Shown here: positions 1-53,468 of the stretch, in pieces
How the letters are laid out: every line of letters begins with the position of its first letter
How positions within the stretch are numbered: position 1 is the first letter of the stretch
Source: a virus
Taxonomy: Duplodnaviria > Heunggongvirae > Uroviricota > Caudoviricetes
Strand: one strand, 5' to 3'
Virus record (IMG/VR): IMGVR_UViG_3300031853_000005
Location: 1 to 53,468 of that record
Length of the DNA stretch: 53,468 bases
The notes under the pieces: generated by a model
Databases searched by the model: none
What the model saw: only the letters and a program-made list of their open reading frames with translations
What the model was told of the DNA's origin: nothing
Position numbers and translations under genes: made by a program

Positions 1-143
1 GTATTATTATTACGTTAAAAACGTTTTGAATCCAGTGAATTTGACCACTGAATTACGTGGTTATGATGCCAAAAAGTTCTGAATTTAAGACTCGCTCAAA
101 GCGGCTTTTTCTCACTTAAGTAGGCCATTAAATGACTTCGCGA

Positions 144-545
144 TTATGCCAGATCCCAGCCATAAACGCGCGGCTCCCACACGTTATTGTCAACAGTGGA
201 GATATACACGGGATCGTCCCTGCCGGGATAGTGTACCTTGTCCCCGGTCATGTAAGCGTCCTGCGCTCCTGTCGGTTGCTTCCACACAGGGATTTCTCCC
301 GGTTTCGCTACCTCTGCCCACAGTGCCGGTGTTGTATCAGGTGTCCAGTCCGCCTGTGAGGTGTGAGACTGTACGCACCGATAGAGCTTATCGGCATAGC
401 TCACACGCTCGTCTGCGGTATAGCTCACGCCCGTTCCCCACATTGGGAACAGTTCCACAGCTTCCAGCGCATCGTCATCGGGCAAGGATTCAGCCGCCTT
501 CTCAATGATGGGCCGAAGCTGTCTTGCACGTTCCTGTGGTTTCAT
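144..545 (-). CDS. Small tail-associated protein with CBM5/12 (ChtBD3-like) carbohydrate-binding motif
   Basis: Motif WGTGVSYTADERVSYADKLYRCVQSHTSQADWTP..W plus a second W-K-Q-P..AYMTGDKV..W motif. Confidence 0.7.
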   Translation of the reverse strand: MKPQERARQLRPIIEKAAESLPDDDALEAVELFPMWGTGVSYTADERVSYADKLYRCVQSHTSQADWTPDTTPALWAEVAKPGEIPVWKQPTGAQDAYMTGDKVHYPGRDDPVYISTVDNNVWEPRVYGWDLA

Positions 546-685
546 GACTCCACCCCCGTCAGAATATCGTAGGCTTCAGCCTTGTCTAAATCCGTTACCT
601 GTTCAAGCGGGTTTGGAAGATTATTTGCGATGATCTCTTCTTCTTCCGTCATGTCGCGAATGATGCCATTATCACAAATCTGCAT
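542..685 (-). CDS. 47 aa hypothetical protein (MQICDNGIIRDMTEEEE...), absent from ORF track
   Basis: GGAGG SD then ATG at 685; its TGA overlaps the ATG of the next gene (ATGA coupling at 542-545). Confidence 0.65.
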   Translation of the reverse strand: MQICDNGIIRDMTEEEEIIANNLPNPLEQVTDLDKAEAYDILTGVES

Positions 686-1223
686 AATTTCCTCCGCAAA
701 TATAGAATTTACTACCAGCTAAAATGCGTTTGCTTTCTACATACGTATAGGCATATAGATTTGTTACCCGTGTGTCATTATTTTGGTTATAGGTTGCACC
801 GGCCAGAATAGCACTTACCATCGCACTAGGTTTTGATGGCAAATTTTTTACTTGCATAAAACAGATCCCTTTGTGCTGGACAGCTGAGTCAGCATAAACC
901 CCTCCACTTGGCGATGTGCCGTTTCTAACTAAATATATCCAGTCCGAAGCAGACAACGTTAAATTTTCTACCACAAAAAAGAAATCAAGTTCTTGATAAT
1001 CCGATAAATCAACACTAACGGCTCTTACATCTTCAGGCACTATAATGGTATCTAACAACAAAAACCCTTTACTTGCTCCCCCCGGAATATTTTCCACAGC
1101 AGAAACAAACCCAGCCGGGAAAGCCATCTGTGCGGATGTGCCGCCCTTGGTGCGGATCGCATTAGCAACGCTTGTGAGGTCTGCATTAAGCTGTGTGCTG
1201 TCTACTAGTTTATCGACTGCCAT
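672..1223 (-). CDS. Tail fibre-associated protein
   Basis: N-terminus LTSVANAIRTKGGTSAQMAFPAGFVSAVENI is typical of Firmicute phage fibre adaptor segments; start overlaps upstream stop. Confidence 0.6.
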   Translation of the reverse strand: MAVDKLVDSTQLNADLTSVANAIRTKGGTSAQMAFPAGFVSAVENIPGGASKGFLLLDTIIVPEDVRAVSVDLSDYQELDFFFVVENLTLSASDWIYLVRNGTSPSGGVYADSAVQHKGICFMQVKNLPSKPSAMVSAILAGATYNQNNDTRVTNLYAYTYVESKRILAGSKFYICGGNYADL

Positions 1224-3130
1224 CAGTAACTACCCCCTTGCCAAGTTGCGAGAGTCTGAGCGACCCATGCCGTGCCATCCCAGACGAGAAAAGCACCGGA
1301 AGCCGGGGAAGTCGGAGAAGTGATTTTGTCATTTAAATGGCGATTTAGCTCATCGACAACCTTTCCAGTATCTGCCGGGTACTCAACGCTGACAGGGCCG
1401 ACATCCGTGTATACCACGTTGTTGCCGAGAAGCGTGGTGACTTCCTGCGGCGTGAGCTGGTAGGTGATGGGATTGGCAAGTTCGTAAACAAGTTGTACTC
1501 CGTTCATAGCAGTTTTGAATGTTGCGGCATCTGTATATGACGTGTCATAGATATAAACATAACCACTTGTCGGAACTGTTATGCAATTTGTAACATGGCC
1601 CAAATATGGTTGATTCGCGGCAACATTTATATACTGAGAACAAATGACATTTGCAGGAACATTGTTATTTACAGTTTTTTTAATATTGTTTACTATTGCA
1701 CGAGACTGGAAGTAAGGATATGTAGCGGAGCTATCATAAGTCCACGTCAGCGTCCCCAAATCCACCATCGCCCTATTCACCGCCAGAACACCGCTGATCA
1801 CATCCAGCGTACCGCCATAGACAGTGCCAGCTGTGTCTTGCCAGTTGACGGAGATGGATTCGCTGGTGTAGGGTTCGTAATTGGTGGAGGATGGTCCAGT
1901 CTCAACCTGCACATTATAACCGTCAAAACTAGTTCCACCTTGCGTCACACTAAAAGATACAAAGCAGATTCCGTTCGGCACAGTTACAGATCCAGATTGT
2001 GCATTATAGGAAACAAGTGTTCTCGATTCAATAAAGCTCTTGTTGCTATCGTAGAATCTAACCAGCAAGTTGGCCCAGGTCTCTTCAAACGCTCCAACTT
2101 TGCTTCCGGTGTAAACAGTTCCCGGAGTTGTTGGAATAATATCAGACCGAATGCCATGTGCAAGGTTATATGCGTTGTCGTTGATATTTCCATTGTTATC
2201 AATAGCACCCGGGATGCCGATTAGGTTCTTTCCTATTCTTTTCCCGCTCAGCCCAGTCCAGCCGCTGATCGGGCAGATGTTCTTGTATGGGACAAAGGTC
2301 GCATCGGACTCACTGGCGAGACGAACCATAGGCTTTACTGTTCCGTTGACAGTGCTCCCAGCGGGTATTCTTACAGCGAACCTGCAATATGGTGCATCGG
2401 AATTAATGGTCGAGCCGGTTCCGGTGTCCACCCTTGCGGTTACATACGTTCCGGTTGATGTCTGATAAAGCGAGCAAGCTATACCAAGGTTAGATGATAC
2501 TGCACCGTTCAGTATATCCCCATTGAAATTGTTAGGGATAATATCTGTGAAATTAAACAGAATTTCAGATCCCGTATTGGTTCCGCTGCATGTTATAGTT
2601 CCATCATCATTAACAACAAACGTTACACCACTAAGCGTGTATGTGCCAGCTGCTCGTGTTACATGCAGCTTGTTTTTTGATGCACCACCTGGCCACGGAT
2701 GGTCATACCCGTGCAAATCCTGCACAGGCTCGATCTGAGCCACCAGCTTCCGCACGGGCATCGAGTCCGCTCCATCGTCAAAGCTGGCGATTGCACCGGA
2801 GGCTGTCTCCAAGATTACCGGAGCTTTTGTATCAAGGCCGGTGGTTTCGTCATTTAATTGACGATTCAAGTTACTCACATTATCGCCAAGGTTACTAACT
2901 TTCCAGTGCGCTAAAGTCCAACCTTCCGCTGTCGGAATGTCTACGATACATTCGTATAATTTTCCATCATGAGTGCATACATCGCCCACGCTGTATGTCT
3001 TTCTTGTGCTGTATTCGGATGCAATTGCATCGGTTACAACCTTGTTCTGGACAGTGCTGGTAGATTCGTGCGAAAGTTCAGCATCAGCTACGGGCGAAAC
3101 ACTGATGCCCTGTCCTACAATAACTGCCAT
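1223..3130 (-). CDS. Putative receptor-binding/tail fibre protein (635 aa)
   Basis: CBM5/12-like N-terminal motif (YSVGDVCTHDGKLYEC..W), two KNL...(VE)TG..T.YEPY beta-sandwich-like modules, position at end of tail operon. Confidence 0.65.
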   Translation of the reverse strand: MAVIVGQGISVSPVADAELSHESTSTVQNKVVTDAIASEYSTRKTYSVGDVCTHDGKLYECIVDIPTAEGWTLAHWKVSNLGDNVSNLNRQLNDETTGLDTKAPVILETASGAIASFDDGADSMPVRKLVAQIEPVQDLHGYDHPWPGGASKNKLHVTRAAGTYTLSGVTFVVNDDGTITCSGTNTGSEILFNFTDIIPNNFNGDILNGAVSSNLGIACSLYQTSTGTYVTARVDTGTGSTINSDAPYCRFAVRIPAGSTVNGTVKPMVRLASESDATFVPYKNICPISGWTGLSGKRIGKNLIGIPGAIDNNGNINDNAYNLAHGIRSDIIPTTPGTVYTGSKVGAFEETWANLLVRFYDSNKSFIESRTLVSYNAQSGSVTVPNGICFVSFSVTQGGTSFDGYNVQVETGPSSTNYEPYTSESISVNWQDTAGTVYGGTLDVISGVLAVNRAMVDLGTLTWTYDSSATYPYFQSRAIVNNIKKTVNNNVPANVICSQYINVAANQPYLGHVTNCITVPTSGYVYIYDTSYTDAATFKTAMNGVQLVYELANPITYQLTPQEVTTLLGNNVVYTDVGPVSVEYPADTGKVVDELNRHLNDKITSPTSPASGAFLVWDGTAWVAQTLATWQGGSY

Positions 3131-3834
3131 TATGTCACCTCCGTAAACAATGCGGGAATCTCCATTGCGACGCTCGGTGCATTGCCGATTGCATATGCGG
3201 TAAGAACCCCGTTATCGTTTGTGATATAAAGTGTCTGCACTCCATCATTCCGCATCTGAATCAAAGTTCCAGCGTGTGGAGGAATGCTTACCATAGTCTT
3301 TTCCGTTACCGTGTATCCAACAGGCGTTGCCACGATGGTATGCGGCTCGGTTGCGCTCCACTCAGTTCCCAGGGAAACTTTTCCCATCGTTCCTTCAGAT
3401 ACAATGTAAGAATTCATGGAAGACTCATCCACGTATTTCTTTGCCTCTTCAAGAACAACTTCATCCGCATCGTCAGCATATGCGCTGGCTTCTGCAAGAG
3501 ATTGAGCTTTCGCGGTAACGATCTCAGAATTTGTATAATTCTTTGCGGAATTTAATGTAGCCACATCCTGCGAATTTGCATAGCTCTTGGCTGAATTGAG
3601 AGTGTTTGCGTCTTTTCCATCCGCATAGGTCTTTGCGGAAGAAAGCGCACTTGCCGATTTTGTATCCGCCGACTGATCGGCATACTTCTTCATTTCAGTC
3701 TCAGAGGCAGCAACCTGCGCATCCGTATATTTCTTTGCCTGGTTATATACGGTTTCTCCGCCGCTGTCACCGCCATGCAAATCTGTATACTTTCTGCTGA
3801 GTGCATATGATAAAATATTAAGCTCTTCGCTCAT
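3130..3834 (-). CDS. Tail/baseplate-associated protein with AKxY(A/T)(D/N) repeats
   Basis: Repeated AKKYTD/AKTYAD/AKSYAN/AKNYTN helical units; C-terminal domain similar to that of the neighbouring BppU protein. Confidence 0.6.
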   Translation of the reverse strand: MSEELNILSYALSRKYTDLHGGDSGGETVYNQAKKYTDAQVAASETEMKKYADQSADTKSASALSSAKTYADGKDANTLNSAKSYANSQDVATLNSAKNYTNSEIVTAKAQSLAEASAYADDADEVVLEEAKKYVDESSMNSYIVSEGTMGKVSLGTEWSATEPHTIVATPVGYTVTEKTMVSIPPHAGTLIQMRNDGVQTLYITNDNGVLTAYAIGNAPSVAMEIPALFTEVT

Positions 3835-3866
3835 ATACAGACTCCTTTCTGGTTAATTTATCTTTA

Positions 3867-4043
3867 TCACACGGCAAGCCAACGTGCGTTTTCCTCGTCA
3901 TAAAAATAAATGTTCCCCGTGTCCATTTCGAAATAAACGCTGGCATTCGGAATCGGGCCATGAGTATCCTCTTCAGGCTTCGTATCAGAGGCAAGTCCCA
4001 TAAACGTGTCATAGCTATTGCCAGCAATTCGTGTAATTGCCAT
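3867..4043 (-). CDS. 58 aa tail-region protein (MAITRIAGNSYDTFMGLASDTKPEE...YFEMDTGNIYFYDEENARWLAV), absent from ORF track
   Basis: AGGAGG SD, ATG at 4043, TGA at 3867; GLxSDTKP...YFEMDTG.Y.YD pattern is familiar from small phage tail-region proteins. Better than the 3818..4027 track ORF. Confidence 0.75.
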   Translation of the reverse strand: MAITRIAGNSYDTFMGLASDTKPEEDTHGPIPNASVYFEMDTGNIYFYDEENARWLAV

Positions 4044-4061
4044 AATTGCCCTCCTAATTAA

Positions 4062-4805
4062 TTAAACGTCAATTGTCTCATAGAGAGACGCCTGAACCGT
4101 CAGCGCTGATTTAGGCTTCCCACCGATTGCATATGCCGTCAGCGTTTTGTTATTGTTTGTGATGAAGACCGTCGAAACGCCATCACTGCACAACTGGTTA
4201 ATAGCTGTCGCATCGCCGACGATATCGACCTTTGTCTTTTCCGTAATGTCATAGCCGCTTACAGTCACATTCTGAGTGTAAGGATCAGATCCAGACCATG
4301 ATGTACTGAGAGTAAGTGTGGCAAGAGACTGCGCTACACCTTCCATCAATTCAGTAGCCTGCTGAATCGCCGCATTCATCGTCCTGAAGTCATCCGTAGA
4401 TACAATCAGTGTTGCAACATCGGGAGCAGGAACTACTTCAATCACGAACGGAATTGTACTGAGCGTTGTATCATCCTTGAGCATGCACAAATCGCAATCA
4501 CATCTGCCGACAGCGGTAGTGGTCTGAGACACCAGCTCAATGCTGATCGTATCGTCATTGTTTTTAACAATGAGATAACGTCCAAGTTCAGGGTCAACGA
4601 ATGCGCTGTCCAGAATTACAGCATGACCGTCCGCTTTGTGCTCACGGAAAAGAAATGTAATCCCGCTTTCTGGGATATACTGTTCATTATCTTTCGTAAG
4701 TGTTACTTTGATAAATCGCGCAGAAGCGTCACCCTGTTTCACACGAATCATCGGCAATTGCCCATAAGGATTGACATCAAGCGTGATTTCTTTTGTATAG
4801 TCCAA
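4062..4805 (-). CDS. bppU: BppU-family baseplate upper protein
   Basis: N-terminal VKQGDASARFIKVTLTKDNEQY...FREHKADGHAVILD matches the BppU/DUF2479 pattern; GGGAGGTGA SD with TTG start. Confidence 0.7.
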   Translation of the reverse strand: MDYTKEITLDVNPYGQLPMIRVKQGDASARFIKVTLTKDNEQYIPESGITFLFREHKADGHAVILDSAFVDPELGRYLIVKNNDDTISIELVSQTTTAVGRCDCDLCMLKDDTTLSTIPFVIEVVPAPDVATLIVSTDDFRTMNAAIQQATELMEGVAQSLATLTLSTSWSGSDPYTQNVTVSGYDITEKTKVDIVGDATAINQLCSDGVSTVFITNNNKTLTAYAIGGKPKSALTVQASLYETIDV

Positions 4806-4874
4806 AAACTCACCTCCCTGGGTCTGGTGTAGGGAATTTTCAATAATTGAAAGTCAGGTTTTATTACGCATAGT

Positions 4875-4904
4875 AAAAGACAGTCGGATATTTCACCGAC
4901 TGCC
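4875..4904 (-). terminator. Rho-independent terminator
   Basis: Minus strand GGCAGTCGG-tgaaatat-CCGACTGTC-TTTT. Confidence 0.75.
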
Positions 4905-4923
4905 TCTAACTATTAGTATTAAA

Positions 4924-5121
4924 TTATGCCGGAACCTTCGAAAGCAGATGCTCATTGATTGCCGCCACATCTGCCAGAATAGTTTCATCAAGCAGAATTA
5001 CGGTAGCCCTCACATTGCTCTTGATCATAATGCCATCTTCATTGATGACGGAATAGGTAAACGTTGCCCTCATTCCTTCAGCCGTCTGATGACAGGTGAA
5101 GCTTGTAATTTTAGTAATCAT
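4924..5121 (-). CDS. Small hypothetical protein (MITKITSFTCHQTAEG...)
   Basis: ATG at 5121 overlaps the end of the tail gene; start reassigned from 5187. Confidence 0.65.
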   Translation of the reverse strand: MITKITSFTCHQTAEGMRATFTYSVINEDGIMIKSNVRATVILLDETILADVAAINEHLLSKVPA

Positions 5122-8100
5122 TCTCGTAAATCTCTCTTTCGTATTGCTCCATATATTGTTCTGCAAGCTGGTCATAATCTGTCTCAAGTAGTTTCATATA
5201 CAATGACGATTCATCACCAGCAACATCTGTAGGTATTGTTTCAATCGGTTCATCCGTCAAGGTCTGTTCCTGTGGCGTAAGATATTCGTATTGATCACAT
5301 GTCATACGGTCATCTCTGAATCCACGCTGACGCGCATACAGAATCCAGTCGAAAGATGTACCGGCAACGCCATGCACAATAAAATGATCAGAATTCTTTT
5401 CTACCCAAGAAATACTTCCTTCGCTTGTCTGCGTAGTAAACACTTGGTAGTCATGGCTCAGATCAATCGTTTCAGCGAAATCTTGATCGATCATCACAAA
5501 GCAAACGCCAGTAGAGTCAATGACTCCGCTGCCAAGATCAGAGTATACACTGTAAGTGCTTTCCATCGCGCTTAAACCAAGTACGCCGAAATGCTCTGTG
5601 TCCATAACTTTGTACTTCTGACCAGTGCTTGTAACATAGAGGTTATACATCTGCATTGAGCCAGAACATACAACGCCGTTATTTCCGATATTGTCCCATC
5701 TTCCGCTTGCTCTCAAAGTAGCCATGCCATTAAATGATAAAGTACCTTGCAATTGAGCAGATCCGCCAAGAATAATAGGATAATCTCCGGCAGTAGCAAC
5801 GTGTAATTCAGTAGTGCCAGCTTTTAATACAACAGCGTTTCCGTTGATTGTCTGTAATCCGCAAGCCACTTCTGTGGGAGATGACGCAGAAGTAGCCGCA
5901 TGGAATGCTGGGCCATATTGCGCAATCCTGGTATCCGCAACAGTTGAACCAGCAGTTCCAACATACAGATCAAGACCACCAGCATCCAGAACTGACTTGT
6001 CAGGCATGTCCGCTGATATAGGCCATTCACTTGCCGACAGAATACCAGTAGATGTAAACTGCCCAGACGATGTGACGTTGCCATTACCAGCCAGCTTAAA
6101 GCATGTACTGTTAATCGTTACGCGATCAGCACCAAGGCTTACCGTACTTGATCCAGTTGTGCATTCAATCGTTAACTGAGCGGCAACATTCCCAACTGAT
6201 ACTTTAGCCGCAATGCTGTTCGCATTCTGCCGAATAGATGATTCCGATGCTACAATCTTTGAAGTTGTAGTATAAACAGGCGATGTCCATTCATGAGCTT
6301 CGCTTCCAGTTTCAAGCATCGGCTTAAATACAGCGTTGCTAAACGTCGTTCCGCTTGCAATCGTCATTCTTATTACAAAGAACTGATCATATCCAGATAC
6401 TCTGGATGACCAAGCAAACGATTCGCCACCAGCAAGAGAAGCATCAATTGCAGAAGCGACGCTATACATGGTTGTACTTCCTTCAATATTCGGAAAACGA
6501 TATGGCTGTATTGAAATGCCTGACGCAGATGCATTACCGCATAACGTATATGTAGCAGATTGAAGTGTATACTGTTGCCTGTAACTGATAATATCTTTTG
6601 TGATATTAGCCGTAGCAGTTCCATCGACAGTTATAGAACCATCTGATTCTATAGTAAATGATACACCGCTCATGGTATATGTGTATCCAGGTTTCCAATG
6701 CGGCGCTTGCGTTGTTGTGCTATATCCATACGGACACGGCATTAGGTTAGAAGAACCAAGAGAAGCGACAACCTCTTCCATCGATTCCACACGGGACTCA
6801 ATCTCTGTTGCCGTCTGCGTAATCTGAGAAGAATAAGACTTCGCCGTAGGTTGCCAGTTATGACCAACACTGCCGTACTCAAGCTGCGGATATGCCGTAA
6901 ACGAGAATGTATTCCCAGAATACAGGTACAGATAAATTGAAATATAGTCATCAGGATAGTTATAAACAACTGCGGCAGTCTGCGGATTTGCTATCGCAAC
7001 GCTATAATTATCTTCAGACCCAACAGGTCTTCTGAACCAACAAAGCTCTGCTCCAACAACCCGTGTATCACCCATAGAAAGAGTGTACGTTCCAGCCGGA
7101 AGTGTTTCTTCATCTGCGTAAGATGTCAGAAACAGAGCTACATTTGCTGTCGCTGTTCCTGTTACAACAATAGAACCATCTTCGTTTACTGTGATCGTAA
7201 GACCGGATTCAACGTATGTTCCGCTTTTTGCATAGGGATATGTAATCAGGTTGTCAGCTTTCGTATCAAGAATCTTCTGATATGATTTAACAGTGTTCTT
7301 AATCATCGTATCAGTCTGCGTTGTCGTAGAATAATTCTCGATAAGATCCGCCTGAACCTGACTTGCAAGAGCATTTGCGCCGTTCAATGCCTGGGCTAAA
7401 ACAGGAGTCGTATAGGTAACGCTCGTTGTCTGGTCTGAATTAAGCCATGTGATTTCTGTTCTTTCCCAGATGTAATGATCTTCCTGCCACTCAGGTTGCG
7501 CAGTAGACCACTGACCACCAGTCTGCGTTGTATCTGATATTGACAGATAATACTGCTGCACCAGAGCGGAAACGCCACGACCGTCAGCACCAGCTCCGCC
7601 AGTATCACCGTAAACGCCGATGATCACAGGATCGGTATGAGTTGACTGTCCTCTTGAATACTGAATTTCTTCATAATTCCAGAGATACTTATTCGTTGCG
7701 GTTACTGTCTGGATGGAAGTTGTCCATCCTGCCGTTTCCGTTGTAACACCAGTTGAAAGCGGAGTGGCAAGATAACGGTCTACAACATTCGTGATGCTGA
7801 TACCTGACGTACCATCAGAGATAATAGGAACAGTCTGCTGATCAAGCAGAACAGTAAATCCGCCAGCTTCATACAGAGAGCATCTGATCGCCGCGATATC
7901 AGCAGGAATCGTGTAAGTTGTCGATGACTCATCTGAGCTTGAGTTCTTACGAACAGTCCATGTTGCGTTATCTGCTGTCGTTTCAATTCTGAATCTACCG
8001 GCATAATCCGTCATAGACGATTCGCCCGTCTGAGATTTTGCGGAGACAGTAATCGATGTCGGACTGTACGCACCAGATTCAGACTTCTGTATTGCTGAAT

Positions 8101-11100
8101 GACTTACATTGATATGATAAGTCGTTGCTGATTCGCCGTTAAGCGAAACATTATATGTAAACGATTTGGTGAATGACTTTCCATCGACAGTGATCGGAAT
8201 GTCAAGAGTTCCGCTGAACTGAGTAAGAGCGGCAGTCACAGCGATTGTTACCTTGGCATTCGTCGTAGAGTTTCCAACGATGGTTGCCGTCATTCCGTTA
8301 GGAACACCAGTAATTGTCCCAATGGTAGGTGCTACCTGAGTGATTCCTTTATAAGCCATAATTTTGCAGTCGATACTTGCCGGAATAACAGCACTTGTAT
8401 TTCCTGCAAATGTATGGTTTTCATTTGACAGAATTACCGTATAAGCATCTACGCCATCCACACCGTTTCTCGCCAGGACTCTTGGCGCAGCCCATTCTGA
8501 AGGCGGAATCGTATCTGTTCCGGTTCGTGCGCTTGCGGTTGCAAACGTCACCATAATCGGAAGCGTTCCATCAGGAATTGTCTGACTCCATCCAGTAGGC
8601 ACAGATGATAATGCACCTGTCGCAAACGTGTAGGTCAAATTATTTTCCCAGTCTACACTCGCAGAATTAGCTCTTTTATACAGATAGACCGTTGCGGTAT
8701 TAATTCCGTCTTCGCCACTGGACGCAATCTTCCTCGGCGGAGTCCATTCTGTGTATGCGATTGTCGCAGTTGCTTCTTCAGATGCCGCCGTTGCCATCGT
8801 GACATAGAGCGGATAATCACCTTCTGGAACAGTCTGTGACCATCCAGAAGGAACCGTTGTGAGAGACTTCGCGGTAAACGAATAAGTCAGCGTATCCTGC
8901 CAGTCAATCGTAGGATCATTCAGCGAACGTTTATACAGATTGATGATCACGCTGTTTAATCCGTTTGCGCCATCCTGACTGAACTGACCGATAACTCTCT
9001 TACTGGTCTTGTCTGTCGTTGTGTCTGTATAGGTAATCAGTTCATACGCCCAGAGATAACGCTGTGTTGCGTCAACTGTCTGGATCGTCGTAGTAAATTC
9101 ACTGTCTGCGGGAGCTTCCGCGTTGCTTGCGCTCTTGGCATAGTATTCGACAACAGAAGTAATCCCTCGACCAGTCAGACCGGTATCTCCGTAAACACCG
9201 ATAATAACAGGAGTTGTGGTTGTCGGAAGTCCTTCCGTATACGAAATAACTTCGTAGTTCCACAGATACTTGTTTGTCGTTGAAACCGTCTGAACCTGTT
9301 CTGTCCATCCAGGAGTATCTTTTGTTACACCAGACTGAAGATTGGAGGCAAGATAATAATTTGTGATGTCTTCAATGCCTTTACCATCTGCACCGGTGAT
9401 GTTGAACTGCCCGATAATAACCGGAGTTGTATACGTCGGATTGCCGGATGCCCAGACAATTTCTTTATAGTTCCACAGATATTTTTGCAAAGGTGTTGCC
9501 GCCTGCATATCCGTAGTCCATCCAAGTGTTTCTCTGGTTACGCCGCTTGCCAACTGAGAAGCCAGATAATAATTTCTGACAGCCGTGACAGCTTTTCCGC
9601 TGTATGTGGCAAGCACATATTTGTCCGTACTGGAAGACGTTGAATCAGAGTAGATCACCAGCTCAGTTGCCCACAAATATTTGTTTGTGCTCGTAAGCGT
9701 AGGAAGTTCCGTTCCGAAAACATTGTCATCAGGCGCGACAGTATCACTTGTTCCTGCTGCATAGAGCTGTCGAACGGAGATGATTTCGCTGCCTGTGATG
9801 CTGTATGTTCCGATCACATGCTTTGTGGTTTTCTTCTGCGTCTGATCAGTGAATACCGTAATCTCATAGTTCCACAGATACGGTTCGGTTGCGGACATTT
9901 GCGGGATCTCCGTACTGAAGTCAGAATCGGCAGGCGCATTGTCGTAGTCGTTGTTTACGGCATAATATTCCGTGATAGAATAGATGCCTTTGCCAGCGGC
10001 TCCCTGGATACAGACAGCTTCAGAATACGATGCAACATCGTTTCCGTTCGTTGTCTTCGTTCTCTGCCAGATATACTTACCTTCCTCCCATGTCGGACTG
10101 TCAGTAGACCAACCGGAAGACGGTGCAACCTGATCGTTATTGCCGACTGCATACTGTGTCTCAACATCTGTAATTCCATTGGACTTTGCAATAAATTCAG
10201 CTCTCGCATCATTTGACTTCATGTATGTGTTAGATACACTCGTCATAATAGATTCTGCGCTTTGCTGAATCTTCGTGTTGACTTCCTGCTTGGTATCATA
10301 ACCTTGCAATGTCTGATTAAATTCTGTTCTTAATCCACTTGCAGACGCAGAAATCGCCGAGTTCATTTCGCCGGTTGTGCTGTATCCATTGAGCAGAAGG
10401 TTTCCGTTTGAATCGATGCTGAGAATATTGGTAAGCGTTTCGTCCTCTTCCTTGCGAAGAATACGGAACGTTTTTGCATTCGCACCAGCTTCAGTAATCA
10501 GTGTGAATCCATCATAATCCAACGTAATGCTGCTGTTCTCGTTATAGATTCCGACTTCCTGAGACAGAACCAGATTACCGACCAGCTTATCAGCAATCAC
10601 GCCATAAGCTTCTTCCATCTGCTTCGTGACAGGATTGTAGTAAACGAACCGACCGACACCAGCTTTTGCCGTAAGCCAGCCATCATCCGTAACATAAAGA
10701 CCGCTACTGATGATCTTTACCTGCTCGTCTTTATATCCTTCAGTTTCAGGAATGTACTCGCGTCCGGTGATTCCAGTTTCGCCGATCTCAAATTCCTGAT
10801 TGGCAGCACCGCCGACAATCTTCTGTGAAGTAAGTTTGAATCCGTCCGTTACCCAGTTTTCCATCTCTTCCTGACTCTTCTTGCCAGCCTGTGCCTGCCG
10901 AGACACACTTCCGTAAGAAGAACTCATGGAACGCAGAGATGAAAGCAAACTCTGGATATCGCTTGCAGAGCTGTAGCCCTTGCGGACATCCGAGAATTCA
11001 ACGCTGGACAGCTTCCAGGAATCATAATCGATTGTATACTCGATCATTCTCAGCCGATAGATTTCTCCATCGACTTCAATTCTGAGCCAGTTGCCGACCT

Positions 11101-13234
11101 TGAACTTATCGACAATCGGCTGAAATTCCTGCATAGTCAAGAGATTCGACAGCGTAGAAGAAATCGAATGCTGAAGCACAGCAGAACGATAGATCTCTTT
11201 CTGTGCCAGATTGATGAACTCTTCCGCTCTGGTGAATATCTCTTCATTGTTCAGACCATCAGAAATATAGTTCTTATTGGTAAACGTGTCTTCTCTGCGG
11301 AAGCTTGCGAATTCCAGCCAAAGCTCTGAGCCGAGATATTCTTCAAAATTCAGAATACTCTGGATCTCGTTGCGCTTGGCGAGAATTACGCTCTGCATAC
11401 CTTCCGTCAGAAGACCATCGTTCTCATCATAAACGCCGACTACAACGGCCAGCTCTGAAGTACGAGTAAAGATCTCGTCCTCAATCGCAGACATCTTGTT
11501 ATAGTATGGCAGATACATATTGTCGTAGAGGTTGTTCTGTGTCGATACCCAGCTCTGCCGATCAGCCAACCCTTGCTGAATCATGATGTCCAGAGAAACC
11601 TGGCAGACATCACGGAACGCAATAAGCCTCTGAAGCGAATACTTCTTCAGCTCTGCTTTAAACGGAGCCAGCTCAAGTGCAAACAGCGCGGACACGCTGG
11701 TAGGATCATCGGACTGCTGCGCCATTGCTTTCTGAATCTTCTGCTTGACAAATGTCTCAAGCTCAGAAGTCACAGAAACCGTGATTGTAGGCGAAGTAGC
11801 AACGTCTTCCTCGTCGCTGTAATTTGTGACCGTGAAGTTACCAGTCCAGCGATAGGTATTTGCATTGTAAGAACTCTCATTGACTTTTACCTGAAAGCTT
11901 CCGCGCACAAAGCACTTGGCAACACTAAGAACTGCACTCGCCGCAGTGCTCTCCGTACATGCCGCAAGATTCGCAACCGCAACAGGGGAGAGGTTCGTGA
12001 CCGTAAGCTTCGCCGCTTCCTGTGCCGCATCCGTTGTTTCCGTTTCAATGTTCGGCATCATCGAATTATTCAGGAACATCTGAAGATCGATGGTGTTGTA
12101 GTATGCGGTCATCAGTGCCGGGAAGCCGATAATGTTTTCAGGAATCTCTTCCAGATCGCTCTTTACACTTTTGTATCGATTGACAATCTCATTGTACTGA
12201 GTTCTGAGATTTGCAGGAGGTGAGTAGGATTCCGTGTTCTGATAGGCAGCATAGAGATCATCATACGCATCAAGTCTCTCGCGCAGAGCATCGGACATAT
12301 CGGACTTCATTGCGTCCGTAATGTACCAGAGATACTGGCTTCCGTTCGGATTGCAGTTGATGATGGTTGCGGTCATCAGATCGTCCCCGCCTTCAAGACG
12401 GAAACAGTTCTTCACGGAGTCAACGTCGGTTGAATAGTTGATCTCCTGTGCCAGATTCTTCCTGGACACGAAGATGGATGTGTCATCGCCGTAGCCGTAC
12501 TTGATGTTTGTGCTTCCACACTTGTCACAAGCACCAGAGAATTCGCCGCGATTGTGGCAGTCAAGGCAATAGTTCTCAAGATCATACACGCTGATCGTGC
12601 GCTCAATTTTAGAGTTCTCGCCTTTACGTGCTTCCACAATGAAGAGGCAGTTGATCTCTGTGGCGATTTCCTGATAGGCATCCAGAATGCTGGTATCGTT
12701 GAAACTGAAGCTTCTCTGGATGTTGGCAATCGTGTAGTCTACATGCTTCACGCTGTAATGCGGTGCTTTGTAGAGCAGTCGGTCAACCAGAGAGCGATCT
12801 TTGTCTTCAGGATCGAACAGAACCGTAGGTTTGTAATCAGCTCTGGCAATGTCCGCTTCCGTATTTACCTCGATGCCGTAGACATTGATCTGAGACAGTT
12901 CAGCTTCAGCGAGAGATACCGCCGTACAGTTCTTGATGGTTTCATCCGATTCCTCAAGATCCAGATGAATCTCATACCACATGTCGAACTCAGGGCAGTA
13001 TGCGATTTTAAAGTCCACGATCCTACGCCAGAACGATTCGTCTACTTCGCCGGACTTGTTGACACAATGGTTTTTAAAAACATTAAAACTGAATTCGGAG
13101 CCATTCAGAAAGCTGTCTCTGAACTTGACATTGCTGATGGGCAGTTCACGAATTCGATTACCGGATTTGGTGGCGAGTATGAGTCTTGACGGTAATGGGT
13201 TGTTTGCCGAGTCAAATTTAATTGTTATCGCCAC
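5111..13234 (-). CDS. Giant tail protein (YomG-like Tal/hub N-terminus plus repeated fibre/antireceptor domains), 2707 aa
   Basis: Directly follows Dit; GTG start with AAGGAGGTG SD; internal YLWNYE-type repeats separated by collagen-like G-x-x-G linkers; two NL...QLE.G..W.P modules near the C-terminus. Confidence 0.85.
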   Translation of the reverse strand: MAITIKFDSANNPLPSRLILATKSGNRIRELPISNVKFRDSFLNGSEFSFNVFKNHCVNKSGEVDESFWRRIVDFKIAYCPEFDMWYEIHLDLEESDETIKNCTAVSLAEAELSQINVYGIEVNTEADIARADYKPTVLFDPEDKDRSLVDRLLYKAPHYSVKHVDYTIANIQRSFSFNDTSILDAYQEIATEINCLFIVEARKGENSKIERTISVYDLENYCLDCHNRGEFSGACDKCGSTNIKYGYGDDTSIFVSRKNLAQEINYSTDVDSVKNCFRLEGGDDLMTATIINCNPNGSQYLWYITDAMKSDMSDALRERLDAYDDLYAAYQNTESYSPPANLRTQYNEIVNRYKSVKSDLEEIPENIIGFPALMTAYYNTIDLQMFLNNSMMPNIETETTDAAQEAAKLTVTNLSPVAVANLAACTESTAASAVLSVAKCFVRGSFQVKVNESSYNANTYRWTGNFTVTNYSDEEDVATSPTITVSVTSELETFVKQKIQKAMAQQSDDPTSVSALFALELAPFKAELKKYSLQRLIAFRDVCQVSLDIMIQQGLADRQSWVSTQNNLYDNMYLPYYNKMSAIEDEIFTRTSELAVVVGVYDENDGLLTEGMQSVILAKRNEIQSILNFEEYLGSELWLEFASFRREDTFTNKNYISDGLNNEEIFTRAEEFINLAQKEIYRSAVLQHSISSTLSNLLTMQEFQPIVDKFKVGNWLRIEVDGEIYRLRMIEYTIDYDSWKLSSVEFSDVRKGYSSASDIQSLLSSLRSMSSSYGSVSRQAQAGKKSQEEMENWVTDGFKLTSQKIVGGAANQEFEIGETGITGREYIPETEGYKDEQVKIISSGLYVTDDGWLTAKAGVGRFVYYNPVTKQMEEAYGVIADKLVGNLVLSQEVGIYNENSSITLDYDGFTLITEAGANAKTFRILRKEEDETLTNILSIDSNGNLLLNGYSTTGEMNSAISASASGLRTEFNQTLQGYDTKQEVNTKIQQSAESIMTSVSNTYMKSNDARAEFIAKSNGITDVETQYAVGNNDQVAPSSGWSTDSPTWEEGKYIWQRTKTTNGNDVASYSEAVCIQGAAGKGIYSITEYYAVNNDYDNAPADSDFSTEIPQMSATEPYLWNYEITVFTDQTQKKTTKHVIGTYSITGSEIISVRQLYAAGTSDTVAPDDNVFGTELPTLTSTNKYLWATELVIYSDSTSSSTDKYVLATYSGKAVTAVRNYYLASQLASGVTRETLGWTTDMQAATPLQKYLWNYKEIVWASGNPTYTTPVIIGQFNITGADGKGIEDITNYYLASNLQSGVTKDTPGWTEQVQTVSTTNKYLWNYEVISYTEGLPTTTTPVIIGVYGDTGLTGRGITSVVEYYAKSASNAEAPADSEFTTTIQTVDATQRYLWAYELITYTDTTTDKTSKRVIGQFSQDGANGLNSVIINLYKRSLNDPTIDWQDTLTYSFTAKSLTTVPSGWSQTVPEGDYPLYVTMATAASEEATATIAYTEWTPPRKIASSGEDGINTATVYLYKRANSASVDWENNLTYTFATGALSSVPTGWSQTIPDGTLPIMVTFATASARTGTDTIPPSEWAAPRVLARNGVDGVDAYTVILSNENHTFAGNTSAVIPASIDCKIMAYKGITQVAPTIGTITGVPNGMTATIVGNSTTNAKVTIAVTAALTQFSGTLDIPITVDGKSFTKSFTYNVSLNGESATTYHINVSHSAIQKSESGAYSPTSITVSAKSQTGESSMTDYAGRFRIETTADNATWTVRKNSSSDESSTTYTIPADIAAIRCSLYEAGGFTVLLDQQTVPIISDGTSGISITNVVDRYLATPLSTGVTTETAGWTTSIQTVTATNKYLWNYEEIQYSRGQSTHTDPVIIGVYGDTGGAGADGRGVSALVQQYYLSISDTTQTGGQWSTAQPEWQEDHYIWERTEITWLNSDQTTSVTYTTPVLAQALNGANALASQVQADLIENYSTTTQTDTMIKNTVKSYQKILDTKADNLITYPYAKSGTYVESGLTITVNEDGSIVVTGTATANVALFLTSYADEETLPAGTYTLSMGDTRVVGAELCWFRRPVGSEDNYSVAIANPQTAAVVYNYPDDYISIYLYLYSGNTFSFTAYPQLEYGSVGHNWQPTAKSYSSQITQTATEIESRVESMEEVVASLGSSNLMPCPYGYSTTTQAPHWKPGYTYTMSGVSFTIESDGSITVDGTATANITKDIISYRQQYTLQSATYTLCGNASASGISIQPYRFPNIEGSTTMYSVASAIDASLAGGESFAWSSRVSGYDQFFVIRMTIASGTTFSNAVFKPMLETGSEAHEWTSPVYTTTSKIVASESSIRQNANSIAAKVSVGNVAAQLTIECTTGSSTVSLGADRVTINSTCFKLAGNGNVTSSGQFTSTGILSASEWPISADMPDKSVLDAGGLDLYVGTAGSTVADTRIAQYGPAFHAATSASSPTEVACGLQTINGNAVVLKAGTTELHVATAGDYPIILGGSAQLQGTLSFNGMATLRASGRWDNIGNNGVVCSGSMQMYNLYVTSTGQKYKVMDTEHFGVLGLSAMESTYSVYSDLGSGVIDSTGVCFVMIDQDFAETIDLSHDYQVFTTQTSEGSISWVEKNSDHFIVHGVAGTSFDWILYARQRGFRDDRMTCDQYEYLTPQEQTLTDEPIETIPTDVAGDESSLYMKLLETDYDQLAEQYMEQYEREIYENDY
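7400..10200 (-). repeat. Protein-level tandem repeats within the tail protein
   Basis: About 8 copies of Y(Y/A)x(S)...GW...(TNK)YLW(N/A)YE...PVIIG and 2 copies of LYKR...DW...LTY.F...VP.GWSQT.P.G..P..VT.ATA; boundaries approximate. Confidence 0.8.
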
Positions 13235-13246
13235 AGACCCACCTCC

Positions 13247-14065
13247 TTACAGCGTATCCTTATAAATAGGACGATAACGTATTTCAACATTACAAGGCAT
13301 ATTTGCCGTAATGGTATTGTTCTTATTCTTAAATGTATTTCCAAAGCAGAAGAACTGATAATTGAAATCATTCGCAATGTCGTGTTCACTGTTTGAAGAC
13401 TCAATGATCATCGTGTCACCGCTGAGAGTGATAATCTCGCCGCTTGTACAGTTCGCAACTTCAAAATCACAATTTGTGACATCATCCGTCAGAATGAGAG
13501 TGCCGCTTGCGCCGCAAGTAATCTTCATCTCAGGATAAGTATCACCGATTTCGTCATTCTGGTCTGCAAACTTCGCAGTAAGATTTCCGTTGGTGAAGTT
13601 AATCTTTTTCACGATTTCCTCGCCGTAGCCGAAAGGGGAGTCCGTGAACATTTCCAGTTCAACACCGTAGGTTCTCTGAGCAATCAGAATCCTGGACAGC
13701 GTGAACGTCGCACGAAACCAAGGCTTCACCTTATCAGGCTCATCCCAGTCGTAGGAATGAAACCACAGATATTCCTTGCGGTTCAGCCAGCGTGACAGTG
13801 CTCTGAATTCTTCTACCGTAATTTCCATATTGTCGGAATCATACACCGTGGGATCTTTGCAGATCTGGAATGTCGTTGTAAGAGTTTCATCATACTTGAT
13901 GCCAGTTACAATGTTTCTGATTCCGTTGCGAATCGGTTCGGAAGTAAGTGTAATCTCTGACCCTTTGTCTGCTGTTTCAGCACCAGATGGTACATCGAAA
14001 CTGCATACCATAAATCCGAATTCGCTTAGATGTCTGCCATCATATTCAAAGTCATATGCATACAA
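13247..14065 (-). CDS. Distal tail protein (Dit, YomH-like)
   Basis: Lies between TMP and Tal; DFEYDGRHLSEFG N-terminus, RWLNRKEY and PFGYG motifs; TTG start. Confidence 0.75.
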   Translation of the reverse strand: MYAYDFEYDGRHLSEFGFMVCSFDVPSGAETADKGSEITLTSEPIRNGIRNIVTGIKYDETLTTTFQICKDPTVYDSDNMEITVEEFRALSRWLNRKEYLWFHSYDWDEPDKVKPWFRATFTLSRILIAQRTYGVELEMFTDSPFGYGEEIVKKINFTNGNLTAKFADQNDEIGDTYPEMKITCGASGTLILTDDVTNCDFEVANCTSGEIITLSGDTMIIESSNSEHDIANDFNYQFFCFGNTFKNKNNTITANMPCNVEIRYRPIYKDTL

Positions 14066-14068
14066 GAG

Positions 14069-14395
14069 TTACACCACCTTCCCCGTAATTTCTTTTATTT
14101 TTGCTTTTGCTTCTGCTTCATATTTCTTAGATAAAGCTTTTATTTTATCGAGCGCATCTTCATACTTTCTGATGATCTCTTCCAGATTCTCGCGCCGTTC
14201 GGCATAGTCAAACATATACTTGTCATAGGCTTTCTTGAGAGTTTCATACTTCTTGCGCTCTGCATCAAGCTTGATATCTTTCATTTTCAGCTCTTGCTTG
14301 AGAGCTTTGATTTCAAGCTGATATTCTCTGTTGGCATCCAGTAGGCGCTGATGTTCGCCGCCGTTTTCATTTCTCTTTCTCATAATAAACTCCAT
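14069..14395 (-). CDS. Hypothetical coiled-coil protein
   Basis: 108 aa K/E-rich ORF with GGAG SD, between TMP and Dit. Confidence 0.65.
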   Translation of the reverse strand: MEFIMRKRNENGGEHQRLLDANREYQLEIKALKQELKMKDIKLDAERKKYETLKKAYDKYMFDYAERRENLEEIIRKYEDALDKIKALSKKYEAEAKAKIKEITGKVV

Positions 14396-14402
14396 ATATC
14401 AG

Positions 14403-14435
14403 ACAGAGAGGATAGCGGTTAACTACCCTCTCTGT
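14403..14435 (-). terminator. Stem-loop after TMP (possible terminator or processing site)
   Basis: ACAGAGAGGGTAG-ttaaccg-CTATCCTCTCTGT on the minus strand; weak U-tract. Confidence 0.5.
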
Positions 14436-14442
14436 GAATCAA

Positions 14443-17400
14443 TTAAAAGTTGATCATATTTTTGCGGAATCCGCTTTTACCAACTGCTCTGTCAAGCGTG
14501 ATGATTTCGATCAGCTTCTCAAACTTCGGATCGTCTCTCATCTGCTTCAGCATATCTTCATAGTCCTGAACATGATCGATTGCCACGGTCACGCCGCCGA
14601 CATCAACCACTGTTCCAGCACCACTACCGATTCCAGGCAGATTGAGATTCTTCGCTCTGGACGCATTAAGCATCGGGATCGAACGCATGATCTTGGAAGC
14701 CTGAAGGTAACGCTGAGTATCCGCCGCATTCAGCATCATTTCGTTGTTGCTTGCACCATGAACAATTGCCAGACCGTTATAGTCTACCATGCCACCGGTT
14801 GCAAATGACTTGACTGCGCCTGCGGCTCTCGCCATCGCGTTAACGTTTTCATAGATGTGATTCAGTACAACATTCGCACTGCTGATTCCTTCAAACACAC
14901 GATCATAGTTTGCCATATTGCTGCTGACACCGTTCATCAGCTCGTTCGTAGGAGTATAACCGACAGCGCGGCTTACATCCTTGACAGTCTGACGAATGTC
15001 CATCAGGTTCTCATTGGTATAGTCTATCATCTCGCGCATCAGAACATCGATGTTGTCCAGGCGGTTGTTCATCAGCTCTTCATACTCATCATAGAGGTCA
15101 CTGAGCATCTTCCGCTGTTCCTGAATCGACTGTTCTCTTTCTGTATCAGACAGGTTTTCCTGCGCTTTCTTCAGATCCTCGCCAAGCTTTTGTACTTTAG
15201 CTCTTGTTTCCTCCGAAGTGTCTCCCATATAGGCGGATAACTGTTTCTGAATAGTTGCAATATCTTCTGACTGTTCTGATACTTTCTTCTGATACTCGTA
15301 GAGATCTTCTGCACTGTCCAGGCTTTCGTCGTAAGCATCGATTAGATCTTTCATAGCAGAGAGCTGCGCTTGAATCCCTTGAGAAACAAGATCTTTCATT
15401 GCTTCTTTTTCGCTTTCGGCAGCAAGGATCGACTGTCTCTGCAAATTCAAAAGAGTTTCACGTCTCGCGATCACTTCTGTGTCATACGGATTCTCTTCCA
15501 ACTCTTTCTGAACGGAAAGAAGCTCTTTGGCATATGCGTCCGCTTCTGCCATATCAGAGTTGTAATTCAGCGCAATTAATCCAACAGACGTAGTTCCTTT
15601 ATTATTAAACTGACCATTATCATCAAACAATTTACTGTGAGACATAAGATCAATAAGGAACTGTGCTTCTTCATTCATCTTACCGAATCTATCAAGTGCA
15701 TAATCAAAGTTATTCCACTTGATTGATCGAATCGTCTTACGAAGATTGACCATTTCGATATTAGCGTCCGCAATAGCTTCCTTGACAGAAAGAATCTGTT
15801 GGTTCATGTCATACCAGGCTTCAGACTGTTCATCTATATAACCAGAGTCCATAGCCTCTTTCATATACGCTTCAAGTCCATGAAGCTCCTGATACAATAC
15901 TTCAAGATCCTTCCGCTGTGTATCCATAAGAGCCTGATGCTGCTCTGCGTTTGCAAGATATCCCATTGAATCAGCCATAGAAATATCTTTATTAAGCATT
16001 GCTACATCATGCTCAACTACTGATAGCTGATTCTCAAAATCTTTCTGTACATTATTAAAGTTGCTGACATAAGCATCTGCAATACTCTGTCTTAAATCTT
16101 CAAGAGAAGACTGACTTTCAAGTGCTTTTTCGTACCATTCCGTATATTGATTAATGAGATCAATAGTGTCTTCATCATATTTACGGATATCAATAGTACC
16201 ATCTTGTACAAGCTTTTTGAGGTCATCAGAAAGCGAAATGCTTTCAGCTTCCTGCATATACCTTGTATAAGCACTTTCCTGAGTCTCAATCTCTTCAGTA
16301 ATCTTTGAGATTGCGCTTCTTGTAGAAGATAGACGAGTAGAAAGTTTCTTGAAACCGCTCGTCGCAACCTTCTGAATATCAGAAATAATTCTCTGGATAC
16401 GATTTAGTTTTACCGCTATCCAGTCAACCTTCTGAGGATCGGAAGCAGATTGCCAATCAGAACCGCCAATGCTATCACCTGTTCCTGAATAGCCGCCGCC
16501 ATCTTCTCCACCACCAGAGAAGCCACCGGATGATCCTCCATTGGTAAAGCCGCCGCCGCTTAAACTTCCGGATTGAAGCGATGATAAAGATCTTGAATCA
16601 ACGCCAGGATAATTGCAGTTCACGCATCTGCTTGTACTACCACTGTTAGAACGTCCGCACCTCGGGCATTTCCATGTATAGCCTGGGCCACTTGTGCTGG
16701 AATCGTAGATGCTCTTAATAGTCTGGTTTCCTGCATTTCCTGTTGCAATATATGTATTACCCCAGTTTGCATTTGGCTGTCCGTTGACGGTTGGACGCCA
16801 GTCGGTATATGTGCCAGTTCCGCCCATGTTCTGACCGGTATATACAGCAGTCGGAGAACCAAGAGCGCTCCTGTTAACTCCTGCATTTTGCGATCCATAA
16901 GTAGCAGCATTAATTCTAGCCGCCAAATCAGAAACCTGGCCCCAGCTTACAACAGACGAAGAAGTTATTCTTCCGGTATTATTATTTACAGTAGTGGTAT
17001 ATGTTTTTGTACCGCTTGTTGAATAGCCGCTACCTGCAAAGTTATATCCGCAATAAGGGCATGTCTGCAATCCAGAAGCAACCGATGACCCGCAGCGAGG
17101 ACACCTTTTTACGGAAACAGTTACAGTTTTTTTCGAAGAGGTTTTGCTTGTAGATGCCGTTAAACCTTCTGCCTGACGTTTTGCAGGAGTTTTTCTTCCG
17201 CTGAGAAGTCGGCTGATCAGATCGCCACCAACGTTACCAGATGCAAACGCATTGCTAGGAAGTGAACGACCGCTTCCAAGAATATCCTTCGTTTGGTTTG
17301 CATTGAAAACAATTGCATCTTTTGTCAGATAAGCAAATCCAGGTTTTCCGCCATTCGGAATATAAGCAACGCCTTTATCTGAAACAAGTTCCGGCCCTTC

Positions 17401-20400
17401 TTCATTGAGAAGAGTATATCCGCCTGGGCCACGTCCACCAGAAGCTCTTGAACCAAATATTCTTCCAAGAATACCACTAAGTCCTGAAGACTTAGATGAT
17501 GATCCAGACGATCCAGATGACCCAGATGATGCAGAACCAGTATTGTTGTTTGCATTTATGTTGACTGTTGCGCTCTGTCCGTTCAGGCTTCTGAGTTTGC
17601 TTTGAACCTGATCAATGATAGCAGAAGCTTTATCATTTGCATTAATGACAGGGTTAGCTTCATTAGTATCCAGTTCATCAACTTGCTGATTGGTTTCTGC
17701 AAGCATCTGGCTGAGTTCTCCGACACTCGCAGTAACCGCACCTGAATTGCGCAGTTCGTTCAGAATGTTCATGATCTCAATATTATCAGAACCTTCTGCC
17801 TGCATCTGGGAGATCAACTCTTTAACAGCAGATTTTTCATCTCCGAGTTTTGTCTTAAGATCACTAAGCCGATTAATCAGTTCAACAGTCTCTTCAGAAG
17901 ACCGCATGACCTGAGTGCCATAAGCATCCCATTCATCAAGAAATGCCGCCATTGCAGCTTCAGAAACGCCAAATGCCTGCGCAAGCTTTTCAATGCTTTG
18001 ATACCACAGACTTACTTTTCCGTTGCCTTGGTCTACTACACCAGCAACATCCTGGAACTTTGCCGCATTATCCTTGATATACTGAACCATCCGCTGTCCA
18101 GCAGTTTGTGCGGACTGACCGGTTGGGTCAAAGAGCGATTTCATCATCGATGACTGAAGTTGTTTACCAATTTCAGCCATATCATAATTCATCGCCGCAA
18201 GTTGTTCAGGAGAGAAGAAAAGTGAAGCCGCAGCATGAAGCCTATTTGTGTCTAATTTTCCGGCATTGAGATCTTCCATCGCACCCTTGTAGATTTCCTG
18301 CATGGATGCAATCGCGTCGCCTTTTTCTCCGCCTTCCATTGCCTTATTGTAATCGGCAAGAGCCTGAGAAGTTGCGGCAAGTTCATCACGGAAGGAAGTT
18401 AGATCGCCAATATTCTTCTGAATTGACTGCGAGAAACTTTCAGCGGAAACACCGTTAAGATCTAAAAGATGCTGTTTAAGATCGTCAACAGAATATCCGC
18501 ACTCATCCATCCAATGTATAATCTCTTGGATTTGCTCTTCAGTTGGTTCTGCGTCTAAATTGAGAAGCGCGTCCTTCGTCTCTTCTGAAAGAGATTCAAG
18601 ATTTTCCTTAAATCCTTTTGTTTGTTCTGCCGCTTCTTTTTCTGCTTCACTTGTATTGTTAAGTGCTTCCTGGTATTCTGCCTGTGCATTTGTGACGGCA
18701 ATGGTAGCAAGACTGAGTTTATCCTGCGCCATGCTGAGAGAAGAGCCATCATCATATAGCGAGAGGTTGTCATATTCTTCCTGTGCTTCAGCTAACTGTT
18801 GTTTCAGATTTTCTACGTTAGCCTGATACTCGGCAATAGTATGCCCCGCACCAAGTGTTCCTGTAGTATTAACAGTTTTAATTCTATCTGCTATTTCATA
18901 AATAGATAGAAGCGCTGTAGCTACAGCGGCAAGAGTTGGTGCAAGAACAAGTGCCTGCTCAACAAACAGGCTGATACCAGCCGCCATATCAGAGAATAAA
19001 GTAGATAGACCACCTATACCACCAGCGGATTTGATTGTCTTAATAATGCCAACGATTGCGCCTGTCGTGAGAGCACTTCCGAGCAGACCAATCGATCCCG
19101 TTATCTTATCAATGACATCAAGGATCTTTGTGCCTGCATCAACAATTGCACCAATATCTCCGCGTTTTACTAAGTTCTGCCAAATTCCAGTTCCAGTTTC
19201 TTTGAATCTGTTGATCTTGAATTCAAGCGAATCCATGATGATCGCCATCTCTCGATCAGCATCACCGGCACTGTTTGCCATTTCAGTCATTGCTTTTCTT
19301 GCGGCATCAAAGTTCTGGATAATAGCAAGACCAATATTAGCCCTGTTTTTACCAAACAGCTTTTCCATAAGAGTCTGTCTGGTTTTGGCATCAAGTTCAT
19401 CCCAGATATCTGAGATTCCCTCTAAATAATCATAAACATCCTTGTATTCGGTTTGTGTTTCATCCGTAAATAGAGAAACACCCTTATAGTTATTGCTTGC
19501 GACTTTCGTTAAGTCAATGACTTCACCGGTTATATTAACAAGATCTTGAGATAATTCTTCGGTCTCTTCGTCATAGCCACGAATTCTCAAAGCGATGCTT
19601 CGCAAAGCATTGCCGACTTTGGTATCGTCCTGGGCGATTTCCTGACCGGCAGTAAACAAAGCGATACTTTTATCAAGATCCGTATTCATTGCCGCAAGAG
19701 CGGAAGCAGAGTTTTGCAGACCGTTGATGATCTGATCGTTGCTTGTCGCTGCGGTATTGCCAACACGGTTAATCTTTGACATGACTCCATCAAGAACTTC
19801 ATCAGCTTCTATGCCATAGGCTTTCATAATACTGACAAGTCCGGTTGTTGCGGAGTCGATTGTCATACCTGGCGAAATCGCTGCAAATTGCGCAGCAAGC
19901 TTCGCCATTGTAGTCGCAGAATTCTTATCGCTATATCCAAGTCGTGACCAGTCAGCCGCGCTCTGGATGATTTCTCTCGTTGTTACGCCGAGCTGTTTGG
20001 CTGCCTCATTCGCATCATAATAGAAATCTTCCAGCTCGTTCCCACTCATTGTGGTGGTTTTGCGTAAATCGATTAGCGCAGTATCAAGATCGACAATGGT
20101 CTGTATACCTTCTTTGACCATGCCGATTGTCTTCATGCCAATCTGATATGCACTACCAAGACCTGCCATCTGCAATAAGAAATTCTTTGTTGCAGATCCA
20201 AGATTAACAAATTGACTTGCAAAACTTTGTAGAGTTAATCCAGCCGCTTTTGCTTTTGATTGTACATTCTGAAATTCTGCTGTACATCTTTTAAGCATAG
20301 CCGGGTCTGTATTGTTGCTTAATTGAGAACGTATGTTCTTCAATTCTGCTTCAAATGTTTTGCCAGCCGTAGTATTTCGATTCATCCAAGCCTGAATGTT

Positions 20401-20649
20401 ATTTGACAAAGTGCTTGAACGAATTTTAGTAAGTTCTTGATTCAGCTTTTGCGTCTCATCTTTTGATTTCTTTGCTGCTGTAGAAACCTGGTTAAGACCT
20501 TTTGAAAGCGCAGACGCAGCACTCCCGGTCTTTGAATCAAGACCTTCGATCTTAATTTTAAATTTTGCCTTATCAAGTTCACTCTGAACTTTACCGGCAA
20601 ATCCAGGGGCAAGCTTCGCTTCTACTAAAGCTGTATATTTACTTGCCAT
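14443..20649 (-). CDS. Tape measure protein (~2068 aa) with internal Zn-finger insertion
   Basis: PhageMin_Tail-like core (DLRKTT...AKQLGVTT..SAADWSRLGY), long coiled coils, ASGG/FATGG motifs; start reassigned to ATG at 20649 with AGGAGG SD. Confidence 0.92.
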   Translation of the reverse strand: MASKYTALVEAKLAPGFAGKVQSELDKAKFKIKIEGLDSKTGSAASALSKGLNQVSTAAKKSKDETQKLNQELTKIRSSTLSNNIQAWMNRNTTAGKTFEAELKNIRSQLSNNTDPAMLKRCTAEFQNVQSKAKAAGLTLQSFASQFVNLGSATKNFLLQMAGLGSAYQIGMKTIGMVKEGIQTIVDLDTALIDLRKTTTMSGNELEDFYYDANEAAKQLGVTTREIIQSAADWSRLGYSDKNSATTMAKLAAQFAAISPGMTIDSATTGLVSIMKAYGIEADEVLDGVMSKINRVGNTAATSNDQIINGLQNSASALAAMNTDLDKSIALFTAGQEIAQDDTKVGNALRSIALRIRGYDEETEELSQDLVNITGEVIDLTKVASNNYKGVSLFTDETQTEYKDVYDYLEGISDIWDELDAKTRQTLMEKLFGKNRANIGLAIIQNFDAARKAMTEMANSAGDADREMAIIMDSLEFKINRFKETGTGIWQNLVKRGDIGAIVDAGTKILDVIDKITGSIGLLGSALTTGAIVGIIKTIKSAGGIGGLSTLFSDMAAGISLFVEQALVLAPTLAAVATALLSIYEIADRIKTVNTTGTLGAGHTIAEYQANVENLKQQLAEAQEEYDNLSLYDDGSSLSMAQDKLSLATIAVTNAQAEYQEALNNTSEAEKEAAEQTKGFKENLESLSEETKDALLNLDAEPTEEQIQEIIHWMDECGYSVDDLKQHLLDLNGVSAESFSQSIQKNIGDLTSFRDELAATSQALADYNKAMEGGEKGDAIASMQEIYKGAMEDLNAGKLDTNRLHAAASLFFSPEQLAAMNYDMAEIGKQLQSSMMKSLFDPTGQSAQTAGQRMVQYIKDNAAKFQDVAGVVDQGNGKVSLWYQSIEKLAQAFGVSEAAMAAFLDEWDAYGTQVMRSSEETVELINRLSDLKTKLGDEKSAVKELISQMQAEGSDNIEIMNILNELRNSGAVTASVGELSQMLAETNQQVDELDTNEANPVINANDKASAIIDQVQSKLRSLNGQSATVNINANNNTGSASSGSSGSSGSSSKSSGLSGILGRIFGSRASGGRGPGGYTLLNEEGPELVSDKGVAYIPNGGKPGFAYLTKDAIVFNANQTKDILGSGRSLPSNAFASGNVGGDLISRLLSGRKTPAKRQAEGLTASTSKTSSKKTVTVSVKRCPRCGSSVASGLQTCPYCGYNFAGSGYSTSGTKTYTTTVNNNTGRITSSSVVSWGQVSDLAARINAATYGSQNAGVNRSALGSPTAVYTGQNMGGTGTYTDWRPTVNGQPNANWGNTYIATGNAGNQTIKSIYDSSTSGPGYTWKCPRCGRSNSGSTSRCVNCNYPGVDSRSLSSLQSGSLSGGGFTNGGSSGGFSGGGEDGGGYSGTGDSIGGSDWQSASDPQKVDWIAVKLNRIQRIISDIQKVATSGFKKLSTRLSSTRSAISKITEEIETQESAYTRYMQEAESISLSDDLKKLVQDGTIDIRKYDEDTIDLINQYTEWYEKALESQSSLEDLRQSIADAYVSNFNNVQKDFENQLSVVEHDVAMLNKDISMADSMGYLANAEQHQALMDTQRKDLEVLYQELHGLEAYMKEAMDSGYIDEQSEAWYDMNQQILSVKEAIADANIEMVNLRKTIRSIKWNNFDYALDRFGKMNEEAQFLIDLMSHSKLFDDNGQFNNKGTTSVGLIALNYNSDMAEADAYAKELLSVQKELEENPYDTEVIARRETLLNLQRQSILAAESEKEAMKDLVSQGIQAQLSAMKDLIDAYDESLDSAEDLYEYQKKVSEQSEDIATIQKQLSAYMGDTSEETRAKVQKLGEDLKKAQENLSDTEREQSIQEQRKMLSDLYDEYEELMNNRLDNIDVLMREMIDYTNENLMDIRQTVKDVSRAVGYTPTNELMNGVSSNMANYDRVFEGISSANVVLNHIYENVNAMARAAGAVKSFATGGMVDYNGLAIVHGASNNEMMLNAADTQRYLQASKIMRSIPMLNASRAKNLNLPGIGSGAGTVVDVGGVTVAIDHVQDYEDMLKQMRDDPKFEKLIEIITLDRAVGKSGFRKNMINF

Positions 20650-20677
20650 GAATACCTCCTTCCTGTAATTTAGGAAC

Positions 20678-20702
20678 AAAAATTTCCACCATTACAGGTG
20701 GA
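20678..20702 (-). terminator. Rho-independent terminator between recombinase and TMP
   Basis: TCCACC-tgtaat-GGTGGA-aa-TTTTT. Confidence 0.55.
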
Positions 20703-20707
20703 GTAAA

Positions 20708-21742
20708 TTACAAATCATTCAAAGATTTTTTCTCCGTTTGTTTTATTCCGCCGTCTCCAAAATACTGTTCAAGCAGATCGTCATCAGAGCGGTCATCGTA
20801 TACACTTACAAGATCGATTGTTGACCAGCCAAGAACTTTTTGGACAACACTTTCCGGCAAGTTTTGTTCAAGTAAATGCGTTGTAAATGTGTGTCTCAAC
20901 ATATGGATATAAAAAGGTTTACCAAGAAATTTGGTAAACCCATCATACATATTATTAATCGAAGAAATATCCATACATGCATCAGGATTATCTGCGCTTG
21001 GGAATAACCATTCGCTTTCAATGCCAAGCCGCTTACGCTCTTCCATCCACAAATCAAAATATGGTTTGAATGGTTTCGCCAGCGTATAGACAGTAAGCAA
21101 TTTGCCTTTTGAACCTCTGCCTTTTGTAACCATCTTCTCTGGCGTTTGATATAAAGCACCACCGCAAATGAGATTTACATCATCAAAATAGTGTACTTTA
21201 AAACGACAAAGTTCCGCTTTACGTCTTCCGCTATACATAGCAAGAGCCAAAATACATGCTTTCCGATATTGTTTCTTTTCAACGAGATGATCAAGAAGAG
21301 GCTGAAGCTCTTCAATCGTAAATACTGATTTCTCTCTGACTGGCTCATTCACAGGGTTCTCTATCTTATTCCATATTGCACGATAATTTGGGAACTCATC
21401 ATCAAGCATATTCTCAATATAATTCTCAAGAGATCGAGCGGTTGCCTTTACCGTGCGCAGCCTTCGTGGAGACCATCCCCACACATTCAGAGCATGGTTT
21501 TGAAATTTTGTAATCTCTCGTTTCGTGAATTCAGTAAACGATTTATTCTTATTAAACTCTAAGCTCCAACACCATATGATATGAAGATTATTGGTGTATT
21601 GTTTAATAGTATTCTTTGATTTATCTGTTGCAGTTAAGTATTCAAGAAAATCTTTTTCAAGTTCAAGATTATCTGAATTTACTTTCCTTAGTTTTTCATC
21701 TGATGTTATATCGTTATATACAGTTGATCTTCCGATTGCCAG
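20708..21742 (-). CDS. Tyrosine recombinase (SPbeta YomM position), 344 aa with probable CTG start
   Basis: Catalytic R (SGRRKAEL), K (TKGRG), HxxR (HMLRH), LGW and Y. The frame stays open for 86 codons upstream of the track GTG, encoding an N-terminal SAM-like domain (MAIGRSTVYNDITSDEKL...), up to CTG at 21742 preceded by GGAGG. Confidence 0.85.
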   Translation of the reverse strand: MAIGRSTVYNDITSDEKLRKVNSDNLELEKDFLEYLTATDKSKNTIKQYTNNLHIIWCWSLEFNKNKSFTEFTKREITKFQNHALNVWGWSPRRLRTVKATARSLENYIENMLDDEFPNYRAIWNKIENPVNEPVREKSVFTIEELQPLLDHLVEKKQYRKACILALAMYSGRRKAELCRFKVHYFDDVNLICGGALYQTPEKMVTKGRGSKGKLLTVYTLAKPFKPYFDLWMEERKRLGIESEWLFPSADNPDACMDISSINNMYDGFTKFLGKPFYIHMLRHTFTTHLLEQNLPESVVQKVLGWSTIDLVSVYDDRSDDDLLEQYFGDGGIKQTEKKSLNDL

Positions 21743-21748
21743 ATGTCA

Positions 21749-22159
21749 TCAGCCTCCTCCCTTTGTGAAAAATTGAGACATAGCAATTTCGAAATCTGCT
21801 TGTATTTTTTTTGTAGCAATACTCCAATATCCACTTGCACCAACAGCAGGACGAAAACCAGGCAGAGATCCTTCGTTAGTTAACTCAAGCACCTGCGCCA
21901 TACTTGGCCGTTTGCCTGTTGTATAGTGACCGCTGTCATCAAGATATGCTTCGAACGAATTGTTGTTTATATTTCTTGTTTTCGGCGTATTCATCAAAGC
22001 ACCGGTTCTTTGATACTTTTTCGGATCTCCGCTTGCATAGAATCTACCAACAGCTTCAAACATATCCTCAAGTGCTTTTCTTTCTGATATTTTCAACGCA
22101 CGTTCAATATCTCTCTGAATAAGTCTTTCTAATTCAGCATCGCTGCTTGCCATCGCCAT
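21749..22159 (-). CDS. Putative tail completion/neck protein
   Basis: KYQRTGAL motif resembles HK97 gp10-like proteins; located in tail operon. Confidence 0.5.
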   Translation of the reverse strand: MAMASSDAELERLIQRDIERALKISERKALEDMFEAVGRFYASGDPKKYQRTGALMNTPKTRNINNNSFEAYLDDSGHYTTGKRPSMAQVLELTNEGSLPGFRPAVGASGYWSIATKKIQADFEIAMSQFFTKGGG

Positions 22160-22170
22160 AATCAATCACC

Positions 22171-22638
22171 TTAATCTGCTTTTTCTGGGAACAATGAAAC
22201 AAGATTATCTTTGTTTCCTTCAGATATCTCCTTGAATCTGTCAGACAGTTCATAGAGTTTTGCGAGATTATTGGGGGACAACGACTGCTTGATAATACCA
22301 GCAAAAAGCTGAGTAGCCTGTGTTAACGAATTCTTGCGATATTCAACAATTTCCATCGCATCACTATATGCATTTGCAAAGCACAGCTCATCGTCGGATA
22401 TATACAGAGCTTTCTTGTATGCTTCCATAATTTCTTTATTTGCATAGATAACATCCATATCAGGATTTTCTACATCACTGAAAGCGGACTCTTTCATGCA
22501 ATAATCGCAAAATACCATCAATGTAACCATACGCCCAATATGAGGAACATATTCGCCGTTCTCATTAAAGAATCCATCGGCAATCGCTTCAACTACTGCT
22601 ACATAATCTTCAAGAGAAAGATTATTATTAAACTTCAT
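22171..22638 (-). CDS. Hypothetical protein
   Basis: 155 aa ORF coupled to recU stop (ATGA overlap). Confidence 0.7.
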   Translation of the reverse strand: MKFNNNLSLEDYVAVVEAIADGFFNENGEYVPHIGRMVTLMVFCDYCMKESAFSDVENPDMDVIYANKEIMEAYKKALYISDDELCFANAYSDAMEIVEYRKNSLTQATQLFAGIIKQSLSPNNLAKLYELSDRFKEISEGNKDNLVSLFPEKAD

Positions 22639-23174
22639 TTCTGATCCTCCATTAACTCAATTCTGCTATTCAGCAGAGATTCTATATCGTATCGATAATT
22701 CACCCTAATCTTTTTCTGTGGCAGAACAAAATAGGGGATATCGTAATCATCTAAATCTTTTATCGTAAAACTTTTCTTTGAATTAAATTGAAGCATCTGT
22801 TCATAAGCAGAAATATCAAGGAATATCGTTGTATCCATACCGCGAAATTCAATAACGAATCCACATACAAGCCCATCGTATTGGTTATACTCAGATAACC
22901 CAAGAGCCTGATGATAATGAATGCCGTTTCCTTTTTCATCGCCTTCACGTTCAAACGCTATCGATTTACCAGCCACGGTCTTTAATTCAAGCGCATATAA
23001 AATATGATGCTTTGAATCCCATAAAAAATAATCAAAGGGATTCTTCCTGCTGAAGCGCAGATTATTCGTTCGATTAAAAGACTGTGGTGGATCTGGAATG
23101 CGGTATGCTTTTGCATAACTCGGAACAGATTTTTCAAAATTGTTTTCAAAAACTTTTCCTGGGCCGCGAGACAT
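22635..23174 (-). CDS. recU: RecU-family Holliday junction resolvase
   Basis: GKVFE...PFDY...ALELKT...HYHQ pattern of the RecU PD-(D/E)XK fold. Confidence 0.8.
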   Translation of the reverse strand: MSRGPGKVFENNFEKSVPSYAKAYRIPDPPQSFNRTNNLRFSRKNPFDYFLWDSKHHILYALELKTVAGKSIAFEREGDEKGNGIHYHQALGLSEYNQYDGLVCGFVIEFRGMDTTIFLDISAYEQMLQFNSKKSFTIKDLDDYDIPYFVLPQKKIRVNYRYDIESLLNSRIELMEDQK

Positions 23175-23422
23175 TATTCTGCCCTCTTCGGTGATGTTTC
23201 ACACCACTTCTTATAGATATAGTTTGTTTCGTTCTTCAAAAACCATGCAGTAATTTTCCCAGGCTTTATTTCGTTTTCAAAAACAAATTTCGGCTGGCAA
23301 CCATGTGATGTGTAATAAATGATCTGTTTAAGGTTGTCGATTGGGATTAGGTTTTCTCGCCCATAACATTCAATCGCTTCATCAATATTTTCAAAACTGA
23401 TGCTCTTCATCTTTCTCTCCAT
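23174..23422 (-). CDS. Hypothetical protein
   Basis: 82 aa ORF, stop overlaps recU start. Confidence 0.65.
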   Translation of the reverse strand: MERKMKSISFENIDEAIECYGRENLIPIDNLKQIIYYTSHGCQPKFVFENEIKPGKITAWFLKNETNYIYKKWCETSPKRAE

Positions 23423-23427
23423 ATCGC

Positions 23428-23472
23428 AAAAATCAGGGAGATCTCAAACCGTTCGCAGTCTGAGTCTCCCTA
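23428..23472 (-). terminator. Rho-independent terminator
   Basis: AGGGAGA-CTCA...TGAG-A-TCTCCCT followed by GATTTTT. Confidence 0.6.
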
Positions 23473-23495
23473 TTCATAACTGCGATACCCATCTC

Positions 23496-23756
23496 TTACT
23501 CTGCAATCTCATCGCTTTCCGCGAATTCCGCTTTCTTCTTACGGGTCTTCTTAATAGGCTTCGGCGCTTCAGCAATAGCTTCAACAGCCGGAGCTTCAAC
23601 CTTCTTGTCTTCGGCAAGCTTATAGCTTCCGTTTGAGAACTCTACCGCAACGGTCTTGATGTTCTTACCGGCAGACGGCATCTGCACACGAACGCCATCA
23701 AAATCAACGACCATTACAGCAGCATTGTTCATAAGAACTTTGCATTCTTTAACCAT
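23496..23756 (-). CDS. Hypothetical protein with basic C-terminal tail
   Basis: AAGGAG SD, ATG, 86 aa. Confidence 0.7.
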   Translation of the reverse strand: MVKECKVLMNNAAVMVVDFDGVRVQMPSAGKNIKTVAVEFSNGSYKLAEDKKVEAPAVEAIAEAPKPIKKTRKKKAEFAESDEIAE

Positions 23757-23776
23757 TGATTTCTCCTTGTGAGCAT

Positions 23777-23805
23777 AAAAAAATCACCGGATATAATCCG
23801 ATGAT
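23777..23805 (-). terminator. Rho-independent terminator after free-standing endonuclease
   Basis: ATCATCGGA-ttata-TCCGGTGAT-TTTTTT. Confidence 0.75.
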
Positions 23806-23823
23806 CGATAATCTATATATTAT

Positions 23824-25044
23824 TTAAGCAAAGACAAATTTATGCTTTTTATACATATTTCCACGCTCAATAGATTTTCTTATCGCACGGGAATTCCATG
23901 TATCATCAGTAGTTTGAAAATATTTAGCTACATCAGATGCGCTTTCGAAATACTGATCTGTTGTCAAGCAATAGATCCGCTTTGCACCATGATTAATTTT
24001 ATGACTTGCATCCTTCTTCATACGATCTTCAAACGGTTCATAATCGCACCATCCAAATGCTTTGCCTTTTTGAACGTATTTCAATACCGTCTTCCTATCT
24101 AAATGATATTTGCCAGCAATATCGTCAAGAGTTGCATCCTTATGATTTTCTTTATATACACAGATTTCCTTGACTAAATTACTTAAAGCAAATTGATCAC
24201 AAAGATTCCAGTCGATTATTCCAGGATCTATATTTAAACTAAGAAGCAAGCCAGACTGCAAAATACTTTTACTGATATAATCAACAGACGATTCACAACA
24301 GTCTATTGAAAAGTAATAATCTATACCATGCTCGATGGCTATCTTTTTCTTATACTCATCATTTTCTTTTTCTTGGTCAACCGTTCTACTTCTATCTCCG
24401 CGATTAATAGCTCTATTATAATGCTGGTTTCCATTTAATTCTATGATAATACTACAATCATTATGTCTGAAGTATATATCATAATATCTGTTATTTGACC
24501 AGTCAAAAGACTTTTCGAACTCAAATTCAATTCCAATTTGATCAAGCAACGAATACATAAACTTGTTCGGATAGCTTTTGTTATCGCTACATGTACAAGA
24601 CAGACCATTGTTGCTCATTACTTGATGAATCTGTTTTTTATGAATTTTGCCACAATCTGGGCATTTCATCAAAACATACTGTTTGCTATATTTTGAGTTA
24701 CAATATGCATCTTCTGCATTGATGAAATACTTCATCATCCAGGGAGCAGTCGTAGATACATCATTGATACCATATACAATCTTTTTCGGTGGTTCACAAC
24801 AGGCATTGCATCCTATTCTCGCACTTTCATCGAGACAATACTCTCTAACCCAATCTTCGTTTCCACAATGATTGCAATGATACTTACACCATTTTTCGTT
24901 AAGAGTATATTCAACACCGTTCTTTACTTTTGGAACTGGACGGTATTCGCAATCTACAATAACAAGGTCACGACTAAATGTGTTAATATGATCCCCAATA
25001 TTGTACTTAAACTTTCCAAATTTCTTGCCTATTGTTCTCACCAC
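23824..25044 (-). CDS. Free-standing homing endonuclease-like protein (Zn ribbons + Vsr/DUF559-like nuclease + NUMOD1-like C-terminus)
   Basis: CxxC pairs; YDIYF...IIELNGNQH nuclease motif; KRIYCLTTDQYFESASDVAKYF helix-turn-helix; AT-rich relative to flanks. True start may be ATA at 25032. Confidence 0.75.
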   Translation of the reverse strand: MVRTIGKKFGKFKYNIGDHINTFSRDLVIVDCEYRPVPKVKNGVEYTLNEKWCKYHCNHCGNEDWVREYCLDESARIGCNACCEPPKKIVYGINDVSTTAPWMMKYFINAEDAYCNSKYSKQYVLMKCPDCGKIHKKQIHQVMSNNGLSCTCSDNKSYPNKFMYSLLDQIGIEFEFEKSFDWSNNRYYDIYFRHNDCSIIIELNGNQHYNRAINRGDRSRTVDQEKENDEYKKKIAIEHGIDYYFSIDCCESSVDYISKSILQSGLLLSLNIDPGIIDWNLCDQFALSNLVKEICVYKENHKDATLDDIAGKYHLDRKTVLKYVQKGKAFGWCDYEPFEDRMKKDASHKINHGAKRIYCLTTDQYFESASDVAKYFQTTDDTWNSRAIRKSIERGNMYKKHKFVFA

Positions 25045-25055
25045 CGTTCTATCAG

Positions 25056-25084
25056 ATTATATCATAATTTAACGTTAAGGTGAA
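25056..25084 (-). promoter_or_regulatory. SigA-type promoter for the free-standing endonuclease
   Basis: TTCACC (25084-25079), 17 nt spacer, TG-n-TATAAT (25061-25056) extended -10. Confidence 0.6.
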
Positions 25085-25114
25085 GGTAGCTTGAGAATAA
25101 TCCCAAGCTACCTT
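25083..25114 (-). terminator. Strong hairpin after major tail gene
   Basis: AAGGTAGCTTGGGA-ttat-TCTCAAGCTACCTT, 14 bp; no U-tract on the minus strand. Confidence 0.55.
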
Positions 25115-25124
25115 TTAAGATTGA

Positions 25125-25195
25125 TTAACCTTCGACCTCTTCGTTATCTTCGATCATGTCAAGGATGTTACCATTCTTGTCTTCCAGAAGATCAA
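25125..25195 (-). CDS. Major tail protein exon 2 (..F-DLLEDKNGNILDMIEDNEEVEG*)
   Basis: Joining ACG T| to |TT GAT gives ATVTATFDLLEDKNGNILDM, an in-frame natural C-terminus; spliced product 251 aa. Confidence 0.85.
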
Positions 25196-25549
25196 CCATT
25201 TGTTCCACCGAGTTCGCTACTCTCGATGAGCGCACAAAGCGCATCTCTATGTTTCCATAGAAGTGCAGACTATATCTTCATCCATTTCCGGATGCCCACC
25301 ACAGTCTTCCGCTTGGAAGCACTTAGTCGTTGAACCTTCTCCTATTCGGAGCTTGGCTGCTGATTGTCCATTATTACAGCACTTAGGATTTAACCTTATG
25401 CTATCTACATATTTCTTTCTGCTTTCGCCACCGTCGCACATAGGTGTTTCAACCTTATGCTGTGGTATATGTAGCTTTAGGATTTCCCAGCAATTCAATG
25501 GGTTATTTATCATACACGTCTCCGTATACGGACGCTGTTTATATCTTCA
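25196..25549 (-). ncRNA. Group I self-splicing intron (IA2-like, ORF-less, 354 nt) in major tail protein gene
   Basis: P1 GACGU/GCGUC with U.G at the 5' splice site; core elements UUGCUGGGAA, CAAUCAGCAGCC, UUCAACGACUA, GAAGAUAUAGUCU; extra P7.1-type helix; P8 CAUCCG-GAAA-UGGAUG; terminal G. Confidence 0.92.
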
Positions 25550-26234
25550 ACGTCGCCGTAACCGTCGCAGGATCGCCCTCGGAGCTGAAGGACATCTCCC
25601 AGTTGCGCTGGATGGAAGCCTTGTATGCAGTCATGATGAACGGAGCATACATACCATCTTCGTCCTTGTCCAGCGTGGACATGGTGATGTAGTAGTCCTT
25701 CGGGAGCTTCTTGTTGGAGAAAGCAACCTTCTTCACGCCAGCCTTGACCAGCAGGTAGCCGACCTCGTACTCACTGTTAACAGCAATGCCACTGGCAGCC
25801 GTAGCGGTAAACACGTTGGTAGCGAAAGTGCCAGCAATCGCACTGGACTCATTGCCATACTCGCCAGCGGGGAACACAAACACGGAACCCTCTGCAACGC
25901 TGTTGCCATCGCCGGGAACGAGAGTGATCTTGCCAGCCTCTGTAGCCTTAATGGTCTCATGCTTTGCGAAGGTCGCAGAAGAATCAATAGTTCCATCAGA
26001 ATACAGAGAGAAGAACTTGAACCCACGAACCTGCGCTTCGACGCTCATGGTGCCGGTGATGGGGTTCGGGAAAGCAATCTTACGTGCGCCCTTCGCCATC
26101 GCATAAACGGAATCACCCTGAAGACCAACGGTGGTTACGTTAGCGGTTTCGAAGAACAGGAAAGGCATCATTGTTTTCAGAATGCGAATATCGAGGTCAC
26201 AGACCTGTCTATTGGCACGATTCAGTTCAGCCAT
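25550..26234 (-). CDS. Major tail (tube) protein exon 1
   Basis: NRANRQVCDLDIR...ANVTT...KGARKIAF N-terminus, highly biased codon usage; the track ORF ends at a stop 9 nt inside the intron. Confidence 0.85.
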
Positions 26235-26253
26235 AGTAATAACCTCCTAAATG

Positions 26254-27057
26254 TTACGAATCTTTTTTATCGTATTCGTTTTTATACCAGCCATCGGGTT
26301 TGAAGGTGTTTTTCTCATCACCCCATACCGACACTCTGGTTTGGTCAATGTCATAAAACATACCAGATCTCATTCGATTAAATAAATCGAGTAACTGATA
26401 TACGGTCAATCGACCAACATTGAGATAGTTAATTGATGAATGACGCGCAACGACAGAAGATATAATGTTAGGAAGAGAATAATTCAGATCTTTTTCCACA
26501 TTCTCTTCAACGATAACTTTATTCTTCTGCATTCGCTCATATAACTCTTTTGCTTTCGCATTCTTAAACATACTGTCCGGAATATTATTAAACTCATCAT
26601 CAGATACTTTGATACCGCATATCTGTTTAAAAATACTAAGCAATTGTACAAACTGAGTTTCATTGATTACCGAAAGAATATCTTCCTGGTTAATCTGATC
26701 ATTAATCTCAGTTCCATCTTTTAATATGATAAAAAAGCCTGAAGCATAATCTACCGGCTCTTCAAAAAAGAAGCGAAACACATTGAGATAAAAATGTTGT
26801 AAAGTAATATCGTGCTCGATTGCCTTAAAAATAGACAGAGATTCTTTTTCCGCCTCCGAAAGAGAATCCCAATACTCAATATTTCCATCTTTGTTTTTCG
26901 CATAATAGTTTTTTGGGTTAAGAGATAAAAATCCCTCGATCAGACCAAACTCATCAAAACCAATACGTTCTACGTCATCTATGGTTGGCTTCTTCACAGT
27001 TCCTACCGTCAAACGAATTGGATATGAACTGATCATTGTTCCATAATCTAACTTCAT
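26254..27057 (-). CDS. Conserved tail-region hypothetical protein
   Basis: LPNIISSV...INYLNVGRLTVYQLLDLFNRM motif; directly upstream of tail tube gene. Confidence 0.65.
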   Translation of the reverse strand: MKLDYGTMISSYPIRLTVGTVKKPTIDDVERIGFDEFGLIEGFLSLNPKNYYAKNKDGNIEYWDSLSEAEKESLSIFKAIEHDITLQHFYLNVFRFFFEEPVDYASGFFIILKDGTEINDQINQEDILSVINETQFVQLLSIFKQICGIKVSDDEFNNIPDSMFKNAKAKELYERMQKNKVIVEENVEKDLNYSLPNIISSVVARHSSINYLNVGRLTVYQLLDLFNRMRSGMFYDIDQTRVSVWGDEKNTFKPDGWYKNEYDKKDS

Positions 27058-27545
27058 CTGAAATTCGGAACCTCAAGAATAATCTGAACACCATAGAAAC
27101 GCCTGGAATTATATGGATATAAAGCATATATTTCCATTGGCCCAATGCCAAAACTACGGCATACTTCATCATCATTTAACAACGTGTCCTGAACCATTTC
27201 TGCAAGAATGTCGGCACGATTTCCGTGATAACCTTCTTTGGTATAATCCTCAAGAATATCTCTGTGTACAATAATGTACATTGTAACTTGACACGTTTTA
27301 ATCTCAGGGTGTACAAACGGAAGCCCAACATCATAAAAAATAAATGATCCAGTTTCTTCGATTGTGTCATCGATGAATAAATGCGATTTCACATGATCTT
27401 TAAACTCTTTCATTATTTCCGACTGTTTCTTTCCGGTCAAATCACCTAAGATCAATTCTTTGATATCGTTATTTTTGTAAAGTGCCGTCTGAATCTTTTC
27501 CTTGAAAAGACCGCGATCAGCAATCGTTCTCTGCTTGCGTCCCAT
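27054..27545 (-). CDS. Putative tail terminator/neck protein
   Basis: Position and size; GNRADILAEMV motif. Confidence 0.55.
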   Translation of the reverse strand: MGRKQRTIADRGLFKEKIQTALYKNNDIKELILGDLTGKKQSEIMKEFKDHVKSHLFIDDTIEETGSFIFYDVGLPFVHPEIKTCQVTMYIIVHRDILEDYTKEGYHGNRADILAEMVQDTLLNDDEVCRSFGIGPMEIYALYPYNSRRFYGVQIILEVPNFR

Positions 27546-27553
27546 ACGTCACC

Positions 27554-28627
27554 TCACATAAATGCTCTTACAACAAACTCTGTCGTAACCGGTTCATATC
27601 CATCCGCCGACAAAGTAAGCGTGAATGACTTGCCGAGAAGTTTTCTGTTATTCGCTTCAATAGCAATATCATTTCCAATTTCTGTTACATCAAGATATTC
27701 TTTCATATCACCATTCAGTTCCCAGGTTGCAGTTACACCGCTGACTTCGTTCCCATCCTGATCATAGAACTTTGCCACAAACACCGATGGCTCAAGATCA
27801 TAATAAACAATCTCGCCATCGCTAATGATTGCACATACGTTTGGCTTAATTTCTTCTTCTGAATCTTCAGGCTCGTAACACAGCCAGTATCCAGCTCCAT
27901 CGATAACATAATATCCATCGCTGTCATGCTGCTCATCTTGTGTTACCATAAATTCAAAAAGACCGCTGCCCTGATAATCGTAAAGAACAGAATCTACTCG
28001 CGTTACATCATATGTAATCAACGAAAAAGATGTGTCTTTTACAGTATCTTCTTTGATTTGTTTCTCATATACCTTGCATCTTCTGTCGATGACAAATCGC
28101 ATATTTTGACGAATCATTAAAGATATATCATCATCAGGAATGGTTATTAGAAGCTGATCAGAACGTAATGTATAATTCTCGTTCTCATGCTCACCGTTGT
28201 TATATTGTGACGCGGATATAATATTCGCCCATCTTTTATGTGGCTTACCATCTGCGTCAAGCCAAGCCAAATGATAATTGCAAATCTGTAAAATAGCTTT
28301 TTCATAAATACCGTTATCATCAACGATACCGGTAATAATCCAAAAGCGTCCTTTTACTTTTGCATACATTCCAGCATGACAAGTTCCAACAGGTACAAGC
28401 AAATGTCGAACAAGTGTTTTCAGTTTTGTATCAGTCAGTCTGTTATTAAAAATCGCCCGAAGCTTCGTGCATTCGGACAGATCATAATTATAAAGTTCTA
28501 CATCCAGAGCAACGTCAGAATCCAGTGCTTCCAGGAAACCCTCTGCGCCAAAATCATTCAGCGCCTCGCTCTCATATCCGCTTAACTGATCATACGGTGA
28601 CTTTAACAAATACCATTCGACTGCCAT
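27554..28627 (-). CDS. Head closure/neck protein (SPbeta-like)
   Basis: 357 aa ORF in neck region, Ig-like C-terminus; function inferred from synteny. Confidence 0.55.
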   Translation of the reverse strand: MAVEWYLLKSPYDQLSGYESEALNDFGAEGFLEALDSDVALDVELYNYDLSECTKLRAIFNNRLTDTKLKTLVRHLLVPVGTCHAGMYAKVKGRFWIITGIVDDNGIYEKAILQICNYHLAWLDADGKPHKRWANIISASQYNNGEHENENYTLRSDQLLITIPDDDISLMIRQNMRFVIDRRCKVYEKQIKEDTVKDTSFSLITYDVTRVDSVLYDYQGSGLFEFMVTQDEQHDSDGYYVIDGAGYWLCYEPEDSEEEIKPNVCAIISDGEIVYYDLEPSVFVAKFYDQDGNEVSGVTATWELNGDMKEYLDVTEIGNDIAIEANNRKLLGKSFTLTLSADGYEPVTTEFVVRAFM

Positions 28628-28635
28628 AGTTCACC

Positions 28636-29028
28636 TCAGTTATATGCGGGAGTTTTCTGGTTAGCCGTCATAACCTGCATCTTGATGTCGTTGTAATCCA
28701 GCTCGTTTTTAGCAGCCGTCTTACTGCCGTTATTTCCATCAATGGAAATATCTTTCGACACAATAGACACACGTTTGTTTACTTTAGAAACTTCTCGCTC
28801 CATGTAGTAGACTTTCATATACTGAGCCAGTATATCTATCACATATTGATCAAGCTGCTCTGTAAAATTGATAGCATCGTCATCCATGGAAATCTCTTCG
28901 ACTTCCGCAGAATACTGAGCAACAGCCTTTTTCAGCCAGAGCAGTTCCAAGCTTGCTGGAATCTCGCTCTTATCCTGAAAGGAGGCTTCAAAGCTGTCGA
29001 ACACCTCTCTCGCTGTTGATACAGACAT
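28636..29028 (-). CDS. Putative head-tail adaptor
   Basis: 130 aa, second gene after capsid-linked ORFs; inferred from synteny. Confidence 0.5.
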   Translation of the reverse strand: MSVSTAREVFDSFEASFQDKSEIPASLELLWLKKAVAQYSAEVEEISMDDDAINFTEQLDQYVIDILAQYMKVYYMEREVSKVNKRVSIVSKDISIDGNNGSKTAAKNELDYNDIKMQVMTANQKTPAYN

Positions 29029-29046
29029 AAGAGCACCTCCATTTTA

Positions 29047-29529
29047 TTAAAGCTTGAACCCTGTATGTTCCTCCGCAAAACGAATCTTGCGGTAATCGTT
29101 GATGCCAAGTCTGGTAATCGCATCCATTACAGCCTTGAACTCAGAACGAGTTACAAACTTTTCTTTGAATGCCGCTTCAAATGCTCTCTGATCTGCAATC
29201 GCAAATACATCTTTCACAAGCTCATCACTGAAGCAGAGCTGCTTGTCTTCGCCATCGGCAGATTCAAAACCAAGCTCAACCAGAGTAGGCTTATCATCGA
29301 TGATCAGCGTTGCGTGACTGCCTCTGCCGTCCGTTCCGGCAAGAAGACGGTTTCCACCATCAACCTGCGCCATGACTTCACTACGAGGAAGACGGAATGT
29401 TCCACGCGGTTTAATCAGAACATCGGCACCGGTGTCAATACGTTTGAATGCGGTATCCCATGCCGCAATACTGCGAATGGTAATCTTTGCATCAAGATTA
29501 AGTTCTTTTACAGGCTTTGTCGTTGCCAT
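29047..29529 (-). CDS. Hypothetical virion-region protein
   Basis: GAGG SD with ATG at 29529; ~160 aa. Confidence 0.65.
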   Translation of the reverse strand: MATTKPVKELNLDAKITIRSIAAWDTAFKRIDTGADVLIKPRGTFRLPRSEVMAQVDGGNRLLAGTDGRGSHATLIIDDKPTLVELGFESADGEDKQLCFSDELVKDVFAIADQRAFEAAFKEKFVTRSEFKAVMDAITRLGINDYRKIRFAEEHTGFKL

Positions 29530-29565
29530 AGTCAATTATCCTCATTTCAACTAAGATATACGATT

Positions 29566-29754
29566 TCAATTAAATCTATGTTTCATTTCGTTATATGCGG
29601 ATATAATCTCATCCAGGCGTCTGGATTTGTGAAAAACCCAATAACGTTTGCCAGTGTTTTTATTAATCCGCGAATCAAAACACTTTTCTGAAAATGCGCT
29701 CAGAAAATGGAAGAGCCTAAAAGAATAACAGTAAAAGTTTGAACTATCTTCCAT
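29566..29754 (-). CDS. Small hypothetical protein (DUF5659-like)
   Basis: FYCYSFRLFHFL...NTGKRYWVF pattern; GAGG SD. Confidence 0.6.
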   Translation of the reverse strand: MEDSSNFYCYSFRLFHFLSAFSEKCFDSRINKNTGKRYWVFHKSRRLDEIISAYNEMKHRFN

Positions 29755-29771
29755 ATTGAATCCTCAATAGA

Positions 29772-29799
29772 ACTCCCCACCCGGTTAAGAGTGGGGAGT
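29772..29799 (-). terminator. Hairpin after major capsid gene
   Basis: ACTCCCCAC-tcttaaccgg-GTGGGGAGT. Confidence 0.55.
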
Positions 29800-29813
29800 A
29801 TAAATACTATTGA

Positions 29814-30917
29814 TTAGAGATCGGTCAGAGCGGTCAGGTTGGTATCCAGCAGAACACCAATCTCAAACTCACGATCCTTTGCAACATCGACTGCGCACTC
29901 AAGGTCGAAGCGAGTCAGAACACGGCCAGTCTTCACATCATTGCCGGAGAAGGTGGTCAGGCCACCGCGAGTCCAGGTCTTAATCGGAGACTTTCCGCCA
30001 GCAGGCAGAACGAAGCCAAGACCCTGGGGCAGCATGGTCTCAAAGTTAGTGCCAGCAGAGTTCAGAGCGGAGAAATCATAGGGGTTGTCAATCTCAGCCA
30101 GAACAGCACCGTTGTACATGCCAAGCAGACCATTCTGAGCCAGCTCATTCATGATCTCCTCAGAGATACCGGTGATGGTGTTGGAAGCGACGGAGCCGAC
30201 ATAGCCAGCCCAAGGAGTGAACTCGGAGAGCAGAGCATAATCGCCAACAACAGTCGGACGACCGATACGACGGACGTTTGCAATAACGCCATCAACAGCC
30301 TGCTTGGTCAGACCAGCAGCTTCAACATGATACTTCACGCCAGTGGCGTTCTTGATTGCGAAGTAAACCTTGCGGATGATAGCGCGTTTCGCACGATTCA
30401 GGATGTCGATGCGAACCTGTGCCATACCCTCGTTCTCCTTGGTCATATCGCCAAGCTGGATACGACGGTAGTCAACCTGGTAGCCACCGGACACGGTGAA
30501 GGTGGGAACGTTGTAACGCTCAAGCTGGACAGCCGGGAACACGACATCGCCATTGGCAGCCTGCTCACGGGACTTCTCGCCGACATGCTTGTACACTTCG
30601 CGCTCAATAGTGTCATCCCATGCGACATTCTCATATGCGCCAAACACACTCAGCATCTTGATCTCTTCCATCAGAAGAGGCTCAATCACAAAACGACGGA
30701 TCTCATTCAGCTCGGAAATAGCACCAAAATCGCCATTGGCGGCACGTTCGCCAAGGGTCTTGATGTGGGCAACAGCAGGATCAGCCTTTGCGCCAAAGCG
30801 ATCAAGAGACTCGCCCTTCACCATTGCGGAAAAGACTTCAACGACGGGGGACTTCGCCTTCAGTTCGGCGTTGGGGTTCACAGTCTTACGCTCGTTATTC
30901 ATCTCAAAAGTAATCAT
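29814..30917 (-). CDS. Major capsid protein (YonB-like)
   Basis: 367 aa, strongly biased codons, follows protease and head gene; SGGYQVDYRR and RFDLECAVDVAK motifs. Confidence 0.85.
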   Translation of the reverse strand: MITFEMNNERKTVNPNAELKAKSPVVEVFSAMVKGESLDRFGAKADPAVAHIKTLGERAANGDFGAISELNEIRRFVIEPLLMEEIKMLSVFGAYENVAWDDTIEREVYKHVGEKSREQAANGDVVFPAVQLERYNVPTFTVSGGYQVDYRRIQLGDMTKENEGMAQVRIDILNRAKRAIIRKVYFAIKNATGVKYHVEAAGLTKQAVDGVIANVRRIGRPTVVGDYALLSEFTPWAGYVGSVASNTITGISEEIMNELAQNGLLGMYNGAVLAEIDNPYDFSALNSAGTNFETMLPQGLGFVLPAGGKSPIKTWTRGGLTTFSGNDVKTGRVLTRFDLECAVDVAKDREFEIGVLLDTNLTALTDL

Positions 30918-30955
30918 AGTAATTGTAACCTTCCTTTCGTAGCTTTAAAGTACGA

Positions 30956-31346
30956 TTAAGCCGCAGCTTCGATACGGACGATGACAGCCTTCTCGCCAAG
31001 GACGGTCTTCTCAACAGCCTTGAATGCGACAGCAGGAGTACCGACAAGATAAGCGGCCTTCAGGGTAACAGTGTCGCCGGCAGCGATAGAATCAAAAGTG
31101 CCATCGACATGCTTCGCTTCGATCACGAGTTCCTGACCGATGTTTGCAGACAGATCAAAGCCATTCAGATACTCGCCAGCGGGAATATCAAAATCGGGGA
31201 TGTAGCTCTCATCGCCGTTCGGCTCGTTCCAAATCAGATAGGAAATACCATTCTTCGTGAAAACGGTGAAGTTCTTCACAGCAGCATTATGGGTAAGAAC
31301 CGGATTGTTCTTTGCGATTTCGATTTCACCAACAGTACGGAATTTA
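30956..31346 (-). CDS. Head (decoration/YonC-like) protein exon 2
   Basis: ATG AT| joined to |T AAA TTC CGT ACT gives MIKFRTVGEIEIAKNNPVL..., 131 aa; the track start (GTG 31279) lacks an SD. Confidence 0.85.
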
Positions 31347-32628
31347 CGATAGTGTTTGTCAGCTTGCTAATTCTGCCGACAAAATCTCATCGATTCTGTC
31401 GTAATCAAAATATGGAATTCTGATCAAATGAATACCGTGTGTCGAACAATATTCATTTTTAATTTGATCGTGCATTTGTAATATAGAAAATGCTTTCTCC
31501 CCACCGAAGAAAGCATTTGATTTGAAGTGTTGCACTCCATCATATTCAATTGCAGTATTTAAACTTTTAATATAGAAATCAAATGGAAGAGCATATTTGT
31601 CCTTACAATCATCAAACCTATATTCATGAATAAATTGTATTTGATGACTTTTCAGCCAATGATCTATTTTTAATTCGCCATCTGATTTCTTACAATTCGG
31701 ACATCCGAGTGATGTGTTTTTACTCAACGCATCGTGCGGAGACTTATCAAAGTATGTTCCACAAATACTACAGCGCATAGTTATTTTATGTCTGTTGTTC
31801 GAATACTTACCGATGACAATTATCTCAGGATGCTCTCGATTCATTTCTTCAACGAATTCATCATGTGTTTTTCTGTTAACACCTGAACACTTTGGACATC
31901 CTTTTCCACTAAGTATGCTGTGTGGAGTTGCCTCCCATTTGTGGTTACATATGCCGCACTTCAATAAGATTTTATTATCTGTAGATTTATAATCTCCCAA
32001 AACTATAATATTTGGATTAATAGTTTTAACTTCTTCGATAAACTCATCCTGTGTTTTCTTCTTTGTTCCACCGCATTTTGGGCAACCAGAACCAAAACAC
32101 ATACTTCCAGGAGTCGAATAAAAGCTGTATCCACAGACATCACAGCGCATTTCAATCTTTGTCCTATTATTCTTATATGTACCAATAACAGTTAAAGTCG
32201 GATGCTTTTCTTTCATTTCCGCAATAAACTGTTCATGAGTTTTACGTTTGATAGAATCACATCCATTCTATATTTTTTTTCGACACAGAATTAGCAATAA
32301 CGGTTCGCTACACCGCGCAAGCCATAAGGCTTCTCATACTTTCATATGAGTCCAGACTATATCATTCACCATGCTTTCGTTTAGGTGTCCTCCACTTCGG
32401 GAACGCTTGTTCCCTAACAGCATTTCAGCCGATAGTCGTTGAACCTTCCTCTATTCGAGGCTTGGCTGCTGATTGCCCAATCCATATACTTTTTAAATCC
32501 ATTACGTTTAAGCATTTCATCTTTCCGCTTTGGCTATATGGCTCTAAGGGTTTTCCAGCAATTCAAAGGAATTCATTATATGCTTTCACATATAACGGAC
32601 TAATCACGCGACATAAGTCGCGCTTCTA
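31347..32628 (-). ncRNA. Group I intron (IA2-like, 1282 nt) with homing endonuclease ORF in the P9 region
   Basis: P1 GAUUAG/UUAGUC with U.G at ATGAU|; core UUGCUGGAA, CAAUCAGCAGCC, UUCAACGACUA, GAUAUAGUCU; P7.1/P7.2 helices; perfect 12 bp long-range pair 32286-32297 with 31364-31375 enclosing the ORF; terminal G at 31347. Confidence 0.92.
31359..32252 (-). CDS. Intron-encoded homing endonuclease (repeated Zn-ribbon units + Vsr/EDxHD-like nuclease)
   Basis: Three KKT(Q/H)DEF.EE...CxxC...CPKC repeats; LPFDFYI...AIEYDGVQHF nuclease motif; frame open to ATC at 32252 behind GGATGTGA (track ATG at 32216). Confidence 0.85.
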   Translation of the reverse strand: MKRKTHEQFIAEMKEKHPTLTVIGTYKNNRTKIEMRCDVCGYSFYSTPGSMCFGSGCPKCGGTKKKTQDEFIEEVKTINPNIIVLGDYKSTDNKILLKCGICNHKWEATPHSILSGKGCPKCSGVNRKTHDEFVEEMNREHPEIIVIGKYSNNRHKITMRCSICGTYFDKSPHDALSKNTSLGCPNCKKSDGELKIDHWLKSHQIQFIHEYRFDDCKDKYALPFDFYIKSLNTAIEYDGVQHFKSNAFFGGEKAFSILQMHDQIKNEYCSTHGIHLIRIPYFDYDRIDEILSAELAS

Positions 32629-32633
32629 ATCAT
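32629..32633 (-). CDS. Head protein exon 1 (ATG AT, 5 nt)
   Basis: AGGAAGGAAGGT SD precedes ATG at 32633; the unspliced frame stops after 9 codons (MIRSATYVA*). Confidence 0.8.
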
Positions 32634-32658
32634 TTCAGTATACCTTCCTTCCTAAATC

Positions 32659-33855
32659 TTAAAAAATGTTGGTATCTTCGGGGTTCTTAGGATCTTCGAC
32701 AACGCCGAAAATATCCTCAACCTCATTCACATGTGCGGCATTCTGTTCCGCAACTTTCTTCTCTTGCTCGGCGGCGGCAAGAGCACTCTCACCAATGTTG
32801 GCAAGAATCTTTTCCACGACAGAGTTGATCTCAACACTCATCGGATCTTCATTGAACTTCGCCATCTCATCAGCGACGCAGGACTTCTGCTCTTCGCTGA
32901 AACGAGACAGTGCGTTATTCATTTCGCCGATACGCTCACGCGCTTTTGCTTCGGCAAGAGCACTTTCCAGGACACAACGCTCACTCCAAAGCGAATCATA
33001 CTTTTCATTAAGCTCCTGATACTCGTTCTTAAGAGAATCGAGTGCAGCCTGAATCTGCTCAGAACTTGCAACGAGTTCATTCTTCTCGCTGATCGCAGCT
33101 TCTTTTGCCTCGTTAGCTTCAGCAATCTGCTGTGCGCACTCAGCACGAACCTGCTCAATTGTCGCTTCCGCGTTATTCATCTCGGAGACAATCTGTTCCG
33201 CCAGAGCTTTCATCTCTTCAGCAGTCATAGGACTTTCCTCCCTGTTCTCATTGATTTCCAATAACACTGCGGCATTGTCTGCTGGTTTCACAGCAAGAAT
33301 TGCGTAGCCGCTGTAGGTATAGAACTGCGGTGTACGTGACTCAAGATGGTATCCATTTTCATAGATGATGGTTTCATGATCTGCGTCCTTCAGAATCTCA
33401 ACGCTTCCATAGATCGGAGTTCCGTTTTCGAACTCAGACTCAAACTCTTCTATGAGCTTCGGATAACACATCGCATCGAGTACCCCATAACCAACAAGAC
33501 AACGATGAACCTCGCCATCTGCGAGAACGACATCTTCTATCTCTGCATTTTTGAAATGACCAATTACGGTTGCATTCTCAAAATGCGGGATATTGTCAGC
33601 ACCAAAATCTGTTGCGCCATGTCCCCATATCTCAGTACGCTCTTCATCCAGGAATTCAACGCGGATACTCTTGTCTGCAATCGTATCCTTATTCGCTTTT
33701 GTCCACTTTTCACGCCAAGCAATTCCATTCGTGTTCGTCTGACTGCCTGTTCCGTCTGCGGAGAAAGTAGATTCCGGATAAATCTCATGCAATACAATTC
33801 GGATATCTCTCATTCCATCTTTGTTCTGCTGACTGGATAACTCAAATTTCTTCAC
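32659..33855 (-). CDS. Prohead protease/scaffold (YonD-like)
   Basis: WGHG and YGSVE protease-like His/Ser motifs, C-terminal acidic coiled coil; GTG start after AAAGGTGGTG. Confidence 0.75.
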   Translation of the reverse strand: MKKFELSSQQNKDGMRDIRIVLHEIYPESTFSADGTGSQTNTNGIAWREKWTKANKDTIADKSIRVEFLDEERTEIWGHGATDFGADNIPHFENATVIGHFKNAEIEDVVLADGEVHRCLVGYGVLDAMCYPKLIEEFESEFENGTPIYGSVEILKDADHETIIYENGYHLESRTPQFYTYSGYAILAVKPADNAAVLLEINENREESPMTAEEMKALAEQIVSEMNNAEATIEQVRAECAQQIAEANEAKEAAISEKNELVASSEQIQAALDSLKNEYQELNEKYDSLWSERCVLESALAEAKARERIGEMNNALSRFSEEQKSCVADEMAKFNEDPMSVEINSVVEKILANIGESALAAAEQEKKVAEQNAAHVNEVEDIFGVVEDPKNPEDTNIF

Positions 33856-33888
33856 CAATACACCACCTTTCTGCATCAAAATGTGTAT

Positions 33889-33919
33889 AAAAAGTCCTCC
33901 TATAGTGATATAGGAGGAA
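33889..33919 (-). terminator. Rho-independent terminator after portal
   Basis: TCCTCCTATA-tcac-TATAGGAGGA-cTTTTT. Confidence 0.75.
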
Positions 33920-33977
33920 CTGTAAAAGAAAGTCTGTCATGCGACAGACAGCCACAGATCATATGATCTAGCAGCTA

Positions 33978-35582
33978 TTAATCGGACGGTGACGGCATGT
34001 CATTGCCGTTGTTCGCCCGTGATTGCATCGTCTTTTCCGTAGGATTATCTTCAATCGGTCTGCCGTTGTCCTCATCATCTGCCGACTGCGTAAAGCTTGT
34101 TTTGTGAACCGGGTATTTGTTTTCCCAATCTTCCTCAAGCTCATAATCAAGCATCGTGATGAAAACTTCTGTCGGCAAACCGCATGCAGCCGCCCAGAAC
34201 GCCAGACTGCCTTTACCCTGGGTGTAAATGTCTTTGGCGTACTTGACAACATCATCCTTCGTGACATGCGTAATAGGCAGATAATGAACTTCGCAACGGT
34301 ATTTTCCATCCTGAATAACGTTTTTGTTAATAACCTTATTCAGCTCTTCCGTGATCTGTTCAATCCACTGAAAAATCTCTGAAGCAACCAGCTTGATGTT
34401 TAGAAGCTGTGCCGCATATGTACCAGAACCAACACCGTTCAACAGAGCGGAAGCAATACCAAGATCGAGAGCGACATTATCATTGATATTGTTTTCATTC
34501 TTTTCATCGAACAGATCTGTATTCTGCGTATCCAGTGAATCAATCTTCGTCCCTGCGGCAACAGAGAAGAAGTTTGTTCCGCCCTTCGTATTCTTCTTAA
34601 AAATGGCTTCCTTAATGGTATCGTGCTGCTGCTTCTGCTGCTTCTCAGTCAGAGAGCTTCGGCCTTTCACCTGACCTTCAGGGAATGTTTCATAGATAAC
34701 ACGATTGTTAAGGTCATCCAGAATTCCTCGCTTCGTATCTGTGAAATAATCTTTGTAAAGAATATCTCTGATCGCCGCGAGAATCATCGGTCTTCCGTAA
34801 CGCTCTTCGCGTTTGGAACGCACTTTCACAGCAATGGTTTTATTGTTGTCCAAAACTACCCAGTTCTTTGCGTTCGTCTGCGCTCCATTGTTCTTTGCGT
34901 TCCACGCATCACGGATTTCTTTCGGCCATTTCTTTACGGCCTGATCTGCGTTCTCAAGCCGATGAGAGAAATAATCAAGATTAAATGCAAGAACGTATGA
35001 ATTGTTCTTCATGCCTACAATTTTGGTGTAATCTGCCGGAAGCGCATGACAGTATGCGTTCATTCCGATGTCGTTGATTTCTACGATCTCTTCAACATCG
35101 ATATCCGACAGATACTTTTGCCTGGAAAGCGGACGCTCTGTCGTATCAAAGTAATAGTACGCAGCTCCCTCAATCATCAGTTTGAAAAGAATATCGCGCA
35201 CAATTTCCTTATGCCGAATAGTACGCAATGTGGATTCCATTAAATCCTTATTCTGTTTCTTCTTTGTTTTGCTCTTCCCATACGGAACAATTACATAATC
35301 CAAAGTAGGCAGCGCACACATATAGTCCACCGTATTGGTATAAGAACCGTTTGTGCCATACAGAAGCAGAGACAGCTTGCGCAGTTCCTCATTATAGGTC
35401 ATCGGATCTTGCACAAGTTTAATCAGTTCTTCCGGTTTATAATAGTCCAGAAGGTTCAGTCCAAAGTACAGAGAACTATAAGTAATACGATTATAGTAAG
35501 AAGAAAATTCATAAGACGGTTCTTTCTTGTTGTTATTAGAGGGACGTTTATTCCCGGTTTTTGGTTTGTTATTCGTTGGCAT
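33978..35582 (-). CDS. Portal protein (YonE-like)
   Basis: 534 aa directly after terminase; ERYGRP and HYLPIT motifs. Confidence 0.8.
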   Translation of the reverse strand: MPTNNKPKTGNKRPSNNNKKEPSYEFSSYYNRITYSSLYFGLNLLDYYKPEELIKLVQDPMTYNEELRKLSLLLYGTNGSYTNTVDYMCALPTLDYVIVPYGKSKTKKKQNKDLMESTLRTIRHKEIVRDILFKLMIEGAAYYYFDTTERPLSRQKYLSDIDVEEIVEINDIGMNAYCHALPADYTKIVGMKNNSYVLAFNLDYFSHRLENADQAVKKWPKEIRDAWNAKNNGAQTNAKNWVVLDNNKTIAVKVRSKREERYGRPMILAAIRDILYKDYFTDTKRGILDDLNNRVIYETFPEGQVKGRSSLTEKQQKQQHDTIKEAIFKKNTKGGTNFFSVAAGTKIDSLDTQNTDLFDEKNENNINDNVALDLGIASALLNGVGSGTYAAQLLNIKLVASEIFQWIEQITEELNKVINKNVIQDGKYRCEVHYLPITHVTKDDVVKYAKDIYTQGKGSLAFWAAACGLPTEVFITMLDYELEEDWENKYPVHKTSFTQSADDEDNGRPIEDNPTEKTMQSRANNGNDMPSPSD

Positions 35583-35596
35583 TCACGCCCTCCTTC

Positions 35597-37450
35597 CTAA
35601 TTGATGAATGTTACAAAATCATTCTCGCTGCCATTTGACAGCAAATCCAGCTCAAGCTGAGAAATGAAATATGAACCATAACTCATGCTTGTATAACGGT
35701 CTTTGCGATTTGATCCTTGCTCACTGATAACAATTGCACCAGTCTGTGCTTTCTTTTCGTAGACAAGTCCTGTGGTTTCGCTGATAAACTCCTGTGTTTC
35801 AAGGAACGGTCTTTCATAGAAAAGCTGAGTGTCTGCATCAGGCGAATTAATATATTCCTTGATTCCAGGAAGAATCTCTTCGCTTGCTTTTTCAAAGTTG
35901 ACCAGCAGATCAATCCTGTTTCCGGTCAGCATCGTTCTGAAGTCAACAGCAATCTCGCTGTTCAGTTTTTGTGATGCGACAACAGCGAAGACACATTCAC
36001 GCGCACCTTCAACAAAGATACGATTGGCAATCTCTTCATTGTTCATACACCGAAGAGGGGAGTATTCGACTCCGCGATCTTCATCATACATAACTCTCGC
36101 CAGCATGTCATAGACCGTAATACCGCCGTTTCTCATATCGAGCACAAGATAATCGGCATCAAAATCTTCAAACAGTTGTCTGATTCTGATTGCCTGTTTG
36201 ATGGTATCGCCGCCCTGAATCGATTCCATATAACACGGTATTCTGCGGTATCCTTTGCTGATCTCAACATCGTCAACCTGGTTACGTTCATAGTGATGAC
36301 TCTCAGGCAATGCTCTGTAACAGGTAAAGATCGAGTTATCGTTTTTCTTGCCTTCCACAAAAGCCATATCGCATGACACAACTCTGATCTCGCCGCTTTG
36401 CTTCTGAATATCGTATGGATTCTTTCTGCCAGCTTTGAAGTCCATTGTCGTTCTCGGATACCAGGGACGTTTGCATTTCTGATTTTCTTCCAGCATTGAA
36501 TACGTGAAGTACGCAGAAACATTTTCCTTGATACGGAAGTTCATGAATTCCGTATCCCATGTAACCTGGTCTTGTTTCTTCTTCTCGCGCTGGAAATATC
36601 TCATCGTCTTGATTCGGTGGCGAATCGATATCGCTTCATCGAACGCAAGCAAACAGGAATCTTTTCCCTTCAGCATCTCATCGCAAGCCTGGTCTACCGT
36701 TGACCACAGCCATGACGTTCCATTGTCAATCCAGGAAGAGCTGATATAAATATCGAGAGGTTCTTCCTGAAGTTCAGGAACATTGGCATAGAATTCATCC
36801 TTCATGTACGGCACTGGACGCACGATCTGATAAGGTGACAGAACACTGTCTTCGTCCTCTTTCTTGATCTGTCGAAACTCTTCACGGACAAGCACGGTCG
36901 AACGATATCCACGTCCGCCATCTCCGGGAGCAACAACCGTAATAGTGCTCCCATTTTTGAAGTACACGATAACCTCATTCTGGTTATCCTTCACTTTGCG
37001 GATTTCTTTCCGTAGCGGAGCTGACATTTTCATCAGCTCTTTTTCAATCTTTTCTGAAACAAGCAGTTTCGCCTGCTTCTTTGTCCCTGATGCAATAACC
37101 ACCATAGAGTTCGGATAGAGGATACAATAGATACATGCGCCAAGTGCTACAATGAATGACTTGGCATCAGCACGACTCGCAATGATTACAAAAAAAGAAT
37201 TAAGCCCCATCAGATACAGAATAATAATCTGATACAAATAGAGTTTAATTCCAAGGTAATCCATCGCAAACCTGTGAAAATTTCGCCTGAAAAATGTAGT
37301 CCATAGTATAAAATGGTCTGCGTTTTTCTCATCACCAAGAAACGTATCCGGTGGGAAACGAGTGAACAGCTCTGCCTGACGATCATCAGCATTTCTGTTA
37401 CGATAATGCTTTCTCGGCATAGCCTCACTCATCGTCATCACCGCCATCAT
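35597..37450 (-). CDS. Terminase large subunit (YonF-like)
   Basis: LYLYQ adenine-binding motif, ASRADAKS Walker A-like, GRGYR, ISSS motif III; nuclease acidic residues in VSCDMA, VLDMR and KDRYTS. Start codon uncertain. Confidence 0.88.
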   Translation of the reverse strand: MMAVMTMSEAMPRKHYRNRNADDRQAELFTRFPPDTFLGDEKNADHFILWTTFFRRNFHRFAMDYLGIKLYLYQIIILYLMGLNSFFVIIASRADAKSFIVALGACIYCILYPNSMVVIASGTKKQAKLLVSEKIEKELMKMSAPLRKEIRKVKDNQNEVIVYFKNGSTITVVAPGDGGRGYRSTVLVREEFRQIKKEDEDSVLSPYQIVRPVPYMKDEFYANVPELQEEPLDIYISSSWIDNGTSWLWSTVDQACDEMLKGKDSCLLAFDEAISIRHRIKTMRYFQREKKKQDQVTWDTEFMNFRIKENVSAYFTYSMLEENQKCKRPWYPRTTMDFKAGRKNPYDIQKQSGEIRVVSCDMAFVEGKKNDNSIFTCYRALPESHHYERNQVDDVEISKGYRRIPCYMESIQGGDTIKQAIRIRQLFEDFDADYLVLDMRNGGITVYDMLARVMYDEDRGVEYSPLRCMNNEEIANRIFVEGARECVFAVVASQKLNSEIAVDFRTMLTGNRIDLLVNFEKASEEILPGIKEYINSPDADTQLFYERPFLETQEFISETTGLVYEKKAQTGAIVISEQGSNRKDRYTSMSYGSYFISQLELDLLSNGSENDFVTFIN

Positions 37451-38339
37451 CTTCGTCTTTTACATAGAACTCAGGATCTTTGTCCTTTGTCCCGAAAAGA
37501 ATATTCTTGATTGGGCGAACAACCATGCGCTGAAAATAATCGCCGATATTATCAAAGTCTCTGTAAAGCTCTTTGCCTTTGTAATATTCGGCTGGTGTAA
37601 ACTGTTCGATCTGTTCAACAGTAACACCATAAACAAAATCTTCTGCAATCGCACTGTCACCAGCGGATTTCAGATTTCCGTTTTTATAGTTTTTTGTATA
37701 CAGCTCAGTCATTTTCTGGAAGACATCCATATCACCTTCACGCGATGCTTTCAGTTGATGCATCTTGATGCGACAGCAGTCCATGATATAGTTTTCCTGG
37801 TTGCCATCGGCGCGAGGGTTCGCCGCCTTCAGCAGAGCGTAGTGTCGGTTCATCTCCGCATAATCTTCTGGATCGAAACCGGCCCCCCATTTTTTAATAT
37901 CTTCGGCAGATATCTTATTTGCTTCTTCCTCTGCTTCAAGTTTCTCTCGCATCTTCTTTGACTTGAGATCAAATGTCATTCCGGCGAATTTGATTCCCTC
38001 ATCCAAAGAATTGTCAAATGTCTTTCCTTTGCACTGAGACATGCCCAAACGTTTAAAGTATTGACCGATGAAAGCATCATCATCTTCCACCGGCGTAAAT
38101 ACATCATCGTTGTAATAAACATCGAAAGCCATACACATACGTTTCATCGCTTCTCTGCGATTACCGTATTTCCTAATATAGCCATCGACGATTTTGCCGA
38201 GACAGCTTTTGCAGACAGGCATATGCCTCGTTCCATTATAGAGAGAGCTGTTCGAACGATAATAATCTTTTGCTAAATCAAGTGATTCCTGACAACGGCA
38301 GCAAGTATACATCTCACCGCTTTCTACAGGTTTTGGCAA
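37425..38339 (-). CDS. Putative terminase small subunit (YonG-like, N-terminal Zn finger)
   Basis: CCRC...CKSC; immediately upstream of TerL; TTG start. Confidence 0.55.
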   Translation of the reverse strand: MPKPVESGEMYTCCRCQESLDLAKDYYRSNSSLYNGTRHMPVCKSCLGKIVDGYIRKYGNRREAMKRMCMAFDVYYNDDVFTPVEDDDAFIGQYFKRLGMSQCKGKTFDNSLDEGIKFAGMTFDLKSKKMREKLEAEEEANKISAEDIKKWGAGFDPEDYAEMNRHYALLKAANPRADGNQENYIMDCCRIKMHQLKASREGDMDVFQKMTELYTKNYKNGNLKSAGDSAIAEDFVYGVTVEQIEQFTPAEYYKGKELYRDFDNIGDYFQRMVVRPIKNILFGTKDKDPEFYVKDEDDGGDDDE

Positions 38340-38371
38340 CTCGCCACCCTCTTTCAATTATGAATCCGATT

Positions 38372-38980
38372 TCAACTAAAAAGCTCTTCGATTAATGTGC
38401 ATAACTGATCAAAATTCAAATGAAAATCAGTTTCTTTGCCATTATCATTGCAGTACAAATGACAATAGAAGCCGTCATCATCTTCGTTGTCCTGATCATC
38501 TTTCTTGATAGGATAACCGCATGTCTGATCTTCGCAGCAGCATTTACCGCAGCAGTCGCAGTCATCATCGCAATAAGGCAAATCATATTCATCAGCTTCT
38601 TCAGAAATGATTGCTTCAATTACACAATGCTCCGGCAGTTCATTTTTATAAACAATCCCATAATGGCAGTCAGACGCGATAATAAGCAGACTCGCATCAA
38701 AGCCAAGATACGTTCCGTTCACAACTTCCTTTTCACAGCAGATGCAGACTCCATCATCTCTCTTGTCAACAGAGATCAGGTATTCATCGAAATAGTTGTC
38801 CCATTCAGGCGGCTCAATATTTATAATTTCGATTGCCGTGTCGGTAAATGTCAGCAGAGACTTCAGCAGCTTAACTGCATTATCATACTTCATGACGGCA
38901 CATGCCATCTGTCCATCAAGTGCCACGTCCAGCAGATCTACTGAAATGTCATCGTAGCTGTTATATGTTTTAGTCTTCAT
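38372..38980 (-). CDS. Acidic hypothetical protein with Cys cluster
   Basis: 202 aa; CDDDCDCCGKCCCE stretch. Confidence 0.65.
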   Translation of the reverse strand: MKTKTYNSYDDISVDLLDVALDGQMACAVMKYDNAVKLLKSLLTFTDTAIEIINIEPPEWDNYFDEYLISVDKRDDGVCICCEKEVVNGTYLGFDASLLIIASDCHYGIVYKNELPEHCVIEAIISEEADEYDLPYCDDDCDCCGKCCCEDQTCGYPIKKDDQDNEDDDGFYCHLYCNDNGKETDFHLNFDQLCTLIEELFS

Positions 38981-39263
38981 TGCTATCTCCCTTGACTGCC
39001 TTTTTCAGTTTATCGCTGAACCTGCAATTTGGTCTCTTCGTTGCCGGAAACAGACGCACTTCATCCGTCTTCGGATCTCTTTGCAGTCTTTCCGGAATAT
39101 CGTTAACTTCAAATTTTGCGAACTCTTTGATATAAACGCCTTCGCCGCTTATCAAAGCTTTCTTGATTTCATCTATCGCGCAGTCAAAAATTGCGGCAAC
39201 CTTTTCATAATAGCTGCCTTCTCGTCTTGAGACCTTGCGAATAATGTCTCCCCTTGATACCAT
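38970..39263 (-). CDS. HU/IHF-family DNA-binding protein
   Basis: GEGVYIKEFAKFEV...RLQRDPKTDEVRLFPATKRPNCRFSDKLK matches the HU arm pattern; GGAGG SD. Confidence 0.85.
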   Translation of the reverse strand: MVSRGDIIRKVSRREGSYYEKVAAIFDCAIDEIKKALISGEGVYIKEFAKFEVNDIPERLQRDPKTDEVRLFPATKRPNCRFSDKLKKAVKGDSNED

Positions 39264-39300
39264 ATAATCCTCCGATTTCAACTAATAATGATTTCTGATT

Positions 39301-40500
39301 TCAATCTAAATCTATTGGATAGCAGGCTTTCACACCGCTATTATTTACAACCACAACCATCTGCTGCGGTTTGCCAGAAATTCTCCTGGACACTGTAAAG
39401 TCATCGCCTGTTCCGCAAAAGCTTCCGCTTCGAATCATCTTGACTCCCGAAATGTCATCATAAGAACAATGATGCATATGACCGTACAGAACAGCAGTCG
39501 GCTTTATACCAAGCATCATGACAAGCTTGGCAACTCCGCTCTCATTGAATTTGTCAAAGTCTCCGTGACAATAGATATAACAATGGTCACGGATGAAACA
39601 CGTACCAATTGTCGGATCAATGTTCTCATCAACAAATTCAATATTGCTGATATGAGAAAGCGCAGCTTTCATATACCAAGGAACCAGATCGTCAAGTCTT
39701 TCGTTGCGAAGAACCTGATCTTTTAGTCCGATTCTTGAATGATTCCCAGGGACAGAAGCAACACATACATTTTTAAAATACTTGCTCAATTCATAGGCAA
39801 ATGCGGAAATCAGTTCCGCACTTTTCTGAATCTGTTCAATCACATTTTCTCTGTTCTGCAACTGAGTAGTCCAATGGATGTTCCCACTGATGGAATCTCC
39901 AAGAAGAATCAGATATGCGTTTTCCGCAAGATGCGTTCTCTGAATCTCGATTACCTCAGAAAGATAACGGTTCAATCTCTGTTCTGCGATATCCGCATTG
40001 TAGGAACCAAAGAATCCATTGAACTCAGCGCCCAAATGAAAATCAGACAACGACACAATAAGATCGTTATCTGATGTGATAATGTCATGATGTAATTCAG
40101 GCAAAGCTCTCTGTCCGTTTTCTGCGATGAGCATTTCAAGATTCTTCAGGTCTTCCTCTGCTCTTGCATTGTCACGGGAAATCTTATTCAAAGCTTTTCT
40201 CTCATCAAAAAGCTTCTGCTTTTCTTTTCGGATTTCATCCTTTGTTGCGGCAAGATCTTCAACATACGAATCATGTTCATACTGTTTGAACACACCGGCT
40301 TCATACATTTTCTTGGCGTACTGATACGGCTTTCGATATGCTGATTCGTTGCGATATACGGATTCGTCTTCTCTGAATTCCTTGTTCATCAGATCAGCGA
40401 TGCCAACCCAGTCAATATCAATCAGCCCAGCATCTTTCGCCTGCCCAAGCCTCCAAAGGTACTGTTCCTCGTTTTCGTTCTCTATTCTCTTTAAATCCAA
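39301..40500 (-). CDS. Calcineurin-like metallophosphoesterase (YonJ-like)
   Basis: DFH, GD, GNH, HG and GHMH metal-binding motifs. Confidence 0.88.
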   Translation of the reverse strand: MDLKRIENENEEQYLWRLGQAKDAGLIDIDWVGIADLMNKEFREDESVYRNESAYRKPYQYAKKMYEAGVFKQYEHDSYVEDLAATKDEIRKEKQKLFDERKALNKISRDNARAEEDLKNLEMLIAENGQRALPELHHDIITSDNDLIVSLSDFHLGAEFNGFFGSYNADIAEQRLNRYLSEVIEIQRTHLAENAYLILLGDSISGNIHWTTQLQNRENVIEQIQKSAELISAFAYELSKYFKNVCVASVPGNHSRIGLKDQVLRNERLDDLVPWYMKAALSHISNIEFVDENIDPTIGTCFIRDHCYIYCHGDFDKFNESGVAKLVMMLGIKPTAVLYGHMHHCSYDDISGVKMIRSGSFCGTGDDFTVSRRISGKPQQMVVVVNNSGVKACYPIDLD

Positions 40501-40515
40501 ATTAAATCTCCTGAA

Positions 40516-41130
40516 TCAAACAATTTCGTCTATGTCGCAGTCCACACCGACAATAGCATCTGCAACACCGAGTTCCTTCGCCATTTCAGGAAGAAAATAG
40601 AACTCGCAACGATACTTCTTCTCGTATAACTCTTCGGTAATCTTGGTATGCTCAAGCACAAATTTCCTGATTGCTACTTCCAGTTCCCCGGCTTCAAAAT
40701 CAATGCGGTCTTTTGCCTTGCTCATATTATCGATCACACCCGTATATCCTTCATGCATGAGATATTCTGCATGCGGCATGGTAAACCTTTTGTGACCGGC
40801 AATGGCAATCAGAAATCCCATCGACATACACATGCCCTGATTCACGGTATACACAGGAGTCTTTGATGTGATGATGGTATCGATCAGACCAAAGCCATCA
40901 GAAACAGAACCGCCAGGTGAATTGATATAAAGAATAATCGGCTTGCGCTCTTCAACCGGAAGTCCCTTATCCATTCTGTTGAATCTCAGAATATGATAGG
41001 CGAGATCTCCGATGCACTGTTCGTCTACTTCAGAATTCAGATACAGTCTGCGACCTTCCAGATCTTCTGAATTGAACTGATCAAGCCAACAAAAATTATA
41101 AACTTCTTCTCTCTTCTTCTTCTCTGCCAT
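40516..41130 (-). CDS. clpP: ClpP-family (S14) protease
   Basis: LYINSPGGSV, MSMG (Ser), LMHEG (His), ELGVAD; Glu at the usual Asp position. Confidence 0.88.
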   Translation of the reverse strand: MAEKKKREEVYNFCWLDQFNSEDLEGRRLYLNSEVDEQCIGDLAYHILRFNRMDKGLPVEERKPIILYINSPGGSVSDGFGLIDTIITSKTPVYTVNQGMCMSMGFLIAIAGHKRFTMPHAEYLMHEGYTGVIDNMSKAKDRIDFEAGELEVAIRKFVLEHTKITEELYEKKYRCEFYFLPEMAKELGVADAIVGVDCDIDEIV

Positions 41131-41140
41131 AACATCCTCC

Positions 41141-42583
41141 CTACAGATGAATTACCATGCCTTTGAATGCACAAAGAACACGATAGGTTTTGTTATTCTT
41201 AGAGATTTGTTCTTTCAGTTTATCAGCAAGAGATTTCTTGCTTTCCATATCACCATGCACAAGCACAAGCTTGTCGCATTTCAGTGAGCTGCCATATGTT
41301 ATAAGATCATTGTGACCGGCATGACTGCTGAATGTTGATAATGTAATGCAGTCTGCGTTGTTCGCAATCGCTTCTTTATTGATGCTGATAAACTGTCTTT
41401 TACGATAATTCTTAATTCGATACGACAAATAAGATGGATTATCACCGGTATAACCCGTAAATATAATCATACTGTTTGAATCCTGGATATGCTTTTTCAA
41501 GTAGTCAACAACTCTTCCGTTTGTACAGAATCCAGAAGCAGAGATGACGATCTTCGGTCTGCTGTCATTCAGCACCATCCTGGAATCATCTTTCTCTTCA
41601 ATAAACTGTACGTTCTTCCACTTGCTTGCTTCTTCCCATAATTGAAGATCTTCGCCATCAAGTATTTTGGAATATAGTTTGCTGATTTCACAACTGAGTT
41701 TTGAATCGACATAAATCTTTGTATGAAATGAAGGATCATCACCATACAGCTCATAAAGCGTTGTCAGAATCTCCTGTGTTCTGCTGAAGCTGAAGCATGG
41801 GAGTACAGCAGTTCCTTTTCGCTCAATCGTCGTATCAATAGCCGCTTTAAGATGAAGAATATCATCATAGCGTTTTTTGTTATTCGCCTTTTTCGCATTG
41901 CCATATGTTGACTCCATCAGAACAACATGGTTGAAATCTTCCGGAATCTCCGTATGATCAACATAGTGATTCTTTGTATTCAGCGCTCCAAGATCCGATG
42001 TATACAGAATCTTTGTTCTCTTGTTCTCTTTCTTCAGTATTAGCTGAAGCTGTGCCGCACCGAGGCAGTGTGCATTGTACAGCCATTGAAAACTGACCGT
42101 ATCATTCAGCTCATAAATGTGGTTATATTCATCTAACTCATAGACATACCGAAATGTCTCTTTAACATCATCCATGTCATAGAGCGGTTTATATTCTCTG
42201 TGATGGCGTTTCGACAGAATCTTCGCCTCTTCTGTCAGAATATAGCATGAGTTCGACAGAAGCGGTTTCATGATCTCCGCCGTTTTCGCCGTTGCAATGA
42301 TCTTTCCCTGAAACCCTTCCTTTATCAGCCTGGGAATCAGACCGCAGTGATCAATATGCGGATGCGCTACGAATACAAAGTCAAGCTCAGAAGGCTTAAA
42401 CTGAAACTTCTCAGAATTGATTTTATAGGAATCCAGATAATCGTTGCTTGAAGACTGGTGTAATCCACATTCAAGAAGCATCTGGCAATCTCCGAATCGA
42501 ATGTAATACTGTGAGCCTGTTACATCATCAGATGCTTTTCCAGTGAAAAAGATTCCGTCACCCTTGAGCTTCTTCTTACTCAT
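41141..42583 (-). CDS. Metallo-beta-lactamase/beta-CASP nuclease (CPSF73/YSH1-like)
   Basis: HPHIDH, NAH, YTSDLG, MESTYG, SASGF and FSSHA motifs. Confidence 0.9.
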   Translation of the reverse strand: MSKKKLKGDGIFFTGKASDDVTGSQYYIRFGDCQMLLECGLHQSSSNDYLDSYKINSEKFQFKPSELDFVFVAHPHIDHCGLIPRLIKEGFQGKIIATAKTAEIMKPLLSNSCYILTEEAKILSKRHHREYKPLYDMDDVKETFRYVYELDEYNHIYELNDTVSFQWLYNAHCLGAAQLQLILKKENKRTKILYTSDLGALNTKNHYVDHTEIPEDFNHVVLMESTYGNAKKANNKKRYDDILHLKAAIDTTIERKGTAVLPCFSFSRTQEILTTLYELYGDDPSFHTKIYVDSKLSCEISKLYSKILDGEDLQLWEEASKWKNVQFIEEKDDSRMVLNDSRPKIVISASGFCTNGRVVDYLKKHIQDSNSMIIFTGYTGDNPSYLSYRIKNYRKRQFISINKEAIANNADCITLSTFSSHAGHNDLITYGSSLKCDKLVLVHGDMESKKSLADKLKEQISKNNKTYRVLCAFKGMVIHL

Positions 42584-42594
42584 AGCAACGCCTC

Positions 42595-42816
42595 TTACTT
42601 ATTCAGCTTCTTCGCAAGATCTGCATACTTATCGCCGATATAGCGCTTGTTGCACGTTCTGTAATAGCTTGCGAGATTGCCGTTGCGATCTACATAACCG
42701 CGACTGGTATTATGCAGTACGCCCTTCTTCACAAGAACATCCATCTCTTCTTTTGTAATCAGCTTAATAATTGACACATCCTTTATTAAAATTGCCGTGG
42801 TTTTATAGACGCCCAC
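42595..42816 (-). CDS. Small basic hypothetical protein
   Basis: ORF present but start uncertain: GTG at 42816 lacks an SD, while AAGGATGTG precedes ATT ATT AAG. Confidence 0.55.
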   Translation of the reverse strand: MGVYKTTAILIKDVSIIKLITKEEMDVLVKKGVLHNTSRGYVDRNGNLASYYRTCNKRYIGDKYADLAKKLNK

Positions 42817-42831
42817 GACATACGTCTTTTG

Positions 42832-42907
42832 TGGCGGCTCTTAAAGGACTCGAACCTTTGACATGCTGGTTAACAGCCAGCCGCTCTACCAACTGAGCTA
42901 AAGAACC
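42832..42907 (-). tRNA. tRNA-Asn(GTT)
   Basis: GGTTCTT/AAGAGCC acceptor stem, GCTGG-CTGTTAA-CCAGC, GGTTCGAGTCC, encoded CCA. Confidence 0.97.
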
Positions 42908-42909
42908 AT

Positions 42910-43300
42910 AGAATGCGGTCGGTCATCCATTGTGCCGCTTGTCGGTGGCGTACACCGCAGAATCCCGATTGCGAGAACTAAGGGAAAGTTCCGACACCCT
43001 CCCTTTACAAGAACACATCCCCGAAGGGCCTACTATGCTCTTTCATTCAATAAAACCGACTGTTACGGTACGCCCCATACGGTGGACGTGCGATGAATTC
43101 CAAATCTATACGCCAACTTATATACCGCATACGCCAGCGGTCTGTTGCAAGCAACACTCAGTAACCGCTTGCACGATTACGAAAACCGTTTCTACTATTG
43201 TAGATCGGTAAAAACAGAAAGCCATCAAGTGTGCCGCGCCTCGATGATGGCTGTAAAGAATCTGAGCATCGATATTTGGTCGGCCTGATGGAAGTGCCTA
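42910..43300 (-). ncRNA. Candidate large structured ncRNA inside tRNA cluster
   Basis: No SD-led ORF; many nested helices including cUUCGg and gCUUGc tetraloop hairpins and long-range complements; boundaries approximate. Confidence 0.55.
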
Positions 43301-43313
43301 AAATAATTTTATA

Positions 43314-43399
43314 TGGTCGGGAAGGGTAGACTCGAACTACCGGCGTTTCATCTGTCACGGCTTTACAGGCCGCTACCCTCGCCGCTGGGCTACTTCCCG
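43314..43399 (-). tRNA. tRNA-Tyr(GTA), long variable arm, C1:G72
   Basis: CGGGAAG/CTTCCCG-A-CCA, GCGGC-CTGTAAA-GCCGT, GGTAG-TTCGAGT-CTACC. Confidence 0.95.
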
Positions 43400-43402
43400 A
43401 TG

Positions 43403-43477
43403 TGGTTGCGGGTGCTGGATTCGAACCAGCGTCTTCAGCTTATGAGGCTGACAAGGCTTCCACTCCTCTAACCCGCA
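43403..43477 (-). tRNA. tRNA with CAT anticodon (Met; partly initiator-like)
   Basis: TGCGGGT/ACCCGCA-A-CCA, TCAGC-CTCATAA-GCTGA, GCTGG-TTCGAAT-CCAGC. Confidence 0.92.
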
Positions 43478-43488
43478 GTATATCTATA

Positions 43489-43564
43489 TGGTGGACGGTA
43501 ACGGAATCGAACCGTTGACCTCCTGAGTGCAAATCAGGTGCTCTCCCAACTGAGCCAACCGCCC
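43489..43564 (-). tRNA. tRNA-Ala(TGC)
   Basis: GGGCGGT/ACCGTCC with G3:U70, CCTGA-TTTGCAC-TCAGG, encoded CCA. Confidence 0.97.
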
Positions 43565-43713
43565 ATGTTATCTGCCCCGACACAGGCCGAGGCAGAACCG
43601 AGAAGAGAAAGATAGAGGATGCGAATGATAGCATATGGCTATACCATATACCATAATACATAAAATTTTTGAAATGCTCAAAACCCCAGTAATTACTGTA
43701 CTTTGACAAACTT

Positions 43714-44610
43714 TTAACTTTTAATCTTAATTTCTACTTTGCATTCAGCATCGTGTTTTTGTTTCCAGATTTTTCGTTTTTCTCGATTGATGATGGATTG
43801 GCAATCGGCACAACGCTTAGTTCTTGTATTGTTACCAGCGATTTTAAACTCTTTTCCACAATCAATACACTGAATAAGCTTATCTGTCTGTGGTATATAA
43901 CCGGCGCAGTCATTGCAGTATTTCTTTGTGCCAGCTTTGTTCCCACGCATAAGAACGCCGCACTCAGCACAGGCTACAATATTCTCTCCGATCTCTTTCA
44001 GATAATAATATCCGAGATCTCTGAAGTCCGATACAGCAAGATGTATTTCACCTTCCATATCGCAGAAGGTGATTCGAACAGCAAGATTATCGTTCTTCTT
44101 CGGCAGATCAACCAGCCCCCTGGTATAGAAGTCATTGATCATGTAGTCCTGCTTTTCTTCGCTGAGAGAAACATGAGCCAGCGAAAATACATCCTTCGTT
44201 TTATGGTTTACCCATCCGTTGTTCTTTTCATTCCTGATGTTGCCGAGTTTCGCCAGACACAAGTATGTAAACAAAACCTGTTGATGCTGCTTAGAAAGTC
44301 CGCAGTCTGTTATTTTAGCGAACTCTTCCTTGGTAATCGGAACGCTGTTGTGTTCGAACAGTGGATACTTACCGGCACTCGCAGCAATCTTTTCAATGCT
44401 TTCCTGCCATCTCTGAACATTGCTTTTATACAGTCCATAGTTCTGACTGACAAAAGCGGTAAGCTCTGTTTCAATTCGTTTCTTCCGATAGCCGAGAATA
44501 AAGTAATAATACTTTGCTATGATCTGAGCGGTCTGCCACGCATTCTCGCCGAGAGTCCTATCTTCCAAGCATCGTTTCGCATACTTCTTTTCGTTCAAAA
44601 TAATTGTCAT
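43714..44610 (-). CDS. Hypothetical protein with two C-terminal Zn ribbons, coupled to RNAP
   Basis: CAECG...CNDC and CIDCG...CADC; ATGA overlap with RNAP stop. Confidence 0.75.
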   Translation of the reverse strand: MTIILNEKKYAKRCLEDRTLGENAWQTAQIIAKYYYFILGYRKKRIETELTAFVSQNYGLYKSNVQRWQESIEKIAASAGKYPLFEHNSVPITKEEFAKITDCGLSKQHQQVLFTYLCLAKLGNIRNEKNNGWVNHKTKDVFSLAHVSLSEEKQDYMINDFYTRGLVDLPKKNDNLAVRITFCDMEGEIHLAVSDFRDLGYYYLKEIGENIVACAECGVLMRGNKAGTKKYCNDCAGYIPQTDKLIQCIDCGKEFKIAGNNTRTKRCADCQSIINREKRKIWKQKHDAECKVEIKIKS

Positions 44611-47357
44611 GAAAGATCACCTCCGACCAGAACCGTCTTCATCTCAAATGATTCGCCGCCATACTCAAACTCATCTCCGCCACGTTTCGGATAACACATC
44701 ACATTGTCGTTCTTCTCAAGAAGATTCTGAATGATCTGTCCACCGGCGATATCCCAGGCAAACTGTTTTGAACCTTCTTTCTGATAGCAGAGATCCAGAA
44801 CAATGTCACACAGTTCCTTTTCATTCGGACATGCCACGGATGCCTTCAGCATAAACTTCCGCAGAAAATCTTCTCTGGTTTTCGGAAGCTCATCTTCTGT
44901 AATGTATCCGTTCTTTCTGAGATACTTCATATACTGCTGTGACTCATGCGTATATTCCAGATATAATCTCTGAATCGCATTGAAGTCTTTCATGCTGTAC
45001 TCAACGCCGGACTTCAGAATCCGATAATTGAATTCGTGATCTGGTTTGTCCAGTCCGTTGTAATGTGGAAACGCTTTTTCGAAATGCCAGCAGATTCGGT
45101 TGATCGTACAGGCGTTCTCTCCGATCTTACGATCAGTTTCGGAATGCGAAAGAAACTCTTCAACTTCTTTCTTCTTCATCTTCTTGCTCTTCAGTTCTTC
45201 GATGCTTGAAATGCCATAATGAGCAAACCGTCTTCTGCTGCTTCTCTGGTTATTCTTTTCGAAATCCTGATACTGCTTTCTAAGATTCGGATAGACATAA
45301 CACATGAAGTACGGCTTATATGGAGCACACACTCTGTCGAGCAGATGCTTGTCGAAATATCCAGGCGCATCCTTGATGTCTCTGTAGGAGTACCAGTATT
45401 TCGGCATAGGTTCGCAGACGATTCCCTTGATACGGTCGATTGTTTCCTGCTGATATGCCTGACCGCACATGATCCGATACCGCAGTATCTTATATTCATC
45501 AGAATCTTCCGAGAACCCAGCGCACCGCTCAATCATGCTCGTTACATGATTCGTCACAACTCCGATGTCATCATTGAATGCAAGCTTGTTTCCGGCAACA
45601 ATATCTTCTTCGGTTGGGATCTTCTTGTTCGCTTTTCTCTGCATGCAGATAAGCGTTCTTGGATTTGTCGCATTCTTCAGAATCACGCTGTTGTCTGTGG
45701 CAAATACCGTATCGCCATCAAAATCGCACCCATTGAGTGCATCTGCCATTGTGTCCCAGGCGTTGATCAGGCAGGCGGTTTCAACATACTGAAACCAATG
45801 CAGCGTTTCTTCCTCTGCGTTCAACTTCATCTTCCGCACATTATGGAGAGAAGTCATTGGAGCGCGGAAACATGCGATCTCTGTGGCACCACAGTCAGAC
45901 CAGTACCGATGATACACTTCTCCGCGCTTCAGCAAGCCGGTCACTTGCAACCCAAACATGCTCTGAGCCAGTGCATAAAGATCGCCGCCAAGCATGGCGA
46001 AGTTTGCGTGAATCCGAAGAGATCCCTTCTTCGCGTCATCCATTCTTTTCCGAATCATGGAGTAGATGTTTCTGCGCACATAAGGATCATTGATCATTTC
46101 TTTGTCGATCATCAGAGCTTTTACATAGTCATCTCTACCGTGTATTGCGCCCTGGTCATCCATTCCGAAACCACAAAGGAAAGCAAGACTCTTCCGATAA
46201 TCACCGCCAAGAATAGCCAGAATTTCTTCTTCTGTCGGTTTGCAGATCTCATCGATGTCGTTGTCCGCCATGTGGATGTCCTGAAGAAACTGATAGTTCG
46301 TATCGCGCACATTTTCAAGTTTCTCAGGAGTATCTTTCGTGACCGCAAACTCATAGTGATTATCCTTGCAGCATTCCAGATATTCCTCAATGCCGTCATA
46401 GGAATCCCAGAGTTTCAGCATCGATTCAGTGAGAATCATGTCTGCTTCTCTTACATCACGCCAGTCTCCCCACACATCTTTCACATAGTAGTTGCCAGCA
46501 ACTTTTTCGGCAAACTCTACATAATCGAATGTGTAAAGCATTCCTTTTGTCCAGGCGTTGCGGCAATTGACACCAGACAGCGTGTGCTCTCCATCGCCAT
46601 TCAGGAACTCATTCAGCCGCTTCGAATAGGAAGGGGAGATCATTCCGTTTCCATCCGATGCATCATGTTCGATTTCATAGCCATTGACTTCCTGAAGATC
46701 TGGTTCTCCATCTGTATCCGTATTAATCACAATGACATCATCTTTGAACTGCGTCATACAGTCATGAACGACAATCACGCCATTTGGCTGTGGAATCGGA
46801 GTAGAACCAGAGCAGGTGAGTGCACAGTATGCTTCAAACTTCGCAGGCACAAGTTCCTTCTTCATGTTTCGCCCATTGTCAATTCGCGATCTCAGCGTCG
46901 GCCACAGCAGTTCATTGACATAGACAATGGTGCTGGTCTTGACTCCACCGTTTGTTCCAAGCAGACGTTTGAACCGAATGCCATTGATACTAAATCCCTG
47001 GTTTGCGCGGTCATAGTCCTTTGGGCTATCCATAACGATACAGACATAATCCGGCTGAAACTGAAGATCATAGAGGCTCTTGTAATAACTTTTAATCTGA
47101 GAGCGGGATTCTGCGCTCTTCGGCTTCTTCTTCCAGTATTTGATCTGCTTCTTGATATGCGCTACCTGATCATCATAGTTCTCCACATGATTCAGCTCAT
47201 CAATCCATCTGAGCATCTGGCTGTCATTGATGGACACGATCAGATCAGGAAACTCTTCCATCGCTTTCTGAAGCGGGAGATCAAGATCCCATCCGCTTCG
47301 TTTGAGCTGCTTGGTATGTATTTTATAGATAAGCTTCTGCGCTGCCTTTTGTTTCAA
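44607..47357 (-). CDS. yonO: YonO-like single-subunit (double-psi beta-barrel, cellular RdRP-related) DNA-dependent RNA polymerase
   Basis: ALNGCDFDGDTVF catalytic motif (45711-45725), FRAP, KGML, SDGNG; 916 aa; position upstream of the late operon as in SPbeta. Confidence 0.9.
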   Translation of the reverse strand: MKQKAAQKLIYKIHTKQLKRSGWDLDLPLQKAMEEFPDLIVSINDSQMLRWIDELNHVENYDDQVAHIKKQIKYWKKKPKSAESRSQIKSYYKSLYDLQFQPDYVCIVMDSPKDYDRANQGFSINGIRFKRLLGTNGGVKTSTIVYVNELLWPTLRSRIDNGRNMKKELVPAKFEAYCALTCSGSTPIPQPNGVIVVHDCMTQFKDDVIVINTDTDGEPDLQEVNGYEIEHDASDGNGMISPSYSKRLNEFLNGDGEHTLSGVNCRNAWTKGMLYTFDYVEFAEKVAGNYYVKDVWGDWRDVREADMILTESMLKLWDSYDGIEEYLECCKDNHYEFAVTKDTPEKLENVRDTNYQFLQDIHMADNDIDEICKPTEEEILAILGGDYRKSLAFLCGFGMDDQGAIHGRDDYVKALMIDKEMINDPYVRRNIYSMIRKRMDDAKKGSLRIHANFAMLGGDLYALAQSMFGLQVTGLLKRGEVYHRYWSDCGATEIACFRAPMTSLHNVRKMKLNAEEETLHWFQYVETACLINAWDTMADALNGCDFDGDTVFATDNSVILKNATNPRTLICMQRKANKKIPTEEDIVAGNKLAFNDDIGVVTNHVTSMIERCAGFSEDSDEYKILRYRIMCGQAYQQETIDRIKGIVCEPMPKYWYSYRDIKDAPGYFDKHLLDRVCAPYKPYFMCYVYPNLRKQYQDFEKNNQRSSRRRFAHYGISSIEELKSKKMKKKEVEEFLSHSETDRKIGENACTINRICWHFEKAFPHYNGLDKPDHEFNYRILKSGVEYSMKDFNAIQRLYLEYTHESQQYMKYLRKNGYITEDELPKTREDFLRKFMLKASVACPNEKELCDIVLDLCYQKEGSKQFAWDIAGGQIIQNLLEKNDNVMCYPKRGGDEFEYGGESFEMKTVLVGGDLS

Positions 47358-47473
47358 CGCATCATCCTCCTATAGTTTGCATTGTTTTTACAGTCATGAT
47401 GACTGTCTGATAATTTGATGTTTTCTTCGCTGGTATAAATTCACATCTTCAAATTGATGAAAACACAGACAGT

Positions 47474-47716
47474 TTAATTGTCTGTACTTTCTTTTTTATT
47501 TTTGTTGATTGCAATCATCTTCTGACGTTGAGCCTCGCGCTCTTCATCAGTCCATTCTCGCCTGGATTGTTTCAGATAAGGATTGTGACCGAAACGAAAC
47601 GGATGTAAAATACATCCTTCAGCCGGACAGAGTTTCACTTCGTTCGCGGATTCCTTACAACATTCCAGGCAGTATTTTCTGATTGCCTTAATAGGACTTG
47701 TAATTACATCACTCAT
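47474..47716 (-). CDS. Small Cys-containing hypothetical protein (MSDVITSPIKAIRKYCLECC...)
   Basis: GAGG SD with ATG at 47716; start reassigned. Confidence 0.7.
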   Translation of the reverse strand: MSDVITSPIKAIRKYCLECCKESANEVKLCPAEGCILHPFRFGHNPYLKQSRREWTDEEREAQRQKMIAINKNKKESTDN

Positions 47717-48293
47717 TATTGACCTCATTGAATATGTGTTTCTTAAGCGGCGCATATCTTGTAAGCGGATATCTGCTGTTTCTGAGCCAGACACACCACA
47801 TCACATCCATAAGCGGAGCACCGCTGCTTGCGCCAAACAGAAAGTCAGGTCTCCATGTAAGAGGGAAGATATAATCAGGCGGACATTGAGTGAACAGATC
47901 ATATCTTTTCTTTGCATGCCAGAACTGCGACTTCAATAAGAACGCAAATGGGATATTGAGTTCATGCGCATGTCTGATAAATTCTTCAGCAAGCGAAAAC
48001 GGCGGATTCGTGATAATCCAGTTGCAGCCATCCGGGACTTCATTGATCTTTAGGAAATCATGACCAGTGCTAATATCTGTTCCGACTACTTCATAAGGCC
48101 CAATACGTTTAAGGCATCTGACCATTCGACCATCGCCGCATGCCGGTTCCCAGATCTTTGTTGTCTCAGGATTCGGCTGTATAGCATAAATCAATGTTTC
48201 TGTTACTTCGTCGGGAGTTGGGTAGAAATCGGTTGCAGATCTTTTCTTCTCAGGATTTCCGCCAATCATCTGGCTTGCAGTGATTGATTCCAT
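47709..48293 (-). CDS. Orphan amino-(N6A/N4C) DNA methyltransferase
   Basis: DFYPTP, IWEPACGDG (SAM-binding motif I), IITNPPF (motif IV). Confidence 0.85.
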   Translation of the reverse strand: MESITASQMIGGNPEKKRSATDFYPTPDEVTETLIYAIQPNPETTKIWEPACGDGRMVRCLKRIGPYEVVGTDISTGHDFLKINEVPDGCNWIITNPPFSLAEEFIRHAHELNIPFAFLLKSQFWHAKKRYDLFTQCPPDYIFPLTWRPDFLFGASSGAPLMDVMWCVWLRNSRYPLTRYAPLKKHIFNEVNNE

Positions 48294-48298
48294 AGTTC

Positions 48299-48889
48299 TT
48301 ATTCCTCTTCTTCTATTTCTCCTGGGGCTTCATTGCCCCATATATCAAAGCCTTCATGTTCATATCTGGCGTATAACTCAAGCTTCTTGAGATCTGGATA
48401 AAGCTGGTTGATGATCTGATAGGAGATCTCTGGTTTCTGGCTATGCCGTCTGACTTTCTCTGTAAATACTGTATGTACTTTGCCTTGCGCTTCTTTCGCA
48501 ACAGGAGTCAGTTTTCCTCTGTACATATACAGCAGATACTCATGTCCGAATCGGACAGTATATGCGGCAGGTATGCCGTTAACCTTATTCCAGATCATAC
48601 GTGCATGAAGCTTATACCCAAGCTCTTCAGCAATTTTCTGTGCTTCAAATAGGTATTTGTCTATCGTCCATAAGAACAAAACATTGTTTGATTCTCCGTC
48701 TCTGTCACAGAGCGATGTAGCCTGCCGAAGATGCTCTTTGATATCTTCAAGACTCAGAGTAGGGTAGTCGAGCGGTTCACCTGCGTGTCCGGTATGCCGT
48801 TTCTTTCCTTGTCCTTTCTGCTGCTTCCAGGGTGGGTCTGCCAGAATCAGACCATATGTGTTATTGGTGTTATAGATATCGACTCTCAA
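48299..48889 (-). CDS. MT-A70-family adenine methyltransferase
   Basis: ILADPPW, YPTLS, LFLWT, HSQKPE, KLELYAR; probable TTG start at 48889. Confidence 0.88.
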   Translation of the reverse strand: MRVDIYNTNNTYGLILADPPWKQQKGQGKKRHTGHAGEPLDYPTLSLEDIKEHLRQATSLCDRDGESNNVLFLWTIDKYLFEAQKIAEELGYKLHARMIWNKVNGIPAAYTVRFGHEYLLYMYRGKLTPVAKEAQGKVHTVFTEKVRRHSQKPEISYQIINQLYPDLKKLELYARYEHEGFDIWGNEAPGEIEEEE

Positions 48890-48942
48890 TGTACGGTTTT
48901 CCTCTTCTCCAATGTACGGTTTTAGTTTGAATGTTCGGTTTT
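48887..48942. repeat. Three 14 bp direct repeats (CAATGTACGGTTTT x2, GAATGTTCGGTTTT)
   Basis: Copies at 48887, 48910 and 48929. Confidence 0.75.
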
Positions 48943-49263
48943 CAGATTCGCTACACGAAAACAACCTTGTTTCAAAGACATCATGATCATGTGCAACTGC
49001 CAGCTATAAACAAACCCTTTATGCAGAATCTTTTTATTCCAATACACAAATCCGTCTTCGTCGCATCGCCTGCATAATTCAGCAATGTCGGTAATCACAT
49101 CGCCTTTGCTGTACTTGCGCCTGGATTCAAGATAATCGCTGTACTTCTTGATCTTTTCACATGAGCGACATTCATCGAGCCATAGCGATGGAATGTATCC
49201 TTTGTTCTTCAGGTTCGGCCATTGCGCATACGCATGCTGACATCCGTTACATGGTTTCTTCAT
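48922..49263 (-). CDS. Hypothetical protein
   Basis: CNGC...CRSC N-terminus; coupled to upstream ORF. Confidence 0.7.
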   Translation of the reverse strand: MKKPCNGCQHAYAQWPNLKNKGYIPSLWLDECRSCEKIKKYSDYLESRRKYSKGDVITDIAELCRRCDEDGFVYWNKKILHKGFVYSWQLHMIMMSLKQGCFRVANLKTEHSN

Positions 49264-49448
49264 TCCATCTCCGCGCAGGCATCTTCATAAAAAGTATCAA
49301 ACGGTTCTGTGTCTCCGTTCAGATGCCAATTCTTTACCATCAGATTAATTCCATACAATTCATCAAAATATTCTTTAAAAGCTTTGAGCTTTCGAACCTC
49401 GTCTTCAAGCTCCGCAATCTTTACATCTTTGGAATCCACTTCATTCAA
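49260..49448 (-). CDS. Small hypothetical protein
   Basis: AAGGAG SD; 62 aa. Confidence 0.65.
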   Translation of the reverse strand: MNEVDSKDVKIAELEDEVRKLKAFKEYFDELYGINLMVKNWHLNGDTEPFDTFYEDACAEME

Positions 49449-49492
49449 ATCTCCTTAAAGTTATTGTCTATTGTAAATAATTGTCAAATTAA

Positions 49493-50494
49493 TTACATAC
49501 ACGCATATTTGCGGTATGCATTCTCTGTATTCTTCTTATTGACGCGGACATAAGTCATGGTTGTATCCAGCTTGCTGTGTCCGAGAATATACGATACTTC
49601 CTGGATATCCATGCCTCTGTCAGTCAGGTTTGTCGCGAATGTATGACGGAAACGGTGCGGATGAACTCCTTTGACGTGAGAGCGTTCTTCAAGCGACTTC
49701 AGCATCCGACGAATACCGCCTGGTGTATAACGGTCTCCTTTGCGCTTGTTGTAAAACAAAGCCGGATGATTGTCTTTTCTTGTATCAAGATAGCGTTTCA
49801 GCATCAGCGCAGTTACCTTGTCCATATAGACTTCGCGCACCTTATCGCCTTTGCCGACTACGTTTAATTTCAGATCGTGGAAATCAAGATCGTCAATATT
49901 CAGATTGCAGACTTCCGAGATTCGACATCCGGTCTGCAAAAGGAAGTATACCATCGCAAGCTGGAATTCGTTTCTTGCCGCTTCCTTGATTAATTGGATC
50001 TCTTCGTCCGTAAACGGTTCTTCCTCTTCTGGTCTTGCCTTGATTGTACTGATATTCGCAGTTGGATTGGATTCGATCAATCCTTCTTTGTGCAACCAGG
50101 TAAAGAAGCTTGAATACGCATTATTGTTGCCCCTGATCGTGTTCATACTGATTCCACGATCTTTCTCCGTCATCATATACTGCCGAAGATGATAGACCGT
50201 TATCTTACGAACAGGCACTTTGATATCATGAATCATTCGTTGTAGTACATATCTATAGTGCTCCGTTGTTGCTTTCGACTTGCCCTCGATACTTTTCGCA
50301 TCAATAAACATCTTCAGCAATTGCTGTGATTCATCTTCACAGATTTCATTTTTATCTTCTACCGTTTCGACTTCGTACTTCATCATGATCTCGCCGAGGT
50401 CATATGTAATTTGTCGAACAGTATTTGCAGGTATATACGCATTCAGCTTCGTTTCAAGATCAAGAAGAAGCATCTTCTTGTCTAAAACAGACAT
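49493..50494 (-). CDS. XerD-like tyrosine recombinase/integrase
   Basis: TGCRISE, GKGDK, HPHRFRH, LGH and TMTY catalytic motifs; N-terminal SAM-like domain. Confidence 0.92.
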   Translation of the reverse strand: MSVLDKKMLLLDLETKLNAYIPANTVRQITYDLGEIMMKYEVETVEDKNEICEDESQQLLKMFIDAKSIEGKSKATTEHYRYVLQRMIHDIKVPVRKITVYHLRQYMMTEKDRGISMNTIRGNNNAYSSFFTWLHKEGLIESNPTANISTIKARPEEEEPFTDEEIQLIKEAARNEFQLAMVYFLLQTGCRISEVCNLNIDDLDFHDLKLNVVGKGDKVREVYMDKVTALMLKRYLDTRKDNHPALFYNKRKGDRYTPGGIRRMLKSLEERSHVKGVHPHRFRHTFATNLTDRGMDIQEVSYILGHSKLDTTMTYVRVNKKNTENAYRKYACM

Positions 50495-50512
50495 TATATG
50501 TTATACCTCGTC

Positions 50513-50818
50513 TTAATCTAAATAGAATTCGAAGTGGCAACTGTAACAGTGTTGCAGCCGCCTACCATTATGTACACGAATCTCCGACAACGTTCCGCCG
50601 CAATACCGGCATTTTGTTTCAGGACATTCTCTGTCCCAGCATTTTGTACACAGTTCTCTAAGCTCATCTAAGGTAAAATTACGATTAAAATGTTCCGCAC
50701 ACAAACCGCAACCATGCGGCTCGTATTCATGATCACATGGACACCAGTTGCATCCGCCGACGTAACCAGGATTGCAATCCGATGGTGACTCTTTTTGCAG
50801 TTTCTCTCTAAACGTCAT
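50513..50818 (-). CDS. Cys-rich hypothetical protein
   Basis: Multiple CxxC motifs; GGAGAAAG SD. Confidence 0.7.
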   Translation of the reverse strand: MTFREKLQKESPSDCNPGYVGGCNWCPCDHEYEPHGCGLCAEHFNRNFTLDELRELCTKCWDRECPETKCRYCGGTLSEIRVHNGRRLQHCYSCHFEFYLD

Positions 50819-50831
50819 GATTCTTTCTCCT

Positions 50832-51218
50832 TTATTCCTCTTTCGGCGGCTTCGGTAGCGGCATCCAATGGGTTACGGCTGCTAAATAAGTCTTTCTTTC
50901 CCAGCACTCAAGCCAGTAGCTACCGTCATATATGGCAACAGTTACAAACCCAAGGCCGCTTTTTCCATAATCTTCAGTGCATACAAGCACTTCATCGTCG
51001 ATGTTCTCCGGGAGCATCTTCGTCACCGGAATCCAGTTTTGCTTTGTAACTTCCGCTTCATAAGCTTCTGATATCATTTGATATGCCTTGTTTGTAGACT
51101 CTATGGCATCGGCGGCTTCGTTGATAACGTCACCGCCATGAGCATAGTATTCATCTTCTCGCCTCGCTCTGTCTCTCAGACGAGCAACCAGTTCTTTATA
51201 CATCATATTATTTTTCAT
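50832..51218 (-). CDS. DUF551-like protein
   Basis: WIPVTKMLPE...VTHWMPLPKPP. Confidence 0.75.
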   Translation of the reverse strand: MKNNMMYKELVARLRDRARREDEYYAHGGDVINEAADAIESTNKAYQMISEAYEAEVTKQNWIPVTKMLPENIDDEVLVCTEDYGKSGLGFVTVAIYDGSYWLECWERKTYLAAVTHWMPLPKPPKEE

Positions 51219-51624
51219 TATTTGATTCAGGCGCGATAGGCAGCGGCATCCAGTGTGTAACTTTCTTTTTCATGGTTCTGGTGCTTCGCATTGCGGTTAT
51301 AATTTGCCAAATAGTATCTGTCTCGTTTCCGAATTTGTATGTATAACATTTTCCTACAAACATATAACCATCACACGGAGTATATCCAAGTACGAGTTCG
51401 CCATATTCTGGTAGCCGATCATTTACCGAAATCCAGGAAGAAAGCGGCATAATATTAATCTGTTCACACTGAATAGACTGTAGCCGGTCGCACCTTCTCA
51501 CTAATGCCTCGATTGCGTCCGCAGCATCATAGAAGAGTCTGGCTTGACTACAGTTTTCGTTGCCCGTTACTCTGTATGCTAAAAACATATCACGTATTCT
51601 TTTTATAAGCTCTTCATACATCAT
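51208..51624 (-). CDS. DUF551-like protein
   Basis: WISVNDRLPE...VTHWMPLPIAP; start reassigned to ATG at 51624 (CAGGAG SD). Confidence 0.75.
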   Translation of the reverse strand: MMYEELIKRIRDMFLAYRVTGNENCSQARLFYDAADAIEALVRRCDRLQSIQCEQINIMPLSSWISVNDRLPEYGELVLGYTPCDGYMFVGKCYTYKFGNETDTIWQIITAMRSTRTMKKKVTHWMPLPIAPESNNEK

Positions 51625-51826
51625 TAATTCTCCTGTTCCATATTTGTATCGCAATTTTTGAGTTCTCACACGCTATTGTTCTTGTATGACAATCTTCGCA
51701 AAACACCATATACAAAAACGGTGTTGACTTCGCAAAACCATCGTTGCCCAAATATGACTGATTGCTACCGTGTGCGAAATCCAAATGTGCCATACCGCCA
51801 CAGAACGGACAAGATTTAATGTCCAT
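51614..51826 (-). CDS. Lar-family restriction alleviation protein
   Basis: KSCPFCGG...VFCEDCH...AIQIWNRR. Confidence 0.75.
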   Translation of the reverse strand: MDIKSCPFCGGMAHLDFAHGSNQSYLGNDGFAKSTPFLYMVFCEDCHTRTIACENSKIAIQIWNRRINDV

Positions 51827-52011
51827 CAGTTTTCTCCAATCTTTGCGCCGCAGTTCGGACAGTACCGAAGTCTGTATTCATGATAGGTAATATCTCCGTC
51901 ATCTTCGTCGCGCTCAACTCTGCGCCAATCTTGCAGTTCGATTCCGCACTCAGAACAAACGAACTGATCACAATCATCATATTCTATTGCGACGTTCTTA
52001 CAGGTCTTAAT
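51826..52011 (-). CDS. 61 aa Zn-finger protein with probable ATT start, absent from ORF track
   Basis: GGAGGTG + 7 nt + ATT AAG ACC TGT...FVCSECG...YCPNCGAKIGEN*; in-frame TGA two codons upstream; stop overlaps Lar ATG. Confidence 0.75.
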   Translation of the reverse strand: MKTCKNVAIEYDDCDQFVCSECGIELQDWRRVERDEDDGDITYHEYRLRYCPNCGAKIGEN

Positions 52012-52222
52012 TGATCAACACCTCCATCTTCGTGCCACAGTTATAGCAGAACTTACAATCTGACTCGTCTATGAAATCAAGCATACTGTCTGTCGGGAGT
52101 GGTGCTCCGCATTCCGAGCAACCGACATATACGCCGCATCTTCCGGTAATCGGATTTACATCGTTTCTTCTAATCTCGATCCACGTTCCAACGCTTTTTT
52201 GGCGGTCTATGCATTCAGCCAC
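52007..52222 (-). CDS. Zn-finger hypothetical protein
   Basis: CSECG...FCYNCGTKM; GTG start after GGGAGG. Confidence 0.7.
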   Translation of the reverse strand: MAECIDRQKSVGTWIEIRRNDVNPITGRCGVYVGCSECGAPLPTDSMLDFIDESDCKFCYNCGTKMEVLIN

Positions 52223-52574
52223 TAACTCGCCTCCCATAACTGCAATACGCATCGTCCCGCGTTACGATTCTTCCGTATCTGCTCCAACTGTCACACGTTC
52301 CACTCTCATGGTGATTGATGCAGTCTTTGCACCGCACAACTTCAACAATATCAGTGTTCTTTTCAATATAAGCAGAAGATCCATTATCCATTTTTGATTT
52401 GCACCTTGGGCAATAGTCAGGAAGATCAGCGCGTCCCCATTTTCTTTCTTCCTTATCTGTCCATTGTGTTATATACGGTTGGATTTTATAATCACAGCTT
52501 GAGCAAAACAGCGTTTGCGCCATATACAAAGATCTTGGCACTTGATAACCAAAATCAACCCACGCAGCCATCAT
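52215..52574 (-). CDS. Zn-finger hypothetical protein
   Basis: CSSC...YCPRCKSKM, VVRCKDC...YCSYG. Confidence 0.7.
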   Translation of the reverse strand: MMAAWVDFGYQVPRSLYMAQTLFCSSCDYKIQPYITQWTDKEERKWGRADLPDYCPRCKSKMDNGSSAYIEKNTDIVEVVRCKDCINHHESGTCDSWSRYGRIVTRDDAYCSYGRRVSG

Positions 52575-52861
52575 TCAACCTCCGTTCCACTTGCCGGTAT
52601 TACGGTTGGAGCATCAGCTATAGTTTCCAGCAGATCCCTGGCATCGTCACGGGAGAACATATTTTCTTTGATGAGCAAACGCATTTCCTTGTTCAGCTTA
52701 TCCAGATCACCAAGTCTCCCATGCGGTTCTTGGACGGGGACGAGAGGGAACGACTTTCGGTCTTCTCCGTGAATTGTTATCATAGCAATATCGTCAGCGA
52801 CACCTATCTCACACCAGTATACGCCATCTTTCGGCATCTCCATATCGATATACAGTCCCAT
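52571..52861 (-). CDS. Hypothetical protein
   Basis: MGLYIDMEMPK...PHGRLGDLDKL...IADAPTVIPA, a pattern common in Firmicute phages. Confidence 0.7.
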   Translation of the reverse strand: MGLYIDMEMPKDGVYWCEIGVADDIAMITIHGEDRKSFPLVPVQEPHGRLGDLDKLNKEMRLLIKENMFSRDDARDLLETIADAPTVIPASGTEVE

Positions 52862-52864
52862 TGC

Positions 52865-52987
52865 TCATTTGCCTCCCATGTTTTTGAAAAACAGCATCAG
52901 CCAAAGCACAGAACAGATGCCACCAAGTGTAACTCTTATTCCAAGCAAGTGATCTGCAATTAGTTCCAGTGCTTCTATTTCGCTCAT
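52865..52987 (-). CDS. 40 aa membrane peptide (MSEIEALELIADHLLGIRVTLGGICSVLWLMLFFKNMGGK)
   Basis: ATGA coupling to upstream ORF; hydrophobic C-terminal half. Confidence 0.6.
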   Translation of the reverse strand: MSEIEALELIADHLLGIRVTLGGICSVLWLMLFFKNMGGK

Positions 52988-53109
52988 GCCCATCCATCCT
53001 TTAATCGCTCAACAATTTTCCAAAGCCAAACCAAGCTAAGGATAATGAAATATAACGGCGGCATGGAAAGCTTTATGCCAATCCAAAACAAGAGAATAAC
53101 CATGCTCAT
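52984..53109 (-). CDS. 41 aa membrane peptide (MSMVILLFWIGIKLSMPPLYFIILSLVWLWKIVERLKDGWA)
   Basis: ATGA coupling at both ends; strongly hydrophobic. Confidence 0.6.
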   Translation of the reverse strand: MSMVILLFWIGIKLSMPPLYFIILSLVWLWKIVERLKDGWA

Positions 53110-53378
53110 TCCACCTTCTGCAACTCTTCCGGATGGCAAATGTAATAGTCGCTCATCCAAATTCCAATAATAGGATAAGTATATGCTGTCCCATATTTTT
53201 TCTTTGACGTATAAAGATCCGTAAAAAATGGCGGATTACTGACATGTTCATCGAGAAACTTTTCGAGATGTTCTTTCTTGTTTTCATAAGATTTGTGGTA
53301 GATCTTTCCGCTATAAGCGCCTTTGATATAAAACTCTTCTCCATAGGCAAAAAGATTAATCGCTTCTCTAACGGTCAT
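53106..53378 (-). CDS. Hypothetical protein
   Basis: GGAGG SD with ATG at 53378. Confidence 0.7.
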   Translation of the reverse strand: MTVREAINLFAYGEEFYIKGAYSGKIYHKSYENKKEHLEKFLDEHVSNPPFFTDLYTSKKKYGTAYTYPIIGIWMSDYYICHPEELQKVE

Positions 53379-53468
53379 GTTTCCTCCTTCGGCAACAGAC
53401 ATGTTAAATAACAATAGTCCTCATCGCAGGCATCGCACTCTTTATCCAGAATATCGCAGGCACAGCAC

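Follow-up and report, generated by a model that had tools for sequence, protein, structure and literature searches.

A tail-tube gene split by a group I intron without an ORF and followed by a free-standing Vsr-like nuclease gene: a candidate collaborative-homing cassette in a rumen or gut phage

The split tube gene and its intron

The window (the whole stretch of DNA analysed, 53,468 nucleotides) is the first 53 kb of the 117-kb virus record IMGVR_UViG_3300031853_000005. Every window feature given below lies on the minus strand. The tail-tube gene is of the SPbeta YomU type (homologues carry Pfam PF27173 YomU_Tube) and consists of exon 1 at 25550–26234 and exon 2 at 25125–25195, the latter comprising 71 nucleotides including the stop at 25125. 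The two are separated by a group I intron that holds no ORF, 354 nucleotides long, at 25196–25549, which was identified by Rfam, splice junction and fold. Behind the tube gene lie the gene for a putative free-standing endonuclease (23824–25044; 406 amino acids from a GTG, 402 from an ATA at 25032) and a conserved gene of 86 amino acids (23496–23756) that directly follows the tube gene in sister phages lacking the cassette. Three tRNA genes are found at 42835–43564. We group the module with SPbeta-like phages by its terminase, portal and tube annotations and by Pfam Yom* matches on homologues. Rumen and gut assemblies supply many of the relatives, and those found in MAGs are mostly in MAGs of Clostridia; the source is a rumen/gut phage whose tail-tube gene is split by a group I intron.

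The intron had been called in a first-pass annotation of the letters of the window, and both its extent and its exon junction hold. Rfam RF00028 matches 25245–25535 with 88.1 bits (E 3e-21; gathering cut-off 50). Excision of 25196–25549 joins ACG-T to TT-GAT and restores the frame as ...TATF-DLLEDKNGNILDMIEDNEEVEG*. The intron-free reading is a tube protein of 251 amino acids ending in TATFDLLEDKNGNILDMIEDNEEVEG, which matches the intron-less homologue P0001 (251 amino acids; 97% identical over exon 1) in length and C-terminus. The intron ends in G, an exon U precedes it, and a P1 with a U·G pair at the 5′ splice site is present in the MFE fold. The intron region folds more stably than all 100 shuffles (z = −4.8). 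In its architecture, P5 is extended and additional sequence is inserted between P7 and P3′; the intron is probably of IA type. No homing-type ORF was found within its 354 nucleotides, and the complete tube introns (approximately 20 distinct) are all 349 to 408 nucleotides long and ORF-less. Four tube homologues of 338 to 342 amino acids (P0008, P0015, P0017 and P0023) have a C-terminal extension directly after the exon-2 region.

An orthologous intron at locus L169 occupies the same insertion site and is 71% identical to that of the window. A metatranscriptome contig (run X2, rumen/bovine gut) skips exactly positions 4168–4538 of this locus, 371 nucleotides, and an X2 contig closes position 4538 onto 4173, giving a circle of 366 nucleotides from which the first five bases are absent. 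Neither the splice joint nor the circle was present in three DNA runs. It is the L169 intron, rather than the window copy, for which exact excision and circularisation in vivo are seen. Entries L004, L029 and L068 (IMGVR_UViG_3300025804_000153) were considered as an intron-less allele with an intact nuclease and rejected, because they are 100% identical to L169 apart from a precise gap of 371 nucleotides and the joint appeared in an RNA run and in none of three DNA runs. This identity is explained by the splicing seen in the RNA run; the record is probably spliced cDNA and was excluded from counts. Note that RNA-assembled “viral genome” records in IMG/VR can mimic intron-less alleles. Gene callers, for their part, truncate split tube proteins and may mis-start the nuclease.

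The adjoining nuclease gene

The nuclease ORF begins 80 nucleotides behind the tube stop, as first annotated. It would be intron-encoded if the true 3′ splice site lay behind the ORF, as in the second intron of the window, where a capsid decoration gene is interrupted at 31347–32628 and a Vsr-like ORF, distantly related, lies inside the intron, close to its 3′ end. This arrangement, to which we assign practically no probability, was ruled out for the tube locus: exon 2, which encodes the conserved C-terminus and carries the stop, precedes the nuclease, RNA of the orthologue shows a short intron excised there, and all complete tube introns fall within the short, ORF-less range given above.

The predicted protein consists of N-terminal Cys-pair modules, a Vsr/EDxHD-like domain (residues ~156–272), an HTH (~289–340) and a NUMOD1-like region (~353–406); the predicted structure agrees with the initial Zn-ribbon/Vsr-like/NUMOD1-like domain call. 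PHROGs matches were phrog_4538 (unknown) and phrog_9084 (homing endonuclease). Pfam gave nothing significant, and sequence searches of the PDB found neither 3R3P nor Vsr. In the structure model (pLDDT 91.6), residues ~153–272 align with 3R3P, the catalytic domain of I-Bth0305I (Z 8.4, rmsd 3.2, 97 residues), and with 1CW0, Vsr (Z 8.3, rmsd 4.2, 114 residues); Z values near 8 are modest, and a RAP domain ties with these scores. Residues 353–406 match the C-terminal DNA-binding domains of I-HmuI (Z 6.8) and I-TevI (Z 5.6). Foldseek returned no match to the model at E ≤ 0.001, with 3R3P at E 0.07. By its model, the ORF has a predicted Vsr/EDxHD-type nuclease fold.

Active-site residues of the I-Bth0305I/EDxHD group are D196, N208, H213 and D222, with an invariant Glu at the position of Vsr Phe62 (PMC3239194, PMC2677866). 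In the tube nuclease, the apparent candidate active site is D189, E202, N204, H208 and D229, mapped by motif and secondary structure rather than by residue-level superposition; D189, E202, H208 and D229 are invariant among 47 homologues and intact in the window copy. The predicted fold, the NUMOD-type modules and a putative D..E-x-N-G..H..D site resemble those of I-Bth0305I and other EDxHD enzymes; I-Bth0305I differs in being intron-encoded, 266 amino acids long and C-terminal in the placement of its nuclease domain (PMC3239194, PMC2677866). The nuclease domain of the tube enzyme is central, between the Cys-pair modules and the C-terminal HTH/NUMOD1, and the equivalent of Glu170 appears to be N160.

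Isolated phages yielded only distant nuclease homologues (at most 34%). All close homologues with readable upstream DNA lie behind a tube gene, both the top IMG/VR matches and the proteins looked up by identity (11 of 11), so this nuclease subfamily is dedicated to the tube locus; more distant homologues occupy loci without a tube gene.

The homologous start position of the nuclease is the ATA at 25032, behind the ribosome-binding site GGTGGTGA. The GTG at 25044 would fall ~5 nucleotides from the predicted transcription start, and the ATA is probably the start codon. Since locus L270 has ATG where the window has ATA, expression of the nuclease is probably damped, and the window copy may be attenuated or decaying. 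Taken further, the ATA (present also at L011) could mean that the nuclease is inactive or untranslated, that the block was moved by ordinary recombination between its conserved flanks and that co-occurrence is a relic of past homing. Nucleases that are frameshifted or reduced to remnants (L199, L202, L034 and L209) and the 4 to 5 intron-bearing clusters lacking a nuclease point the same way. We consider neutral linkage of this kind quite improbable: TTG and other weak starts are frequent in the family, the candidate catalytic residues are conserved as described, the window and L011 nucleases differ by 17 synonymous versus 11 non-synonymous codon changes (synonymous changes are the more numerous in four nuclease pairs), and in DNA run X5 the cassette is younger than its background, as described below.

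A hairpin without a U-tract lies behind the tube gene at 25083–25114 and was not called a terminator. Both intron-less and intron-bearing alleles carry a hairpin at that position, and most orthologous nucleases start 15 to 30 nucleotides behind it, often with TTG. The first-pass annotation gave the nuclease its own promoter, with a −35 overlapping this hairpin, and its own terminator. Both elements are present in the window, as a sigma-70/SigA-like promoter candidate (25056–25084; TTCACC-17-TATAAT with TG) and an intrinsic terminator-like hairpin behind the nuclease (23782–23806). The overlap exists and amounts to 2 nucleotides only, and the promoter match alone is not above chance (the scan found 10, against 8.6 ± 3.1 expected from shuffled sequence). 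L270, the locus of the closest nuclease homologue, shares the extended −10 (TGATATAAT) and not the −35; most orthologous loci have neither, and no conserved nuclease promoter was found. The terminator-like hairpin was absent at all three orthologous loci inspected. Across loci, therefore, the claim does not extend to the system, most orthologues being without both elements, and the comparison indicates that promoter and terminator are lineage-specific.

Joint inheritance, conversion tracts and exchange

Among tube-query clusters, 8 of 13 alleles with the intron have the nuclease beside them, as do 4 of 85 alleles without it (OR 32, p 3e-6, with no correction for kinship), and all four states (intron present or absent, nuclease present or absent) occur. 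On a quick tree of exon 1, made with the junction excluded, alleles with both elements stand at 12 separate places, at least 10 of which are forced by starred branches, and they are often sisters of alleles with neither; L261 and L262 were omitted from tree and counts. Phylogenetically independent pairs gave 7.3 in the same direction versus 0.0 in the opposite one (median p 0.016). For tube-query loci alone the values were 3.1 versus 0 (p 0.25), too few for power. Pattern scans for further intron alleles yielded no loci beyond those already found. Independent distribution of intron and endonuclease among relatives, which the first-pass annotation had named as evidence against its proposal, was not observed.

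Near-identical sister phages without intron and nuclease differ from the window chiefly in exon 2, the pattern expected of a homing conversion tract. Identity of the window to L144 is 98.5% as far as the insertion site, falls to 86% within exon 2 and is 97.6% from the ribosome-binding site of the next gene onward; window exon 2 is 86–87% identical to the intron-less sister allele, with sister flanks at 98%. A few bases of exon 1, in the P1 pairing region, belong to the tract, and its right end is the ribosome-binding site of the 86-amino-acid gene, where identity to the sister resumes. In five close cassette-discordant pairs exon 2, the co-converted part of the cassette, differs at 5 to 12 of 57 nucleotides, whereas 21 same-state pairs have a median of 1 difference (p 0.0004; p 0.001 when background-matched). 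In four of five independent pairs, divergence of the downstream gene is at background level right from the start of that gene, the exception being L169/L003, and a tract usually ending at this start argues against a target inside the downstream gene. Between DNA run X5 and L169, there are 20 differing sites in exon 1, none in intron and exon 2, and 5 in the nuclease; by this count the X5 cassette is younger than its background. Alignment of sister phages indicates that gain or loss affects intron, exon 2 and nuclease jointly, as one cassette. Joint inheritance into element-less alleles is a strong tendency and not an obligate link.

Distances between introns and between nucleases are uncorrelated (Mantel r 0.10, p 0.19), with no co-divergence. 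L005 and L169 are 100% identical in intron and in exon 2 and 48% identical in nuclease, with a breakpoint at the tube hairpin; L176 and L199 are 95% identical in intron and 46% in nuclease. A comparison of L188 with L199 likewise showed a nuclease exchanged independently of the intron. As judged from these alignments, the partnership is loose and facultative, and one nuclease can be swapped for another next to the same intron. The original pairing of intron with nuclease is supported by co-occurrence far above independence, by joint movement with exon 2 and by a locus-dedicated subfamily; it is not exclusive, given the four states and the swapped nucleases.

Target site, immunity and known systems

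Among nuclease carriers, the canonical FD[LI]xED motif is found in 11 of 14 alleles with the intron and in 2 of 11 without it (p 0.005). The other nine intron-less carriers have changed residues at the insertion site (FTLLED, FDLLET, FDLMVD, CDLLED, MSVLQD and others), and a sliding-window scan placed the excess divergence of intron-less carriers most strongly over that site. An altered motif also occurs in 22 of 81 intron-less, nuclease-less alleles; the altered-site signal goes to p 0.075 once stratified by background divergence, and the contrast in independent pairs gives no decision either way. Both canonical intron-less carriers, L184 and L265, are DNA-derived. L184 (WGS assembly) is one silent base beside the junction away from an intron-bearing allele, and its contig end cuts off the nuclease. 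Three insertion points lie within 6 nucleotides, each near the same nuclease family: that of the window (0), one 6 nucleotides upstream in L261 (1477–1859; same intron family, same ACGU context) and one ~5 nucleotides upstream in L262 (~1073–1421; inferred junction). The intervening sequence of L262 has P7-like motifs, is unrelated to the window intron, and matched neither Rfam nor the intron model built here.

Our preferred reading, which we consider probable, is a collaborative-homing cassette in which the nuclease target would span the exon junction and the intron would give immunity. Two of the three defining features of collaborative homing were found, namely an adjacent free-standing nuclease with an ORF-less intron, and joint inheritance. 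Homing would take place during mixed infection or against a prophage already resident. There the nuclease would cut an intron-less tube allele at its 3′ end, in the conserved DNA that codes for T-F-D-L-x-E-D. Repair, starting within exon 1 and only a few bases upstream of the insertion site, would resolve at the start of the next gene, with intron, exon 2 and nuclease copied together. The carrier would be immune because the intron splits the target site, and nuclease carriers without the intron would probably escape by changing the site at the cost of amino-acid changes. Hairpin and poor start codon would keep nuclease expression weak, and the partnership would be facultative, nucleases being replaced over time. 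The nuclease swap beside an identical intron (L005 versus L169) is unexplained if intron-bearing alleles are fully immune.

The same exchange, together with that of L176/L199 beside a near-identical intron, fits hitch-hiking (trans homing by co-conversion). Here the cut would fall near the intron at a site that the intron does not split, for example wholly in exon 2; self-immunity would come from silent changes in cassette exon 2, and the intron, within ~170 bp, would be dragged along and protect nothing. Cassette exon 2 differs from its sisters at 7 to 12 of 57 nucleotides, mostly silently, and L184 is intron-less, canonical and nuclease-carrying, as this explanation would have it. We nevertheless judge it unlikely, if by no means negligible, as canonical residues are kept with the intron and mostly changed without it on both sides of the junction, and the three closely spaced insertion points are all beside the same nuclease family.

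A broader reading, put forward tentatively and at less than even confidence, sees the 3′ end of YomU-type tube genes as an arena of free-standing Vsr-like nucleases that have diverging specificities and displace one another beside a persistent intron. Immunity would come from acquiring a group I intron, of one of two lineages and at one of as many as three points within 6 nucleotides, or from amino-acid changes in the tube. If this were true, the intron would provide immunity while sparing a constrained structural protein from mutation, and the natural series would show a nuclease-first route to mobile introns.

Collaborative homing as such is known. The psbA intron of S-PM2 and free-standing F-CphI are one case (Zeng, Bonocora & Shub 2009, via PMC6083498). 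In that case, a group I intron without an ORF, located in a conserved gene, adjoins a free-standing endonuclease, as at the tube locus, and the intron is proposed to block self-cleavage, as proposed here (PMC6083498). F-CphI carries an Endo VII motif, and bench experiments demonstrated its cleavage and the immunity given by the intron (PMC6083498); the tube-locus enzyme, in contrast, is Vsr/EDxHD-like, the interrupted gene encodes a virion structural protein, and the system is known from comparative data. The Kayvirus phages 812, A3R, 676Z, Fi200W and P4W have tail-tube introns and an adjacent orf104 nuclease (PMC6445280). As here, the introns are non-coding, and introns and neighbouring putative nuclease are jointly present or absent; unlike here, the tube is an unrelated myovirus one, there are two introns, and no homing test was made (PMC6445280). 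The present tube is of the SPbeta YomU type, with all four states sampled.

The ICP1 terminase intron with its adjacent T5orf172 nuclease has the same layout, and T3/T7-like cases are also described (PMC10448857). The origin of this arrangement is said there to be unclear; nuclease turnover is raised as an origin, and turnover is seen at the tube locus. The same paper proposes purging of an intronic nuclease, whereas none of the ~20 distinct complete tube introns has an ORF; given these and the widespread intron-less nuclease carriers, a nuclease-first history fits better than purging.

In the literature searched, the coverage of which was incomplete, no Vsr/EDxHD-type nuclease was described in collaborative homing. 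Few cases are named there, and the tube locus adds dozens of alleles in four states, along with close sister pairs, conversion tracts, alleles that may be naturally immune and an orthologue whose intron is spliced in vivo. With four-state alleles and sister pairs at hand, one enzyme could be tested on a ready-made substrate panel. What is added to a known process is a Vsr/EDxHD-type partner, the four-state series, conversion tracts, nuclease turnover and orthologue RNA.

Other insertions were seen in the window and its relatives. The second group I intron (31347–32628, 1282 nucleotides) interrupts the capsid decoration gene directly after ATG-AT; spliced, this gene reads MIKFRTVGEIEIAKNNPVL..., as in the intron-less relatives L268 and L269. 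The 3′ part of the intron holds the Zn-finger-repeat/Vsr-like ORF (31359–32216 and upstream), with an apparent ATC start behind GGATGTGA (~32248–32262), a second non-canonical start in this genome. One genome thus has a nuclease inside one intron and outside the other. The cassette-less sister phage L006 has another putative nuclease, of Zn-finger/CapR type (488–1210), as an insertion in the head-tail module, and the record containing L005 (G002) has two or more group I introns, perhaps four.

Follow-up and report, generated by a model that had tools for sequence, protein, structure and literature searches.

The non-tRNA RNAs that accompany tRNA genes in phage tRNA islands include GOLLD, ROOL and the phage Y-like RNAs, and their functions are, to our knowledge, still open. 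Two-piece tmRNAs, in turn, are encoded by genes of permuted order, and the tRNA-like domain of tmRNA (RF00023, RF01849) presents an alanine acceptor with the G3·U70 pair, A73 and CC, and no anticodon. In YrlA (RF02553) a permuted T-arm is followed by an acceptor closed by a loop (6 bp in Salmonella) and by a D-like arm (10.1101/312249); this RNA has no anticodon either, and it is found in phages and beside tRNAs (Chen et al. 2014, PMC4201824; Wang et al. 2018, 10.1101/312249). ROOL (RF03087) averages 581 nt with six multistem junctions and GOLLD (RF02032) often exceeds 800 nt (PMC5737381, PMC12286853), while the HDV-like theta ribozymes of gut phages are small structured RNAs encoded beside phage tRNA genes (Kienbeck et al. 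2024, PMC10879173). The locus described here likewise lies in a phage tRNA island, and it is a structured non-coding RNA of an unlisted class.

The window (the whole stretch of 53,468 nucleotides analyzed) covers the initial 53 kb of a virus record that has a length of 117 kb, is 76% complete and belongs to a phage found in bovine, sheep and other gut metagenomes, the host of which is probably a Firmicute. On the minus strand, a YonO-type RNA polymerase gene (PF05183), a 298-aa gene and the genes for tRNA-Ala, tRNA-Met and tRNA-Tyr precede a gap of 406 nt between tRNA-Tyr (43314-43399) and tRNA-Asn (42832-42907), and tRNA-Asn is followed by a small gene and by genes for an MBL/beta-CASP nuclease, ClpP, an exonuclease-like protein, the terminase and the portal, an order that we take to be SPbeta-like. 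An earlier note on this DNA had proposed a single ornate RNA of about 400 nt here, and all the motifs it listed are indeed present on the minus strand inside the gap. The nuclease is a candidate processing enzyme for the array, the parts of which are as follows.

43314..43564, minus strand: tRNA-Ala(UGC), tRNA-Met(CAU) and tRNA-Tyr(GUA), upstream part of the array (ARAGORN, Rfam)
43222..43291, minus strand: module A1, outer helix CCRUCAG/UUGAYGG, ACAC bulge and 4-bp helix (43284-43281 with 43236-43233) (homologue pairing)
43231..43287, minus strand: inner domain of A1, UCGAUG/CAUCGA hairpin with a conserved GAUUCU loop at 43262-43257 (covariation)
43145..43218, minus strand: module A2, optional 74 nt, UCUAC/GUAGA hairpin and UGUUG/CAACA tetraloop hairpin (homologues)
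43109..43141, minus strand: module A3, CCGC/GCGG hairpin with UGGCGUAU loop, then the second GGCGUA (sequence conservation)
43056..43107, minus strand: core, putative permuted tRNA-Ala-like module of about 55 nt (RNAalifold consensus, pair counts, signature)
43011..43040, minus strand: module B1, GAGCAU/GUGUUC stem with inner UUCG hairpin (z -2.5; three versions known)
42940..43004, minus strand: module B2, multi-branch junction with AGGGA/UCCCU pseudoknot onto the AACU/AGUU hairpin loop (changes in L341)
42912..42938, minus strand: module B3, GCACA...ACCGA motif (similar motif in L303)
42832..42907, minus strand: tRNA-Asn(GUU), downstream border (predicted tRNA)
41141..42583, minus strand: MBL/beta-CASP nuclease gene, co-oriented (Pfam PF10996, PF07521, PF00753)

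Folding of the single sequence is not significant (z -1.6) and was discarded as proof of structure: the whole gap reaches z -1.58 against shuffles, and its halves folded separately reach -1.43 and -1.09. Two short ORFs overlap the gap and are broken in close relatives by indels of 1 and 74 nt, so no ORF is conserved. With folding unremarkable and the ORFs broken, the case rests on homologues, which were gathered via flanking proteins, one productive pattern scan and covariance-model searches. A scan with Rfam 15, OLE and raiA included, returned nothing for the gap at E<=10, and nothing for nine loci that are homologous or related, in agreement with the suggestion of a new class. The alternative first offered, a truncated GOLLD or ROOL, is at odds with the lack of matches to either model at E<=10 in the whole record (the ROOL search having no positive control), and the array is not GOLLD, ROOL or a theta ribozyme. 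Our own permissive descriptor, which had no positive control, detected no HDV-like nested double pseudoknot in 42850-43350, the topology of the B2 pseudoknot differs from that fold, and a descriptor for the hammerhead core found none. BLAST against phage and plasmid records returned chance words only, exact-pattern scans with the motifs of the earlier note and with module B gave only unrelated matches, and promoter and terminator scans stayed at chance level. A full-text motif search of the literature led only to unrelated siRNA and oligonucleotide papers; a prior unnamed listing in the Fremin 2023 catalogue of viral structured RNAs (PMC10690425) is possible.

The relatives reveal that the modules are structured and that they are gained, lost and reordered separately, a conclusion we hold with high confidence; compensatory changes mark three of the modules. 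The composition of the loci is the following.

Window, L228: A1, A2, A3, core, B1, B2, B3
L340-345: A2 absent
L100, L226: B absent
L236: A2 and B absent
L235: A3 and core only
L288, L331, L332: A1 and core, then other cassettes
L354: A1 inner domain, then a tRNA-Glu gene, then core
L303: core first, A1 outer helix behind the core
L297 family, L298: core alone

A single RNA of 400 nt is thus not the conserved unit. What stands of the original proposal is a non-coding structured RNA in the tRNA cluster, to which the covariation, the frame-breaking indels and RNA contigs all point. The conserved unit spans 55-240 nt, and its modules reorder or stand alone, in contrast to the single long RNAs of GOLLD and ROOL. 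All core carriers that could be checked belong to one clade, SPbeta-like phages with a polymerase of the YonO type, in which the polymerase of the L297 family is 43% identical and L310 has PF05183, and the core is absent from most members of that clade (one strong match among 50 records).

The core is the most widespread module, with 17 distinct versions (16 tabulated plus L354) that derive from about five lineages, and its elements are arranged as listed below.

43102-43096, minus strand: loop of the T-like arm
43089-43084, minus strand: acceptor 3' strand, U70 at 43086
43083-43081, minus strand: A73-C74-C75, followed by a 5-nt linker
43075-43070, minus strand: acceptor 5' strand, G3 at 43073
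43068-43056, minus strand: 3-bp hairpin (D-like)

A T-loop-like arm is thereby followed by a 6-bp acceptor helix closed by a loop and by a 3-bp hairpin. The 6-bp helix is 100% paired in 13 versions, with two pairs changed on both sides (A-U/G-C and U-G/G-U); its score was reached by none of 500 shuffles, slid controls were 26-54% paired, and RNAalifold returns the same helix with the 3-bp hairpin behind it. The closing loop starts with ACC and measures 6-8 nt, the linker behind ACC being 3-5 nt across versions. G1-C72 and G2-C71 are found in 16/16 versions, G3·U70 in 15/16 and ACC in 14/16, with U70-C74 invariant by construction in the L297 family, L298, L303 and L310, where the pattern scan fixed GTCCAC and left G1-G3 and C75 free. 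Versions found by synteny present G73 in L334 and A75 in L341, and position 76 is A in just 7/16. Even though A would pair better, and although position 3 was free in the search pattern, it is G in 15 of the 16. Among the 293 distinct tRNAs of the fetched loci, the combination GGG/UCC plus A73 (G1-C72, G2-C71, G3·U70) occurs in 11 of 13 alanine tRNAs and in 0 of the 280 others. An independent covariance-model match in a 155-kb phage keeps this signature with the T-like loop changed to UGAAA, which we take to be a T-loop-motif pattern. The T-like loop upstream of the helix is otherwise a 7-nt UGRAAUY on a short stem that is 73% paired, with two covarying pairs and a closing U-C mismatch in the window lineage and L310; it keeps U54, R57, A58, Y60 and C61, not UUC. 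A swapped elbow pair (G56-C19) was considered and rejected, as position 56 is A in L354 and the other loop has not changed there.

These counts also bear on the reading of the locus as a neutral or DNA-level relic, either what is left of the join between two tandem tRNA-Ala genes after their decay or a tRNA 3' end copied in attP-like fashion. The core helix does resemble the acceptor of the phage's own tRNA-Ala, and three copies have a gene for a tyrosine recombinase downstream. Against such an origin, already disfavored, both strands covary, U-G to G-U included, loop sequences are kept across phages with polymerases just 43% identical, and the T-like loop is unlike any host T-loop and hence could not restore a host gene; two core patterns, both strict, also found no match in GTDB genomes. 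We regard this reading as highly improbable.

The order of the core elements is that of YrlA, with which it shares the occurrence in phages and beside tRNAs and the lack of an anticodon; order and acceptor helix are supported, the T-like stem is weaker and the D-like arm is invariant. Unlike the variable acceptor stem of YrlA, that of the core is a conserved alanine identity set. The elbow loops differ as well, since the T-like loop lacks the canonical UUCRA and the invariant 3' hairpin lacks the GG of the D-loop, and neither an enclosing stem equivalent to the anticodon stem nor a Ro60-binding helix was seen. RF02553 gave no match at the gap, its sub-threshold hits lying only on or beside true tRNAs, and a profile search with a positive control detected no TROVE/Ro60 gene (PF05731) in the 76%-complete record. 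From the tmRNA tRNA-like domain, with which it shares the G3·U70 alanine acceptor, A73, CC and the absence of an anticodon, as well as the permuted gene order of the two-piece form, the core differs in having no tag frame or mRNA domain, a linker of only 3-5 nt, a 6-bp helix and no model match; a tRNA gene directly follows it in L100, L236 and the L297 family, which leaves no mRNA-like domain. By sequence, then, the core appears to be built like YrlA with the identity of the tmRNA tRNA domain and to be a member of neither, given the lack of an RF02553 match, a TROVE gene, canonical elbow loops and a message domain. The fold as the top half of a permuted tRNA is predicted, and we think it probable that these 55 nt represent such a half carrying the alanine identity set and closed by a 6-8-nt loop.

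Resemblance to tmRNA raises the alternative that the core is opened in its loop by RNase P or the beta-CASP enzyme, gains CCA and is alanylated as a two-piece RNA, which would then act like the tmRNA tRNA domain or donate alanine outside the ribosome. The alanine set and CC are kept in the core, the permuted order is shared with the two-piece tmRNA genes, and in M. smegmatis RNase P cleaves YrlA, which also acquires CCA (PMC4201824). Cleavage of YrlA by RNase P was, however, seen only with 7 bp (PMC4201824), one more than the core helix has; there is no message domain, tRNA-Asn directly follows the core in L100, ARAGORN finds no tmRNA in the genome and RF01849 has no match. Such a fate therefore seems unlikely.

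G3·U70 is the major alanine determinant (PMC9976931), and a core with neither anticodon nor message could not decode or tag. The best explanation is that the gap is a modular array of small structured RNA genes beside phage tRNAs, traded like tRNAs between phages of one SPbeta-like clade. The modules would be co-transcribed with the tRNAs and presumably released either by nucleases with which the host processes tRNAs or by the beta-CASP enzyme of the phage. The core would be a decoy for factors that bind tRNA ends, the likeliest single function in our view, although somewhat less probable than not. Host factors recognizing T-arm, acceptor and CCA end could be drawn off in this way, be they AlaRS or anti-phage effectors acting on tRNA tails by cutting or modification, and host and phage tRNAs would be spared during late translation. 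Effectors of this type exist: Cas12a3, which acts against phages, grips tRNA by its T-arm, acceptor and CCA tail (PMC12851939), and the patchy distribution of the core fits an accessory counter-defence element. Counting against a decoy, Cas12a3 requires a free CCA tail in order to cleave, and an acceptor sealed by a loop offers none. At 55 nt and with variants found in nature, the core has an identity element for which a classic single-base control exists (G3·U70 to G3-C70), so it can be asked directly in vitro whether phages employ tRNA-end decoys against tRNA-targeting defence.

In another reading, the modules would be cis-acting punctuation and the core a mascRNA-like processing or stabilizing signal in a long transcript that starts with the tRNAs and extends over the genes for nuclease, protease and packaging. 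Every copy has the orientation of its transcript, and in L298, L303 and L310 the core occupies a gap without tRNAs, flanked by a phosphoesterase gene and a recombinase gene. In most loci, on the other hand, real tRNAs on both sides already supply processing sites, most clade members do without the core, and the alanine wobble is not needed for processing. We consider this role quite unlikely; if processing or stabilization were the only function, the locus would be of no more than modest interest, as a collection of new RNA motifs.

Transcript data bear on this point as well. Contigs from four RNA studies of rumen and gut cover the gap (42924-43226, 42917-43260, 42965-43242 and 42997-43161, at depths of 2-6), bridge module borders, and differ from the window in ways that match natural variants, a 74-nt skip among them. 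One study (X15), which can be cited for a cis signal, has contigs on both the array and the downstream genes; the contig search left the polymerase gene region without cover, and three RNA runs contained almost no other phage pieces. The contigs are consistent with transcription of the array, bearing in mind that the runs were selected with the array sequence, that assembled contigs give no level, ends or strand, and that DNA carry-over is possible. The 74-nt skip in contig X17 had suggested splicing, which was ruled out because the same junction is found in genomes that lack A2, making it a genomic variant.

Covariation among homologues, named in the earlier note as a check, is found in the core helix and in both the outer and inner parts of A1. 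The outer two helices of A1 are 100% paired in eight versions, with a C-G to G-C or U-A change in the inner 4-bp helix. The 3' strand UGAUGGCU, initially matched with AGCCAUCA, pairs instead 7/7 with the 5'-terminal CCRUCAG in all nine loci, with an A-U to G-C change in CCRUCAG/UUGAYGG; the helix first drawn is complete in the window (8/8) and drops to 7/8 or 6/8 in five relatives, three others missing its 5' strand. In the inner domain, 98.8% of cells are paired and five pairs are changed on both sides in seven versions, and this domain occurs without the outer helix in L310 and L354. Within A2, UGUUG/CAACA is backed by one compensatory change (U-A to G-C in L100 and L226), and the UCUAC/GUAGA hairpin is invariant in the few carriers; the latter is also true of UGCGGU/ACCGCA. 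The AGCGGU helix said to enclose UGUUG-CUUG-CAACA is not supported, as AGCGGU falls within the 74-nt piece absent from L236 and L340-345, and ACCGC forms a local hairpin instead, which L235 and L310 retain. For A3, conservation is limited to the sequence, which L235 and the distant L310 share with the window. The pseudoknots between GGCGUA copies and GUACGCC also fall away, since five of the eight loci with the GGCGUA hairpin of A3 lack any UACGCC over a distance of 400 nt, and the third GGCGUA belongs to the acceptor-like helix as its 5' strand.

Besides the core and the inner 5' hairpin, the structures missed at first include the AGGGA/UCCCU pseudoknot of B2, which shows a two-sided change (A-U to U-G) in L341. 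Module B is confined to the nearest strains, and its covariation, from three near-identical versions, is weak. Its UUCG hairpin inside GAGCAU/GUGUUC, as originally described, changes C-G to U-A and C-G to U-G in L341. UGUCGG/CCGACA, GGAACU/AGUUCU and CGGUG/CACCG share bases and could not all form at full length together; the AACU/AGUU pairing is supported by a one-sided change in L341. A long-range CCGAC/GUCGG closing stem was rejected because it is broken in L236 and L288.

A link between domains is suggested by the GAUUCU loop of the A1 inner domain, which complements the core loop 6/6 in 10/10 loci at spacings of 44-238 nt. One-sided changes occur in L226, L331 and L354; L226 extends the complement by three more pairs, and L354 presents a C-G to U-A change with a tRNA-Glu gene between the partners. 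Chance alone would give a 6-bp complement to the core loop in 40-60% of stretches of 260 nt, so the support reduces to the conservation of the GAUUCU loop and one double change. We are evenly divided on whether this pairing is real and holds a two-domain RNA together or masks the elbow. If real, it competes with the T-loop fold and may mask the elbow, and the partners flanking a tRNA gene in L354 would act in trans once the tRNA is excised. Together with the A1 loop always lying upstream of the core where both are present, this complementarity can be taken to favor one ornate RNA, about 240 nt (43291-43056) or 400 nt in length and including optional domains, that would assemble by way of kissing loops like GOLLD and ROOL. 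Possible kissing loops are shared with GOLLD and ROOL, and the rumen habitat with ROOL; GOLLD sometimes has tRNAs in its linker (PMC12286853), as between the domains of L354, and the RNA contigs cross module borders. Conversely, several phages have the core without the other modules, L303 shows the opposite order, B is limited to the nearest strains, GOLLD and ROOL give no match and the GGCGUA loops have no conserved partner; we judge a single RNA improbable. A more far-reaching and unlikely reading would be a Ro60-independent, alanine-specific tRNA mimic, its acceptor sealed by a loop and its elbow loop held by a second RNA domain, which in one phage lies beyond a tRNA gene and would perhaps act in trans; the mimic, without anticodon or message, once opened would become a chargeable, switchable two-piece RNA intercepting AlaRS or tRNA-tail-targeting immunity. 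Mimicry of rRNA was rejected: conserved motifs resembling 16S words give a nominal 8-mer excess against E. coli 16S alone, in one of 12 tests, and matches are at chance (P 0.6-0.9) when compared with the positions that do not vary among five 16S and among five 23S sequences. More generally, the array shows phages swapping small RNA modules as they do tRNAs, so that searches of such gaps for one molecule can miss the real units.

Several further elements were observed in and around these clusters. On the minus strand, a CU-rich tract followed by a GC-rich hairpin lies 5' of the first tRNA (43570-43625), is kept in many of the inspected relatives even where the tRNA set differs, and is possibly a 5' leader or another small RNA. 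Two group I introns (RF00028, 88 and 80 bits) are located in the structural region (25245-25535 and 32333-32625, minus strand). A motif like the GCACA...ACCGA of B3 recurs near 78345 in the second tRNA cluster of the same genome. That cluster, beyond the window (L346), also contains a GC-rich, ORF-poor stretch of about 400 nt directly 3' of tRNA-Thr (G000:C1:77372-77780), a candidate further ncRNA array with no Rfam match. A recurring inter-tRNA cassette that starts with GGCGTTAA, holds CTGTGG and has a long closing stem is present at L227:3154-3235, L245:3255-3340, L288:3275-3360 and L332:1775-1860, with no Rfam match in the L288 record, and a short AAACTGC...TCAGTT cassette takes varying positions relative to the core (L303:2099-2120, L310:5637-5656, L331:1727-1750). 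Additional unannotated structured stretches (L100:5285-5415, L310:5445-5590, L288:3530-3790) include tRNA-like genes missed by ARAGORN and a GACGG/CCGUC helix whose order is the opposite of that in module A1. Endonuclease-like ORFs, homing or other as judged by eye, are inserted in tRNA clusters of relatives (L009:3930-4680, L010:3790-4420, L275:2130-2750) and possibly drive cassette exchange. Homologues of the 298-aa gene with 66-67% identity lie without tRNAs beside resolvase/integrase and HTH genes in L104 and L107 (4001-4897), and in a distant relative a skipping-rope RNA (RF02924, L005:5894-5971) occupies the position of the array, just downstream of the homologue of this gene.
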